The translations under genes and the position numbers were made by a program. A stretch of DNA of 64,000 nt, from positions 149,615,108 through 149,679,107 of the forward strand of contig NC_068981.1 in assembly GCF_001194135.2 (NCBI RefSeq), read 5' to 3'. Of this stretch, positions 1 through 64,000 are shown one piece after another (within the stretch, counting starts at the first letter, position 1; each line of letters opens with the position of its first letter). This stretch comes from Octopus bimaculoides (Eukaryota). Under the pieces are notes generated by a model. The model saw only the letters and a list, made by a program, of their open reading frames with translations, was not told the origin of the DNA and did no database searches.

Positions 1-13
1 ATACAAGGGTACA

Positions 14-515
14 TAATGGACTAGGAAACATCCGGGCTACATATGTTGCATAGCAAGCGGAAGCCCAGAAGTGGTAAAATCCCAACGAGGTGTATACCGC
101 CGGCTACACTTCAGCCCAAGGATTTTGTGATGCGATTAAAGATTGCATGTACCTGCTCGCGACAATGTAACTTTTAATCTATTCAAGATATCAGTACCCT
201 AAAAAGTAGCCGGCGGTTTACATCTCACTTGGATTTTACCACTTCCGAGGTTCCACTCGCTATGAATCATTTGTATCCCCAATCTTTCCTACTCTATTCC
301 GTGATTTTTGTATTCTTATTCGCTTACCCAGCAAACCTGGTCGACTACTGTGGAATGTAAAAGTTTTTTTTTTTCTTCTGGTTATCGTTCTTCGATACGA
401 AAACAAATCCACAACGTTTCGTCTCAATAAACCACTATTCTTCTTGAAAGCTGTATTTTTATATTTACTACGGATTGCTTGAAGCTAACTTTCTTCCTAT
501 ACCTCAATCCTTGAA
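14..515. repeat. Dispersed repeat with an internal ~90-bp inverted repeat (arms ~14-107 and ~207-299); unclassified, possibly a non-autonomous DNA transposon
   Basis: GACTAGGAAACATCCGGGCTACATATG...ACCGCCGGCTAC matches the reverse complement of 207-294 at roughly 75%. A diverged second copy lies at 24405-24840 and shares TACGGATTGCTTGAAGCT.ACTTTCTTCCTATA. Confidence 0.7.
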
Positions 516-520
516 TCTTT

Positions 521-631
521 CACATCACGTTGAATGCACCGGTTATCATCCGAGCACCCGAAGTTAAGAACGTCGAGCCTAGTCAGTACTTAGATGGGTG
601 ACCGCTTGGAAAACCTAGGTGCTATAAGCGT
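521..631 (+). pseudogene. 5S rRNA pseudogene lacking the first ~9 nt
   Basis: CACATCACGTTGAATGCACCGGTTATCATCCGAGCACCCGAAGTTAAGAACGTCGAGCCTAGTCAGTACTTAGATGGGTGACCGCTTGGAAAACCTAGGTGCTATAAGC aligns colinearly with invertebrate 5S rRNA (box A AGTTAAG, box C GATGGGTGACCGC). It has many substitutions and no 5' end. Confidence 0.85.
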
Positions 632-644
632 CTCACACTTTTAA

Positions 645-809
645 GCGCAGGAGTGGTTGTGTGCTAAGAAGATTGCTTTCCAACCACATGTTTCCGGGTT
701 CAGTCCCACTGCGTTACACCTTGGGCAAGTGTCTTCTGCTATACCCTCGGGCCGACCAAAGCCTTGTGAGTGGATTTAGTAGCCGGAAACTGAAAGAAAC
801 CCGTCGTAT

Positions 810-845
<36 letters not shown>

Positions 846-1064
846 GTATATATATACATATATATGTATGTATTTGTGTATCTGTTTTTGTCCCCCGACC
901 ATCGTTTGACAACCGATGTTGGTGTGTTTACGTCCCCGTAACTTAGCGTTTTGGCAAAAGTGACCGATAGAATAAGTACTAATCTTTCAAAAACTTGGGG
1001 GTCGGTTTTTTCAACTAAAGGTGGTGCTCCAGCATGGCCACAGTAAGAATGACTGAAACACGTA
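645..1064 (+). mobile_element. tRNA-derived octopus-type SINE with internal microsatellite, near full length
   Basis: A-box-like GTGGTTGTGTGCTAAG and B-box-like GGGTTCAGTCCC, core CACCTTGGGCAAGTGTCTTCT, internal (CA)/(TA) tract, 3' GGTGCTCCAGCATGGCC. Homologous copies at 23878, 32690, 45213, 47843 and 63330. Confidence 0.85.
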
Positions 1065-2950
1065 ANNNNNNNNNNNNNNNNNNNNNNNNNNNNNNNNNNN
1101 NNNNNNNNNNNNNNNNNNNNNNNNNNNNNNNNNNNNNNNNNNNNNNNNNNNNNNNNNNNNNNNNNNNNNNNNNNNNNNNNNNNNNNNNNNNNNNNNNNNN
1201 NNNNNNNNNNNNNNNNNNNNNNNNNNNNNNNNNNNNNNNNNNNNNNNNNNNNNNNNNNNNNNNNNNNNNNNNNNNNNNNNNNNNNNNNNNNNNNNNNNNN
1301 NNNNNNNNNNNNNNNNNNNNNNNNNNNNNNNNNNNNNNNNNNNNNNNNNNNNNNNNNNNNNNNNNNNNNNNNNNNNNNNNNNNNNNNNNNNNNNNNNNNN
1401 NNNNNNNNNNNNNNNNNNNNNNNNNNNNNNNNNNNNNNNNNNNNNNNNNNNNNNNNNNNNNNNNNNNNNNNNNNNNNNNNNNNNNNNNNNNNNNNNNNNN
1501 NNNNNNNNNNNNNNNNNNNNNNNNNNNNNNNNNNNNNNNNNNNNNNNNNNNNNNNNNNNNNNNNNNNNNNNNNNNNNNNNNNNNNNNNNNNNNNNNNNNN
1601 NNNNNNNNNNNNNNNNNNNNNNNNNNNNNNNNNNNNNNNNNNNNNNNNNNNNNNNNNNNNNNNNNNNNNNNNNNNNNNNNNNNNNNNNNNNNNNNNNNNN
1701 NNNNNNNNNNTATATATATATATATATATATATTACACTCACATACATATCATAATCGTTTCTTAGACAGTGCGATCTCAGGTTTCGTGTAAACAAGTAA
1801 TCTTCAGCAAATCAAAATGTATTTAATAGCATTTTCACATCATCTACATGTGACCAGTCTTTCATTAATCCACATTCTCAAGCTAAAGTTTTGGAAAACA
1901 ACTTTAAGAAATTGATATTGCAAATTTTCTGTGAAATGTATACAAAAATAGGAGTCTTTATTGATGGCGAGAGATTAATTACTTTCTTCTTCGGAAAATC
2001 ACTTTTAAATTTCCATATCATCGAGTGCATGCTCGTTTTGAAATCTATTTTTATGTTTCTTTCTGGGCATGTTTGGAATCTGACTAAAAAGAAAAAAAAG
2101 ATGACGACAAAAAATATCTCATGCATAAAGCATGAGCTAATCATCCAAAAGCATACATGATAAATTGGGGAAATATTTCAGAAATCAGAGTCTGTGGAAG
2201 TTGTAATTATTTCTCATTTCCTCAGTAAAGTATTTATAAGACATGAAAATCACTCTAACTGTTTCCTTTTCCTTTGCATTCAATCATTGCTGAAGAACAT
2301 TAATTATGGATAATGAAGTAAATAAAATGTTTGGCACCTGTTATGACAACAGCCTCTCTAATAATTTATTTGTTAGTTAAATTATACCTAAAACATACCT
2401 GCTCAGCTCCGTCGGTTTTATGAAACTATAAATAAAGCGTTTGATTACCAACATGTCTTAGTGTTTTAGGGGGTTTCGGGCTCTAATAAGGAAAATTACG
2501 CCTGAGAAATTTCCATTCATAAGGTTATTGTTTATTTCGGATGCTATATTGGTCTTCTTTACAGAGAATACTCTTTTATGAATATTAGAAGGTGATTGTC
2601 AATTTAGTATAGCTTCTTTAACTAATGTTGATGATAGCTCAAAAACACACAACTATTATTTTTTTTACCTTATTATTCGTTACTTATACTGTACTATATT
2701 ATTTCCGTTTGATCAGAGGAATTACATATTATCCATAGAGGATTACGTAACTGGTTGAATCGATTTAATATATGACTGTTTGTGAATGTATAAACAGCTA
2801 GTGGATCGATTCTAAAGGTTGACAATAAAAACACAGGAAATAAGAATTTCATGTATTATTATTTTTCCATTTTCATTCTACGGTGGCATTCTTATAAAAA
2901 TTCTGTATTATTATTAGTCTCGTCCAGATTTCCGTCGCCAGTTTGAGCAG

Positions 2951-3075
2951 AAACACACACGCACACATACACACACACACACACACACGCACACACACGC
3001 ACGCACGCATACGCACGCACGCATACGCACACGCATACGCACACACGTACGCACGCACACGCACTCTCACACACA

Positions 3076-3115
<40 letters not shown>

Positions 3116-3122
3116 GGCACGC
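2951..3122. repeat. (CA)n/(CACG)n compound microsatellite
   Basis: Directly visible. Confidence 0.9.
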
Positions 3123-5517
3123 ATAAGCTTTCGATAATTATTTTAATATAATAAGAATTGACGGTCAACTATTATGTTTATGCTTACATGTTTACTGGTC
3201 CAGAAAACTAGTAGATCCCCCATTCGTTTATCGTAATTTTGAAAAATGAAAGAAGTATAAAATAATCCGCATTATTTATGGGATGACCCAATAAATTTCT
3301 GACTATATATACAAGTATACAATATATATTCCCTTATTCAACATAATACGTTAGAAATTTAGTTTGGGTGTTATTAATAGGAAGTAGTACTTTGACTCGG
3401 TATTCTGTAGATGAATGAAGTTGTCTTATAAAACATGTCTGGGATAGATTTTTAAACCAGATCCTACGAAGTACAAGTTTCCTTTTGTAAGGTCGAGTAT
3501 TTACGATAAATTGATTAATGAAGAAATAGACTGCCAAAGAAATCACTCGAATATTCATATATCTTCTACCGTTATTTTCGTCAGGTACTTATCTTAAAAG
3601 TTAAAAGATATGATACAGAAGCGGAGCATAATCGTTAATACCTATCCCTGCTTCTCTTTATACAGACACACAAAACTCACATACAGATAAGACAGAAATA
3701 TGAAAAGCGAATAAAAAACAGAGAGAAAGANNNNNNNNNNNNNNNNNNNNNNNNNNNNNNNNNNNNNNNNNNNNNNNNNNNNNNNNNNNNNNNNNNNNNN
3801 NNNNNNNNNNNNNNNNNNNNNNNNNNNNNNNNNNNNNNNNNNNNNNNNNNNNNNNNNNNNNNNNNNNNNNNNNNNNNNNNNNNNNNNNNNNAATAGAAAA
3901 CAAGAAAGAAAAATAAAACAGAAAATAGGAGAAATAATTTTATTGAAATAGCTATATGATATATCTGCAAGATTTATTGATTTTAATGCTAACTTGGCCT
4001 TTCACTTAAAGAAGGAAAAAGAATTAAACTGAAATGTAACAATATAAGGAATTCAGCTTTAAAAGAAAACTTTAAATGAAATAGAGAGGAATATAACCGC
4101 AGCAGCAGCAACAGAATAACAACTGCATGAATTATTTAAAAAAGCAGTTAATGAAAATACAAGATATACTCGACAGTATCTTACAGAAAAAAATAGATTT
4201 TGTAAGTTCGCAGCTTCTAAACCAGATGACGGATTTTTAAGTGAAACACGCAGTCATTTGGAGAGCTATTTAATAGTTTTGTATGTGTATACACTCATAG
4301 CATTGTCATTTCAATGCGTCCATATGCATGCATGGATGTGTGTATGTATGTATATACGTACGTATGCATGTATGTATACATACATACATATGTGTATGTA
4401 TTTATGTATGCTTGTATGCATGCATGTATGCATATGTTTATATGAGTATAATCATAGGTGCATATATACGGACATAAACATGTACGTATATATACATTTA
4501 TGCAAATTTACATACATACATACATATATCCATACATACACGCATATATATATATATATATATATANNNNNNNNNNNNNNNNNNNNNNNNNNNNNNNNNN
4601 NNNNNNNNNNNNNNNNNNNNNNNNNNNNNNNNNNNNNNNNNNNNNNNNNNNNNNNNNNNNNNNNNNNNNNNNNNNNNNNNNNNNNNNNNNNNNNNNNNNN
4701 NNNNNNNNNNNNNNNNNNNNNNNNNNNNNNNNNNNNNNNNNNNNNNNNNNNNNNNNNNNNNNNNNNNNNNNNNNNNNNNNNNNNNNNNNNNNNNNNNNNN
4801 NNNNNNNNNNNNNNNNNNNNNNNNNNNNNNNNNNNNNNNNNNNNNNNNNNNNNNNNNNNNNNNNNNNNNNNNNNNNNNNNNNNNNNNNNNNNNNNNNNNN
4901 NNNNNNNNNNNNNNNNNNNNNNNNNNNNNNNNNNNNNNNNNNNNNNNNNNNNNNNNNNNNNNNNNNNNNNNNNNNNNNNNNNNNNNNNNNNNNNNNNNNN
5001 NNNNNNNNNNNNNNNNNNNNNNNNNNNNNNNNNNNNNNNNNNNNNNNNNNNNNNNNNNNNNNNNNNNNNNNNNNNNNNNNNNNNNNNNNNNNNNNNNNNN
5101 NNNNNNNNNNNNNNNNNNNNNNNNNNNNNNNNNNNNNNNNNNNNNNNNNNNNNNNNNNNNNNNNNNNNNNNNNNNNNNNNNNNNNNNNNNNNNNNNNNNN
5201 NNNNNNNNNNNNNNNNNNNNNNNNNNNNNNNNNNNNNNNNNNNNNNNNNNNNNNNNNNNNNNNNNNNNNNNNNNNNNNNNNNNNNNNNNNNNNNNNNNNN
5301 NNNNNNNNNNNNNNNNNNNNNNNNNNNNNNNNNNNNNNNNNNNNNNNNNNNNNNNNNNNNNNNNNNNNNNNNNNNNNNNNNNNNNNNNNNNNNNNNNNNN
5401 NNNNNNNNNNNNNNNNNNNNNNNNNNNNNNNNNNNNNNNNNNNNNNNNNNNNNNNNNNNNNNNNNNNNNNNNNNNNNNNNNNNNNNNNNNNNNNNNNNNN
5501 NNNNNNNNNNNNATATA

Positions 5518-6610
5518 TATTAGGCTGTATTACTCCATCTTTAAAAAAACATTCATCTTTCACTGTGATAAACTGTCCGAAAGCTTCAATTACCTCTTCT
5601 CTATTTAAGAAGGTTTTATTGCTTATAAAAAGCTCAAAATGCTTAAATAAGTGATGATCAGTAGGAGAGATATCAGGGGGAATAGGGAGGGTGTTGCAAA
5701 ATCTCATAATTTAGGATTTGCAACTTTTGGACTGTAGCTTGATGAGTGTGAGGATGTGCATTGTCATGGAACAAAATCAGGCCATCTCTGTTTACTTGAC
5801 TGGGTTGCTTCTTTTGCAAATTCTCATGCATACAATCAATTTCCTGGCAATACGATTTTGCTGTTACCGTTTTTCCTTGTTGTAAAAATGAATAATGAAT
5901 AACTCCCTTCGCAGACCACCATAGAGTGACCACTAACGTTTTAGGATGCAATGGTGGGTTTGGGTAGTGTTTAGGTGACTCTCCTGCATCTAATCACTGT
6001 CCTGTTCTCCTGCTGTTGTCAAAGACTATCCATTTCTCATCACATGTAATGATTTGATGCAAAAATAGTTCTTTTCCAGTCGAATAAGCAATAAAGAACA
6101 CATTTCAAGGAGTCTGTTTTTCTTTTTTAATTTCGTTCAGTTGATGTGGAACAAACCTATCCGTTTTCTTGACTTTTCCAATATTTTACAGGTGTCCAAA
6201 GACAGTTGTGTAAGATGTTTGGAGTATGAGATGTAAGTTTTCGAACCTTTGTTCTCGGATTTTGTTCAACAAAAGCATTTAATCCATCATGCCAAATAAC
6301 TGATTTCGACCTGCCCCTTGGTTTACTTTAAAGGTTATCATCTCCTGAACGAGAGCTTTAGAACCATCTCTGAAAGTTCTGTAGAGCTTCTGCGCCAAAA
6401 TGACCCAGTTTGTACCCATACTAAAAAATCAGTCAACATAGTTTGGTTGTTATCATTTTCATAAGGTATGTGGGTACGAATTTTGTATACCAATATTATT
6501 GGGAAAGAAAAAGAGTTAAGATTAAATGCAAGGGATACAAAACTGAGATTTGGAATGACTGAAATAACAAGTAATTAAAAATGCGACATTTCATTTGAAA
6601 CAACCTAATA
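5518..6610 (-). mobile_element. Decayed mariner (D,D34D) transposon
   Basis: Minus-strand fragments HPKTLVVTLWWSAKGVIHYSFL...FHDNAHPH...HPPYSP and DISPTDHHLFKHFELF. 5' TIR TATTAGGTTGTTTCAAATG ends at 6610. Only the terminal ~11 bp of the 3' TIR (TATTAGGCTGT) remain, joined to a truncated C-terminus. Confidence 0.88.
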
Positions 6611-6665
6611 TATATATATATACATATACAAAGCACACAAATATGCATGCACACAGACAGACATA

Positions 6666-7518
6666 CAGGGTGCGGTGACTAAATTGTCGTCTAAATTACG
6701 CAAAAATGAAAATAACGCATTTTAACAGATATATTTATCAAAATTAAATAAAACTATCTTGAAATACTAAAGAGTAAATCTATTCAATAAAATCGCCATT
6801 GGTTTCAACCATGGCCTCCAGACAACTTCGGAATCTCCTGCAACTCTTGTGAATGTCTCCTTGTTTAAATAGGCGAATGCTGCCATAATCCTTGCCTACA
6901 GTTCATTTTTGGTGTTACAAGGAGTTTTGTTAATCTCTCGCTCGACTGCACCCAACACATAATAAAAAAGGGGTTTGCAGTCTGGGGCGTTACGTAGCTA
7001 TATGTCAGGGATGATGTGGTCGAAGAAATTGTTTGACAACCACGACTGGGTTATCCTGCTTGTGTGGTATGGTGCAGATTTTTGTTGTCAGACATAAGTT
7101 CTTCCAGTAGCCACCTCTTAAACCAGGGCAGTACTACCTCCTCCAGCTACATGATGTAGACCACCGTGTTGAGTATGAGGCAGTATGGGATGATGGATGG
7201 AGGCAAAACACCGCCATCACTAGTGATCACTCTAAACATGATGATGTTGACTAGTTGTTTGATTTTTATCACTCTCGGTATATGTCCTCAGATTACACGG
7301 TCCTCAGATTGACTCCCAAACACTGAAATGTTCGCAATGGGGCTTCCAGCGCAAAATGACAATCAGTACAGAATAAATTGCGTCATGGTGCTGTTCTTCT
7401 CATAGACGGTGTCGAACACACTCTACTATACCGTGTAGACGACAAAATAAAAAAACGAACAATGCGCATGCGGGAAGTTAAAAATATACTGTGGCGGCAG
7501 TTTACCTATTACACCGTG
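6666..7518 (-). mobile_element. Tc1/mariner-superfamily remnant of the maT (DD37D) type, internally deleted
   Basis: Degenerate TIRs CAGGGTGCGGTGACTAAATTGTCGTC and CACGGTGTAATAGGTAAACTGCCGCC with TA flanks. Minus-strand translation YV*QQKSAPYHTSRITQSWLSNNFFDHIIPDI*LRNAPDCKPLFYYVLGAVEREINKTPCNTKNEL fits QQDSAPxH...WPPNSPDCNPLDY with 37-residue spacing. The catalytic Asp codons themselves are mutated. Confidence 0.78.
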
Positions 7519-7789
7519 TATATATGTATCTATGCGAATATATATAAGTGAATATATATATATATACATATATATAATTCAGGTTGTGGAGATAAGAATA
7601 TATATCCAGACGATATACATACATATATATATATATACTGAGTTAAACGGTGTGTGTGGCACCTCATGTAGTGCTATGTGTAGTGACGCTATTGAAGATT
7701 GTGTGTGGGTATGTGGATGATGTGTGGTGTGGGTGCTGAGAAGTGATCAGCGCTAGTGTGTGTGGACTGGTGTGCGGTTGGTATCAAAT

Positions 7790-9140
7790 GAAGTAAGGAA
7801 GTGAAATTGGTGTCAGATGAAGGGAATAACCGGTAGAGCGGAAATGGCGCGAGACCGGGGTGTCATTGCCAAGTCTGATGTCTCGAAGGTGCTCCTCAAA
7901 CCACTTAGCCAAGCGGCGTTCCGTCTGACCGATGTACAGGGAAGGACAGAGAGAGCAGTAGATGCAGTAAATGACGTTACTAGAAGTGCAGGTAAAGGTG
8001 ATGTGATATGGACGATGATGGGTGACTGTGAAGATGGTAGTATCAGCATGGGCGGGAGCAGGGGAACGAGCGAGGCTGGGAGGTGGGGTTAGGGAAGAAA
8101 CTGTGGACCGGTAAGTCCCGCAGGTTATGGGCTTTGGCTCGTTTGAAGGAGGGAAGGGTTAGGTTGGGGAAGATGTGCAATGTGGAACAGTGAGACTGGA
8201 ATCGCCGGAAGGCTCGGAGAACGATGCGTCGGAGGGGCAGGGTAGAGGAGTGGTAGGTGAGGGGAAATGGGACACTGGAAATGGCGGGGTGGGTACGAGG
8301 TGAAACAGCATAGGCACGGTCCACGGATCGTGCCCCGGCAAGAGCAGTGTGGATAGTAGTGAGGGGATATCCACGTAGGATGAAGTGGCGAGCCATGAGT
8401 TGTGACGGGGTCTCAAAGTCATGGTTATCACTGCAGAGCCACCGCGGACGGAGGAATTGTGATTAAGGGATGGAGAGCTTGGTGTGGGTTGGGTGGGAGG
8501 AGGAGAAATCAAGGTAGGAGTGTGAGTCGATGTGTTTGCAGTGGATGGCTGTAGTGAGAACGGAGATATATATTGTGGCAAAAATGTCGAGAAATTCGAC
8601 GGAAGAGTTAGAGATAGTGTAGAAAAATTGGAGAGTAGTAGGGAAGGACTGGACAAAAGAGCGGAAGGAGTCTAGTTGTTCGCGGGAGTGGAAGGTCGTG
8701 CCCGATACAGTCATCGGTACAACGACCGTATAGTTCTGGAGTGGGACCAGTGAATTTTGAGAATATTTGGGCCTCAACGTAGTCAACGAACAGGTTCGTA
8801 TAGTTGGAGCCCATTCTCATTCCCATGACCAACTCCGAGATTATTGGTAATATTCCCTCGCGAACGAAAAGCAGTTGAGGAAGAGAAGACATTCGACCAG
8901 ACGAAGAAGTGTAGAGTGTCAGGTTGAGGGTCAGGTCAAAGGTCTAGAAAGTTTTTGAGCGCAAGAAGTCCTTCGCTGTGTATGATCATCGTATGTAAAC
9001 TTTTGATGTCAAGAGTGAACAAACATTTAGAGTGGCTAGAAGAGAAGGAGAAAGAGTTAAAGAGACGGAGAGCATGGTTAGTGTCATGTATGTGGGAGGA
9101 GAAGGAAGCCATTTGGGGAGCAAGGACGCGGTCGAGTGTA
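7790..9140 (-). mobile_element. Decayed Penelope-like element (RT plus GIY-YIG endonuclease fragments)
   Basis: Frameshifted fragments MGMRMGSNYTNLFVDYVEAQIF...PELYGRCTDDCIG (RT motifs B'/C), SSVEFLDI...DSHSYLDFSSSHPTHTKLSIP (thumb), and a YCIYC..CPSLYIGQT-type GIY-YIG near 7900-8000. Same family as 41637-43470. Confidence 0.88.
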
Positions 9141-9217
9141 TCTATACACATACATATAGATGTAGAGTTACGCATTCATCATGCATACATACATTCATAC
9201 ATACATACATACATACA

Positions 9218-9263
<46 letters not shown>

Positions 9264-10488
9264 NNNNNNNNNNNNNNNNNNNNNNNNNNNNNNNNNNNNN
9301 NNNNNNNNNNNNNNNNNNNNNNNNNNNNNNNNNNNNNNNNNNNNNNNNNNNNNNNNNNNNNNNNNNNNNNNNNNNNNNNNNATACACATGTAATATTTAT
9401 CGAAAACATTGTGTACATATGTAACTTCTCGAAATTTTTCATTATCGATCTTCAGCCAACTGGTAGTACCTTTGAATCTTACATGCACAACAAAGATATG
9501 TGCACAGACCACACTGAAAGGAATGGGACAGAAAAATAAAGACTCCATTTCAAGACGTATATCAATGTGTAAATATTAACAAATATTTTTATGGAAAATA
9601 TTCCACACATATATTTTTCTATATAAATTTATAAAAATGCGCAAATATGTGAAAAATACTGAATAACATAAGGAAATATTTTTTAGGGAAAATCGTAGCT
9701 ATATGATAATTTTTGTCAATATGAAAAATTATGTTAGGAATAAAGGGTAAAGTAGTTCAGAAGCTGGGTGTGGTTAATGATTGAAGGTATAAAGATATTA
9801 GTATTGTGTATATACCATATATTATTGTTATTTACGTATTTCAGGAAAATGCTTAATGCTTCTTGGAGTGTGAGGCTTGCGCTTCTTGGATATCAAGTGA
9901 GGAATAGGAAATGTGTGTTAATGGTATTCTTCTTAATTTTTAGGTTGGTAAGATTGAGTTCGTCACGTATGTTACCTTTTAGCATATACGAATTCGAATA
10001 GAGATAAAACAGACACAAAACAGAAAATTAAAAAAATCGATAAGCGAACGCATACACATATACCTGGTTATATGTAGTTACTTGCACTTGCACACAAGTC
10101 AGTACAGACACACAGAAGAATATCACATATCATATGAAATGACTACTTCCATTTCTTAACATATGAAGGCAAACAACAATTTGTCAATACCATATGCATA
10201 TTCTTTTGCAACTTCTCACACTCACAATAGACATGCATAAATAAAGCAAACGGAAAAAATGTCACAAAAAAAAAAAGCAGAAACAGCACAGAGAAAGTCA
10301 CAATCTCGGTTAGGAAAAAGGTAAGAGGGAAAATAACGTTTTCTTTAATTATCATGAATAATAGTAATTATAAAATGGAATTAAACAATATTTTGAAGGC
10401 GTTTTTTATTTACAATATATGAACTGCACACAATGATATATATTATATTATATATATATATATATTATGTTATATATATATTATGTAT

Positions 10489-10521
<33 letters not shown>

Positions 10522-11697
10522 TATATNNNNNNNNNNNNNNNNNNNNNNNNNNNNNNNNNNNNNNNNNNNNNNNNNNNNNNNNNNNNNNNNNNNNNNNNNN
10601 NNNNNNNNNNNNNNNNNNNNNNNNNNNNNNNNNNNNNNNNNNNNNNNNNNNNNNNNNNNNNNNNNNNNNNNNNNNNNNNNNNNNNNNNNNNNNNNNNNNN
10701 NNNNNNNNNNNNNNNNNNNNNNNNNNNNNNNNNNNNNNNNNNNNNNNNNNNNNNNNNNNNNNNNNNNNNNNNNNNNNNNNNNNNNNNNNNNNNNNNNNNN
10801 NNNTATGTATGTATATCATATATTTATATATATTTATATATATGAGATTTCAGTGATTACAAAAGTTATACAAATAAAGAGACGATCCGAAGTATACATT
10901 TAATATAGAATAAAGTATTGTGTAAAGAAACCCACTATAAAAACCCGTTTCTTCTATAATGCAATAAAAAGGATAAAATAAATTCAAAACAACTGAAGTC
11001 CACCAACGCACACCTGCGTTCGCAGCAACAGAAGAAATTAAAATAAAGAAATTATGCTAACAACGACAACAAGCGAAGTAAATATATAAACACGAAAGTT
11101 AAAAGTACACATAATTGCTATAGAGATGTAGCAATCGTAAAATCAGAGTTTAAAAAACAAAATTCCAAGCATCTGAAAACATGGCTACAGATCGATTGGG
11201 GTAAAAAAAATATTTTTGGAAACACATAACATATTTCTAAAATATGTGTTTGAGAAAAGACATAAGTTGGAAGAGAAACAGAAGTGAAATATAGAGTAAC
11301 AAGAAAAGTTGAGGATGCTTATAGGCTTTCTTAATTATGACTACCTGAAAATATCTATCTATCTATCCATCTATCTCTCTATATAGACAAATATAATTGT
11401 ATGTATGTATATACAAACAAATGACAGGAAAATGATGAGCTAACCCCAGCCAGAATCGAACCTACAAACCAACGCTAGCAGGGCACCTTTCTCATGCATT
11501 TATATATGCGTATTATACTGACTCTTCCATAGTAGCTTTCTCTCCGAAACTTACAAAGCTTTTACTTCTGTTTACAAATATTATATTTAGTATTAGACAC
11601 TTTAAGCATATATTAACAAAATTTGGTTGAAATTGCTGGGTGAGCGTTTGGCCCAACCATGTTAGCGTTGATTTGTGGGTTCGATTCTTGGTGGGGT

Positions 11698-11736
<39 letters not shown>

Positions 11737-12036
11737 GTATGTATGTATGTCGTATGCATGCATGTATGTGTATATTATATGTTGTATATNNNNNNNNNNN
11801 NNNNNNNNNNNNNNNNNNNNNNNNNNNNNNNNNNNNNNNNNNNNNNNNNNNNNNNNNNNNNNNNNNNNNNNNNNNNNNNNNNNNNNNNNNNNNNNNNNNN
11901 NNNNNNNNNNNNNNNNNNNNNNNNNNNNNNNNNNNNNNNNNNNNNNNNNNNNNNNNNNNNNNNNNNNNNNNNNNNNNNNNNNNNNNNNNNNNNNNNNNNN
12001 NNNNNNNNNNNNNNNNNNNNNNNNNNNNNNNNNNNN

Positions 12037-13280
12037 AAAGTGAAAGATGCAGTGAACTTGCAGTGGTTTATCCAACGTTTCGGATTCAATCCTTCGTCAG
12101 AGGGTAGGGAAAAAGAGAAGTTGAAGAACGGCAAACAGAGTTTACATCATCTCAGCTTGAACTGATAATGGACGCAAAATAATAGGGGCTACTAACGTGA
12201 AAAAAAGTTATATGAAAGGGCGTGCAGAAAGGAGGAGGAAAAAGTAATGGAGAGAGTAGAGGTAAGTAAATATGGAAATGTTGCAGAGAGAGGGTGTAAG
12301 GAGGATTAAAAAGGGTAAAAAAGAATTAGGAGGAGGTGGAAGGATGAAAGGAAAAACGTTAATTCATACGTGTCGATGACATAGTGCCAATATTAAATAT
12401 GAAACGTTGCTCCTTTCGTTTCCTAGAGAATGGAGGTCCATGGAGCAAGGTCATGTCACACACTGAAAAATCTGCAGTAGAATGATTCACAGTGTTGAAG
12501 TGGGTGGCGATAGGTTGGTCTGGCATAAGTAGCATTATGCTTCTGACGTGTTCGTGAAAGCGATCCCCAAGGCGCCACCCTGTTTCTCCAATGTAAAGAG
12601 AACCACAGAATTTGCATGTTATGCAATATATGAGATTCGCTGAAGTGCAACAGAACTGGTGTGTTATGTGAAATTGCTTTTGGGGCCCGAAAGTGTCTTT
12701 TTGTTGATGTAGGGGCATGTGTTACATCGGCGGCGAGAACATTTAAAGGTTCCTGGATGTGCAGTGCTGAGAGCTGTGAAGCTTCTAACAAGGAGATTTC
12801 TAAGACTTTATCTTTTTCAAAAGACAAGAGAGGTGGCGTGGGAAAGGTAGGGGTGGTTGTTGGGCCAGAAAGAAGAATGCGAAAGTTGTGGGTGAGTCTG
12901 TATTTTAGAGGGAGGATGGACAGGTGGTAGGTGAGAGAGAGAGTGGAATATTGAAGGTGGAAGTGCGCGAAGACGGCTGAAGAGCTTCGGTGTGGTTGAT
13001 GACTCGGGCTTGGTGGAGTGCCGGGTCGACAACTGATGTAGGCTACCATCGATTTAGAAAAAAAAACTGTTGCATCGTTTTGCAATGGGATTCGAAATCC
13101 GAATAGATGCTGCAAAGTTGTCGAAGGCGAAGAAATTGAGAGAAAGGGATGGCAGATTTAATGTGTTTGTAGTGAAAGTAGAAGTGGGAGTCAGTAGGTT
13201 TATAGTAGACAGAGGTGGAGAGGTGAGTAGTGTGTATTTTGACGGAGATATTCAGGAAGCAAACAGTAGTATCAAATATG
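12037..13280 (-). mobile_element. Penelope-like element, 3' part (RT thumb, GIY-YIG endonuclease, pyrimidine-rich 3' UTR with hammerhead motif)
   Basis: ORF 12359-12718 reads CTSANLIYCITCKFCGSLYIGETGWRLGDRFHEH...HFN...RKRKEQRFIFNIGT, a PLE GIY-YIG domain. Upstream STSVYYKPTDSH-like thumb sequence is present. Confidence 0.9.
12069..12106 (-). ncRNA. Small type I hammerhead ribozyme motif in a PLE 3' UTR (stem I imperfect)
   Basis: Minus strand: TACCCT-CTGACGA-A-GGAT(TGA)ATCC-GAAAC-GTT^GGATA. Intact core, 4-bp stem II, palindromic ACGT stem III. Confidence 0.62.
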
Positions 13281-13510
13281 GTGTATATGTATAAGTATAC
13301 ATATATATTTATTTATATATACGTATATATATATATGTAAGTTTATGAATTTGTGTTGCAATATTCCTGATGTGAAACTGTGTATTGAAACAGATATTAT
13401 TGCATTTCGGGATGGTAATTTGTTTTTCCAAATAAACACATGCACTATATATTCCCATTATTTACATTATCTACATTTGACGGATATTCGTCCTCATCTT
13501 GTTTGTTGTT

Positions 13511-13556
13511 AACACAACGTTTCGGCTGATATACCCTCCAGCCTTCGTCAGGTGTC
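13511..13556 (-). ncRNA. Small type I hammerhead ribozyme motif (sense copy within the SINE)
   Basis: GACAC-CTGACGA-A-GGCTG(GAGGGTATAT)CAGCC-GAAAC-GTT^GTGTT. Stem I GACAC/GTGTT, 5-bp stem II, palindromic ACGT stem III. Confidence 0.78.
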
Positions 13557-13600
13557 TTGGGGAAATTTCGAACCTGGGTTCTCATTCCTATCGATGTTAC

Positions 13601-13632
<32 letters not shown>

Positions 13633-13650
13633 TATTATTATTATTATTAA

Positions 13651-13726
13651 TCAGGTCGCTGCCGTGAATCGAACTCGGAACCTTGGGGTTAGTAGCCCGC
13701 ACTCTTAACCACTACGCCATATGCCC
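13651..13726 (-). promoter_or_regulatory. tRNA-derived (tRNA-Arg-like) head with Pol III A and B boxes; not a functional tRNA
   Basis: GGGCATATGGCGTAGTGGTTAAGAGTGCGGGCTACTAACCCCAAGGTTCCGAGTTCGATTCACGGCAGCGACC: A box TGGCGTAGTGG, B box GAGTTCGATTC. No complementary acceptor stem. Confidence 0.8.
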
Positions 13727-13728
13727 AA

Positions 13729-13774
13729 GACACCTGACGAAGGCTGGAGGGTATATCAGCCGAAACGTTGTGTT
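13729..13774 (+). ncRNA. Small type I hammerhead ribozyme motif (inverted copy)
   Basis: Identical to 13511-13556 but on the + strand. Predicted cleavage between 13769 and 13770. Confidence 0.78.
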
Positions 13775-14039
13775 AACAACAAACAAGATGAGGACGAATA
13801 TCCGTCAAATGTAGATAATGTAAATAATGTAAATAATTCCTCATCTCTTAAATATAGAACTGCACTATATATTCGTTCTTCACTCGGTTATTATTGTTCT
13901 AATTCCACCTCATATCCATTGTCCAGAAGTCTTTCGTCGCTCATCTGTGATCTCTTCCGCAACACTTTCCGTCTTCGTGTGTGCTCTTGCTCCGCTAATT
14001 CCATCCTGTTCTTCTATCATGTGTATCCTTATATGCGCA

Positions 14040-14215
14040 TACGTTTGCGTCTTTATTCGTGTGTGTGTGTGTGTGTGTGTGTGTAAGCGCGCGTGTGTGT
14101 CTGCGTCATTGTTCTTAGTAAAACTATGACCTTCCTCTCAGCCCAGTCTCCTATCTCGTTGCCACTGCTACTGTCCTTAAACTCGAATTTTGGTACCGTT
14201 CCCGTATCTCTCTGT
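14040..14215. repeat. ~170-bp direct repeat, copy 1 (copy 2 at 15165-15330)
   Basis: TACGTTTGCGTCT.TATTCG(TG)n..AAGCGCGCGTGTGTGTCTGC.TCATTGTTCTTAGTA.AACTATGACCTTCCTCTCAGCCCAGTCTCCTATC is shared. Confidence 0.85.
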
Positions 14216-15164
14216 GCTTGTGTTCAACCACACTGTTGCCATTGTTGTAGTTATTGTTGCCGTTATTGGTCGAGTTGTTGATATTGATGCAGCCGTCTGT
14301 TAAGATACTGTATGTCTGTTTGTGTGTGTATGTGATTTCAATTCCTATACACTTTTTATCCGTGCCCTTTATACAATTATATTTTTATCTATCTCTATTC
14401 CTTATATTTATCACAGGTTTGTGCATATATGTCTGTTGTGTGTGTATTACACTGTATCTGTTTTCGTTTTCTTCCTTCACATCTTTAGTTGTCATGTTGT
14501 GTGGTGGTGGGTGTAATTTTCCATGCGTGTTTTCTGTTAAGTTTAGGTCTGTCTATTTCTATGTGTGTCACCTCTGTGATCTAAGTTTAGTGTCAATTCT
14601 ATGCGTTGCTAATACCTTAACTTCTGTAGTGGGACACGAACGGTCTATTTTGTCGTGCTTTGCCCATTTAATCCAACTGGAAGGATGCATACAGCAACTT
14701 CCGCCCATCAGTTTTGCGTGCCTGACATTGACAGCAAGGAAGCAACATCCCTTTCTACAATGTGGTACCTCTTTTATGTTCACCACCAACTTAATCAGTT
14801 GCGGATTTGACGGCCCTAGTGGCAACATCAATCTTTCTGCTATGAGACCATTACAGCATTCCCAACCATCGTCGCACCACGCATCTCACTTACATTAATT
14901 TTCATCCTGCATGATATGTCTCCACTGAAATACATAGTAAGTAACAGGAAATTCCTTCATGTCTCGCTAAACATTTCTCATTCTCCCATACCACTAAACA
15001 CATTGTTTAACTCTTACACGCCAACCTAAGTGGTATTCTTTTTACTTCAACATTTGTGGATTACACTAAAGAAATAGATTACTATATTGTATTAACATCA
15101 TGCTCCCTGATATATACTGTTACTCATACTTCATTACACGTTAAATTGGTGACTACCAATCCCC

Positions 15165-15330
15165 TACGTTTGCGTCTGTATTCGTGTGTGTGTGTTTAAG
15201 CGCGCGCGTGTGTGTCTGCATCATTGTTCTTAGTAGAACTATGACCTTCCTCTCAGCCCAGTCTCCTATCCCGTTGCTATTGCTACTGTCCTTAAACTCG
15301 AATGTTGGCACCGTTCCAGTATCTCTATGT
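15165..15330. repeat. ~170-bp direct repeat, copy 2
   Basis: About 85-90% identical to 14040-14215. Confidence 0.85.
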
Positions 15331-15624
15331 ATTTCTACACATTGTTCCATTACTAAATTGGTGACTTCCCGACTTTGGAATATTTCTATAGGAAATATTC
15401 CCCAAAGTAAAAATTAATACTCTCAACTCGAGCAATGTAAAACTTCATTTGCTGCATTCTACTTTGTGTGTACGTCTATCTGTTTTCCAAGATGGCTACC
15501 CATCTTGTCGACTCGTCTTTTCCATGCATAACCTCGTGGTGTTTTACGTATGCGCACCGGTGCCAAATGCGTATGCCTCACCTCTCTTCGGTTTAATTTT
15601 TCCCACCCGCTGCCATTTGTCGCA

Positions 15625-16222
15625 CCATTGAAGAAGATTTGTAACATGAGATGAGAAATGGATCCAATACAACAACTGAAAACGTTCAGCACAATGGTTG
15701 AACAAAGATGAATCACCAAAGCACAGTCTAGAAAGCAAAATTCATCAAAAGAATTTGATGGTGTGTGTTTGGTGGTCTGGCGCATGTGTGATCCATTATG
15801 ATTTCATTAAGCCTGGCTCATCAATCCCGGCCGAAGTATACTGCAGCCAACTGGACCAGATGATGCAGAAACTTACAAAAAAAAAAGCCTAGATTAGTCA
15901 ACAGACCCACTACTATTTTATTGAAGACAACGCCAGACTACACATCGCAAAAATGACATTGGTGAAACTACAGGAGCTGGAGTTGGAAGTTCTCCATCAT
16001 CCACCATACTCACCTGATCTTGCCTCCACTAACTACCACCTCTTCCAGAATTTGGATAACATTTTGATAGGAAAAAGATTCAATTACGACGATGCTGAGA
16101 AACAGGCCTTCCAAGATTATATTGACTCTAGATTGCCATGCTTTTACAGTTCCAGGCTGGACATGCTACCACTGAAATGGCAAAAATGTATTGACAATAT
16201 GAGTGCATACTTTGATGAATAA
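15625..16222 (+). mobile_element. Mariner transposase remnant (catalytic domain, frameshifted)
   Basis: LMVCVWWSGACVIHYDFIKPG, EDNARLHIAK, LHHPPYSPDLASTNYHLFQNL...LPLKWQKCIDNMSAYFDE*. Confidence 0.9.
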
Positions 16223-16967
16223 AACTATTCCTTGTATTTACAAAACATTAGTAAACTATTTTTATTTTCTACAAATTTCATACATTTCTTCCCTAGCAAT
16301 TCATATATTTCAATAAATCCCCCTATGCATATTCTGCTGAATCTGCGAACTCGTAGTTATTTAAGCATATCAACTGCACCGATCTCACCGCGCTCTTCAA
16401 AGAGAATTTGTGAACGTCATGAGCGCTGCTCTCTCGTTCAGTTCAAGCCATACGTCACCACCAGGTTCACTTGCAGCGTATTATTTCATTATTTTGTACT
16501 ATGTAAGTATTTCTATGATTTAGCTACAGAGTATCTAAGCGATTGTTATCTCCAGCAATTATCGTGAAAAATTTACCCCCTTTTATTTTCAAAAAGTAAA
16601 AGAATACTCATGCTCTATTATTTAATTATAACAGCGAAAAACTGAAAACTCTCTCTAACTGCGGCTTTAGAAAATCTTTACATCTTTGTAAATTGTATAA
16701 TCGTCTCTGTCAGTCGGTTTTATAAGGATATACGTAAATGTTGAATGAGGATGTTTTAAACGATGGCGGTGACGAAAGCGTTAGTATATTTACATTTATA
16801 CACACTATTTTATGACATATTTCAGCTGGTTTTTGATATCGTTTGAAAGTCAACTAATATCACAGGATTTAGTACAAGAAATGTTTATCTATGGGCGCCA
16901 TTTATACGGCAAGGAAAGTTGTGTTGTGAAAGTCATTTACTAGTTGAAAGTAGTTTAAGTATACCTA

Positions 16968-17026
<59 letters not shown>

Positions 17027-17043
17027 GTGTGTGTGTGGGGGGC

Positions 17044-17325
17044 GTTGTGAGTGTTTATTGAGCGAAAACACCTAAAGCTCCAGCAGTGGTTGGTGGTACT
17101 CTTTCACTACAACTTTCTCTTTCTTCCTGTTTCTGTTGTACCTGTATTTCAAATGCCCAGCCTTGTCACACTCTCTGTCACGCTGATATTCCCCGAGAAC
17201 TGCGTTAAAGGTACATATAACGGTGGCGTGCTCAGCCACTTGCACGTTAATTTCACGAGCAGGCTGTTCCGTTGATCGGAGCAACTGGAACCCTCGTCGT
17301 CGTAACCGACGGAGAGCTACGACGA
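17044..17325 (-). mobile_element. Fragment of a cephalopod SINE-like dispersed repeat
   Basis: The reverse complement contains CCGTCGGTTACGACGACGAGGGTTCCAGTTG..CCGATCAACGGAACAGCCTGCTCGTGAAATTAACGTGCAAGTGGCTGAGCAC, recalled as an abundant octopus repeat. No second copy in the window. Confidence 0.55.
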
Positions 17326-17407
17326 TATGTTTGTGTGTATACATGTATATATACATATACATATATATAGTGAATATATTAACTTAGGTACGTATACACA
17401 CATACAC

Positions 17408-17440
<33 letters not shown>

Positions 17441-18228
17441 TGTATGTATGTATGTATATATGTGATGCCAAACGTTTTGCTTTTTCATTTTTACTACTTC
17501 ATACATGCATATATATATGTATATATATATATATACGCGCATACTTGAATTATATTGGCGAAATGAGAGAGACGTTCTTAATTTAATTGAAAATTTACAA
17601 ACAACTTGCTCAAGTGATATTAATCGAAATGTTTCAAAGGTTATGCGGAGAACATGCGCGTCGCTTCGGGCCTTCTTCTCGATGGCCTCCCAGCGTACAG
17701 GGTTCTGTTGCTGATGTGAGCACCCCCTTTCACTTGATAGTTTGTTTAGAACCAGCCGCACCAGGTGCATTTATCAATTCAGTTTAGTTTGACTCCTGGG
17801 CGATTTAGTTCGTGTTTAAAGGTCAGATGACTATAACGTTCCAGCTTCTTTCCCGGTCGCCAGTAGGTTTCAGGTATCACCAAGAGAGAATGCAAGCCGT
17901 TTCAGTGCATTCCTTTCGATTGATTTACACTAAACTGGGTTACTTAGTTTACAAAACTGATTCTAGTTTCGCGATTCGATTTTAACTCTAACGGGTTCTT
18001 CGGCGGAGATTTGCTGCAGCTTGTTTTCATTGGTATAAGTTTGACCTCGTGCTTTGGTGCGATCATTTTTGCAGGTGAGTTGTTATTTTTCTACCTTTTT
18101 TTTATGGAGGGGATGTTATTCGTTGATAATGAACACATATTTTAATTTGCTTTATAATAAATATGAGCGCTCGACCTTTAACCCTTTTGCGGTCGATAAA
18201 TATTTTGTCACTCAAACAGAGAGGGCGA

Positions 18229-18443
18229 TTCTTCTTCTTCTTCTTCTTCTTCTTCTTCTTCTTCTTCTTCTTCTTCTTCTTCTTCTTCTTCTTCTTCTTC
18301 TTCTTCTTCTTCTTCTTCTTCTTCTTCTTCTTCTTCATCTTCTTCTTCTTCTTCTTCTTCTTCTTCTTCTTCTTCTTCTTCTTCTTCTTCTTCTTCTTCT
18401 TCTTCTTCTTCTTCTTCTTTTTCTTCTTCTTCTTCTTCTTCTT
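18229..18443. repeat. (CTT)n/(GAA)n triplet microsatellite, about 70 units with two interruptions
   Basis: Directly visible. Confidence 0.95.
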
Positions 18444-21400
18444 GATCGTTCTATCTCTAAGTAATACACTCTGTTCATACCTGGAGTCGTATGGTCTCAA
18501 CCAGATTTATAAAGCCAATACAAGCCGTAGATTATAACACTGTTCTCACAGCTCAGTAACAAATCTACTGCCCTATCGCAAACACATCAAAATATACATA
18601 CATGTGTTCATGTATATATACGCCACATCATGTATATATATGCCACATCAAAATATACATACATGTGTTCATGTATATATACGCTTAAGTTTAGAAACGA
18701 GAAATATAAGTCAATACATGGTGTGATTTATTGTTATTGAGAATCAGTCGATGATTCCTTCTGTAACTAATCGGAGTTTCAAACACAGCTGGTCTGAGAA
18801 TAGCCAGCAGACTGTTGAGGCTGTGCCCGCATAAGGTCGACCACCATTGTTAATGGTTGAGCACCTGTTCGGTGGTAGGTCAGAAACATTCTGACTAGAC
18901 TGCTTCTACGGAAACTTACTGGTACTTTGCAGACACAGCTTCAACTATTCATCAAAAAATTGCCAGCCTGATCATTGCCTAAAATACGGACATACAAAAA
19001 TAGCTAAAGAACAAATAATTTTTAATCAACTGATATTTTACTCGTATGTTAGGGTTTATATCTTTTAGATTACTATTACTGTTGTCGTGGTTGCTTCATT
19101 TACTCTATAGAACATTACCACAATTGGCTCTTTCAATATATCGATTGAAAAATCTGATAAAGAATTAATACAAATAGAAACTAAAATATGCAAAGTCTTC
19201 AATGAAGCTAACAGAGCATTGAAAAACAAAAAGAAAACCAAGTGGAATCCGTGATATCAAAAGATTCTGGCAATAGAAAATTCACCGAATAATGGAGACA
19301 TTAGACGAATTACCGAATAAAGTAAAACAAACATAATACAAACTGGGATTATATTTACATTCCATAGAGATTTGGTATTAATTGTAGACAGTAGACTACC
19401 GATATAGTTATTTATAGAATTTGAGTTTAATACATAACTTTCATGCGTTCTAAAGCATACAGAATTTTGACTTTACTTCTAGGACCGCTGTGAAGTGGAT
19501 ATAAGTACTATGTAACTATTAAACCAGCAGTAGGTAGTGGTTAATTTGTTTCGAAACTGCACCAGTCTAGTACACACCCTGCAATCTGAATGATATTTAA
19601 AATGATATTTACATGCCGCACTATTAAGCAAATAACCAATTTTCCGTAAAGGTTGTGCTTCACCATACGCAAAACATACTTCCAACCAACTGGATTAGAA
19701 GAGAGGATGTTGACACTATGGTTAATGAACACTGTGACATCTCTACGACCCATAGCAAATTTTTTCATTTCATTTTGAATATGTAGTTATCTGGTGGGTA
19801 CTACTAAAAGGTAACTAGTCATTCCATGAGTGACAAAGTTGTTACATTTGTGTATATCCAACTCCTACAGTTATATATCCTGACTGATGCTACAAGTTTG
19901 CTTAATTCCAAAGTATATGTATACGTCAGTATAGTTATGCCTTCTTATGAAAGTTTTCCCATTCATTCGGATACCTTAAAGAATTCCGAGTTTTTAGTTT
20001 TGTTACGGCATTCCTTGTTCATTAATGATTTTATTTGATGTCTTTGCTTAATCATTTCAGTAGTTTAGGGTATCCTGGAGTTGGTCCCAACCTTTCTCGG
20101 AAAGATAGTTATGCGGAGCACCTCAGAAGCTTGTCTTCATGGCAGGACTAAGATACAACATCAATACACATAGGTCGTGAATGAAGCCTGAAGACAACGC
20201 AACAAATCAACAATTTCCCTGAATCTATCACGATTGAGTTACATTACTGTTTTCCACACTTTGATCAAAATACTAGTCATATAAAAAACGTGAATTTATG
20301 CAAAGTGATCCTTTTTGTTTTTGCGTACCATAAGTAGATTTGCGTTGTTGCTTTCTTAGGATCAGGTTTTAGTTGTTGGAATTGTTATTAAACTTCCCGG
20401 GAGAATGTTCCTGTCGCGATGACCGTTGCTATACTATTCTCTGCACAATCCCAAGAAACAAAGTGACGTGATAGGCTCTCCCGTGAGCTGAAAACTTAAC
20501 AAGCAACATGGATAATTGCGCCTTTAGCTGATATTTCTGATATCTGGTAATCACCTAACATCGTCTACTTTAGATATAAAATCGTGGGTTACCAAACTTA
20601 TTTTATAATATGAAATAATCCCTTTAAAGTGTATAGTATCACGAACTTTAGAACATAAGTCTGTTATGGTAACTGTGATACTACAAAAATGTGCTAGTGA
20701 TGTAGTTAATATTTTCGGGGCTGATTTTCCTTTCTAGACCACTCGAGTACCCGAAATGCTTGTATGGGTACGGATATAGCAAATGCATTGTAAAGTATTT
20801 TCTTGTAAGAGTATTGCTTTCGTTACCAAATCATTTTTGGTCTATTATAGTTATATTTGTTTATTTCATATTTGTTTACAGAAACTTTGTAATACATATT
20901 TTCATCATTACCGAGGTGTTTCTATCGCTAGGAGTGTTATAAAGAAAGTAGATATGATGTGAAAAATCCTAATTTCTTCTTTCACTAAACTCATGTCAAC
21001 AATAAATACTTCGTGTATTGCTCTATATATTGTCCCCAAAGAAATTGTGAGTAATATATCTCTTGTGGTTATAGACCCTAGACTCATACCAAGTCTGATA
21101 GAATGACATTTAGTAGAATTTTTTAATGGGAGTGTTTCAACAATATTCTTTGTAATAATATGAACGCATGTATTCAAAAACCTGAGGGATTGTTTATGTT
21201 AATTCTAAGGCAGTGTCTTACGGGTGACACTATATAATGTTTGAGTAACAACATGAAATAAACAAGACGTGTGTGCACGCGTGCGTGTCACTGTATGCAT
21301 ATCGTAATGTAAAATTTGCAAGTTAACGCTTCATATCACAGAGAATTCTATGTTTTGGGGGGGAGTGGTTAGATATGTACATTACATTGAAAACTCCAAA

Positions 21401-22722
21401 AACTGACAGCTCATTATACAATGAAATTCGTTGTAGATTGGGCTGTCCACGACACTGAACACATACACAAATGCACGCTAACATACACGCGCGTGTGCAC
21501 ACACACACAGCACACTCACACACACAAAACACACATACACACACACACCAGCACACATACACACACACAAGCACACATACACACACAAACGCAAACGCAC
21601 GAGTAGAAATGCACAAATATATACATATATAGATACACACACACACATAGTCATATATATCCACGCACACATTTAATATTTATTCATAAGTATATTAATA
21701 TATATATATGTATGTTTATAGAAACACATACACACACGTACACACACACATATGTGCATATATTTATGCAGATGCATGTGTGTACATATATAAATATACA
21801 TACGGAGGAGGAGATTGTAAAAAGATAGGCTTATTTGAGTGCATATGAGAATTACGCAATAAATATTTAAAATTATATATATGTTTAGGTTTAATTATAG
21901 TTTATATTTATCAATGTATGCACTAACAAGATAGAAATAAACGCCCTATCTTTTGTTGTTTGATGAATATGACAACGTCAACACATCGTAAACATCTTGA
22001 TTATAACTTTTAGAAAATATAATATACAGACAAATTAGATCCTGTTATTGATAAAATACTTTTTAAATTCATATATTCAATTTTGTTTTAATATCAATGA
22101 ATTTACTTCTTAATCGGAAAACAGACTAGGAATAGAACAAAAGAAAGGATATCGATTAATTTTTTTTCCCAGCTTCCCAACCCAAATATTTCTAATTTTA
22201 GCAACAAGAGCTTGTATATTCAGCGGCAAGTGGCGTTTCATCCTATATCTTTAAATCTTGCAGAAACTTAGGTTAATATTTGTCTAAGATCTTCCTTCTC
22301 AACAAGTGTTGCGATCATTTAGAAAGTGAAAACTGACAAGAAGTTTTCTTATAGAACACAAAATACCCACGCCGTTTGTTTCATGTTATACATGTTTGTT
22401 AAGTGATGATTATTTCATTGACCGGTAGCCAACCACGACATAGTCAATATCGATGACTGAATCGAAGAGTAACTCCTGTTTGCTTATCGACAGCAAATAA
22501 TTTAACGCAAAAATAGTCACACGCAACCACAAAACATACACTTTTTCAGATATGTACGCATTTATACACTTATATGAGCTATATGATAAGGTTGTATACA
22601 TATATTTGTCTATGTGTAAATGTATTCAATTATCTCTAAATCATGGCAACCGATGTTTATTCTATTACCAGTGCAGAATGTCTGTGGGAGTGTATATATA
22701 TATATATATACACACACACATG

Positions 22723-22756
<34 letters not shown>

Positions 22757-23237
22757 CACACACACATATATATAAGCATATATATATATGTATATATGTG
22801 TGTATATATATGTAAATGAATATACATACATATATGCGCGTGCGTATGTGTGTGTGTATGAATACTTTTATAAAGATTTCGAAAAGTTTGAAATGATGGT
22901 AACCAGCAATATTTGCTTCGATACTTTTAAAAGCGTTAGACAAATTACTCTGATCCATGAACAAATTCGAACGACGTCGCCGTACACTGAGTAAGTTGAG
23001 TGTAAATAAGAAGCTCAAGATATTTATCGATAGAAGAAGCTTCTTGATGTAGCACGGTAGAAGAGATAATGAATGTCAAGTCATGTTCAGTATCCTTGGC
23101 TTTTCATAGCTATTGCAGTATCTTTCAAAGTTTCATTCGTATCTCGAGTCAAATGACAGCCAACATGCTTTGCGTTATTAAATAATGGCGTTCATTATGC
23201 TTACGCATGCATATTCAAAGAGTTTCGAAGGGAGTGG

Positions 23238-23238
23238 A

Positions 23239-23286
<48 letters not shown>

Positions 23287-23330
23287 CGAGAGGGAGAGGA
23301 AAAGGAAAAGTAAAAGAGTGAGAATGAGAA

Positions 23331-23397
<67 letters not shown>

Positions 23398-23402
23398 GAG
23401 AA
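23238..23402. repeat. (GA)n polypurine microsatellite, two blocks
   Basis: Directly visible. Confidence 0.9.
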
Positions 23403-23877
23403 AGACATAGACGAACAGAGGCAACGAGAAAGAGATTGATATAATGATAAATACTTATTTATGTTTTTGTTTTATGTTGGTTTGCGTTTATGTCGGCTAT
23501 TCTTTTGATATAAGATATCAGTTTTTGTGATTTGTATCTGATGGTAGTGACAGAGCGCTAGACTATTGGTTGTTGGGGAAATAATTTATATGCTGTAAAC
23601 CGCAATGCTGATTATCTCTGGAAAATCATTTATCAATAACTAATTCCACCTGGATTTATGACGCATTGTAGTTTATGTATAAGCAGCACTGACGCTTATA
23701 AGTGACGGGCGGCTGTTACCTTACGGATGGAATGCAACAACTCTCTATATTATATCACACCATGAACGATGATATGACACTATTTTCAAACTCGCTTCTT
23801 TAGCTCTTTATTTTCTTTCTGTCATTGTGGCTAAGGCTATGCTAGACCACCATAGGCATATCAATTGAATAATGCGT

Positions 23878-24037
23878 ACGCAGGCATGGCTGTGTGGTAA
23901 GAAGCTTGCTTCCCAACCACATGGTACCCGTTCAATCCCACTGTATGGCACCTTGACCTAGTGTCTTCTACTATAGCCTCGGGCTATACTATTGTGAGTG
24001 AATTTGGTAGACGGAAACTGAAAGAAGCGCGTCGTAT
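23878..24037 (+). mobile_element. tRNA-derived octopus-type SINE, 5' half
   Basis: CGCAGGCATGGCTGTGTGGTAAGAAGCTTGCTTCCCAACCACATGG...GACGGAAACTGAAAGAAGC, homologous to 645-1064. Confidence 0.85.
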
Positions 24038-24365
24038 AATATATATATATATATATATATATANNNNNNNNNNNNNNNNNNNNNNNNNNNNNNNNNNNNN
24101 NNNNNNNNNNNNNNNNNNNNNNNNNNNNNNNNNNNNNNNNNNNNNNNNNNNNNNNNNNNNNNNNNNNNNNNNNNNNNNNNNNNNNNNNNNNNNNNNNNNN
24201 NNNNNNNNNNNNNNNNNNNNNNNNNNNNNNNNNNNNNNNNNNNNNNNNNNNNNNNNNNNNNNNNNNNNNNNNNNNNNNNNNNNNNNNNNNNNNNNNNNNN
24301 NNNNNNNNNNNNNNNNNNNNNNNNNNNNNNNNNNNNNNNNNNNNNNNNNNNNNNNNNNNNNNNNN

Positions 24366-24400
<35 letters not shown>

Positions 24401-24404
24401 GGAT

Positions 24405-24840
24405 ATGTAATCCATAGACTTAAAGAATGAAGTAGATAAAATCTGGGCTACATATGCTTCATAGCGAACGAAATCTCGCAAGCAGTAAAAATCCGCGTGA
24501 GGTGTACACCGGAGGCTACTCTTCAGGCCAAGATTGTCTTGATTATATGAAGTTTACTTCGTCGTTAGGAGGCCCATGTTAACACATGGAAGATTCGATC
24601 AGAATGTATAACCTGGACTTTATCTACTCTATTCATTAACTCTTGGATTTTTATTCGTATACCCTGCAACCCTGGCTGTCAACCGTGAAATATAAATTTT
24701 TTTTCAACTTATCGTACTTCGATACGGGAAAAATTCACAACCACCCGCACTAATAAACCAGTATTGTTCCTGAAAATTGTTTTTAATATTTTCTACGGAT
24801 TGCTTGAAGCTCACTTTCTTCCTATAGATCCTTAGATCTT
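24405..24840 (+). repeat. Second, more deleted copy of the repeat at 14-515
   Basis: Shares GGGCTACATATG, GAGGTGTA.ACC and TACGGATTGCTTGAAGCTCACTTTCTTCCTATA. The right inverted arm is largely missing. Confidence 0.7.
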
Positions 24841-24917
24841 ACATTTACATATATATAAATATGTATGAATGTAAATGTATATGTATATATGTATGCTGTA
24901 ATTTTAAATCGTATTAG

Positions 24918-24970
24918 CCATTGCTGGCTTGTAATTTAATGACTGGCAGAATATTTGAATACCTTGCGCA
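24918..24970 (+). CDS. Candidate short coding exon of an unidentified host gene (PLLACNLMTGRIFEYLA)
   Basis: tattag|...|gtaaac, entry phase 0, exit phase 2, compatible with 25245. Donor only moderate. Confidence 0.25.
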
Positions 24971-25244
24971 GTAAACTCCATCTCTTATATCCTTTGGTTT
25001 ATGTCATCCAAGAATATCTATTCTAATTGATCAACGAAATAGAATCTGATCTTACTGACTTGCACAAAAACATTATAGCTGATTTTGTTTTTGTATAATA
25101 AATGTTCCACTTAATTTTCCGCAGAACATATACCGCTAATTACCAACCAAGTGCGCTGTGAAATAAATTCCACTTTCTTCAATCTCACTACATTTCAATT
25201 GCCAACCAATCCATAATGAGGTTGTATATACATCATTTTTTTAG

Positions 25245-25293
25245 AATGCTGTTAAACATACCGGCAGAACAATGGCTGAATTTGTCTTCGAAG
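25245..25293 (+). CDS. Candidate short coding exon (MLLNIPAEQWLNLSSK)
   Basis: Strong acceptor catcatttttttag, donor aag|gtgaac, entry phase 2, exit phase 0. Confidence 0.33.
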
Positions 25294-25686
25294 GTGAACT
25301 ATGTACTTAAAAGTGGTCTGTGTGTTACTGACGAACTTGTGCGATCGGTGTTCAGCTAAAAATTATTGTTGGCCAATATTTGTAGAAAGAATGTGATAGT
25401 TTATAGAAGGTGGACAGAGCACACTGTCGAGAAACACTGAAACGTTGTGTTCTAATACAAACATGTCGAGTTAAGGTATGAGCGATTAATAGACAAAATA
25501 GGTGAGCAACTTAGTCAGGTGAGGGCTAAAGAGAAGCTGCATTTAAACCTTGTTTGGTAGGTACTTAGGATGATGTTAATGACAAGGTAATATATAGAAA
25601 AAGCTGAAAATTGTGAACTGTAATACCTGAACCCTTAGGAATTGTAAACTTCTAGACACACACATGTGCGCGCGCATACAAATACT

Positions 25687-25948
25687 TATTGGGTTAGTGC
25701 ATAATTGTTGTGGCTTTTTTTCAACAAATTTTATTCAACAAAAGCAATAACAACATATAATAAAAACATCTTTAAATGATTATTTCCGGTCATATTCACC
25801 ATCTACTTTAATTACAGTTTCCTATTTGCTTGGCAGACGGTCAGACCGTCATTTAAAGATGTTTTTGTAAAATACTGTTATTGCTTTTTTTTTGTTGAAT
25901 AAAATTTGTTGAAAAAAAAAGCCGCAATAATTATGCACCAACCCAATA
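25687..25948. mobile_element. Mariner-derived MITE with ~100-bp terminal inverted repeats
   Basis: TATTGGGTTAGTGCATAATTGTTGTGGC...AACATCTTTAAATGA mirrored by TCATTTAAAGATGTT...GCCGCAATAATTATGCACCAACCCAATA. Hsmar1/MADE1-like TIR, TA ends. Confidence 0.88.
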
Positions 25949-26095
25949 TATACACACATATGCATGTGACAACTGGAAAGATAATTCCCTCTCTTGTAAT
26001 GAGCAACGAAATGATTCAGACAGATTTTAGAAAACTTTTACCTGTATTCATGTTTGATGATAGAGTTATGTTTAACTTCAGCTCTCTTGTGATAG

Positions 26096-26185
26096 AACAC
26101 ATTTGAGATAGCAGCGATTGAACAATATCATGAATCCATTTATCTCACTCTGCCAGATCTTTATGTCACTTCTTTGAATTTACTG
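26096..26185 (+). CDS. Candidate coding exon (NTFEIAAIEQYHESIYLTLPDLYVTSLNLL)
   Basis: Acceptor ctctcttgtgatag, perfect donor ctg|gtaagt, 90 nt, phase 0-0, no stop. Confidence 0.45.
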
Positions 26186-27649
26186 GTAAGTGTGATACAT
26201 TGAGTGCGTAGATTTCAGATCCTACCTCAATACACAATCAACCATCTATCACATATATTCAATTATTTTTATATGTATCATTGTCGTTTATCCTTCTGTA
26301 ATTATAACAAAGTTTCTGCCAGTATAAGGAATTGAATGAAGATTATTCACGTCGTATACAATTATTGACTTAGTGTTATGGAACTGAGCGTTGTAATAAA
26401 CTTCAGTTTTAAATTAAGGTTATATTGGAATTTATCATTGAAGATAAAATGACATTTTTCTAATTAGATAATCGGAAAATACGTACACCATGTAAATAAT
26501 CTTCTAAAAGCATTTTCCTTAGAGAAGAGTAATGAAAAGTATGGTTAAAGTAGCTAATGTTTAGATTGAAGTATTACATATCAAAGTCTGGAAATAAAGA
26601 GAATACTGTTTGAAATAATATTGTTTTCTGCGAAAAACAGTTTGGACAAACCTTCTGATATATGGTTCTGAGTAGTGAAAAACAAAATGGTCTAAAGCAA
26701 ACACATTTCAATCAATATGGTTTTAATGTCAGTTCGAGTTAATATTTTGTTAATAAAACAGATCTTTCACCAATCTCAGGAATGTATATTCGTAATAATA
26801 AAATGTAGATAATTGGAATAAAAATTAAATTTTTATGTTTTAAATATTCTGAATAAAATTACATTCAAAAACTGTATTCATACTTATTCACATTGCTGAT
26901 AGTCAGTTGGCGCCACTGTTCAATGTATCAATGATCTGACAAAATATGAATGATAGACGAAAGTCCCAAGATAATAAATTTGTGACTAAACCAGAAGGAT
27001 TTACATTACTTTAATCTCTGCAACAATGTTGTGTAAATAGAAATTGTAGCTTCATGAAAGATTTAATTTCTACAGCACTGATTCAGTAACTGGCTACAAA
27101 CAATCTTAAAAATTATTGTGACACAAAGTATAATTGTTCAATATAGATAGAGAATGAAACTAAAAATATTAGTCGGTATTCAGTTAGGTCTCGAATAATA
27201 TTTTGAAAAATATTCATTGAAATATATTAGGTTTGTGAATGCAGGAAGAGCAATTTCAAAGATATATAACTTTGGTGAAAGGGTATATAAATAACTGTAA
27301 GAAAATATACGACATAAAACTAGAAAAAAACATTCACAAAGATTTAGAGACGGAAATACAATTAGAATACAATTACGAATACAATTAAAATAAATATAAT
27401 ATAAAGATCTCCAGAATGTAAAACATGCTTTATGCAAATGATATCAACAAGAACATACTAAAATAAATCGGGTTTAAAAAAACACGATCGCTTCTTCTGG
27501 AATACAAAGTAATTTGAAACAAATGTCATCAGATATGGTATAAATCCCAACGACATAATCCACCCTATAGTGCCCCAGAAAACAAAATGTACAAGTATAC
27601 GAAGTTTTAAAGTGTTTCGGTAGAAAACATACTAAATACAAACTAAATA

Positions 27650-28370
27650 AAAAATGGTGTCCACCAAATCAGAAAGATCCTTATCTTGTGCAAAAGAAAG
27701 CAGGCGGAAGAAAGTCCTAGGAACAAAGTGATATTTGGATGGAGTTGGGAATAATTGGATAATAATTCACAGAGCAGAATTATGAAGCATTTAAGGACCT
27801 GTGTAAATGAGTGATTAACAAACAGAAAACGTACTGTAAAAGAAAATCAAACACATTTCGCAATGACAAAATTATCATAACAGAACATTGGAGGCCCACG
27901 ACAACTAGCAAGGAATTGGGGAAAAAGATAAAAGCCTCAGTCAGCTAGAAAAAGTTTAGGATAAACAAAGTGAAGTCAACAATGTCTAGCTCAAACTTCA
28001 TATCAGTTATCTTGAATCTATGGTAAAACAGTATTCAATAAGCTAGTAAAAATACATGAAAGAATCAAGAACTGAATTAACACAAGAGGAGAAATCAATA
28101 TTGATTAACAAAAATAAAACACAAGAGTCGCTTCAAATTAAAAACCTACAACTTATTTGCAAACAACACAGAAAGCCCCTAAAACCTATACTTTACAACA
28201 GACTGGCTGCTCACCTAGAAAGCAATAACATTATACAAGAGATACAGAAGTAGTGCTGGAGAGAGGTGTAAGGTAGTAAAGAGCAGCAATCGGTGAATTG
28301 GGCAATTATCAAAAGCAGCAGTAGGTTTAAAATATCTTAGTACAACGTGGGTTAATTACTGAAGAGTAAA
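27650..28370 (+). mobile_element. Highly decayed R4/Dong-clade LINE, N-terminal RT region
   Basis: ILYNRLAAHLESNNIIQEIQK*C..GSKEQQSVNWAII..KYLSTTWVNY* resembles R4-clade LYxHLxxNNxxxxEQKGCxxxxxGTKDQLLIxxxI...NLxxAWIDYKKA. Confidence 0.55.
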
Positions 28371-30334
28371 CTGTTGGGGAGGGGGAATACATTCACACCC
28401 ACGAAATATCATACAAAAGGGCAGAAATTTAGTCTTTTATACTGGACACATTCTAAACCGTGACCTAATGATTTCATCGGCAATTATAAATTACTTACAC
28501 TACTTACAACGTTAAAATATACTAATCACCTTACAAGTCATACATTTATGCACCGAACACAATGCAGCACTTAATAACATCATACAGCTTTGGGACTTCC
28601 TAGATTCTTAAGGAAATATATTGATTTTGCTCTCATCTTCATCTTATACTCTCAAATACTTATTTCCAAAAGAATATACAACCTGGAAAGGAAAATTATA
28701 TTGTATCACTTCTCCCTACCAACTTGACATGTTATAAAATGGTTAAGTGATAAGCGGTTTTTATGTTGGTTATCTCGAAGTTAGCTCTTTTCTACACCTT
28801 TACCAGAAGAGTAAGTTAAGCATCTTTAAATTTTTCAGATAGATAGAAAGGAGGAAGTTGTTATCAGTCTAATATTCTGGTTCGAATGCTTCCAACGTTA
28901 GTGAGCTTTGGCAAAGACAGACGAGACAGGTGTTGGAGTTAAATAGGTTGACAGGTTAATTCTTTTTACATTACTACTGCCCATAAACTGTTTCTAGGCA
29001 ACGGTTTAGGAGAAAGAAAGGAATGCCATTACTTCTACAAAAACTTTATATGTATATGCATATTTAAAATAGCAAGTAAAAGATGGCAATAAAATAAGTG
29101 ATAAAGGTTTTAAAACAACATAATGAGATGGTTAAGAACTAATGGAAATAAAATATGCTAGAGGAGATAACAATAAAAGTGCTAATGAAATGAAATACGA
29201 GATTGTAATAAGATGCCTGATGGAAATGATACAATGAAAGGAAACATCAATATGGGGCAAGCCACTTGTTTACTCTGAATTTAAAGAGACCATAGTTATT
29301 CTGCCGGAAAATTAAACAATGAGAGAGAGGGTTTATTCTGCAGTACATCTCTTAAACATGTAGTGCAATTTGCTGAATCTGAGAAAAATAATTCTGGCGT
29401 AAAATTTCCAAACTCGTGAGACTAGATAACGAAGATTATCTGAACACTTTTTACGGATATAATGGCAGAAAAAGTATCAGCCTTGTGATATTCCGTCGAT
29501 GATAGAAATTAGAATCACAAATAGAGCTCATCACGCATTCGCTTCTGCATTTTATCAAGAGTAGAAGAACCCAACCAAATATATAAGCAGTATTCCATCT
29601 GTGGGAAAATAAACCACTTGTAGCGCTACAATAAAGCATATATAATTTGGGATATTCTAACTTGTTATTACCCTTCCATCTGCTCCTTTAGCAACAAACG
29701 TTGTTTAAGTGTCTCACCTTAAATTTGATGTTAAGAATTTTAGATTCTGTGACGTAGAGAAACACTTAAAGCAGTTTTAGTCTATGTAACAAATAGAAAG
29801 TAGAAGGTAGGAATTTCACGATGGTGGTGGAAAAATACAAGGTTGGTGATGGAAGTATTAAATGTAATAATTCATTTGTTACCCCATTGCCTAATCCCAC
29901 TTAGGTATTGAAAACATCTGCTGCTAGACCTATATGCATGATGTTCTAAGAGATTAACCAGTAAAAATGTGATATCAATAACAATAAACAATCTTTGTCC
30001 GATAGATTATTGATAAATAGAAGGAAGGGCAAAGTGTATTTCAAAGAATAAGTTTCAGGGATACGCCTACATCAATCTTATGGATGTTATTGGACAGACT
30101 GAAGATTGCATGCTCGTCTTATGGATGCATGTTAGTTTCATAGCCTACGTTTTCAGTAGGGTTCTTGTTAACAAGACAATCTAGTTTATTTCTAAGTGCT
30201 AGAGAGGCTCGACTCTTTGCAGACAATAATTAAATGAATTTTATGATATTCTCTGGGGTAAGATTTTTAAAACAGTGAGTGAGAGTTATCTGAACCGTAA
30301 TTTAAAGTCAGAAATAAATGCGGGAATGCCTGAC

Positions 30335-31056
30335 ACAACCAATCAATATTTGCATTATGCATCTCAAACGCAATGAAATCGAACTTGTTTTGAAATGAAT
30401 CATCACTGGTGATGAAAACTGAATTGTCTACAATAACATCAATCGAAAACGATCATGGTCGAAGCGTAATTAACCAGCACAAACCACACCGAAAGCTGAA
30501 TTGCATAAAAAAGTTCATGCTTTCAATTTGGTGGGATTACAAAAGTATTGTGTATTTTGAACTGCTTCGAAGGTACCAAACGATCAATTCAGATGTTTAC
30601 TGTCAACAACTAATTAAACAGGAGGAAGCAATCAAAGAAAAACCACCAGAATTGGCGAATCGTAAAGGAATCGTGTTCCACCATGACAACGCTAGACCAT
30701 ACACATTTTTGCCAACTCGTGAAAAATTATTGGAGCTTGGTGGGAAGTGATGTCACATCTACCATATAACCCTGGCCTTGTATCATCAGATAACCATTTT
30801 TTCGAAGTTCACAAAATTATTTGAATAGTAAAACTTTCAATAATGATGATATCCTGAATAGCACTTGCCTCAGGTTTTGGGTGATAACGACCAGAAGTTG
30901 TATGAGCGTGAAATCATTAAGTTTCCAGAAAGATGGCAAAGGTCGTCGAACAAAATGGAAAATATATAATTGATTAAAGTTCATTCTTTGCATGAAAATA
31001 AAATGACTTTTATTTCAAACTAAAAAGACAGAAATTACTTTCTTGCTATCTCGATA
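30335..31056 (+). mobile_element. Mariner remnant (3' half with TIR)
   Basis: KKFMLSIWWDYKSIVYFELL...DVYCQQL...GIVFHHDNARPYT. Degenerate 3' TIR GAAATTACTTTCTTGCTATCTCGATA. Confidence 0.9.
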
Positions 31057-32325
31057 GTATTCTCATTGTCATTTACTTGAATATTTAGATCCACGTACGT
31101 CCTGGCAGAAAATGGCAACCCTAAAGATCCAGTACATATTAAAACGAAAAACAAAAACAATTAGGAACATTTTAAGGCACAACATCTTAAGACACTTGGA
31201 ATGCAAGTCACTCTCACGCCTAGTTCAGAAGCATCATAAAATACACTGAGATTTGCTTGCTCATCGACGAATAAAAAACATATGCAATAATAGGAACGGG
31301 ATTTATGAAAATGTTCAGGGGTAATGTGAAAACTGGGGGGGGGGTAGTTTTTGCGGCAGATGAGAGAATGTAGTATCTTTACTCCTTTTCATTATAACAC
31401 CTATAGATGTGTAACTAAGAAATTGTTTAAGTACAATATTTAGTTGAAATCTATTGTGGTGAAGAGTCATGAACCGACCATCTATAAACCACATCCACTA
31501 CGTTTAAATCCAATTATGATTGTACATTCGTGTGGCTGATAATAGTTTACTTCGAGTATCTGTTTTTTTTTTTATAAGATTATTTGTTTTACTGGATTTG
31601 GTGCTTAAGTGCTTAAGTCTCTGATTAAACGTTAGTCAAACCAAGTACCGATAACGATATTCTTACAAAACATTGAGAGCAAAACAGTTACGGAAAATTA
31701 TTTTTCTAAAACATTTTCAGCGAAGCCTCACTTTGTTTCCTTCCTTCTTCGTTTTTCTCACATGCACACATGTGCTCACACATTTTTTGAATAATGAAAC
31801 ACGCCTGTGCATCAAAAGGTACACACAGGGTCGTATTCAAAACGCAGACACGTAAGGAGATACAGAGAAACGAACCCTGGAAAACATTGGAACACGCTCA
31901 TATACACATACTTGCTTTTCTATCACAATCAGCATACTTCCATGCAAAGAAATGTATATGCAAACATTCATACTTACAGTAAGATTACATTTTTTTACGT
32001 ACACATAGACAGACAAGCATATTTACAAAAACTTCTAAATATACAGACGGATGTAAACACAAACACATTTAGGTTCACATAAATGTTCACACAATGGACG
32101 CATGCATACATATACATATGATCATTGCAACAAATAAACTCGTACAATATTCCTCTCAATGCAGAATGACTGAAATAGAAACCATTTCTATTGTGAGATG
32201 ATATACATTATATGTAGCTGATCTTATAGCTGATCTTTAATACAGATATACTGTGATATAACTATTAGGTATACATCTATGACCATATAATTGCGGACAA
32301 CGACGTATTAATGATAGCTGTTTAG

Positions 32326-32400
32326 AAAATTCTGAAATTTGGCATGAGTTCTGTTGAAAGTGTGGGAGAAAATTGCGAGGATTGTGAGGAATATATACAG
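32326..32400 (+). CDS. Candidate coding exon ([25 protein letters not shown])
   Basis: Acceptor ctgtttag, strong donor cag|gtgagt, 75 nt, phase 0-0. This is the only open frame of the three. Confidence 0.45.
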
Positions 32401-32405
32401 GTGAG

Positions 32406-32498
<93 letters not shown>

Positions 32499-32689
32499 GT
32501 ATATATATGTATATATATATGTATATATATGTATATATATATGTATATGTATATATATATATGTATGTATACATATATATGTATATATATATAAATATAT
32601 AGACATTGTGTATTTATATACATATATATATGTGCGTGCGTGTGTGTGTGTGAGTGTGTGTGTGTGTGTGTGTGAGGTGTCTTTGTATC

Positions 32690-32895
32690 TTTGTGTCTTT
32701 GTTTATGCCCCTACATCGTTTGACAACCGGTGTTGGTGTTTTTACGTCAACGTAACTTGAGGATTTGGTTAAAAGAGACCTATAAAATAAGTACTAGGCT
32801 TAAAAATAGCTGTGGATTTTTCGACAAAAACACTTCAAGACGTTGCCCTGGCATAGCCGCAGTCGAATGGCTGAAAGAACTGAAGGATAAAGATA
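32690..32895 (+). mobile_element. Octopus-type SINE, 3' half (diverged)
   Basis: CATCGTTTGACAACCGGTGTTGGTG..ACGTC..CGTAACTT...AAGTACTAGGCTT, homologous to 895-1060. Confidence 0.75.
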
Positions 32896-33043
32896 TTCAC
32901 ATACATACATACATACATACATACATACATACATACATACATACATACATAATTACACACGCACGCACGCACGCACACACACACACACACATGCACGCAC
33001 ACAAACACACACGCACACAAGAACGCGTACATACATACATATA

Positions 33044-33131
<88 letters not shown>

Positions 33132-33591
33132 CAGAATCTATTAAGAATGTTCTACGAAAAAGTTAACCATGTAGCGATGTAGTACTGCTGGATTATCCCT
33201 CTGAAGATCTGAAGTATTACTGGTTGTACTCCTAAGTCTTAATATGCATTTTTACCACCTTAGTAAACTACAGTAAAGTGTTTTAACCAAGGCTGCGTCT
33301 GATGTAATAGGGACCGAATGCAGGACATCATCATTGAAATCCCAGTTAACTAACAAATGTGCTATTTCGTGATCAATAAAATATACAAAGCCAGCATTTT
33401 TTTGGGCATTGATTCAATGAACTTATGCGAAGTAAAAATATCTTCCCGTAAGACAAACAATAATTAAACTAAAATCTGTGCAGTATGAAATATTGATTTC
33501 CATCTTTGATAAGAGGCTATGCATTTTGGAGGAGGGATTAGTCACTTAAATCGACATTAGCACTTTGCTAGGGAATATTTCATCGATCCTG

Positions 33592-33724
33592 TAAGGCGGC
33601 GAACTGGAAGAATCGTCAAACATACGGAAAAAGTTTTGCAGTATTTGCTCGAACTCTTTATGCTCTGAACTCAAGTTCCACTGATATAAACTTTGCTTTT
33701 CGTTCTTTCCTGATCGATAAAATT
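33592..33724 (+). mobile_element. Second tRNA-derived SINE family (TAAGGCGGCGAGCTGGC type), diverged 5' part
   Basis: TAAGGCGGCGAACTGGAAGAATCGT...CTGAACTCAAGTTCC...CTTTGC..TTC; homologous to 39459-39672 and 51211-51376. Confidence 0.65.
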
Positions 33725-34044
33725 ATTGGGTTTGATATCATTGACAAACATTTTACGCTCAAAATTGCTGGCCCTGCGCCTAATCGAAAAACACATTATT
33801 GATTCCATAATGCTAAAAGGCAAAGTTGACTCCGGTGTTGTTTGAACTTAGCCAAATGTAGTATAATAAGTTTAGTAGAAGTAGCAGAAAGTCCCAAAGT
33901 GTCCAGTATAAGGCTTATTTTCTTTTTAATATCCCGGTGCACTTTTAAGGACTTTCATAGAATGTAGCTCATTATATATATATGTATATATTTATATATA
34001 TATATATATATATATACATAATTATGTCTTTACGTATATTTCAG

Positions 34045-34081
34045 GAAAGCATGTTACAACTCGAAAACCAATTTCTATTAG
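34045..34081 (+). CDS. Candidate coding exon (ESMLQLENQFLL)
   Basis: Strong acceptor ctttacgtatatttcag, donor tag|gtatgt, 37 nt, phase 0 in and phase 1 out, joins 32326-32400 in frame. Confidence 0.45.
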
Positions 34082-34560
34082 GTATGTAGCATATAGCACC
34101 AGATCACAGAACTGTATGTCCTAAAATATATTAGTTATAAATATAGTCATTTTTTTGTAAAATATTGTTCTTTTCTCACGGCTTACAGTATAACTGAAGA
34201 TCTACCAATATCATCCGTTCCAAAATAAAGTAAAAAGCAAGCTTAACATTTGGATGTACATGCATTTAATAATATGACTGAGTAGTCAAACTTTTAAAAG
34301 ATCGCCTCGCATTTATAGCAACCTCACGTTCATAGCAACGTTTTTTTATGGCATCTTGGGCTAGCGATATTTTCTAGAATCATGGGCTGACTCATACCGT
34401 GTGAGTGCAACTAGGTCGGCAGAAACTATAACGAAAACCGTCAGATGGATTGTATTTCTGATTATAAAGCCCAGCTTTCTCCCACCGTGTTATGTTGATT
34501 CTACCTGATAATTACATATGTGAATATTTTATTGGGTAAATTATGTTTAAAATACTTGGC

Positions 34561-37385
34561 TGGTGAGTGCTGTTGCTGCTGTCACCATCACTGGTTGTTT
34601 TCAGCTTCAGAGGCTGAGAGAAGTAGAGTTTGAAATTGAAAAGGTAGAGAAACTTGCATCAAGTGGAGAAAATCACTGAGAGAGAGATTTAATATTTTTT
34701 ATATAGGGGAGACCGGGCCCAGTTGTTACACGGGTAAGTTGTTACAAGCCCATTGTTTCCAACTTCAAGTAATACGCAGCACTGGGGTCACTACCTCGTG
34801 AAGGCCAACTCCATAGCATCATGACTGCACATGTGTATCTCACTGGCGGACTGTCACCAGGAAAGGGATGGCTCAAAAATGGATTTTTATTCCTAAAGTG
34901 AAATTTTGCCACAAAGTTATTTCCTTAACTTCTAAAGTACAAGTGGTGTTACCGAAGTAGTTTGTGGCTCAGTAGGAAGTGTTGGAAGTTGCCTTCGATA
35001 CATGAAGGTGTGTCCTGGATGCCAAGCATTACTAGTGCTGTGTACGAGGTAATCCCCAGAAATCCATGGTCGGGGCTAATTGTTACAGTGTATCAATTTA
35101 CCCCAGGCACCTACACCAGGCACAAGTTTTCCTGCTGGTGTTGTTACAAGCCCAGAGATGTTGCGCCCATTAAAGAAGGCTTCCCACAGGAAGACAGTTC
35201 GAGGTCGTGGAAGTCGCAAGAGGTGCCAAGCAGCCATTCTAACCCTAACCCCCGTAAAACAGCGCATAGTGGATGAAATAAACAAACGGAAATCCAAACC
35301 AAAAAAGGCAACTGGTACAGAAAAGGCAACAAAGGGGAAGGGAAAGTCAACTAAAACAGGTAAGGGCAAAGGGAAGCAGCCTCGCAGCAAGCAAGTCGCC
35401 GATTGGAAATGCCTTGTCTGCTCAGATTGGTATTCCAACTGTCTTCTAGGTGAAGAATGGGTGCAAAGCATGATCTGTAAAGACTGGGCACACACTGACT
35501 CTACCGATGGACGACAGGACTTTCTGTGTGATATGTGTAGTGAGAAGTTAATGGAGAACGATTCCGTCAAGATGGCACATGTAACAATGGGGAAATTGGC
35601 TGATGAGGACTCTCAATATCACAGTTAGGATATGAGGTTGTTCAAAGCACAGTTAATAAATGAAAATAACACTTCCTAGATGCAAGAAGCAGGAGACGTA
35701 TTCATTTGTTAACATAATTCCGAGTTATCAATAGTTGTAACAAAGTACCCTAGTAAGTGTCACAAAGTACCCCGCACTCGGAGAAAATTATTATAGCTGA
35801 TACCACCTCATTAATTAGAACCTTCTAATTAAGGTTATGTAATTTCTGTTTTTACTTGCTGGTGATAACAATAAACAGATATGTTTTACTAATTAAATCT
35901 GGAAAGAAACTTCAGCTGTGTTTATTTATTTGGGTGCCAAGGCAAAAAAAAAAGGAAAAAAAAATAATAACTAGACCCGGTCGCCCCTACTTATTTTAGT
36001 ATACGAGTAGATACTACTATATAATTCATTGTGATTTTTTTCTCTTGTTTTATTTGTCCTAGTAGCTGCAAGTAGATACAGATAAATTTATTTCGCCCTA
36101 AGTTTGGGGCTTGTCAACGTACCGCAACTTGGGATAAAACTACATTGTCATTTAAAACATTTATAAAGTATATAAACGATTGACTTCTCTTTTTTTCTTA
36201 TCATTTTTTAAATAGTGGAGAAAATAGGTAAGAGAGGATGGCATTAAAAACTCCTGAGTCACTTACAATTGAGGTTACCATTAACATTATACTGAATACG
36301 ATCGATATTTTGTATTTCTTTTACATTTGACTGTGGAGGAGAGCTTGTGTGATAGAAAATCTCTTATGTGTTTAAGATATCATTCTGAGAATCTTTCAAG
36401 AGTCTCATTTTATTTCTCCCATTTTTATTGATCTTTTTCTTCCAGTACATATTCTCCTTGTTCGTTAGTTCTTGATGTAGATACGATTACAATTTTCTCT
36501 ACACACTACATACAAGCCCATTTTTTGTTCTTCGCGGGTGCGAATGTAGGATCTTTGGTCATTTTTGCATGCTGTCTATCACATCGGGATGATTTCGGAT
36601 TAGTTTCCAAAATACTTCATCTCCCTGTGGCACCTAGCCAACAGTTTTTGTGTTGCATCCAGAATTCGGCCATTGTTTAACAAGCACGTGTTGAATTTGT
36701 CTGGTGACCGCCGTTGCTGTTGTCACCATCTCTGATTCTTTTTAGCTTCAGAGGCAGAGAGAAGTAGGGTTTGGTAATAAATTCAACAGAGGGAGAAATT
36801 TCCCTCAAGGGAAAAGAATCATTGAGAAAGAAATATAATTTTTTTTTAATACTTATTTTATTATGTGAGAAGATATTTCTATATAATACATTATCATTGT
36901 TTTGTTAAATGTTTTGGTTGTCCTAGTAGCTGCAAGTATGTACAGATAAATTTATTTCATCCCAAGATTGGAGCTTGTCAATGTACCGCAACTTGGGATA
37001 AAACTACATGGACATTTAACACATATATAAAATATATAAACGATCGATTGTTTAGTTTCCTTTCTCATCTTTCTGTAAATAGTGGAGAAAAGAGTTGAGA
37101 GAGGGAGGTCATTAAAAGTCCCTGACTCACAGTTGAAGTGACTATTAACATTTTGCAGAATACGATCGATCTTTTGTATTTCTTTTACATTTAACATTGG
37201 AGGAGAGCTTGATTGATAGAGAATCTCTTGCGTATTTAAGATTTCATCCTGGGAGTCTTTCAAGGGTCTTATTTTATTTCTCCTATTTATCATTGTGCTT
37301 TTTCTCTTCCAGTACATATTCGCCTTGTTTGTTAGTACTTGATGAAGATGCGATCACCATTTTCTCTAAAATCTACATACAAGCC
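34561..37385. repeat. Tandem duplication of a ~700-bp unit (copy 1: 34561-34705 plus 35988-36535; copy 2: 36701-37385)
   Basis: Colinear identity of roughly 75-80%, e.g. GTACCGCAACTTGGGATAAAACTACAT and AATACGATCGAT.TTTTGTATTTCTTTTACATTT. Copy 1 is interrupted by the pogo-like element. Confidence 0.88.
34706..35987 (+). mobile_element. pogo/Fot1-like DNA transposon, deletion derivative keeping the basic region and C-terminal PHD-like finger
   Basis: TA|GGGGAGACCGGG...CCCGGTCGCCCC|TA; repeated subterminal TTGTTACA motifs; ORF 35080-35628 with a K-rich stretch then WKCLVCSDWYSNCLLGEEWVQSMICKDWAHTDSTDGRQDFLCDMC; no DDE domain. Confidence 0.8.
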
Positions 37386-37429
37386 CAAGTGTCGTTTTGA
37401 TGGCATGCACTGCTCTCACACTCAATAAT

Positions 37430-37448
37430 AATAAAATGATAATAATGA

Positions 37449-37540
<92 letters not shown>
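37430..37540. repeat. (ACT)n-(AAT)n compound microsatellite
   Basis: Directly visible. Confidence 0.9.
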
Positions 37541-37541
<1 letters not shown>

Positions 37542-37740
37542 ATTACAAAAACACCAGGACTTACAAATATATATAACATACAGAAAATTGCACTACTGGA
37601 CACTGCACACGTTCTACGCAAAACACTTTCAATACAGTAACCATAAGAACATCACAGCAAACCACAGCACATAGCCAAGGCACACAGAGCTGCGCTCGGT
37701 AGTGAAGTGAAAGCACGTTATAAAAATAAAACTACTGAAC
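37541..37740 (+). mobile_element. 3' end (C-terminus plus 3' UTR) of an R4/Dong-like LINE, family A
   Basis: ITKTPGLTNIYNIQKIALLDTAHVLRKTLSIQ* followed by a 3' UTR ending CTACTGAA and (TAA)n. Homolog at 60836-61052. Confidence 0.8.
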
Positions 37741-37762
37741 TATAATAATAATAATAATAATA

Positions 37763-39371
37763 CTGTATGAACTTATTTGGTATTGCATCGAATGTTGAGC
37801 GATTGCTTAGAAAAACTATGACGAATTGGAGGACGGACCTGACAGCATGCGGAAGAAGTTTAGGGATAGTAGAAATTAGAGGCATCTTCCATGGGGACTG
37901 CTTCTCCCCACTGATCTTTGTACTGTACTTGATACCACTAACACTAATTCCGAGGAAAGTAAAAGCTGGGTATGTATTTGGAAGCCGCGAGCAAAAAGTC
38001 AACCATTTGTTATTCATGGATGACCTCAAACTTTATGGTAAAGATGAAGCCCAAGTCAGTTCCCTCGTTGATACGATGTATAGCTTCAGTGCTGATATCA
38101 GAATGGAGTTCGGACTGAGAAAGTGTGGTGTGTTTGTCTTGGAGAGAAGCAAAATCAAATGTATTGACGGGCTAACGATACCATCGGGGGAGGTTATGAA
38201 GCAGATAGAAGAGACGGGCTATAAGTACTTGGAGATTTTGGAAATGGACAAATTGATGGAGAAAAAAAATGACAAAAAAATTTAAGGTGGAATACTTGCG
38301 CAAACTGAGACAGATACTTAAGTCGAAATTAAATGGACGGAATAAAATCGAAGCTACGAACAACTGGATGGTTTCACTCTTTAGATATGGAGCAGGGGTA
38401 ATCGCATGGACAGTAGACGAACTAAACAGCTAAGACAGAAAGACAAGGCAGTCGCTAACTAGATATGGATCACTCCACCCAAAACGTGACACAGACAGAC
38501 TGTATGTACCAAGAAAAAGAGGTGGAAGAAGCCTTATTGGATGCGAATACAGCATTAGAGCAGAAGAAAACAACATAGCCTCGTATGTAAAAAATGCCAC
38601 AGAACCGCTATTATTAGAAGAAGGCCTGGCTTGTGTAGGAGGAAAGATTGCAAAGGTGGGTAAAGAAAAGAATGCATGGCCAATTTCATAGGGATGTTGA
38701 AGATAAGACAGACAGAGAAAAAAGATGGCTGTGGATGACTAAAAGTGATTTAAAACCGGAAACGGAAGCTCTAATCTGTGCCGCCCAAGAGCAAGCACTA
38801 AGAACAAACTACATAAAATATAGAATAGGCAACACATCAGAAAGTGATAAGTGCAGAATTTGTGGAAAAAACGGTGAAACCGTATGACATATTACCATCC
38901 AATGTACGTCACTAGCCCAGTAGGAATATGAGAGACGCCACGACAATATAGCTAGGCTTGTCCATTGGACACTTTGAAACACGTGTGGTCTTGACAGAGC
39001 AAAAAATTAGTATGACCACAAACCTGAAGTCATCGTCGAAAATAGAAATGCAAGGATCCTATGTGATTTTATGAGTCAGTGCGACTACGAGATAGAGAAT
39101 AAGAAAAGTCGAGAGATATGACAGGTTAGCTTGGGAAGTTAAGCAGTTGTGGTCGATGAAAAAAGTAGCAGTAGTACCAATAATTGTCGGAGCCCTGGGA
39201 ACAGTGAGCAAAAATCTCGAGAAGTACGTAGAACAAATAGGGATTGCAATACAGGTGGAGCACTTACAAAAAACAGTACTGCTTGGAACCGCTCGAATAC
39301 TCCGGAAGGTGCTCGAAAAATAAGATGGTGTTACCTTAGTTCACTGGTAATACATGTACAGCAAAGGAACT
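37763..39371 (+). mobile_element. 5'-truncated R4/Dong-clade non-LTR retrotransposon (RT, CCHC finger, restriction-like endonuclease region), family B, decayed
   Basis: RGIFHGDCFSPLIFVL...NHLLFMDDLKLY...GLRKC...YKYLEI; KRMHGQF...ETEALICAAQEQALRTNY...CRICGKNGETV*HITIQC; LQKTVLLGTARILRKVL. Bounded by (TAA)n on both sides. Confidence 0.9.
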
Positions 39372-39377
39372 AATAAC

Positions 39378-39458
<81 letters not shown>

Positions 39459-39672
39459 CCTTCCTACTATAGGCACAAGGCCTGATATTTGAAGGGAAGA
39501 AACTAGTCAATTACATCGATCCCGGTGTTTCACTGGTACTTAATGTATCGAACCGAAAGGATGAAAGGCAAAGTCCACCTCGGCAGAATTTGAACTCATA
39601 ACGTAGCGACAATTGAAGTACCACTATGCATTTCGCTCGGCGTGCTAGCGATTCTACTGGCTCGCCGCCTTA
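39459..39672 (-). mobile_element. tRNA-derived SINE (TAAGGCGGCGAGC family), near full length
   Basis: Reverse complement: TAAGGCGGCGAGCCAGTAGAATCGCTAGCACGCCGAGCGAAATGC...GAGTTCAAATTCTGCCGAGGTGGACTTTGCCTTTCATCC; tail runs into (AAT)n. Confidence 0.85.
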
Positions 39673-39681
39673 ATAATAATA

Positions 39682-39732
<51 letters not shown>

Positions 39733-39774
39733 TTGATGATGATGGTGGTGGTGGTCGTAGTGGTGGTCGTGGTC

Positions 39775-39810
<36 letters not shown>

Positions 39811-39960
39811 TTGATGATGATGGTGGTGGTGGTCGTAGTGGTGGTCGTGGTGATGATGATGATGATGATAATGATGATGATGATGTTGATGATGATGGTG
39901 GTGGTGGTCGTGGTGATGATGATGATGATGGTGATGATGGTGGTGATGATGATAACAGTA
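39673..39960. repeat. Compound (GAT)n/(GGT)n repeat with higher-order units
   Basis: The unit (GAT)n-GTT-(GAT)3-(GGT)4-CGT-AGT-GGT-GGT-CGT-GGT recurs about three times, the third shortened. Confidence 0.9.
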
Positions 39961-40000
39961 ATAACAAATTTTAAAGTTTTATTTTTTTTTCTACTATTAA

Positions 40001-40103
40001 GAGTGAAATTACTGGGGATGAAATTGACTGGGAGTGGAATTACCGGGGGTCAAATTATCGGAGTCATTATACCGGCAGTTATATTACCAGGAGTCAAATT
40101 CGA
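40001..40103. repeat. Degenerate ~15-bp minisatellite (GAGT.AAATTACCGG, about 7 units)
   Basis: gagtgaaattactgg / ggatgaaattgactgg / gagtggaattaccgg / gggtcaaattatcg / gagtcattataccgg / cagttatattaccag / gagtcaaattcga. Confidence 0.75.
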
Positions 40104-40107
40104 ATTT

Positions 40108-40200
40108 GCGAGGTGGTAGGGTCGGACTGGAGTCGCTGGAAGGCTCGAAAAATGATGCCTTGGAGGGGCAGTTTGCAGGGGTGGGAGATGATAGGAATCG
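40108..40200 (-). mobile_element. Short Penelope-like fragment
   Basis: About 85% identical to the reverse complement of 42450-42540 (GCGAGGTGGTAGGGTCGGACTGGAGTCGCTGGAAGGCTC). Confidence 0.8.
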
Positions 40201-40508
40201 AGCCGGGCCAATCTTTGGCCGAAACATATCTAGGTTATCTAAGGTTATCTAAATTATATACTGCTTTTTCCAGCTGCGATTCATAAATAACTGTATGTAT
40301 CTGTGAATTATCCAACCATTCACACATGCAAATTCAATGACATTAGCAGATGATTTATTTGAACAACTTCACACTCATGGTAGGACTGGCATCTATTTTT
40401 TCATGTAAATGTAACTCCAAACTTGTTATTACAAGGTTTCTAATCTGACACTCTTACTACTTCACACATCTAATACGTACAGCCTACGCAATTTACTTTT
40501 ATCTCTAG

Positions 40509-40541
40509 ACAAATATGTCACTTGTATCAACGAAGAACTTC
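40509..40541 (+). CDS. Candidate coding micro-exon (D-KYVTCINEEL)
   Basis: Strong acceptor atttacttttatctctag, donor ttc|gtaaga, 33 nt, phase 1-1, continues 34045-34081 in frame. Confidence 0.38.
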
Positions 40542-41024
40542 GTAAGAAGATTATGTCTTTATAGCCTACACATTAATTAAAATCCTATCTTTTTATGAAT
40601 CTAGACGGCTGCCCACGTAAAAATACAGGTATTTCATTTATTTCCTAATCGACATATCTTCAAACAACACTCTTCACACAGTATTCGAAATAGTTGTATT
40701 GTTACTCTCCTAAAACAATTAAATATATGCATTTTGCACAAAGCATTTTGCATTTCTTAAACATTTTATAGCACTTATATGATACGCATTTTTTGCTTAT
40801 ATATGTGAAATATTGCATTTTAAAACCCCCTCAAAAAAATAATGGAAATGCTCTATAAAAATGCTCTTCTCTATTGTTTGGAGTTAGAGGTGTAGAATTC
40901 GGAACTGGGTTTTAAACGAACTGCAAATTCAGAAACAAAATCTAAGCACTACAGTGCTTAGATTTGAAGTGCTTATATATGAAGTGACTTCTGAAATGTT
41001 TCTCCCAAATTCTTTGTTATATAC

Positions 41025-41093
<69 letters not shown>

Positions 41094-41580
41094 CATACAT
41101 ATATATATATATATNNNNNNNNNNNNNNNNNNNNNNNNNNNNNNNNNNNNNNNNNNNNNNNNNNNNNNNNNNNNNNNNNNNNNNNNNNNNNNNNNNNNNN
41201 NNNNNNNNNNNNNNNNNNNNNNNNNNNNNNNNNNNNNNNNNNNNNNNNNNNNNNNNNNNNNNNNNNNNNNNNNNNNNNNNNNNNNNNNNNNNNNNNNNNN
41301 NNNNNNNNNNNNNNNNNNNNNNNNNNNNNNNNNNNNNNNNNNNNNNNNNNNNNNNNNNNNNNNNNNNNNNNNNNNNNNNNNNNNNNNNNNNNNNNNNNNN
41401 NNNNNNNNNNNNNNNNNNNNNNNNNNNNNNNNNNNNNNNNNNNNNNNNNNNNNNNNNNNNNNNNNNNNNNNNNNNNNNNNNNNNNNNNNNNNNNNNNNNN
41501 NNNNNNNNNNNNNNNNNNNNNNNNNNNNNNNNNNNNNNNNNNNNNNNNNNNNNNNNNNNNNNNNNNNNNNNNNNNNNNNN

Positions 41581-41635
<55 letters not shown>

Positions 41636-41636
41636 C

Positions 41637-43470
41637 ATGCCCCACGAAATTGAATACCTCGACCGTGTCCTTGCCACCTTAGTGGTTTCCCTCCCCTCCC
41701 ATGTCTATAGTACTAACCATGCTCTCTATCTCTTTAACTCTTTCTCTTTCCTTTCTGGCCCCGAAGCATTTTCTGGACCTTCGATTCTACCCTCAACCTG
41801 ACACCTCCACACTTCTTCCTCTGGACGAACTTGTTCTCTCCCTCAACTGCTCCTTGTTCGCGGAGGATTTTTACCAACAGTCCGGGAGTGGCCATGAGAA
41901 CGAGAATGGGTTCCAACTATGCGAACCTGTTCATTAGCTACGTTGAGACACAATATTGCCAATATTTACTGGTCCTACTCCCGAACTATAATGTCGTTAT
42001 ATCGATGACTGTATCGGTGTGACATCACTCTCCAGCGAACACTAAGATTCCTTCCTCGCTTTTGTCCAATCCTTCCATCTTGCCCTCGAATTCTCCTGCA
42101 GTACTTCTAACTCTTTCGTCGCATTTCTCGATATTTCTGTCAGCATAGACCACTCTGCTCTCACTACCTCCATCCACTACAAACACACCAGCTCACACTC
42201 ATATCTTAAATTTTCCTACTCCAACTCTACCCAAACTAAGCTCTCCATCACCTACTCACAATTCTTCCGTCTGCGCAGGCTCTGCAGTGACAACTAATTT
42301 TGAGGACTCAGTCTCAACTCATGGCTCGCTACTTCATCCTTCGTGGATATGTCCACACCACCATTCACACTGCCCTTTCCAGGACACGTTCCGTAGACAG
42401 TACCTTTGCTCTTTCTCCTCGCATCCACCTCACCGTTGTCCGTTTCCCGTTTCCCATCACCTCCCACCCCTGCACCCTGCCCCTCCAAGGCACCATTTTC
42501 TGAGCCTTCCAGCGACTCCAGTCCGACCCTACCACCTCGCACATCTTCTCTAGCCTACCCCTTACCTCCTTCAAACTAGCCCACTACCTGCGTGACCTCC
42601 TAGTCCACAGTTTCTTCCCTAACCATACTCTCCCCCACGCTGCTGCACGTGTCCTTACCTCTCCAACACGACCGTCTTCACAGGTACCCATTATCGTCCC
42701 TATCATATCACCGACTCCTTTACCTGCACTTCTAGTAATTTCATTTATTGCATCACCTGCTCTTTCTGCCCTTATTTGTACTTCGGTCAAACGGGACGCT
42801 GCCTGGCTGACCGTTTCACGGAGCACCTCCGAGACATCAGACTCGGCAATTACACCCGGTCTCCCGCCATTTCCGCTCTAGCGGTTATTCGCAACAACAC
42901 CTGCCTGTGTTTAGATTGTCTTTGCACAGGGGGCCATCCGGACTCAGGCCTTCGCTGTCAATAGGAATTAATCTTCTCTCTTCGGTCCTTTGTGCCACAA
43001 GTGCTCAACTCCCCTCCTTTCTTTATCTGACACCTACGTCTTCTCTTCACTCCTATCCACTTCCTCTTTTCGGTAATACCCCACCCCACCGCACCTCACC
43101 CCACACATTTACACTCGGCAAAGTAACTAGCCCCTATGCACACACCCACACGTACACATTCACACACTCCCCATTCTCGCTTACACACACGCACGCGTAC
43201 CTTCATTTCAGATCACCAGCACTTTATTATCTCCCTTTCTTCCAAACGTTTCTTTCAAACTTTTTTTCTAATTATTCACCACGCTTGACCGCTAAATCTA
43301 CAAGTTTTTTCCATTCTCTCTCTGCTTATTTTCTCTCATTCCTTTCTGTTGAAGAGCGTAGGCTGGAAAGGTAAAAACCTTTTTCATTTTCTCGAGCGCC
43401 AAACTAATACACCTGCTTGTTGTTCATACACCTGTGTACGTCTTTTGTTTTGCTATAAATTTCAACTCTC
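41637..43470 (+). mobile_element. Decayed, 5'-truncated Penelope-like element (RT, GIY-YIG, 3' tail)
   Basis: GVAMRTRMGSNYANLFISYVET, RYIDDCIGV, FIYCITCSFCPYLYFGQTGRCLADRFTEHLRDIRLG; C/T-rich 3' UTR and tail with a degenerate hammerhead. Confidence 0.9.
43342..43377 (+). ncRNA. Degenerate hammerhead motif in a PLE tail
   Basis: CTTT-CTGTTGA-A-GAGC(GTAG)GCTG-GAAAG-GTA^AAAA: same layout as the other small HHRs, with U at core position 6 and two stem-breaking changes. Confidence 0.4.
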
Positions 43471-43540
43471 TCTATATATATATATTGGGGGGGGGGATGA
43501 GTGTGTGTGTATGTATACACATACACACACATATACATTA

Positions 43541-44316
43541 GACATAAGAGAATTGGAAAATGGAGACAATCGAACAAGATGTTATTTAAATTATTTATAT
43601 CACCATATCACCGACAAACGTTTCGATTGATTCATTAAAATTAATCTGAAAGGAAGAATGATGTGGAATAATGTATCAATTCTATCAGGGAGGAGATTAT
43701 AAACAACAGTACCCATCAATTAGCCATTTTTCAAGATGTAAGAAACTATGATATATAGTTTATGAAAAACAAAGGTGAATAGTGAACGATAGTAATCTTA
43801 AAATACTGTTAAGAAATTTGACGTCATATGACGAATGAAGAAGAGAAGGAGGCGAGAAAGAGAATGGAAGGAGTAATGAAGGTATAAACAAATAGAAAGT
43901 GAATGACACGTGGATTGAAATGTAACAGGAAAGAATAGGCTGTATGGGATAAAAAGAATAATATGAAATTTGTAGATATTATTAGGTAAGGAGGCAGATA
44001 TTTGAAATAACCGAAAGTGTGTTTTTTCCAATGTAAACACCTGTAAACATGCTCTTTATCGGTGTTGATTAGTGTGCGTTTGGAGAAAAGGATAAATAGT
44101 TGTTCGTCCATACAAAGAGGGTAAAACATTTTTTCATGATCATTTCCTTATGATAAAAAAATATTTTTGCCCTCTGATTGATACATTATTCCACATTATT
44201 CTTCCTCTCGGACTAATTTCAATGTATCAATCGAAACATATGTCGGCAATATGTCGATATAAAGGATTTAAAGAACATCTTGTGCGTTTGTCTTCATTTT
44301 CTATTATGTTTATGTC
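43541..44316 (-). mobile_element. Old PLE-like 3' remnant with a 5'-inverted hammerhead-bearing tail (arms ~43541-43693 and ~44167-44316)
   Basis: The arms are about 75-80% reverse-complementary. Each has a long stem II (GATTGATACATT/AATGTATCAATC), GAAAC, and GTC. The right copy has palindromic stem III ACATATGT and stem I TTGCC/GGCAA. PLE assignment of the spacer is weak. Confidence 0.62.
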
Positions 44317-45212
44317 CTCCAAAACACGGCTCACTTCTCCTCGGAATTATCATCCATGTAACTGTGGTTACTAATTATATATATATATATATATATATAN
44401 NNNNNNNNNNNNNNNNNNNNNNNNNNNNNNNNNNNNNNNNNNNNNNNNNNNNNNNNNNNNNNNNNNNNNNNNNNNNNNNNNNNNNNNNNNNNNNNNNNNN
44501 NNNNNNNNNNNNNNNNNNNNNNNNNNNNNNTTCCGATCTGTGTTTGTATGAGTATGGGTGTGGTTGGCTGTGTGTGTGTGTGTAATTGATAAGTAATATT
44601 TATAAGCAGAAAATGTGAATATTTTCGTGAAACCAAGGAGTCATTTCCTTTTCTCCTGAGATGTAACTGCAATCTATTGGACACTTGGTGTTTTAACCAG
44701 TAAGTATATCACACGGAAGTGAATCATTTTTATGGTTGGAACACGAGTTAGGATCTCGAATTATATAAAGCTGTTGATATTAGACGGTAAAATATTGGGT
44801 TGAAAAGGTACTTGGGTGTTTAAAAGTTGAATATCGTACATGCAACTATTTGTAGCTTCATCTGCTTCGTATTTCATCGTTGAAAAGGATTTAACTTTAT
44901 ATCTCTCGAATAAATCTTTTAAATGGATAAAATTTGAATATATTCTTTAATATGATACAATGTTTTTCGCGATTAGGAAAAAAAAAAAGCGGGTTTGAGT
45001 CTCACAAACAGCATTCAACGTTCTCTATTCTAGGGGTTTTATATCACAATATTCTACTGGCTATTATTTATAACTGTCTTCTTCGAGTTCCGTTGTTTAA
45101 AACGATTTTCTTCATATATCGCAAAGATTTTAAATTTTTATGTTATAAACATTTCACACTGCAAATCATTACTAACTGTTTATATGGAAAACATTATGTT
45201 ATGATGTATTCC

Positions 45213-45607
45213 TTTACTTTTTACTCAGTTCACTGCCGCCATGCTGGATCACCGCCTTAAAGGTTTTTTTTAAACGAAGAAATCTACCTCAGGACTTATC
45301 CCTTGTAATCCTAGTACTTATTCTATCAATCTCTTTTGCTGAACCACTAGGTTACGGTGACGTAAACACACCAGCATCGGTTGTCAAGCGATGGTGGAGG
45401 GACAAGCACAGACACAAAGCTACACACTCATAAGTATATACACACGACGTGCTTCTTTCAGTTTCCGTCTACCAAATCCACTCACAAGATTTTAGTCAGC
45501 CCGAGGTTATAGTAGAAGATACTTGCCCAAGGGACCACGCAGTGAGACTGAATCCGAAACCATGTGGTTGGGAAGCAAGCTACTTACCACAAAGCCGCGC
45601 CTGCGCC
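45213..45607 (-). mobile_element. Full-length octopus-type tRNA-derived SINE
   Basis: The reverse complement starts GGCGCAGGCGCGGCTTTGTGGTAAGTAGCTTGCTTCCCAACCACATGG and ends GGCGGTGATCCAGCATGGCGGCAG...GAGTAAAAAGTAAAG. Confidence 0.9.
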
Positions 45608-47842
45608 TATCACTATATCTATAAATGACTTTTTTGCAGAGCACTGTAAATACATGAATCCTTACAATTGCAAGGGAACTCAGTTGGGTGACTATTATGA
45701 TTTCTCCTATTAGGTTTGAAGTGTGAAAAAAAAAGGAAAAATAATAAAATAGATTTTATATGTAGGAAGGGAGGCATAATTTGTATGGACAAACAGGATT
45801 GATTCTAATGGCCGGTTTCTGGTCGTCGATAACTGATATCTACTCATCTGATTCCCAATTTGCGTTATTCTTCTGATATGATACGTCTAATTTTCACTTG
45901 AATCCTTCATTCCTTTAATAGTGCTGGCCGGTTGTGTAAATTTAGATCATATCTACAGAAACGTGCCCCACAGAATTTATTTCCATATAAAATGGGAGAA
46001 ACAGATATGCATCTCGACTTCGATTTTATGACTTAATTACAATTATGTTGAAAAAGAAATTAATTTTGAGACCCATGTGATGCATGCTATTTGTAACATA
46101 CTATACGAACATGTAGGGGATGGGCAACCTTTCAGATTGTTTTGAAGAGAGAGAGAGAGCATAATATATGCAATAAATAAAATCATGATGTTTGAAATTG
46201 CAATCTCCGATGTTTTTATTAACGTTAATTTGCGAAATAATTGTAATACACGCCACCTGAATGGTATTTGTAGTAAATTTCATTTAAAATGTTTCTTGAC
46301 AAAATCAAGGTTAGCGAGGTACAGTTCTGTAGATGTGCCCAATGGATGTAAATAAATTAAAGCCAATTTTCGTATTCAGTTTTCTATTTCTTCATAGAAC
46401 ACCCAGTAAATATGAAAGGTTACTGGAATCAACGTAATGTGATTGATGCTTGAATAAAACTTATTAGTTGCAGTGAGTAGTGTTGCAATGATTCGGGTAA
46501 CCTAAATATTAACAGAGGTTTTAAACACTACTCCGCAGTTAATTGAAATAATGCATGAAATTGAATATGATTGAAGCGTATATTTGAAATATACAATAAT
46601 CAAAAGATCCCTAAAAACTCATTTTTTAAAAAGAAATACATGAAAAACTGGGATTTATAAACATTTTCTTGAGAGTGTAGCCCTTAATAATTTGTTCCTT
46701 TTAATAAAAGTTACTTGACCTCAACTAATTAATAAGCAGTTCTCACCATTATAGAATTAGATATTACCTCCACCACAGAACTGAATTGGCTTTGCTAGTA
46801 TGGTTAAATGAAATTAAAAACTTGAATTATCTGGGGTTGACCTCTTTTTGCACAGCTATTTGCAAAACGAATAAATATTACTTTCTCATTTTTTACCAGG
46901 TTCAGTGACAATGAATTGCCGTTGACATAAAAATGCTACGCACGAATCTGTGCATTTTCTAAAGCGTGAATAGAGTAAGTAATGTGATCGTGCATACATT
47001 GCGAAATTAAACTAGGTTACATTCGACTGTAAAAGGTGGTACGATAGAAAAAGTGATGTGATTGTAAAAGTTGTTGAGTGAACTCTTTGAATTTCCCTAT
47101 AGCATTAGTTGAGTAATTAAATTTATCTTTGAAACATTGCTAATCTAATACAAGTCATATTTTGTTCGCTCTGAGCGTAGTAGTTGCAGAATTGTGCTCC
47201 AAAAGCACAAAATAATTAATTAAGACTCTTGTTTTGACAGGGCAAGCTCAAACCTCTTTTGCTATGGGAATTAGAAATGTAATGTCATGCCATATATATA
47301 TTTCATAAGGCTATTAAACACTTAAATGAAATTAAATAGCTTAGAAATATATAGACATAAATAAACGTCAACAGATGAGAATAGGAAAATATGGGCTAAT
47401 CTCTGGGCAACAGAGATCAAAGGGCTTGATGTTCTGATATAAAAATTCAAATCCCGCTAGATTTGGTATTAGGTTTTTATCTGTCTAAGATATTCATAAT
47501 AAATAACAGTAATATGATCACGTTCTATTAATTGACTACAGACCTCGCTTTTATTAATAGTTATTAAATCAGATTAAAATATATCTTTCATGCGATTCAG
47601 TAATATGCGAGCATCATTGTTACTAAATTTTACACAAAAATAAAAGAGTGAGATATATATATACTTGAGTAATTTAGAGATAGAGCATAATTCATTAACA
47701 TATTGAATGCTATTGAAGACTAATTAGATCAGATTGCTTCGGACATTCAATATTAAAGAACACTGAATGTCGCGTAAGGAGCTTTTCTAGGACCCTATCC
47801 TGCACCAATAATCTTTACATTATTAGAACTGCTCTTATTAAT

Positions 47843-47987
47843 GTGTGTGGTAAGAATTTTCCTTCATTGGGTTCCAGGTTCAGTCTCACTGCGTGGCACC
47901 TTGAGTAAATGTTTCAACTATAGCCTCGGGCTGACCAAAGACTTGTGAGTGGATTTGGTAGACGGAAACTGATGAAGCTCGTCATAT
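47843..47987 (+). mobile_element. Octopus-type SINE, 5' fragment
   Basis: GGTTCAGTCTCACTGCGTGGCACCTTG...GTGGATTTGGTAGACGGAAACTG. Confidence 0.8.
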
Positions 47988-48026
47988 GAATATATGTGTG
48001 AATGTATGTATATATATATATATATA

Positions 48027-48435
48027 TACGAGGTCTGATCAATAAGTATCCGGACTGTTGCCATAATAACAAAGTTAAAGTACGCAGAGTAAAGTTGCTT
48101 GGAACAGATTGACCTGAAATTCTGTTGTGTGTGCCCACTAAGATTTGACGTTCTACCTCACTCACATCGTTTACAGCAGTGCTTGGAAAGAACACGTATA
48201 GTGTCTGATCATCGCATTGACCATGACAGAGAAATTTATCATGATGATACCTGCTCACAGGCCTATGCAAAGTTGCAGAAAATGTACGCAGAAGAGTGTA
48301 TGAGCCGCACACAAGTGTAAGTGTACGAGTGGTTCAGACGTTTCCAAGATGGCAGAAAACATGTCAAATTTGACGAACGTCTTGGGAGACACGCAACCAG
48401 CAGAACTCAGAATAACATCGCAGATATACATGCAG
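48027..48435 (+). mobile_element. Mariner (irritans-like) 5' end with TIR and HTH region
   Basis: TACGAGGTCTGATCAATAAGTATCCGGAC TIR; AYAKLQKMYAEECMSRTQV(YEWFRRFQDGRKHVKFDERLGRHATSRT). Confidence 0.82.
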
Positions 48436-48560
48436 ATTTCGATCCAGGGAGTAGAGTTGTAGCGCTTTCAATCTTTCCCTGTAGCTGATGTGTTCCATTG
48501 ATGCAATGTTCCTGGTATAACATTGCTGAATCGCCTCAATTTCCGCTATGTATCTGAAAC

Positions 48561-48592
<32 letters not shown>

Positions 48593-48758
48593 TNNNNNNN
48601 NNNNNNNNNNNNNNNNNNNNNNNNNNNNNNNNNNNNNNNNNNNNNNNNNNNNNNNNNNNNNNNNNNNNNNNNNNNNNNNNNNNNNNNNNNNNNNNNNNNN
48701 NNNNNNNNNNNNNNNNNNNNNNNNNNNNNNNNNNNNNNNNNNNNNNNNNNNNNNNNNN

Positions 48759-48818
<60 letters not shown>

Positions 48819-51210
48819 AATATATATATATATATTATATGTACATGCATATGTATGCATATATACATATACATATATATATGTATGTGTGTGTGTAAAT
48901 ATATATATGTTTGTATTTGTGTGTGTGTGGGGGTGTATTGAAACTCTAAACGATTATTTTTATCAATCGAAATATAATTATATCACAACCGCCTGATAGA
49001 TATGTCTATACATACATACGTACTTACGCACATATATTTTATGTATAATTATCTTATGCATACCCTCATGCATACATGCATCTATTCTTCCACCCAAGTA
49101 CCAAATCAACAACCCACCTATACATACATACATACATACATACATACATACATACCTAAATACACGCATACATACATATGTGCATACGTGCATATTTATA
49201 TACATGCATGTTGCATACTTACATGCATGCTGCATACTCACATTCATGCATACATATATGCATGCTTGAATTGAAACTACTGCAGAAAGCTGGAGTATTT
49301 TTTTAAGAAAAAAATGCTATCTGCTCAATCATTTCGTTCCAAATTCAGTCAATTAGTGTCGTCTTTAGAAAATTGCTACTTCATTGCTTGAACCTGAACG
49401 TCAACTCCAAGTTGAATAGTGTCTGAATTAGTCATTGATGATAAAGAAAATAATATAATAAAATAAACCAGATTAAAATAAACATAAAATGATATATATG
49501 TATATATGAAATGAATTTGAATTCATCGTAAAACTTCTAATGCCAATTATCATTAGAAGAAGTTAAGCAGCACTACATGTGAGTGGAAAAGATAGTATTA
49601 ATCCTTGCTTATGTTTAATTTATTGATTCTAGAAGAACCTACTTGAACTGGGTTCGTCTTATGTTATATGATGCTAAACATTCGATTTGACGAATTATTT
49701 CTGATCAATGGATTATGGATTCATAACGGAAAGACAGCGAGACTAATTTGTAAGTCTCACAGACATAAGCACGGAGTAACACTCACATATACATAAACGC
49801 TTCATACACACATACACATTCGTAAGTGCGTACATGTGTATATACATACATATATAGATGTATGTTTACACACACACACACACACACACACATACACACA
49901 CACGCACACACACTTGTATATATAAGACAGAAAACAAATGAAGAAAATCAATGCAATATAGTAATGTTATGATTTTTATCAACTCTTGTGTACTGAGACA
50001 TAAAGTTCAACTTTGCTGGAATTTTGGAATTCGAAATTGGAAGGTAAATGTACGGTGCTTTCAGAGTATTTAGCTGGGTACCGTCAAGTTGCTACTCTCA
50101 GTTCTCAAAATTCTTTTTTTAGAACGGAAAATGCTGATATTCTTCATGCAAAAGAATGAAATTTTATGAATTATGTATTGTCTGCGCTTTTACAACGGGC
50201 GCTTTTGTAAAAGCAGTTCGTCAAAAGTGAGACAATTACTAGATAAAAATATGACAACAGACTTCTTGTGTTGTTTATGTTCTGAAAGAGTATTCATTTA
50301 AATACTCTGTAAACTACGGCTCAACGACGTGCTTCTATATGCGATGTCGCATTCCAATATTTTTCGTTTCCCTTAGTAAACAATAAAAATCGGCATAAAA
50401 AATTGAGAAAATGTTCGTTTTGCTAGTAAGTAGTCTCATATGATTTAATGTTTCATTAAGATAGACAAAAACCTCTCTGAAATGTTTTTACCTCATAAAA
50501 AACACGAAGAATTTCCCAAACTGCGAAAGTTTTCACACCAGAAGAGACATTAATAATGATTTTGTTACTGTACAGTTTGCAATAATGATCAATTGTGAGA
50601 AAGACGGGAGTAACAAAGATATATAATTGTCTGCTGGGGAAAGCAAGTAGATTGGCTGGTGTCACATATAATGGAGAATTGTGAAGTCACAGCCACATAA
50701 TTCATCCATCCTAAAACATTTTTCACCAGCAAACTGCATGCCAACTAATTCATTTGCATAATGATTTTTTCGTCTTTTTCGGTGTATCAAGTGAATTTTA
50801 TTTTCGTTGGTATTATAAGGGACAAACAGTGTTATCTTAGTTATAGGAATTAAATCTCAAAGTGCTCAACACCCAAGAGTTCGAGAATCTGCCACTTCTT
50901 GCACTATGACGCCTTTATCAATAGTACCCATATATATAAATATATAAATATATATAAGGTGCTGCGAAAGAAAAACCGAAAATTAACTTGAAATGACTCA
51001 TCATTAAATAAGACTAAAGATTAGAAGATAAAATATTATGGAATGCAGGAAGTATTGTGCATTATATGCTTTGGGGTATTGCAGTGTTACAGATATATAA
51101 TGCATGTAAGATTGGTCAAACAAATCTTGCCCCAATATTCTTACAGAGCAAGAAAACAAGGCATGAGAAATATTGGTTTCAAATTTTGGCAGAACGTCAG
51201 CAATTTCAGA

Positions 51211-51376
51211 GGAAGGGGTAAGTCGATTACACCGACTCTAGTGCTTAACTTGTAGCTATTTTCTCGATCTCGAAAGGATGAAATCAGTGAGATTTGAAAT
51301 CAGGACGCAATAAATAACAAAATGCTGCTAAGCATATCGCCCGGCGTGCTGACGATTCTGCTGGTTCGCTGCCTTA
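51211..51376 (-). mobile_element. tRNA-derived SINE (TAAGGC family), internally deleted
   Basis: Reverse complement TAAGGCAGCGAACCAGCAGAATCGTCAGCACGCCGGGCGATATGCTTAGC; homologous to 39459-39672. Confidence 0.75.
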
Positions 51377-51689
51377 GTCATGAGAAATATTAAAGCTTGA
51401 AACAGAATATTTTATTACAAGAGAGAAATGTAAACAAGCATAAATTTTCATACTGAAGCTGAGAACGAAGATAGTTTGGCAGTAGCTTCTTTATTCATTT
51501 ACAAAGAAAACCAGTAATTGATGGTGAATTAATTAAATCTTCCGGGATAGACCTAATTAAAGAAATGTAGCAATATCTAAAGAAATATAAGAAAATTATA
51601 CTAATTTTAAATATTAATCTTTCTTATTTTAAACAATATTTATTAGATGGTTTGATGGTGCAAATCTCATCCTGTGCACCATCCTGTGC

Positions 51690-52950
51690 AATCGACCAAT
51701 TAAGTTGATTTCAATGGTTTGGTCTGGCTCTTTTTGAATCAGCAGATGTGTCTGACAATTTAATGCTGCTATTGTTCTTTGATGAAATCACTGCTAAGCT
51801 GAAAGTGAGTGTGGAAAATGGCTTAAATGGACAACATGCATAGAAAAGCTATTGGTGAAAACAAGTTGAAAGGAATGGAGCAAACCTTACTAATCTGGTT
51901 TGGAAACAACTGGAACAAGCATCACTGGATAAGTCTACAAAGGTTCTTGTAGCATAGGAGGCACGAAATCTATAAAATTATACTGTGCCATTCACCACCA
52001 AGAACGTTGCGGAAAAATTTCGATGTGACGTGTGATAAAACCAGTTGTTTAAGAGTGAATTTTATTTAAATGCATCTCCTTAATCACTGCCTATTCGAAA
52101 CAGTTTGGGAGGATAATAACTGAAAATAGAGATTCTATAAGATGGCTAAGTTGCAGCTGTTATCTTGCGGTGTATTTTAACTCCGGGCACAGAACGACAT
52201 TTTTTAAAGTGAGAAATCTCGTGTCCAACTTCTAAATGTAGACTTACGCATCTTAACAAGTTCAAACTTAAATTAGGAGACATAAGTTAGGGGATATATG
52301 ACGTATTCTTTGGGAAAGATTTTTGACAGATACTTAACATTTTCTCACCACCATCTAAGGATAATTATCTTCAGCTACTTTTGCTACAGCCATAAAGCAG
52401 TAAATACGCACACTCTTTTCAAATTTGCTCAAGATCTTCTCCTTAGTCTAAAGCTAAAATATTAACAGCATTTTTCAAAGCATTACCAAATTTCGAAATT
52501 TACATGACTACATTATCGAAGATCTTCTATCAGATATTGAGTTGGAATATACTAATCTTCAGACAAATTATGTACCTAAAACGGTAAAAGTGAAAATTTG
52601 TTTGACTTTCACAAGTCATGAAAGACGAGATGCTTCTATAAAATTGTTTGCTCAGGGATAGATTTCAGAACAGGGTGCTACCTTTTAATCTTAAAATATA
52701 TAAAATTTGATTAAAAAAATTTCAGACTTTGTCCCTCTCCTAGAACAAGAATTTCATACTTTTTATTGATTGATATTGTCTGAAAGTTTCTGAAAATATA
52801 GGTACTCCTTTGAAAAAGAACCTTAACGTAACTTTAACTAAGACTCTTTCTGTAGCTATGTATCATCATGAAATTTTAATTCGCATTGGCATGCAAAACA
52901 TAAATGTTCCAATCTGGCCTATCTGCAGAAAATTTGACGTCTCCTCTTCT
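51690..52950 (+). mobile_element. Highly decayed hAT (Charlie/SPIN-like) transposase
   Basis: LALFESADVSD (like LALDESTDVSD), YCAIHHQERCGK (CxxH), LLNHCLF, IRWLSC (RW motif), in the expected order and spacing. Confidence 0.72.
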
Positions 52951-54663
52951 ATGTGGCCTCACGAACCTCTACAAATAGTAAACCAACTTTACTGCAAAAG
53001 ACACTCTATATGCTCTTCACAAAACGACATATTGGACTCTAGAAAAATAAGCTTGAATCGTGACGGAAATGTACAAGTATTTTCTGGCGTTAAGCTATAA
53101 GACAATAGTTTTGAAGCTTCTAATTTTATTAGACTGTGTTAAAATACTTCATTTAGTTTGTGTTGATATATTTAATTCAGGAAGGATTAACAATCTAAGT
53201 AGAGAAACTATGCTGAAAAACAGAATATTAAGCTTGTGTTGATATTGTTTTGAAGAAATGCAGAACAATATTGAACAGGCTTTTATACTATGAGAACTCG
53301 TAAAGCATAAATTCCGCTGAGCTTTATGAATTTGTGAGGACATTATCACAAAACAGATGTACTAAATTGTACAGCTGCTGGCGAAGTATAGTTTTCTAAC
53401 ATTTCTTGCATTTATTATATTAACACTGACTTGACTATCGTAATTTATTCTGAGAACATCTGAAGTTTTCACACACGTTTGCGTTGAATATAACAGTGGA
53501 GTGTACTGGTCTGAATATTAACTTTGGAGGTGAAATGTTTGAATTGGAAATCTTCACAGTTGACGTTTTTGGTATTTTTTAGGAATTGTGTGGTGTGTAA
53601 TCAGCACAAGTTGGTCTAACAAGCGTTAGAATTCTTAAGTATATCTTCTTCCAGATTCGAAATTATGGTAGTTTCGCAGTTTTGCTATCAGTAGAAGAAA
53701 ATGTCAGTCAATGTAATAATCCCTTCAAGTACTAGTTGCTTTAAGTGTATGTTTATATTTTTCTAGGTTATTGGGTCTTTTATGTCATTTCTAATCGAAT
53801 CTGAAAAGGAAAAATGTTGAGGTTTTATTATTGATGGATGGTGTTTATGAACTTCTTATGATTTTGTTATGTTTATGAGACATTAAATAAGAGAGTTCAT
53901 CTGCTTTTTGAGTTCATCCTTTATTGCCACTTCAGGTGTAGTGTAAGAGCTTTGTTGATAAGGCTGATGATTACCTATAGCATTATATTGTTTGCACAGA
54001 GTTGTATGTTGGATTAAAATATTTACTTGTGTCCAGCTATAATAACGTACATTTCATTGTTTCTTGTTATTTGTTTGTTACCCGAGGCAGCATGTGTGAT
54101 GCTCTTTTGTGGTAGATTTTTTCTTCATCTACAGGTTATCCTTAATCTTTAATCTAGTACTCATGTCCCTATCATCATTTATTCAGACTTAGTGTTCGAT
54201 AACATCAGTTGAATTAACATTTTAATTCTTCGGAAGTGATTGTAAAGGTAGGTCATCTTTTATTCATCCTCATCATAACACTATCTAGATGCCCACTTAT
54301 ATGTTGTGTGTTTTTCTGTGGTATATATTAAAGAGAAAGTTTGAATGCTGGAGCTGGTTACGCGTTATTTGAAGCTAGATACACTGATGACTTTTATCCT
54401 TCTATCGTTCTGTTTTATGTTGGAATATGGCCTCAGTACTTCTATTACTATCAGTGTTTGTCCACTTTTTGCCAGTTGTGTCTTTTCAACGTTGGACCTA
54501 TATTAAACGTTCCTTACACGCGTGCATGTCTTTCAGATACATTGTAGCCAGGATAACATTGTTGTCGTGTCACTGCCATTTAAAGACAGAAAGATGGATT
54601 TCAAATATATTTGACTAGTAATATTTACAGGTACATGCATCACTGGTTCCTTCTCTCTCTCTC

Positions 54664-54706
<43 letters not shown>

Positions 54707-55149
54707 NNNNNNNNNNNNNNNNNNNNNNNNNNNNNNNNNNNNNNNNNNNNNNNNNNNNNNNNNNNNNNNNNNNNNNNNNNNNNNNNNNNNNNNNNNNNNN
54801 NNNNNNNNNNNNNNNNNNNNNNNNNNNNNNNNNNNNNNNNNNNNNNNNNNNNNNNNNNNNNNNNNNNNNNNNNNNNNNNNNNNNNNNNNNATATAATATA
54901 TGATTAATAAATTCAAAAAGGGATAAAACTCATTTACAAGAATTTTATCAAGAAGCCAGTGTGTAAAAAAATTCATAAGGGAAATTTCTATTCCCAAGAA
55001 TATAATTATTCGTTTATATTTATATAATGGGCATTACTACAGAAAAATAATAATGCCACACACTGGACTTCTCAAAATAACCACATTTAGTACCGAATGC
55101 GAGGAAAAACAACCAACAGAAGACGACCAACTTTCTTTTAAATAACTCA

Positions 55150-55211
55150 ACTATGTATCGACTGATTTCGCGATTACTAGAATGAATCTAGATTTCGCTC
55201 ATCAGCATAGT
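55150..55211 (-). ncRNA. Canonical type I hammerhead ribozyme motif
   Basis: ACTATG-CTGATGA-GCGA(AAT CTAGA TTCAT TCTAG TAA)TCGC-GAAA-TC(AGTC)GA-TA^CATAGT. All three stems pair. Confidence 0.82.
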
Positions 55212-55640
55212 ATTGTTCCAAAAATATATATAAATAAAAAGAATTCTCACCTCACCAAACACGAACACACTACGTATCCGACAGAGTAAAGGAAATGATG
55301 TTTATCAGTATACATCTTCATCAAAGAAGCGGGAATACTTCCGGGTTGCTTTTGGGTACACGTGTGGCGACAGGAATAAAAATTCAGCATTGAATATATT
55401 CCGTGTATATATTTGATTAATAAATTCAAAAAGGGATAAAACTGTTTTACAAGAATTTTATCAAGAAGCCGGTGTGTAAAAAATATCATAAGGGACATTT
55501 CTATTCCCCGGAAGTATTCCCGCTTCTTTGATGAAGATGTATACAGATAAACTTCATTCCCTTTACTCTGTCGGATACGTAGTGTGTTCGTTTTTGGTGA
55601 GGTGAGAATTCTGTTTATTTATATATATTTTTGGAACAAT

Positions 55641-55702
55641 ACTATGCTGATGAGCGAAATCTAGATTCATTCTAGTAATCGCGAAATCGGTCGATACATG
55701 GT
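55641..55702 (+). ncRNA. Canonical type I hammerhead ribozyme motif (inverted copy)
   Basis: ACTATG-CTGATGA-GCGA...TCGC-GAAA-TC(GGTC)GA-TA^CATGGT. The two differences from the other copy lie in loop III and as a G.U pair in stem I. Predicted cleavage at 55696/55697. Confidence 0.82.
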
Positions 55703-55901
55703 TGAGTTATTTAAAAGAAAGTTGGTCGTCTTCTGTTGGTTGTTTTTCCTCGCATTCGGTACTAAATGTGGTTATTTTGAGAAGTTCAGTGTGTGACATT
55801 ATTATTTTTCTGTAGTAATGCCCATTATATAAATATAAACGAATATATATATAATATATATATAATAAATATATATAAATACACATTATGTACAGGACAT
55901 T

Positions 55902-56298
55902 ATCAACGAGTGAAAAATACGTAAACACACGAGAGAAAAGTACAAGATAAAATACCAAAAGAAGATAATTCGCTCATCAGTTGTCGGCTGTTTATTACTA
56001 ACCAATTCGTGCTTTTAACGACAAGATAAGAATATTTCATAACACAGTACCATCCAAACATTCTTAAAGTATCAAATTCGTGGTACGCCAACTTTATTGT
56101 TCGAAGCCCTAACTCTCCAAAAATTTAATACTTTTAAAGTTACTGGATGCTGCTGTCTAATGAAGTATTCCTATCTTGTCGCTAAAAGCACGAAATGGGT
56201 AGTAATAAACCGTCGACAACTGATGAGCGAATTATCTTCTTTTGGAATTTTGTCCTGTACTTTTCTCTCGTGTGTCTACGCATTTTTCACTCGTTGAT
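55902..56298. repeat. ~177-bp inverted repeat (55902-56078, 56122-56298) with a 43-nt spacer
   Basis: ATCAACGAGTGAAAAAT.CGTA.ACACACGAGAGAAAAGTACA mirrored by TGTACTTTTCTCTCGTGTGTCTACGCATTTTTCACTCGTTGAT; about 80-85% identity. Confidence 0.88.
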
Positions 56299-57176
56299 GT
56301 CCAGTACTTAATGCGTATTTTTTTTATTTATTGATAATTGAACGCCACACAGCCTTGTAGAAGAAAGTTCTTATATATATATATATATNNNNNNNNNNNN
56401 NNNNNNNNNNNNNNNNNNNNNNNNNNNNNNNNNNNNNNNNNNNNNNNNNNNNNNNNNNNNNNNNNNNNNNNNNNNNNNNNNNNNNNNNNNNNNNNNNNNN
56501 NNNNNNNNNNNNNNNNNNNNNNNNNNNNNNNNNNNNNNNNNNNNNNNNNNNNNNNNNNNNNNNNNNNNNNNNNNNNNNNNNNNNNNNNNNNNNNNNNNNN
56601 NNNNNNNNNNNNNNNNNNNNNNNNNNNNNNNNNNNNNNNNNNNNNNNNNNNNNNNNNNNNNNNNNNNNNNNNNNNNNNNNNNNNNNNNNNNNNNNNNNNN
56701 NNNNNNNNNNNNNNNNNNNNNNNNNNNNNNNNNNNNNNNNNNNNNNNNNNNNNNNNNNNNNNNNNNNNNNNNNNNNNNNNNNNNNNNNNNNNNNNNNNNN
56801 NNNNNNNNNNNNNNNNNNNNNNNNNNNNNNNNNNNNNNNNNNNNNNNNNNNNNNNNNNNNNNNNNNNNNNNNNNNNNNNNNNNNNNNNNNNNNNNNNNNN
56901 NNNNNNNNNNNNNNNNNNNNNNNNNNNNNNNNNNNNNNNNNNNNNNNNNNNNNNNNNNNNNNNNNNNNNNNNNNNNNNNNNNNNNNNNNNNNNNNNNNNN
57001 NNNNNNNNNNNNNNNNNNNNNNNNNNNNNNNNNNNNNNNNNNNNNNNNNNNNNNNNNNNNNNNNNNNNNNNNNNNNNNNNNNNNNNNNNNNNNNNNNNNN
57101 NNNNNNNNNNNNNNNNNNNNNNNNNNNNNNNNNNNNNNNNNNNNNNNNNNNTATATATATATATATATATATATAT

Positions 57177-58296
57177 TGTCTTGGCATCGCTTCGTTGACG
57201 AAGATTAGAAAGGCTGTTGTCCACGTCGTCAGCACGCTCGTTTGTGGCTGAAAAGGCCGATATGGGATCGACATATCCGATTGCAGTGATGACAGAAGTA
57301 CGGTTGTTCAGGGTCTAATGATGCAGCTGAATTATGTTTTCGCCTCTGATATTTGTCTTCAAGAACGGCTCTGCGTTTTATCTCAAAGGAGGAAACAACA
57401 TCGCTCATGGTATGGCACCAAGCAACGCAATCAGCTACTATAGTGGACAACTCACGATAATCAATGTCATAAACGCTAAGGAACTGCTTCAGGCAGTCCT
57501 TGTAACGCTTCCTTGGCGCTCTCCTCTTGCGGTGGTCTGTGGTGAGCTCACCGTACATGATCTTGGGTAGGCGGTGGTCTTTGATCATGTTAACGTGCCA
57601 TGCCCAATGCAGTTGTGTCTCAAGTAAAATGGCTTCCAGGCTAGTGACATTTGTTCGCTCGAGGAGGACCTTAGTGTTGGTAATGTAATCGTTCCAGTAA
57701 ATGTTGAGGATAGTACGGAGGCACAGTTGGTGAAAACTTCAAGGAGCCGCAGATGATAATAGTAGGGGATCCAGAACTCAGAGCCGTATAGAAGCGTCAT
57801 GAGAACGACGGCCTTGTAGACGCTGACTTTTGTGCTGATCTTAAGATGCTTGTTGCTCCACACACGCTTGTACATTCTGCCAAATGCTTTGTTTGCCTTT
57901 GCGAGTCCGTTGTCAATTTCTTTGTTGATACTTGCATCTGATGAGATAGTACATCCAAGATAACCGAACTGCTGTACCGACCTCAGTTCTGTTTCGGCTA
58001 TGGAGATGTGGGGCGGGCTGTAATGGTGTAGGAATTTAGTCTTTTTCAAGCTTACTTCTAGCCCGAAGAGTTGGGTAGCCTCTGCAAAGCAGGATGTGAC
58101 GCACTGCAGGGCTCTTTCGGTGTGTGCAACAAGTACGGCATCATCTGTAAAGAATCAGTTGCTCTTGGATCTTGATGTGAGCCTGTAGGTTGATGTGAGG
58201 CTGGAGGTTGAAAAGACTGCCGTTCAGACGGTACGTGATGTAATCGCCGTCTTCAGCGCCGAGGTCTGCAGTCGCCTGCTTCAGCATCATGCTGAA
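57177..58296 (-). mobile_element. RTE/BovB-clade LINE, 3' portion (RT C-terminal half, C-terminal zinc finger, 3' UTR), decayed
   Basis: FFSMMLKQ..YITYRLNGSLFNL, FGYLGCTISSDASINKEIDNGLAKANKAFGRM...TKVSVYKAVVLMTLLYGSE, RLPKIMYGEL...YKDCLK...CHHCNRICRSHIGLFSHKRAC. Confidence 0.92.
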
Positions 58297-58467
58297 GAAA
58301 GACAATGTGGTTTCAGAGCCAATAGAGGCACAACAGATATGGTTTTTGTTCTCAAGCAGGTCCAAGAGAATTGCCGGGTGCAAAGGAAACCACTTTATGT
58401 AGCATTAGTCATTCTGATGAAAGCTTTCGACACTGTGAGCAGGAAAAGTCTGTGGCAGATCCTAACC
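58297..58467 (+). mobile_element. Inverted 5' segment of the same RTE element (upstream RT motifs)
   Basis: RQCGFRANRGTTDMVFVLKQVQENCRVQRKPLYVALVILMKAFDTVSRKSLWQIL on the opposite strand, abutting the minus-strand body. Confidence 0.85.
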
Positions 58468-59298
58468 AATATATTATATATGTATGTGTGTGTGTGTGTG
58501 TGTGTATGTGTGTGTGTGTGTATGCATGTATGTATGTATGTATGTATTTGCACGCATATATACCTATATGTATGTATATATGTATAGGCCAACTTTTATC
58601 ACACAGTTCTCACCTGAATTTATGGAATATATGAAAACTGGTAATTGACGATATAACTGTTTATTCTCTTAATTTAGCAATACAATGTCATATTATGGAT
58701 TAGTTGGTGTTGGTTTTTGAAAAAAAATTATTTAATCTAATATATTCCGAATACATATTTAGCTACAGAGTGTAGGGACTACATTACATGAAATATATTT
58801 TCCCTGTGGTTCCTTTTAAGGAAGTGCTTTATTACCTGCGAGAATTCGATTTTGAGGTTATAGAGATATTAATTACGTTACTTCCTATAAACTTATAATT
58901 TTGCTATAATAGAAGATGACAGCAACCACTTAGGATCATTTAACACAATTAGTGTTTATTTCTATGTTTAAGGGAATATACATATTCTATGAAGAAAATT
59001 GATAATTTTTGTTCTTAAACTGGGTGTATGTCAACGCATAGTTATACTTACATTTGAATGTTAAACGCTGACCATTTTGATATATAGGTGTTCTATTCTT
59101 ATGTTATATATGTTGTATTCAGACTCAGTATAAATCTACGGTGCTTTAAAATTGCTCTAAAACAGATATAGAATTCTTAATATGAAATAAACTCAAACAT
59201 TTTGAGAAACTAGCATTTGCTACTCTAAAATATATAAGAAAGGTCAAAAACCTACTAAAGAGATTATATTTATATATATTCTTTGTAAGTATATACAT

Positions 59299-59379
<81 letters not shown>

Positions 59380-60754
59380 CGAATCTTATTCTTTGATATG
59401 CTATTTACAGTAATTTTAATGCCAGTGGCTTTCTTGTTGAAATTTAGTGTATATATAATTCGACAGGAGGCTTTTATTTTATTTAGGGTTCTAAAATAAG
59501 ACAAATACAAAGTTTTCCAAAAATTATTCCATTAGATAGTTGTTCGGTTTTTCATTTTCTGTTTAAACTTCATTACCAATTATTTGTCGTGTTAATGTTT
59601 CTGCATAAATATTACTTGTGATTGGTAATATACATTTATGTGAAAAATAAAGCTGCCAAATGCATATATAAATATTTCCAATGACTGATATATAATTCCT
59701 GGTGTAAATGGATTTGTGAATAGGAATACACATGTAACTTAAATTAAGGGAGATGTTTATTATTACTAATAGGTGATACGTCATAAACATACGAATACAC
59801 TTATGTCATGTTTCACATTAATGTTTGTCTTCGATTTTTCTCTCGAGGAGAGGGTAAACTGCTACTGAGATAGCTAATTGTTAACAGAGTTTAAATAGAT
59901 ACGTGTAGGAATGAAATGAAAATTTCTTGAATTCTGCAGACACATTTATGATAGCAGCCTGTTAAACGTGTGAAATGAGATTTAAAATATATATATATAT
60001 CAGTTATTCATAAACCTTATACTACATGTGATTATATACTGCGCGAAATTCTAATAAAAATATAGTAACCATAAAACCGATAGATAATACATAGTACATT
60101 GTTGTAAGCTTAAGTTAGCAGTTAATAAAACAGATTTGAAGCTATAGCATGGAAAAACACGATGCTTTTCAAGTGATTATGATAATGAAGATAGAATCCA
60201 AGTGTTAAAGGAATGCCTGATTTTTGATACGAGTTACATCTCTTAGAAAGGGACTGAGCCCAAAAAGATGAATGTGTATCTGTCTTTCACAGAAGCCACG
60301 TATATTTTATCTAATACAAAATCTTCCAGAGAATATACTCAAATAAACCGAAAATTCAGTAACCACTTTACGTTGCTATTTCACTCATATAACCTATATA
60401 AGCTCAATATTGAAGACCTTATATTGAATAAGAATAATTTCATTTGCTTCGATTGAAATGTGCATAAACAAATTGCCTAACAATGACACTCGATTATTGT
60501 ATTTCTATATTTGTTACCATGAGCAAACATCACCTACAGTGTTGTGAATGTTGCTTTCAGACAATGCTTACATTGTGTGCATCTAAGATTTGTTATTTGC
60601 TTCACTTTTAGTATTTGCTCATTTTGTAATGCAAAGAGATACACATTCTGTCAACTGTATTTCTACTGTCAAAGTATCTGCTCATGTTTTAAATTCGACT
60701 ATAGGATGTTAAACAAATTTTAGATAATTTTCCATAATGTTCTTGCTGATGTTG

Positions 60755-60760
60755 TTGTTG

Positions 60761-60833
<73 letters not shown>
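60755..60833. repeat. (TTG)/(TTA)n tract forming the tail of the adjacent LINE fragment
   Basis: Directly visible. Confidence 0.9.
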
Positions 60834-60835
60834 CA

Positions 60836-61052
60836 TTCAGTAGTTTTAATTTTTATAGCGTGCTTTCACTTCACTACCGAGTGCAGCTCTGTGTGCCTTG
60901 TGTATGTGCTGTGGTTTGCTGTGATGTTCTTATGGTTACTGTATTGAAAGTGTTTTGCGTAGGATGTGTGCAGTGTCCAGTAGTGTAATTTTCTGTATGT
61001 TATATATATATGGAAGTCCTAGTGTTTTTGTTATGTATTTGTCTGAATTTGA
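60836..61052 (-). mobile_element. 3' end of an R4/Dong-like LINE, family A (second copy)
   Basis: SDKYITKTLGLPYIYNIQKITLLDTAHILRKTLSIQ* plus a 3' UTR about 90% identical to 37541-37740, ending in (AAT)n. Confidence 0.82.
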
Positions 61053-61489
61053 TTGAATTTTCCGGTGGAATGCCTTTTCTGAGTTGAGGCCCCAAATTAT
61101 TGCTATGGCATGCTTTCTCATTTGCATGTTTTGAAGCACCGAGATTACATACTGGGTTAATACCCTCATCCTGTATTGTTATAACATTTCCTTACTTGAT
61201 TTTTGCATTTCTGTAATCTTGCGCGCGTCAAAATATTTGTAACCTATTTGTATTTTCTACTTCCCTGGCTATGAATATTACATTAGTTTCTATATTATTT
61301 TGCTTAGCCGCTGGTAAAACAGTTATTATTTTATAGGTTGTTGGTTTAGCTTAGAGTGAAATTTTTGTGTTTTTGTTTAACAAAATTGCTGTCGTTATTT
61401 ATATGACGACGGATTATATGATTTACTAATTTAGTGGAAGTGATTTTAGTTACATTTTTGTTGTTATTTTTTTTATACTATTGTAATTA

Positions 61490-62922
61490 CACTGGTCAAC
61501 ACGATTTTTGGTGCCAAGAAACAAAACACGTCTTTTAGCTAATTTGATGGTGCTGATTCCAAAAATGACCTTAGTATTTCGTGGTTAGCTACCGTTTTAC
61601 TTTACTGAAACTGCACATTTTTGTAAAATAGATCAATTTACGATCTTGGCCGATCGCGAAATTTAGTTAAAAAAGGTAGTAGAAACGCATGAATTTTCAG
61701 GCCGATCAGTTTATGTCAGCCACCTGAAATAAACTATTTTTATAAGAATAGAAGTGTTTCTGAGTCAAAACATTTAAAATAGAAGTGCCGATCTTTTCCA
61801 ATTTATTGCCAAAATTTTAATTAACTGATAAACTTTATCAGTAATACACTTTAGTAAACCTGATAATTAAGGTGACATCGAAACAATGAAGCCCTAAAAT
61901 CTTCTGTTTGATATTTATAAATTCATCCCATCACTTTTATCCCTTCAATATGGAAGGAAACCAAGCACATTAAGAGCTTTTGTTTTCACAATTAGAAAAA
62001 AAAAACTCCAACTAAAACATCCTAATTGAATGCAGCTAATCAGTTGCACACGATGAACACCATGAAAATGGTTTCACCATAACATCTGCTCTCCACCCGG
62101 GATTACGAAGATACAGAGCAGAATCAGTGTAACGACTCTTTCTGTCTTTTGTTATTGACAGTTTTACGAGTTTTTCCGTAGGACATTGGGAAAGATCAAA
62201 TTACCTAAATGTGAACACGCAAAGTATAACCAACTCATGTTCTTTCTTAATCATAGAGATAGATATCAAATGACATGGCTTCAACGAGAGGATTCAAAAA
62301 TGATCCCAACTTATTTTGGTATACATGCGGCGAGTTCACAGCGAAAGCCAACAGGAAACCGATATCTGACTTTTACAAGAAAGCCTATCGTGCTTACCTT
62401 TACGTCGAGCTTGGTAATCAGTACAAATCATGGTAACTCACATTGTTTCCAATACATGTTTGGAACACATGAGACAGTAGACTTCAGGTACCCGAAATTT
62501 GCTGAGATTCGCTATTCCTATGATCTGGCGTGAGCCAAAGAATCACTCTGACGAATGTTACTTCTGCTCAGTCAGTGTAGCGGGACTGACTATCGACTAT
62601 GCCAGTCTTCATTCCGCTATTCGACCAGTGCCGCATTCAGATGATTTGCCAAACCCAGTTTTTTCAGGAAAATGTGTTGAAACTTGTTGAAAGTGACGAG
62701 TCTGATACTGATGTAAATGAGAGACACAGCAAAAACGATCCTATGAGCTGAATGATTTGGTTCGAGACTTAAATCTAAGCAAAGAATCAGCAGAGCTTAT
62801 TAGCAAAAAGCACAAAGGTTACATTCTATCAGAATAGAGATGCTGCATTTCTACCATTCTTTAATGAGAACACGGATCGTGTTCATTGCAATGACGTTGA
62901 GAGCGTTCTTCTTCGACTAGGC
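61490..62922 (+). mobile_element. Chapaev3-like (CMC superfamily) transposon, 5' half, decayed
   Basis: TTA|CACTGGTCAACACG terminus (TWA target, CAC end). Translation NDPNLFWYTCGEFT...YKKAYRAY...LGNQYKSW, LRFAIPMIWREPKNHSDECYFC...SAIRPVPHSDDLP, LNDLVRDLNLSKESAEL. Family assignment from recalled motifs. Confidence 0.72.
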
Positions 62923-63329
62923 GTTTTTCTTGTTGATTTCATAACACATTGAGAAACTGTTTATTTCCATGCTTGTTTGCTGCACTTTCTCTTTGTGTTT
63001 GTATGTTCATACAGAAATTTTCAGGATGTCCTCAATTTTCGAACATGGCCACTGAGATTTCGGCATACAGATTATTTGTCATATTTTGTTGAAACTGTAG
63101 TCTGCACCTTTTTTCAGTAGGTCTACTATGATATAGTTTGCATGTTTAAGTATTGATACAATTTTTTCGATCATGATTACATGGGAATATCGCTCATTGA
63201 TATGAATTTTTAAATATTTTAATTCGTTTTATCCTATGTAAACATCTCTAAAAATAATAGTTCTCTTCCGCTCACCAAAGTTAATTCGCAAACGGATAAC
63301 CGTTTACGAAACCTAAGTGTTGCAAGCAA

Positions 63330-63392
63330 AACCTTAATGACGGTGCTCCAGCATGTCCACAGCCGTTTCACTTAAACCAGTAAAAGCTTAGT
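63330..63392 (+). mobile_element. 3'-terminal fragment of the octopus-type SINE
   Basis: GACGGTGCTCCAGCATGTCCACAG...AAACCAGTAAAAG, similar to 1019-1064. Confidence 0.6.
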
Positions 63393-64000
63393 CTTCATGG
63401 ATTCATTGCCAATTCAGCTATGGTCATAGTTTTGTTGATGCCATTCTACTTCGATTTTCTTTTAGTTTATATTTTGTAGAGTACTGTGATTTGAATTTTC
63501 TTGTTTCAGTACTTGTTTTACTCTGAATATTCTGGCGGTTACATTCCAGTTTTACGTTGTAGACCTTTATTGTTTTTATGGTTTGATTTTCCTCATCCGT
63601 TAATTTGGTGCTTGACTGTTATTTGTTTATATATTTTATTATGTATTCTTACATTTTGTTGCAAAATTTTCACACGCATCTAATATCGAATCAATGAGAA
63701 CGAGATATTAGTATCCATATCAACTCATTTGTATTCTATATGTTAGCGAAGATATGGCATATTTTATAACTAGATAAGGTATTAAAAATCTTACACATAG
63801 CCATATATGTTTAAAGCTTTATAAGACTCACTGATATATATAAATTTTGCAAATATTATCTATCTTTCCTCTATCAATCAGTCTATGAATCAATATTTCT
63901 TTATAAGTATATGCCATGAGTCATTCTTCCAATTTTTTTTTCGAATGTGTGTACGTCCATTAGTGTGTATAATGTAAAGTAGACATAGGATAGTACGTTT

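What the first reader, a model, noticed from the sequence alone, without database searches (positions are those of the whole stretch)
13455..13726. tRNA-promoter SINE carrying a hammerhead ribozyme tail: candidate Penelope-mobilised SINE
Seen on the minus strand: a tRNA-Arg-like head with A and B boxes, then (AAT)n, a ~40-nt linker, an intact small type I hammerhead (GACAC-CUGACGA-A-GGCUG..CAGCC-GAAAC-GUU^GUGUU) and an A/T-rich tail. No TTTT occurs on that strand, so Pol III could read through the ribozyme. Established: SINE tails usually derive from the partner LINE 3' end, and small hammerheads with palindromic stem III are associated with PLEs and reported to cleave as dimers. Inference: a Pol III SINE whose tail is a PLE pLTR, processed by self-cleavage and mobilised by Penelope RT/endonuclease rather than a LINE. 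I do not know of this described for cephalopods, but cannot check the literature here.
Basis: partly seen in the sequence, partly recalled or inferred. Interest (0 to 1): 0.9.

Follow-up and report, generated by a model that had tools for sequence, protein, structure and literature searches.

The report
Octopus SINE with hammerhead ribozyme tail
This is a young copy of a short octopus mobile element that joins a tRNA-like RNA polymerase III promoter to a tail carrying a Penelope-type minimal hammerhead ribozyme, and its insertion pattern suggests that Penelope-like retrotransposons, not LINEs, copy it.

Summary
On the minus strand, 13726-13455 reads: tRNA-like head with A and B boxes, (AAT)n, a 43-nt linker, an intact minimal type I hammerhead (cleavage predicted at 13516|13515), and a 55-nt tail. 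There is no TTTT.

An inverted, 5'-truncated second copy of the ribozyme and tail (13724-13860, + strand) abuts the head's 5' end. It carries a 31-nt terminal extension. The whole 406-bp composite lies between perfect 14-bp target-site duplications.

Translated searches recovered about 24 diverged relatives (Logan octopus-like contigs, two O. bimaculoides proteins). Head and tail are joined at four independent loci. The upstream inverted fragment recurs at five loci, always with the same outer end but a different inner end. That is the published insertion signature of Penelope-like elements. A Penelope remnant 1.35 kb away has its own similar hammerhead.

Three things are not shown: a coding Penelope element with a matching tail, Pol III transcription, and self-cleavage. 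All copies span the cleavage site. The tRNA-Arg assignment is unverified.

The nearest precedents are the schistosome Sm-alpha SINE-like elements and animal retrozymes. I rate it a new variant of a known kind.

The parts
13441..13454 (.). Target-site duplication, left copy (TGCACTATATATTC)
   Evidence: An exact 14-nt direct repeat of 13861-13874 that sits precisely at the two outer ends of the composite.
13455..13726 (-). Full-length SINE copy: head, (AAT)n, linker, hammerhead, tail. It lacks the 31-nt terminal extension.
   Evidence: It aligns along its length with diverged copies L004, L005 and L013.
13652..13726 (-). tRNA-like head with the Pol III A box (13719-13709) and B box (13675-13665). 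The 5' end is GGGCATATGG, 7 nt before the A box.
   Evidence: Box scan. Relaxed ARAGORN finds a weak tRNA-like fold. The same 5' end, GG(G/A)CATATG, follows different upstream sequence in L004 and L013.
13600..13651 (-). Internal (AAT)n microsatellite
   Evidence: A-rich or AAT-like runs occupy the same place in L004, L005, L008, L013 and L015.
13557..13599 (-). Linker, containing a second B-box-like motif AGGTTCGAAAT (13575-13565)
   Evidence: It is conserved in all relatives.
13511..13556 (-). Minimal type I hammerhead. Helix I is GACAC/GUGUU, followed by CUGACGA and an extra A. Helix II is GGCUGG/UCAGCC, followed by GAA and an ACGU palindrome with no helix III loop. Predicted cleavage is after U at 13516.
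   Evidence: Descriptor scan gave 2 hits against 0 in 200 shuffles. The covariance model scored 67.3 bits.
13456..13510 (-). 3' tail with AATGTAAAT-type 9-mers
   Evidence: It is conserved in relatives.
13724..13860 (+). Inverted, 5'-truncated second copy: CCCAA, hammerhead 13729-13774, tail 13775-13829, and the 31-nt extension 13830-13860. It abuts the head's 5' end.
   Evidence: It is identical to the full copy from CCCAAGACACC through AATGTAAATAATG, about 106 nt. The extension also occurs in other copies (P0001, L006).
13861..13874 (.). Target-site duplication, right copy
12037..12800 (-). Neighbouring Penelope-like element remnant; it is not part of the SINE. It has a Cys-rich linker and a frameshifted GIY-YIG endonuclease ORF (12718-12359). 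Its 3' UTR holds its own minimal-hammerhead core CTGACGAAGGATTGAATCCGAAACGTTGG (12100-12072). It is cut off by the N gap at 12036.
   Evidence: Homologues score down to E 6e-38, and several carry Pfam PF01541. The covariance model scored 36.2 bits.

Best explanation
The locus is one recent insertion of a non-autonomous retroposon family, a SINE.

**Proposed life cycle**
- The RNA starts at a tRNA-derived head with an internal Pol III promoter.
- It ends in a roughly 190-nt module (linker, minimal hammerhead, tail, extension) of the type found at the 3' ends of Penelope-like elements.
- Pol III starts at GGGCAUAUGG and reads through (AAU)n and the ribozyme, because the element contains no T4 terminator.
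- The reverse transcriptase / GIY-YIG endonuclease of a Penelope-like element recognises the 3' module and copies the RNA by target-primed reverse transcription.
- As with Penelope elements themselves, both ends of the staggered break are primed. This yields a full-length copy plus an inverted, 5'-truncated second copy joined head-to-head. The pair is flanked by a 7-14 bp target-site duplication.

**Shown**
- The anatomy.
- The family: about 24 diverged tail clusters.
- Head-tail linkage at four loci.
- The recurrent inverted architecture with variable inner ends.
- The target-site duplications.
- The Penelope-type hammerhead features.
- Youth of this copy: arms identical, all CpGs intact.

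**Inferred**
- Pol III transcription.
- The identity of the mobilising enzyme.
- Any catalytic role for the hammerhead. It would have to act as a dimer through its ACGU palindrome. It may instead, or also, serve as a recognition or dimerisation module.
For: **Anatomy and chance control**
-.

**Single-event insertion**
- The inverted repeat and the 14-bp duplication enclose the head and both arms.

**Family**
- phmmer with the element's own reading frame found 56 spurious-ORF proteins covering linker, hammerhead and tail.
- About 24 are close relatives from Logan contigs.
- Two more are named O. bimaculoides entries.

**Head-tail linkage**
- L004 is a full-length diverged copy.
- L005 has a 5'-truncated head.
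- L013 starts with GGGCATATGGCG but has an internal deletion in the head.

**Recurrent inverted fragment upstream**
- In each locus the outer end is the element's 3' end and the inner end differs. L008 shows only an inverted linker fragment cut by the contig end.

| Locus | Length of inverted fragment |
|---|---|
| window | 137 nt |
| L004 | 45 nt |
| L005 | about 115 nt |
| L006 | about 108 nt |
| L013 | 73 nt |

- Sources.
- Target-site duplications are 14 nt (window), 9 nt (L013) and 7 nt (L004).
[quoted passage not shown] PMC4209133 also reports dual minimal hammerheads 100-700 bp apart on opposite strands.

**Hammerhead**
- The consensus of seven copies is an intact hammerhead, while old copies are decayed mainly at CpGs.
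- Penelope 3' UTR hammerheads in the window and in L002 keep helix II through compensatory changes: GGAUU/AAUCC against GGCUG/CAGCC.

**Availability of the enzyme**
- Two Penelope remnants lie in the window.
- O. vulgaris is reported to have 31 recently active Penelope-like families (PMC13282606).
Against: - No autonomous Penelope element with a 3' end matching the linker, tail and extension was found. The neighbouring remnant's 3' UTR is no more similar than shuffled sequence outside the ribozyme boxes (score 22; shuffles mean 17, maximum 28).
- I could not search an octopus genome, so copy number and partner remain open.
- Rfam and default ARAGORN recognise neither the ribozyme nor a tRNA.
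- All genomic copies span the predicted cleavage site, and none of the inverted fragments starts at it. Self-cleavage is therefore not visible in the record. Published Penelope minimal hammerheads cleave poorly in vitro (PMC4209133).
- Covariation support is modest: score 0.265 against 0.192 in shuffles, reached by 6 of 500. It rests on decayed copies and on a structure derived from one of the sequences.
- The species of the Logan runs is not named.
Confidence: 0.65

Rival explanations
1. It is an ordinary LINE-dependent tRNA-SINE. The tail happens to contain a hammerhead-like string, and the inverted arm arose by twin priming during LINE-type reverse transcription.
For: LINE RT fragments are present in the window. 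Target-site duplications of 7-14 bp also fit LINE integration. No Penelope partner was found.
Against: Twin priming inverts a segment; it does not duplicate the 3' end. Here both arms are the same 3' module, and this recurs at five loci. There is no poly(A) or simple-repeat 3' terminus. The tail matches no LINE sequence in the window. The hammerhead descriptor gave no hit in 200 shuffles, and the motif carries features specific to Penelope hammerheads.
Confidence: 0.12
2. It is a nested or chimeric structure. A simple tRNA-SINE ending in (AAT)n landed in, or was template-switched onto, a pre-existing palindromic pair of truncated Penelope 3' ends. On this reading, head and tail are not one element.
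For: The (AAT)n run could be the tail of a simple SINE. Penelope elements favour microsatellite targets (PMC8557442). Hammerhead-tail pairs without a head do exist (L006).
Against: The same head-(AAT)n-linker-hammerhead order occurs at four loci with different flanks and different degrees of decay. A single perfect duplication encloses everything. No duplication flanks the head plus (AAT)n alone. The head's 5' end is the same nucleotide in the window, L004 and L013.
Confidence: 0.1
3. It is a DNA-level foldback element or MITE with roughly 115-bp terminal inverted repeats, or an assembly artefact that created a palindrome.
For: The arms are long and nearly perfect, with a short spacer. The scaffold has many N gaps.
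Against: The ends are not symmetrical, since the 31-nt extension is on one side only. The inner ends of the inverted fragments vary from locus to locus while the outer ends are constant, which is a truncation pattern and not a fixed inverted repeat. Duplication length varies from 7 to 14 bp. The interior has Pol III boxes. The same architecture appears in independent Logan assemblies.
Confidence: 0.05

Closest known systems
Sm-alpha / Sj-alpha SINE-like retroposons of Schistosoma (Ferbeyre et al. 1998; Laha et al. 2000; as summarised in PMC6765202 and PMC2770079)
   Same: Both are short non-coding retroposons that combine a tRNA-derived Pol III promoter region with a type I hammerhead in one unit. 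Both are high-copy and dispersed.
   Different: Sm-alpha carries a canonical hammerhead with a real helix III that cleaves in cis or trans. It typically sits in tandem arrays, with the promoter downstream of the cleavage site. The octopus hammerhead is the Penelope-type minimal form with no helix III loop. It lies in the 3' module, and copies occur as full-length plus inverted-truncated pairs. Sequence homology to Sm-alpha was not tested.
[quoted passage not shown] 2017)
   Same: Core boxes, the extra nucleotide after A9, the G10.1-C11.1 pair, a 5-bp helix I, a 6-bp helix II, the palindromic ACGU in place of helix III (implying dimers), and occurrence as pairs on opposite strands a few hundred bp apart.
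   Different: The carrier here has no RT/EN ORF. It has a tRNA-like Pol III head instead. Dispersed 'orphan' minimal hammerheads were previously taken to be truncated Penelope elements.
Metazoan non-LTR retrozymes, proposed as non-autonomous partners of Penelope-like elements (PMC7229834; bioRxiv 10.64898/2026.07.22.740005)
   Same: Non-coding, hammerhead-bearing, presumed to borrow the Penelope machinery. The other-species relatives found here (L012, P0036, P0046) do form 125-nt head-to-tail units each with a hammerhead.
   Different: Retrozymes are tandem arrays with canonical type I hammerheads, are expressed as circRNAs, and have no Pol III head described. The octopus copies are single units with an inverted partner.
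Classical tRNA-SINE / LINE partnerships, including the octopus tRNA-derived SINEs of Ohshima & Okada 1994 (cited in PMC10886601)
   Same: tRNA-derived head with A and B boxes, a body, a 3' module presumably recognised by the partner's RT, and target-site duplications.
   Different: The 3' module is Penelope-like, not LINE-like, and the integration products have the Penelope architecture. I could not compare the sequence with OR1, OR2 or OK.

Membership tests
tRNA-derived SINE (SINE2) | Internal Pol III promoter: A box TRGCNNAGTGG and B box GGTTCGANNCC at tRNA-like spacing | tested here: met
   A box 11/11 at 13719-13709, B box 9/11 at 13675-13665, 33 nt between them. The L005 copy has AGTTCAATTCC, 10/11.
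tRNA-derived SINE (SINE2) | Recognisable tRNA-like cloverleaf or an identifiable parent tRNA | tested here: inconclusive
   ARAGORN at default settings finds nothing. Rfam finds no tRNA at E<=10. Relaxed ARAGORN gives a 65-nt fold with T and anticodon arms only and anticodon ACT. The resemblance to tRNA-Arg(UCU) is from my memory only.
tRNA-derived SINE (SINE2) | Short, non-coding, dispersed multi-copy family with a common 5' end and target-site duplications | tested here: met
   About 24 diverged tail clusters. Four loci have the head, and the common 5' end is GG(G/A)CATATG. Duplications are 14, 9 and 7 nt. True copy number is unknown.
tRNA-derived SINE (SINE2) | 3' region shared with an autonomous partner retrotransposon | tested here: inconclusive
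   No LINE or Penelope sequence in the window matches the tail beyond the ribozyme boxes. No octopus genome was searchable.
Penelope-type minimal hammerhead | Type I topology with CUGANGA and GAAA boxes and H17 | tested here: met
   CUGACGA ... GAA-ACGU-U^G.
Penelope-type minimal hammerhead | Unpaired nucleotide between A9 and G10.1, and a G10.1-C11.1 pair | tested here: met
   CUGACGA-A-GGCUGG...UCAGCC-GAA. Criteria taken from PMC4209133.
Penelope-type minimal hammerhead | No helix III loop; palindromic 15.2-16.2, so helix III can form only between two copies | tested here: met
   A15.1-C-G-U16.1 forms the ACGU palindrome with zero loop. The monomer MFE fold does not give a hammerhead.
Penelope-type minimal hammerhead | Resides in the pseudo-LTR or 3' region of an element encoding RT and GIY-YIG EN | tested here: not met
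   The 272-nt element has no such ORF. A separate Penelope remnant 1.35 kb away has its own hammerhead core 260 nt after the EN stop.
Penelope-type minimal hammerhead | Self-cleavage as a dimer | not testable with these tools
   This needs in vitro transcription of monomer and dimer constructs with core mutants.
Penelope-type integration product | Inverted 5'-truncated copy immediately adjacent to the 5' end of the full copy | tested here: met
   Window 13724-13860. Also L004 1446-1490, L005 571-686, L006 715-822 and L013 773-845. Criterion from PMC8557442.
Penelope-type integration product | A 30-40 bp terminal extension present at one end only | tested here: met
   The 31-nt extension 13830-13860 is on the inverted arm only. 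The same holds in L004 and L013. Some other copies carry it on both arms (L006).
Penelope-type integration product | Partial head-to-tail tandem (pseudo-LTR) | tested here: not met
   There is no direct tandem at this locus or in the octopus-like contigs. Tandem 125-nt units occur only in the other-species relatives (L012).
Sm-alpha / Sj-alpha | Canonical hammerhead with a helix III hairpin, active on its own transcripts, with tandem organisation | tested here: not met
   There is no helix III loop and no tandem arrangement. The description of Sm-alpha comes from PMC6765202.
Metazoan non-LTR retrozyme | Tandem 170-400 nt repeats each with a type I hammerhead, expressed as circRNA | tested here: not met
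   This is a single unit with an inverted partner. circRNA is not testable here.

The most novel reading that the evidence does not exclude
tRNA-headed SINEs that parasitise Penelope-like elements may be a widespread, unrecognised class that accounts for many of the thousands of 'orphan' minimal hammerheads in animal genomes. In this class the hammerhead would work mainly as an RNA-RNA dimerisation and RT-recruitment module. Pairing of two template RNAs through the ACGU palindrome would cause the two-copy (inverted or tandem) insertions typical of Penelope elements and of these SINEs. Supporting hints: another species (ENA contigs such as L012) carries an almost identical hammerhead (CCUGAAGAAGGCUGGAGGACAUAUCGGCCGAAACGUUGUGG) in tandem and inverted arrangements, with a B-box-like stretch just upstream.
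Probability: 0.2. Interest if true: 0.85.

Novelty: new variant of a known kind. Interest (0 to 1): 0.66.

Why it matters
All well-characterised SINEs depend on LINEs. The non-autonomous partners proposed for Penelope-like elements (retrozymes) have no Pol III head. What the hammerheads in Penelope elements do has been open since they were described in 2014.

This family offers a roughly 300-nt, Pol III-type element with one minimal hammerhead, young copies, and a clear Penelope-like integration signature. That makes a compact system for three questions:
- Does Penelope RT/EN recognise the hammerhead module?
- Is cleavage or dimerisation needed for mobility?
- How do the inverted two-copy insertions arise?

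It would also change how dispersed minimal hammerheads, and the many 'unclassified SINEs' of octopus genomes, are annotated. Each such insertion creates a perfect hairpin of about 110 bp if it is transcribed through, which is relevant in animals with heavy A-to-I editing.

Tried and rejected
- **Rfam.** Gathering and E<=10 thresholds gave no hammerhead or tRNA hit on the locus, on the related loci, or on a consensus type I hammerhead elsewhere in the window. Rfam is therefore uninformative for these motifs.
- **ARAGORN at default settings.** No tRNA in the window or the loci.
- **BLAST of head, linker and tail against the window.** No second copy.
- **DNA scans.** A 19-mer from helix II gave one chance hit on a bacterial contig in JGI metagenomes (L001) and nothing in GTDB genomes.
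- **Word-index protein searches.** The element's frame gave one hit, P0001. A concatenated six-frame query gave none.
- **Exact look-ups.** P0001 and the window ORF are not on record. The P0054 gene is too long for its DNA to be returned.
- **Homologues of the Penelope endonuclease**. All came from other species. L002 and L003 share no SINE sequence with the window.
- **Neighbouring Penelope remnant as partner.** Rejected: there is no similarity beyond the ribozyme boxes.
- **RNAcofold of two hammerheads.** It gave an extended duplex and not the double hammerhead. Thermodynamic folding does not model the core.
- **Covariance model built from 12 hammerheads.** It found only the input sequences plus two weak fragments.
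- **Literature.** Searches found no description of hammerhead-bearing SINEs in cephalopods. Lunse 2017 and Ferbeyre 1998 were not held in the library.
Full report
**1. Is it there?**

Read on the minus strand, 13726-13455 contains the following:
- a 75-nt head starting GGGCATATGG;
- an (AAT)n run, 13651-13600;
- a 43-nt linker, 13599-13557;
- the string GACAC-CUGACGA-A-GGCUGG-AGGGUAUA-UCAGCC-GAA-ACGU-U^GUGUU, 13556-13511;
- a 55-nt A/T-rich tail with AATGTAAAT-type repeats, 13510-13456.

The head has a perfect A box (TGGCGTAGTGG, 13719-13709). A 9/11 B box (AGTTCGATTCA, 13675-13665) follows 33 nt later. No TTTT occurs in the element, and the first one downstream is at 13066.

I wrote a minimal-hammerhead descriptor with these requirements: CUGANGA; zero or one extra nucleotide; helix II of at least 4 bp; GAAA; a complementary 15.2/16.2 pair; U16.1; H17; helix I of at least 4 bp. 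It hit exactly twice in the window, here and at 13729-13774 on the plus strand. It hit zero times in 200 dinucleotide-preserving shuffles.

Rfam and default ARAGORN see neither a hammerhead nor a tRNA. Rfam also misses a textbook type I hammerhead at 55639-55700, so its silence carries little weight. Relaxed ARAGORN gives only a weak tRNA-like fold (T arm, 3-bp anticodon stem, loop CUACUAA, no D arm). 'tRNA-Arg-like' therefore cannot be confirmed. I recall a resemblance to tRNA-Arg(UCU), but I did not test it.

**2.

The ribozyme and tail form one arm of an inverted repeat, 13450-13566 against 13719-13835.
- Aligned, the two copies are identical from CCCAAGACACC through AATGTAAATAATG, about 106 nt.
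- The plus-strand copy is 5'-truncated six nucleotides before helix I, and it abuts the first base of the head.
- At its outer end it continues for 31 nt (TAAATAATTCCTCATCTCTTAAATATAGAAC, 13830-13860). The full copy lacks this extension.
- Directly outside both ends lies the same 14-mer, TGCACTATATATTC (13441-13454 and 13861-13874).

So 13455-13860 is a single 406-bp insertion: target-site duplication, full-length copy (minus strand), inverted 5'-truncated copy joined head-to-head, target-site duplication. Identical arms, a perfect duplication and intact CpGs indicate a recent event.

**3. Is it a family, and do head and tail belong together?**

The window holds no second copy, and no octopus genome could be searched as DNA. 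I therefore used the element's own open frame (13711-13448, minus strand) as a protein query.
- The word-indexed search gave one hit, an Octopus bimaculoides 'uncharacterized protein' (A0A0L8FV75). It translates linker, hammerhead, tail and extension of another copy.
- The exhaustive phmmer search gave 56 hits.
- About 24 are close relatives. They come from 1-3 kb Logan contigs (runs SRR11869384-94) and from O. bimaculoides.
- One of these is RefSeq XP_052825882.1, whose N-terminus is translated from a tail copy.
- The remaining 32 hits come from long ENA contigs of at least one other species.

Fetching the DNA gave the following.

| Locus | What it contains |
|---|---|
| L004 | Full-length, about 75% identical copy: head GGACATATGAAGTAATGGTTAAGAG..., degenerate AAT run, linker, decayed hammerhead, tail |
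| L005 | 5'-truncated head (..CCGAGTTCAATTCC..), then (AAT)n, linker, hammerhead, tail |
| L013 / L014 | Starts with the exact head terminus GGGCATATGGCG, has an internal head deletion, then A-rich repeats, linker, hammerhead, tail |
| L006, L008, L015 | Headless 5'-truncated copies |

Head and tail are therefore linked at four independent loci with different flanks and ages. The 5' end is the same nucleotide in three of them, 7 nt before the A box. That is where a tRNA-type Pol III transcript would start. One contig (L005) ends in the same abundant tRNA-SINE seen in the window at about 23880-24030, so the Logan runs are from the same or a close octopus species.

**4. The insertion architecture recurs.**

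An inverted fragment of the element's 3' end sits just upstream of the direct copy in five loci.

| Locus | Position of inverted fragment | Length |
|---|---|---|
| window | 13724-13860 | 137 nt |
| L004 | 1446-1490 | 45 nt |
| L005 | 571-686 | about 115 nt, reaching into the linker |
| L006 | 715-822 | about 108 nt |
| L013 | 773-845 | 73 nt |

L008 also begins with an inverted linker fragment.
- The outer end is always the element's 3' terminus (...AAATATAGAAC).
- The inner end differs every time.
- A few filler bases may separate the fragment from the head.
- That is a truncation pattern generated anew at each insertion. It is not a fixed terminal inverted repeat.
- Target-site duplications are 14 nt (window), 9 nt (L013, TAAATAGTA) and 7 nt (L004, AGAAACA).

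Craig et al. [quoted passage not shown] Cervera & de la Pena 2014 noted dual minimal hammerheads 100-700 bp apart on opposite strands (PMC4209133). LINE twin priming inverts a segment but does not duplicate the 3' end. MITEs have symmetrical termini and fixed duplications.

**5. The ribozyme is of the Penelope type.**

PMC4209133 lists features that emerged independently of their descriptor:
- a G10.1-C11.1 pair;
- palindromic 15.2-16.2 positions.

It also reports a short helix I (4-5 bp) and a longer helix II. The octopus motif has all of these. With ACGU and no loop, helix III can form only between two copies.

The majority consensus of seven copies is an intact hammerhead. Old copies are broken mostly at the CpGs of CUGACGA and CCGAAACG. 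Hence the source genes kept the motif intact while dead copies decayed.

A Penelope remnant lies 1.35 kb away on the same strand.
- It has a Cys-rich linker plus a frameshifted GIY-YIG ORF, 12718-12359.
- Its homologues score down to E 6e-38, and several carry PF01541.
- It carries CTGACGAAGGATTGAATCCGAAACGTTGG 260 nt after its stop codon (12100-12072).
- It shares CTGACGAAGG and CCGAAACGTTG with the SINE.
- Its helix II is kept by two compensatory changes (GGAUU/AAUCC against GGCUG/CAGCC).

A Penelope element of another species (L002) has a homologous box 130-190 nt after its endonuclease gene.

Pair counts were made on 12 hammerheads.
- 75% of cells are paired, against at most 53% with slid partners.
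- Six pairs show changes on both sides.
- The covariation score is 0.265 against 0.192 in shuffles, reached by 6 of 500.

This is supportive but weak, because the copies are decayed and the structure was derived from one of the sequences. A covariance model built from the 12 found nothing new of note.

**6. What is not shown.**
- No autonomous Penelope element with a matching 3' end was found. The neighbour's 3' UTR resembles the SINE tail no more than shuffled sequence does outside the boxes, and it runs into an N gap.
- Pol III transcription is inferred from the boxes, the fixed 5' end and the absence of T4.
- Self-cleavage is untested, and nothing in the copies points to it. Every copy spans GUU^G, and no truncation point falls there.
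- Penelope minimal hammerheads cleave poorly in vitro (PMC4209133).
- The 3' end of the RNA cannot be made by this ribozyme, since the tail lies downstream of the cleavage site.

I therefore treat the hammerhead as a conserved, probably required 3' module whose role (cleavage, dimerisation or RT recognition) is open.

**7. Comparison with what is known.**
- The closest precedent for a tRNA-type Pol III head plus a hammerhead in one SINE is Sm-alpha / Sj-alpha of schistosomes (PMC6765202, PMC2770079). They have canonical hammerheads, tandem organisation, and the promoter downstream of the cleavage site.
- Animal non-LTR retrozymes are proposed as non-autonomous partners of Penelope elements (PMC7229834; 2026 preprint). 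They are tandem arrays without a Pol III head.
- The other-species relatives found here (L012, P0036, P0046) look like that kind: 125-nt head-to-tail units with an almost identical hammerhead.
- Dispersed minimal hammerheads were previously read as truncated Penelope elements (PMC4209133, PMC7761336).
- I found no paper describing hammerhead-tailed SINEs in cephalopods or a SINE mobilised by Penelope elements. The library is incomplete, and Repbase and Dfam could not be consulted.
- Octopus genomes are rich in unclassified SINEs and have recently active Penelope families (PMC13282606).

**8. Verdict.**

| Claim | Confidence |
|---|---|
| This is a hammerhead-tailed tRNA-SINE family | high |
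| Penelope enzymes mobilise it | moderate, about 0.6-0.65 |
| It self-cleaves as part of its cycle | low |

I rate it a new variant of a known kind, with interest about 0.66.

Noticed in passing
window 54896-55852: A second, unrelated hammerhead element also sits as an inverted pair. Its 346-nt arms (55000-55345 / 55507-55852) are 97% complementary and 161 nt apart. Each arm carries a consensus type I hammerhead pointing outward (plus strand about 55639-55700, minus strand about 55213-55150): ACUAUG-CUGAUGA-GCGA..UCGC-GAA-AUC-(G/A)GUC-GAU-A^CAU(G/A)GU. A 105-nt direct repeat occurs at 54896-55000 and 55409-55513. Rfam does not detect these hammerheads.
   Followed up: partly
window 55902-56298: Another inverted repeat (182-nt arms, 86% complementary, 33 nt apart). 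It contains only a CTGATGAGCGAA half-core, so it may be a decayed relative of the element above.
   Followed up: no
window 12037-12800 and 7800-8700 (minus strand): Two Penelope-like element remnants lie in the same orientation as the SINE. The first has a frameshifted Cys-rich linker and GIY-YIG ORF plus a 3' UTR hammerhead core at 12100-12072, and it is cut by an N gap. The second has an RT C-terminus, a linker and a GIY-YIG region (..NVIYCIYCSLCPSLYIGQTERRL..) but no hammerhead downstream.
   Followed up: partly
window 517-629 (+): A 5S rRNA match (56 bits against a gathering score of 38) with a damaged terminal helix. It could be a 5S gene, a pseudogene or the head of a 5S-derived SINE.
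   Followed up: no
window about 23880-24030 (+): A copy of a different, apparently abundant tRNA-derived SINE (GGCTGTGTGGTAAGAAGCTTGCTTCCCAACCACATGG...GTGTCTTCTACTATAGCCTCGGGC). It ends in a (TA)n run next to an N gap. The same SINE is seen at the end of Logan contig L005.
   Followed up: partly
P0054 = XP_052825882.1 (O. bimaculoides, GCA_001194135.2): This 94-aa RefSeq model, 'dystrobrevin beta isoform X1', has an N-terminus (..GEGWRVYQPKCCVNNKQDEDKYPS..) that is a translation of the SINE's hammerhead and tail. It is either an exonised copy or an annotation artefact.
   Followed up: no
L012 9880-10300 (ENA ERZ21867824) and proteins P0036, P0041-43, P0046, P0074 and others: Another species carries a nearly identical hammerhead (CCTGAAGAAGGCTGGAGGACATATCGGCCGAAACGTTGTGG). 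It occurs in 125-nt head-to-tail units and in inverted arrangements, preceded by a conserved roughly 100-nt region with B-box-like motifs. The stretch just 5' of that hammerhead resembles the B-box part of the octopus head. The species is not identified.
   Followed up: partly
window 13565-13575 (minus strand): The linker contains a second B-box-like motif, AGGTTCGAAAT. This suggests that the 3' module itself may descend from a tRNA-related sequence.
   Followed up: no
window 13230-13256 (-) and 25436-25465 (+): Two short stretches resemble parts of the SINE tail. GAATATCTCCGTCAAAATA resembles the tail. GAAACGTTGTGTTCTAATACAAACA resembles the 3' half of the hammerhead plus tail (covariance model 17.9 bits, E 0.08). 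They may be old fragments or chance matches.
   Followed up: no
L002 10787-10824: The 3' UTR hammerhead box of a Penelope element from another species has C in place of the conserved U4 (CCGACGAAGGGCTAACGCTCGAAACGTC). It is either a core variant or a dead copy.
   Followed up: no
window 30409-30750, 37767-38285, 57229-58587: A mariner-type transposase fragment (PF01359) and several LINE reverse-transcriptase fragments (PF00078). The window is largely repeats, with 12 N gaps mostly next to (TA)n or (ATAC)n runs.
   Followed up: no

What the first reader, a model, noticed from the sequence alone, without database searches (positions are those of the whole stretch)
54901..55844. ORF-less retrozyme-like element with a canonical hammerhead in both arms of a 338-bp inverted repeat
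Seen: on the minus strand the order is repeat A, ~68-nt spacer, B (HHR in sense), repeat A, preceded by an inverted B joined through a 2-3 nt C overlap. The hammerhead has an intact CUGAUGA/GAAA core, 6-bp stem I, GCGA/UCGC stem II extended by CUAGA/UCUAG, 3-bp stem III and an AUA cleavage triplet. The two changes between copies within the motif preserve the fold. Established: retrozymes are non-autonomous retroelements with terminal direct repeats and hammerheads that yield circular RNAs. Inference: a cephalopod retrozyme-like family, probably PLE-dependent. A read-through transcript would form a ~340-bp duplex.
Basis: partly seen in the sequence, partly recalled or inferred. Interest (0 to 1): 0.85.

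Follow-up and report, generated by a model that had tools for sequence, protein, structure and literature searches.

The report
Hammerhead retroelement with Penelope-style inverted twin
A short non-coding retroelement carrying a self-cleaving hammerhead ribozyme motif lies in a TA microsatellite as a partial tandem next to an inverted truncated twin, the usual footprint of Penelope-like retrotransposition, so it is a real feature of an already known kind.

Summary
Arms 55000-55345 and 55507-55852 form a 346-nt inverted repeat, 97% complementary. A 105-nt direct repeat (54896-55000 and 55409-55513) recurs at a 513-nt spacing. Each arm carries one complete type I hammerhead, on opposite strands, with predicted cleavage at 55696|55697 (+) and 55156|55155 (-). 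My descriptor expects 0.005 such motifs per window by chance. Rfam reports no hammerhead here.

Read on the minus strand, the locus is an inverted 5'-truncated copy, then one ~513-nt unit without a credible coding ORF (A-spacer-B), then the start of a second unit. TA-rich DNA flanks it. This matches the published architecture of Penelope-like element (PLE) insertions. A second, unrelated inverted hammerhead pair at 13450-13835 shows the same geometry, with a 14-bp target-site duplication and a one-sided 31-nt tail.

I read the locus as a solo copy of a non-LTR-retrozyme-type element integrated by PLE machinery. "Retrozyme-like, PLE-dependent" is therefore partly supported. Tandem arrays, copy number, circular RNA and the cephalopod host remain untested. 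Each strand has only one sense ribozyme, and the isolated motif prefers an inactive fold, so this locus probably cannot release circles. It is a new member of a known kind, of modest interest.

The parts
54668..54706 (.). (TA)n microsatellite left of the assembly gap (54707-54890). Presumed target sequence.
   Evidence: TRF: period 2, 19.5 copies, 100%. Gap listed.
54896..55000 (-). A copy 1: the start of a second tandem unit, or a long 3' extension, following B on the minus strand. It runs into TA-rich sequence and then the gap.
   Evidence: Direct repeat of 55409-55513, 91-93% identical, spacing 513.
55000..55345 (-). B, left arm: the 3' part of the full unit, sense on the minus strand.
   Evidence: 346-nt inverted repeat, 97% complementary.
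55150..55211 (-). Type I hammerhead motif, sense on the minus strand. H17 is A55156 and predicted cleavage is at 55156|55155. Stem I is fully Watson-Crick and loop 3 is AGUC.
   Evidence: Descriptor hit, fold, alignment.
55346..55408 (-). Spacer S (63 nt) between A and B of the full unit.
   Evidence: No repeat partner in the window.
55409..55513 (-). A copy 2: the 5' end of the full ~513-nt unit A-S-B. Read in sense it starts GGGAATAG.
   Evidence: Both junctions onto A begin at the same nucleotide (read).
55507..55508 (.). Head-to-head junction between the inverted copy and the full unit, a 2-nt CC/GG microhomology.
   Evidence: Read directly: four C at 55506-55509, where A ends in CCC and B begins with CCC.
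55507..55852 (+). B, right arm: an inverted, 5'-truncated copy that lacks A and S. Its 3' end points outward into TA-rich DNA.
55641..55702 (+). Type I hammerhead motif, sense on the plus strand. H17 is A55696 and predicted cleavage is at 55696|55697. Stem I has one G.U and loop 3 is GGUC.
   Evidence: Descriptor hit, chance expectation 0.005 per window, fold.
55843..55881 (.). TA-rich microsatellite right of the element. Presumed target sequence.
   Evidence: TRF: period 2, 20.5 copies, 79%.

Best explanation
The locus is one insertion of a short (~513 nt), AT-rich (33% GC) retroelement with no credible ORF. Its 3' part carries a canonical-architecture type I hammerhead ribozyme. That makes it a solo or 1.2-unit copy of a non-LTR-retrozyme-type, non-autonomous element.

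It was integrated into a (TA)n microsatellite by the reverse transcriptase and GIY-YIG endonuclease of a Penelope-like element acting in trans.

Shown here: on the minus strand the order is an inverted 5'-truncated copy (B only), then a full unit A-S-B, then the start of another unit (A). The 3' ends point outward and the 5' ends meet at a 2-nt microhomology.

Inferred: the PLE enzyme cut both target strands and primed cDNA synthesis from both, which produced the head-to-head twins. A longer-than-unit template (tandem transcript or circular RNA) produced the B-to-A tandem junction.

In the family's master copies the hammerhead would process tandem transcripts into unit-length RNAs that a host ligase could circularise. 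It probably works best as a double hammerhead, because helix III is only 3 bp.

At this locus each strand has only one sense ribozyme. Read-through would bury it in a ~346-bp hairpin. The copy is therefore most likely a dead-end product, not a source of circles.
For: 1. The motif is real. All core nucleotides are present, with G10.1-C11.1 and A15.1-U16.1. It occurs exactly twice in the window and nowhere else, against 0.005 expected by chance.

2. Helix I has 6 bp and helix II has 4 bp before an internal loop. Helix III is short with a nearly self-complementary loop. These are the features given for canonical metazoan type I hammerheads (PMC4209133).

3. The geometry matches PLE insertions: 'organized into partial tandems... 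[quoted passage not shown] The (TA)n flanks here are shown.

4. A purified PLE protein cleaves and extends both target strands, unlike R2 or L1 (PMC11167929).

5. Pairs of hammerheads 100-700 bp apart on opposite strands were already noted for PLE relics in Schistosoma.

6. The same window holds an independent second case at 13450-13835. It has PLE-type minimal hammerheads in both arms, 3' ends outward, a 14-bp target-site duplication and a 31-nt extension on one side only. PLE-type integration therefore operated in this genome.

7. Both junctions onto A start at the same nucleotide, GGGAATAG. That marks a true 5' end of a ~513-nt unit, not two random truncations of a long element.

8. The unit has no ORF above 88 codons, and the three frames searched found no credible relatives.

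9. Animal retrozymes are reported as relatives of PLE pLTRs, and solo 'monomer' copies are common (bioRxiv 10.64898/2026.07.22.740005).
Against: - Only one locus is available. There is no other copy in the remaining 59 kb.
- No relatives turned up in any searchable collection, although none of these is known to contain the host genome.
- No tandem array of two or more ribozyme-bearing units is visible. The 184-N gap hides what follows A1.
- The unit is longer (513 nt) than the 150-450 nt quoted for animal retrozymes.
- Rfam hammerhead models do not score the motif.
- The minimum-free-energy fold of the isolated motif is an inactive rod: -19.0 kcal/mol against -13.3 for the active fold.
- A copies differ more (7-9%) than B arms (3.2%). 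This is not significant (Fisher p=0.15), but it is unexplained if everything arose in one event.
- No target-site duplication can be read in TA-rich flanks.
- No PLE coding sequence was seen among the 10 long N-free ORFs scanned. Only LINE-like RVT_1 fragments matched.
Confidence: 0.68

Rival explanations
1. The pieces are ordinary 5'-truncated remnants (pLTR fragments) of an autonomous Penelope-like element, not a dedicated non-autonomous retrozyme-type family.
For: PLE insertions are heavily 5'-truncated and carry hammerheads in their terminal repeats. Most PLE hammerheads genome-wide are solitary relics. No family data are available to show a short master element.
Against: The full copy runs A-S-B with no ORF. 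The tandem junction (B followed by A) and the inverted junction both start A at the same nucleotide. That is improbable for two independent truncations of a 3-4 kb element. The hammerhead is of the canonical 6 bp / 4 bp type. Metazoan autonomous PLEs are reported to carry minimal variants, like the one at 13.5-13.8 kb.
Confidence: 0.17
2. The inverted duplication is an assembly artefact: a short-read mis-join in a small contig between two gaps in TA-rich, repeat-rich DNA.
For: The contig is only 1498 bp, bounded by N runs and (TA)n. The literature warns that PLE structures disturb WGS assemblies.
Against: The arms differ at 11 positions, so they are not one copy used twice. The junction shares only 2 nt, and a 7-mer nearby, which is far below any assembler k-mer. 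The same head-to-head geometry, complete with a target-site duplication, occurs inside a 12-kb gap-free contig at 13450-13835.
Confidence: 0.07
3. The structure arose at the DNA level, as a foldback or MITE-like transposon or as a replication template-switch inverted duplication in a fragile (TA)n tract. The hammerhead would be a passenger.
For: A second palindrome (55864-56332) lies immediately next door in the same TA tract. Other inverted repeats exist in the window.
Against: The arms are not terminal repeats around unique cargo. One arm is embedded in a direct A...A partial tandem, which a MITE or a simple fork-switch does not predict. The geometry (3' ends out, 5'-truncated twin) is specific to PLE-type retrotransposition and recurs at 13.5 kb with a target-site duplication and tail.
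Confidence: 0.06
4. The hammerhead is a chance look-alike with no catalytic ability.
For: There is no Rfam hit. The cleavage triplet is AUA where GUC is usual. Helix II is unusually long at 29 nt. The minimum-free-energy fold is not the active fold.
Against: The chance expectation is 0.005 per window. Every invariant core position is present, along with G10.1-C11.1. Both substitutions between the copies spare pairing. The motif sits in exactly the genomic context where hammerheads are known.
Confidence: 0.02

Closest known systems
Animal non-LTR retrozymes (Cervera & de la Pena 2020, PMC7229834; e.g. Mytilus galloprovincialis, Acropora millepora, axolotl)
   Same: Non-coding and low in GC (33%), with a type I hammerhead of canonical helix I/II dimensions and a short helix III. 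There is a head-to-tail junction between units. Co-occurrence with PLE-type elements is expected. Solo 'monomer' copies are described (10.64898/2026.07.22.740005).
   Different: Only ~1.2 units are visible, where retrozymes form arrays of two to hundreds of units. The unit is 513 nt, against the usual 150-450. Helix II is extended by an internal loop and a second 5-bp stem. An adjacent inverted truncated copy is not mentioned where I searched those retrozyme papers. Circular RNA and copy number are unknown.
Penelope-like element insertions with pseudo-LTRs (Evgen'ev & Arkhipova 2005; Craig et al. 2021, PMC8557442; Frangieh et al. 2024, PMC11167929)
   Same: Partial tandem plus an inverted 5'-truncated copy with 3' ends outward. 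The hammerhead lies in the repeated part. The target is a (TA)n microsatellite. The structure troubles assemblies. Priming from both strands offers a mechanism.
   Different: There is no RT/GIY-YIG ORF anywhere in the element. The hammerhead is of the canonical type, not the minimal type. The 30-40-bp tail and the target-site duplication cannot be read here.
PLE minimal hammerheads (Cervera & de la Pena 2014, PMC4209133), including pairs 100-700 bp apart on opposite strands in Schistosoma
   Same: Two hammerheads about 540 bp apart on opposite strands. Helix III is short, with a nearly palindromic loop suited to a double-hammerhead.
   Different: The min-HHRs have helix II of 6-8 bp, a bulged base after A9, helix I of 4-5 bp and almost no helix III. 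That description fits the other pair in this window (13516-13551 / 13734-13769), not the motif of the finding.
Newt satellite 2 and Schistosoma Sm-alpha hammerheads (Rfam RF00163 Hammerhead_1)
   Same: Type I topology, an intact core, and a weak helix III that implies dimer-dependent cleavage.
   Different: No score against the Rfam models. The sequence, cleavage triplet (AUA) and helix II length all differ.

Membership tests
Hammerhead ribozyme, type I | Conserved core C3 U4 G5 A6 N7 G8 A9 / G12 A13 A14, the A15.1-U16.1 pair, and H17 at the cleavage site | tested here: met
   CUGAUGA at 55647-55653, GAA at 55683-55685, A55686-U55695 and A55696. The mirror copy has the same features.
Hammerhead ribozyme, type I | Three helices around the core, with helix I open and helices II and III closed by loops | tested here: met
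   Helix I has 6 bp, helix II has 4+5 bp with an internal loop, and helix III has 3 bp plus a tetraloop. Chance expectation is 0.005 per window.
Hammerhead ribozyme, type I | Match to the curated covariance model (Rfam Hammerhead_1 and clan) | tested here: not met
   No hammerhead family was reported at gathering score or at E<=10, even on 111 nt. My inference is that the 29-nt helix II and the AUC/GAU-A helix III region cost too many bits. PLE min-HHRs are also missed.
Hammerhead ribozyme, type I | Site-specific self-cleavage | not testable with these tools
   Thermodynamics suggest weak monomer activity. The active fold scores -13.3 kcal/mol against -19.0 for the minimum-free-energy rod. The helix III self-duplex scores -10.4 kcal/mol for the right copy and -6.9 for the left.
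Animal non-LTR retrozyme | Tandem repeats of two or more units, each with a hammerhead in the same orientation | tested here: inconclusive
   One full unit plus 105 nt of the next, then a 184-N gap. Only one sense hammerhead per strand is visible.
Animal non-LTR retrozyme | Non-coding unit of a few hundred bp with low GC | tested here: met
   The unit is 514 nt with 33% GC and a longest open frame of 88 codons. The three frames searched found no credible relatives. The length is somewhat above the quoted 150-450 bp.
Animal non-LTR retrozyme | Multicopy family in the genome | not testable with these tools
   No copy in the other 59 kb of the window. The host genome is not in any searchable collection.
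Animal non-LTR retrozyme | Expression as unit-length linear and circular RNA | not testable with these tools
   No transcript data available.
Penelope-like element (autonomous) | ORF encoding a reverse transcriptase plus a GIY-YIG endonuclease | tested here: not met
   No long ORF in 54891-56388. The RVT_1 fragments elsewhere in the window look LINE-like. Only 10 long ORFs were scanned, so PLE fragments elsewhere in the window are not excluded.
PLE-type insertion architecture | Partial tandem (pseudo-LTR) plus an adjacent inverted 5'-truncated copy, with 3' ends outward | tested here: met
   compared with the description in PMC8557442.
PLE-type insertion architecture | A 30-40-bp tail at one end and a target-site duplication | tested here: inconclusive
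   The flanks are (TA)n and a gap. On the left copy, B is followed by 11 nt plus A (at least 116 nt), which is longer than a typical tail. Both features are clear at the second locus, 13441-13874.
PLE-type insertion architecture | Insertion into microsatellite, (TA)n | tested here: met
   (TA)n at 54668-54706, 55843-55881, 56372-56388 and 57152-57176. The bias is described.

The most novel reading that the evidence does not exclude
The unit belongs to an active family in this invertebrate genome (possibly a cephalopod) that produces circular RNA. Under this reading the locus is direct structural evidence that retrozymes with canonical hammerheads are integrated by PLE enzymes through priming on both target strands. 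A by-product would be that such head-to-head insertions make ~350-bp perfect hairpin transcripts. These could feed small-RNA or A-to-I editing pathways and silence the family.
Probability: 0.15. Interest if true: 0.55.

Novelty: new member of a known kind. Interest (0 to 1): 0.3.

Why it matters
Which enzyme mobilises animal retrozymes is still argued from co-occurrence and from sequence similarity to PLE terminal repeats. A retrozyme-type unit with no credible ORF that carries the PLE integration footprint (an inverted truncated twin, a partial tandem and a TA-microsatellite target) is a small piece of structural evidence for that link. It also defines a family that can be counted and tested in the host genome.

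There are two practical points. Hammerheads like this one, and the minimal one at 13.5 kb, are invisible to Rfam-based annotation. Head-to-head hammerhead pairs should be read as PLE-type insertion scars, not as designed double-ribozyme devices.

Tried and rejected
- **Rfam.** A gathering-threshold scan of the window and E<=10 scans of 1.5 kb and of 111 nt gave no hammerhead. The only hits were plant miRNA-precursor models far below their gathering scores (MIR5048 at 63 bits against 160). These are artefacts of the long hairpin.
- **Other copies in the window.** blastn with word size 9 and nhmmer found none.
- **Copies elsewhere through open frames on the element.** Two word-index protein searches (83 aa and 72 aa) found nothing. 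A full HMMER search of 1.8 billion representatives with a 55-aa frame gave only two weak multi-stretch hits covering 16-20 residues, which I take to be spurious.
- **Exact-pattern scans** of JGI metagenome contigs and GTDB genomes for the ribozyme found nothing.
- **Literature string search** for the ribozyme sequence found no paper. The retrozyme paper's supplement does not mention cephalopods.
- **Host identification.** The best RT relatives are 54-69% identical, come from unnamed ENA assemblies, and give no organism. Exact look-up of a window ORF is not on record. 'Cephalopod' stays unverified. Cephalopod genomes are reported to hold abundant Penelope elements and 235 Hammerhead_1 hits in the giant squid.
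- **The neighbouring palindrome** 55864-56332 shares the 12-mer CTGATGAGCGAA but has no significant similarity to the unit and no GAAA/helix partner. I rejected it as a second hammerhead.
- **Pol III A and B boxes** and tRNA-like heads are absent from the unit.
- **Other inverted repeats in the window** (43541/44177, 15/165, 40104/42448) contain no hammerhead-like cores.

Full report
**1. What is in the sequence**

The finding lies in a 1498-bp contig (54891-56388) bounded by N runs (54707-54890 and 56389-57151) and by TA microsatellite.

Two arms form an inverted repeat: 55000-55345 and 55507-55852. It is 346 nt long, 97% complementary, with 161 nt between the arms. The arm alignment shows 11 substitutions and no indels.

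A 105-nt segment A occurs twice in direct orientation, at 54896-55000 and 55409-55513. The copies are 91-93% identical and 513 nt apart. A 63-nt spacer S (55346-55408) has no partner.

Read on the minus strand, the order is:
- antisense B
- A-S-B
- A
- gap

**2. The hammerhead**

On the plus strand at 55641-55702 the sequence reads:

ACUAUG / CUGAUGA / GCGA-AAU-CUAGA-UUCAU-UCUAG-UAA-UCGC / GAA / AUC-GGUC-GAU / A / CAUGGU

- All invariant core positions are present, along with G10.1-C11.1 and A15.1-U16.1.
- Helix I is open, so the topology is type I.
- Predicted cleavage follows A55696.
- The mirror copy on the minus strand (55211-55150) would cleave after A55156.

I wrote a descriptor requiring the core, helix II of at least 4 bp, helix III of at least 3 bp and helix I of at least 5 bp. 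It finds exactly these two sites in the 64 kb, and still only these two when relaxed to 3/3/2. In 400 first-order Markov simulations of the window, the expected number per window is 0.005 at the strict setting and 0.07 at the loosest.

The two substitutions inside the motif fall in loop 3 (55689 G/A) and in helix I (55700 G/A, turning G.U into A-U).

Helix I has 6 bp followed by a 3x3 internal loop. Helix II has 4 bp followed by a 3x3 internal loop. These are the distances at which canonical metazoan type I hammerheads make their loop-loop contacts (PMC4209133). Whether this motif makes such contacts is my inference.

Two cautions apply.
- Rfam 15 reports no hammerhead at gathering score or at E<=10, even on 111 nt. 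I attribute this to the 29-nt helix II and the unusual AUC...GAU-A helix III. I could not test that explanation.
- The lowest-energy fold of the isolated motif is not the active one. CUGAU of the core pairs with AUC(G/A)G, giving -19.0 kcal/mol against -13.3 for the hammerhead fold.

The helix III hairpin alone has no predicted stability. Two copies can form an intermolecular helix III of 10 bp, at -10.4 kcal/mol for the right-arm variant and -6.9 for the left. This is the behaviour described for newt, axolotl and PLE hammerheads that cleave as dimers. The G-to-A change in the left copy also strengthens the inactive pairing.

**3. What the arrangement means**

Published descriptions of Penelope-like element insertions match this anatomy point by point. 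Copies are heavily 5'-truncated and organised in partial tandems that create pseudo-LTRs. [quoted passage not shown] The hammerhead sits in the repeated part. Naiad-clade PLEs insert preferentially into (TA)n, and the structures upset short-read assemblies (PMC8557442).

A purified PLE protein cleaves and extends both strands of its target, unlike R2 or L1 (PMC11167929). That gives a mechanism for two cDNAs in head-to-head orientation.

Here the 3' ends of both copies point outward into TA-rich DNA. The 5' ends meet at a 2-nt microhomology (55507-55508). The inverted copy lacks A and S.

Pairs of PLE hammerheads 100-700 bp apart on opposite strands were already noted in Schistosoma.

**4. An internal control**

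A relaxed 'minimal hammerhead' descriptor (chance expectation 0.015 per window) picked up a second, unrelated pair at 13734-13769 (+) and 13551-13516 (-). Its features are:
- helix I of 5 bp
- core CUGACGA
- a bulged A
- helix II of 6 bp
- GAAA
- a palindromic CG

This is the consensus published for metazoan PLE min-HHRs.

The two motifs sit in the arms of a 117-nt inverted repeat, 13450-13566 / 13719-13835. The arms are identical over about 105 nt and again have their 3' ends outward.

That insertion is flanked by a 14-bp direct repeat, TGCACTATATATTC (13441-13454 and 13861-13874). It carries a 31-nt extension on the right side only, which matches the PLE 'tail'.

It lies in a gap-free 12-kb contig. 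This shows that PLE-type integration operated in this genome, and that head-to-head hammerhead pairs here are biological and not assembly errors.

**5. Retrozyme-type element or truncated PLE?**

The full copy A-S-B has no ORF above 88 codons. The three open frames I searched found no credible relatives.

A begins at the same nucleotide (GGGAATAG in sense) in both junctions: the tandem junction (B...AACGAATA-ATTATATTCTT-A) and the inverted junction. Two independent truncations of a multi-kb element at one nucleotide are unlikely. I therefore take A's start as the true 5' end of a ~513-nt unit.

The hammerhead is of the canonical kind associated with animal non-LTR retrozymes, not the minimal kind of autonomous metazoan PLEs. 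GC content is 33%.

A 2026 preprint argues that animal retrozymes derive from PLE terminal repeats, and it describes frequent solo monomers.

I therefore favour a solo (1.2-unit) copy of a retrozyme-type non-autonomous element mobilised by a PLE, with confidence about 0.68. The truncated-PLE reading stands at about 0.17.

**6. What this locus can and cannot do**

Both copies span the ribozyme cleavage site intact. The template was therefore uncleaved, multimeric or religated RNA. This is in line with the observation that unprocessed RNA is the main PLE substrate in vitro.

As assembled, each strand has one sense hammerhead, so no unit-length RNA can be excised. A read-through transcript folds into an almost perfect ~346-bp hairpin (-598 kcal/mol, z = -64), which would sequester the ribozyme.

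Feeding of small-RNA or editing pathways is possible but is pure inference.

**7. What could not be done**

- No other copy exists in the window.
- Nothing was found in metagenome or prokaryotic genome collections, in protein space, or in the literature. None of these sources is known to contain the host.
- The host could not be named. The literature does show that cephalopods have abundant Penelope elements, and that the giant squid genome has 235 Rfam Hammerhead_1 hits. Hammerhead-bearing repeats would therefore not be a surprise there.

**8. Verdict**

The 'retrozyme' life cycle (arrays, circles) and the host are untested. The inverted repeat is an integration scar, not a device.
- It is a new member of a known kind, with interest about 0.3.

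Noticed in passing
window 13441-13874: A second, unrelated head-to-head inverted repeat (arms 13450-13566 / 13719-13835) has a PLE-type minimal hammerhead in each arm (13734-13769 on +, 13551-13516 on -). It is flanked by a 14-bp direct repeat, TGCACTATATATTC, and has a 31-nt extension on the right side only. It looks like a complete, young PLE-type insertion, and Rfam does not detect it.
   Followed up: yes
window 13600-13725: A tRNA-like sequence lies between the arms of that second repeat. On the minus strand it reads GGGCATATGGCGTAGTGGTTAAGAG...GGTTCCGAGTTCGATTC and is followed by a (TAA)n run, resembling a tRNA-derived SINE. ARAGORN and Rfam do not call it. It may be a later insertion or a template-switch product.
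   Followed up: partly
window 55864-56332: A ~470-bp near-palindrome (arms 81-86% complementary, 33-nt centre) lies directly beside the finding in the same TA tract. Both arms contain CTGATGAGCGAA, identical to the start of the hammerhead core plus helix II. Nothing else is similar to the unit, and no GAAA or helix partner exists. It could be a MITE-like element. The shared 12-mer (roughly a 1% chance by a back-of-envelope estimate) is unexplained.
   Followed up: partly
window 55647-55690 and 55162-55205: The minimum-free-energy fold of the isolated hammerhead pairs core CUGAU with AUC(G/A)G of helix III, giving an inactive rod. The left-arm variant (A, where the right arm has G55689) makes this pairing fully Watson-Crick and weakens the dimeric helix III.
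   Followed up: yes
window 517-629: A 5S rRNA match (56 bits, above gathering) has a damaged acceptor helix, with several non-canonical pairs and deletions. It is likely a 5S pseudogene or a 5S-derived SINE.
   Followed up: no
window 37767-38285 (+), 57585-58049 (-), 58195-58587 (+): Fragments that look like LINE reverse transcriptase. Two of them (37767-38285 and 58195-58587) match Pfam RVT_1; 57585-58049 had no Pfam hit and is judged RT-like by eye. For the 37767-38285 fragment, the only one searched, the best database relatives are only 54-69% identical. No GIY-YIG or other PLE coding sequence was seen among the 10 long ORFs scanned.
   Followed up: partly
window 43541-44316, 15-298, 40104-42544: Three further inverted repeats (140 nt at 83%, 134 nt at 73%, 97 nt at 91%) contain no hammerhead-like cores. 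Their nature was not determined.
   Followed up: partly
window 54891-56389: At relaxed thresholds, Rfam plant miRNA-precursor models (MIR5048, MIR821 and others) 'hit' the long hairpins, with E-values down to 4e-13 but far below their gathering scores. This illustrates how inverted repeats mimic miRNA precursors.
   Followed up: yes
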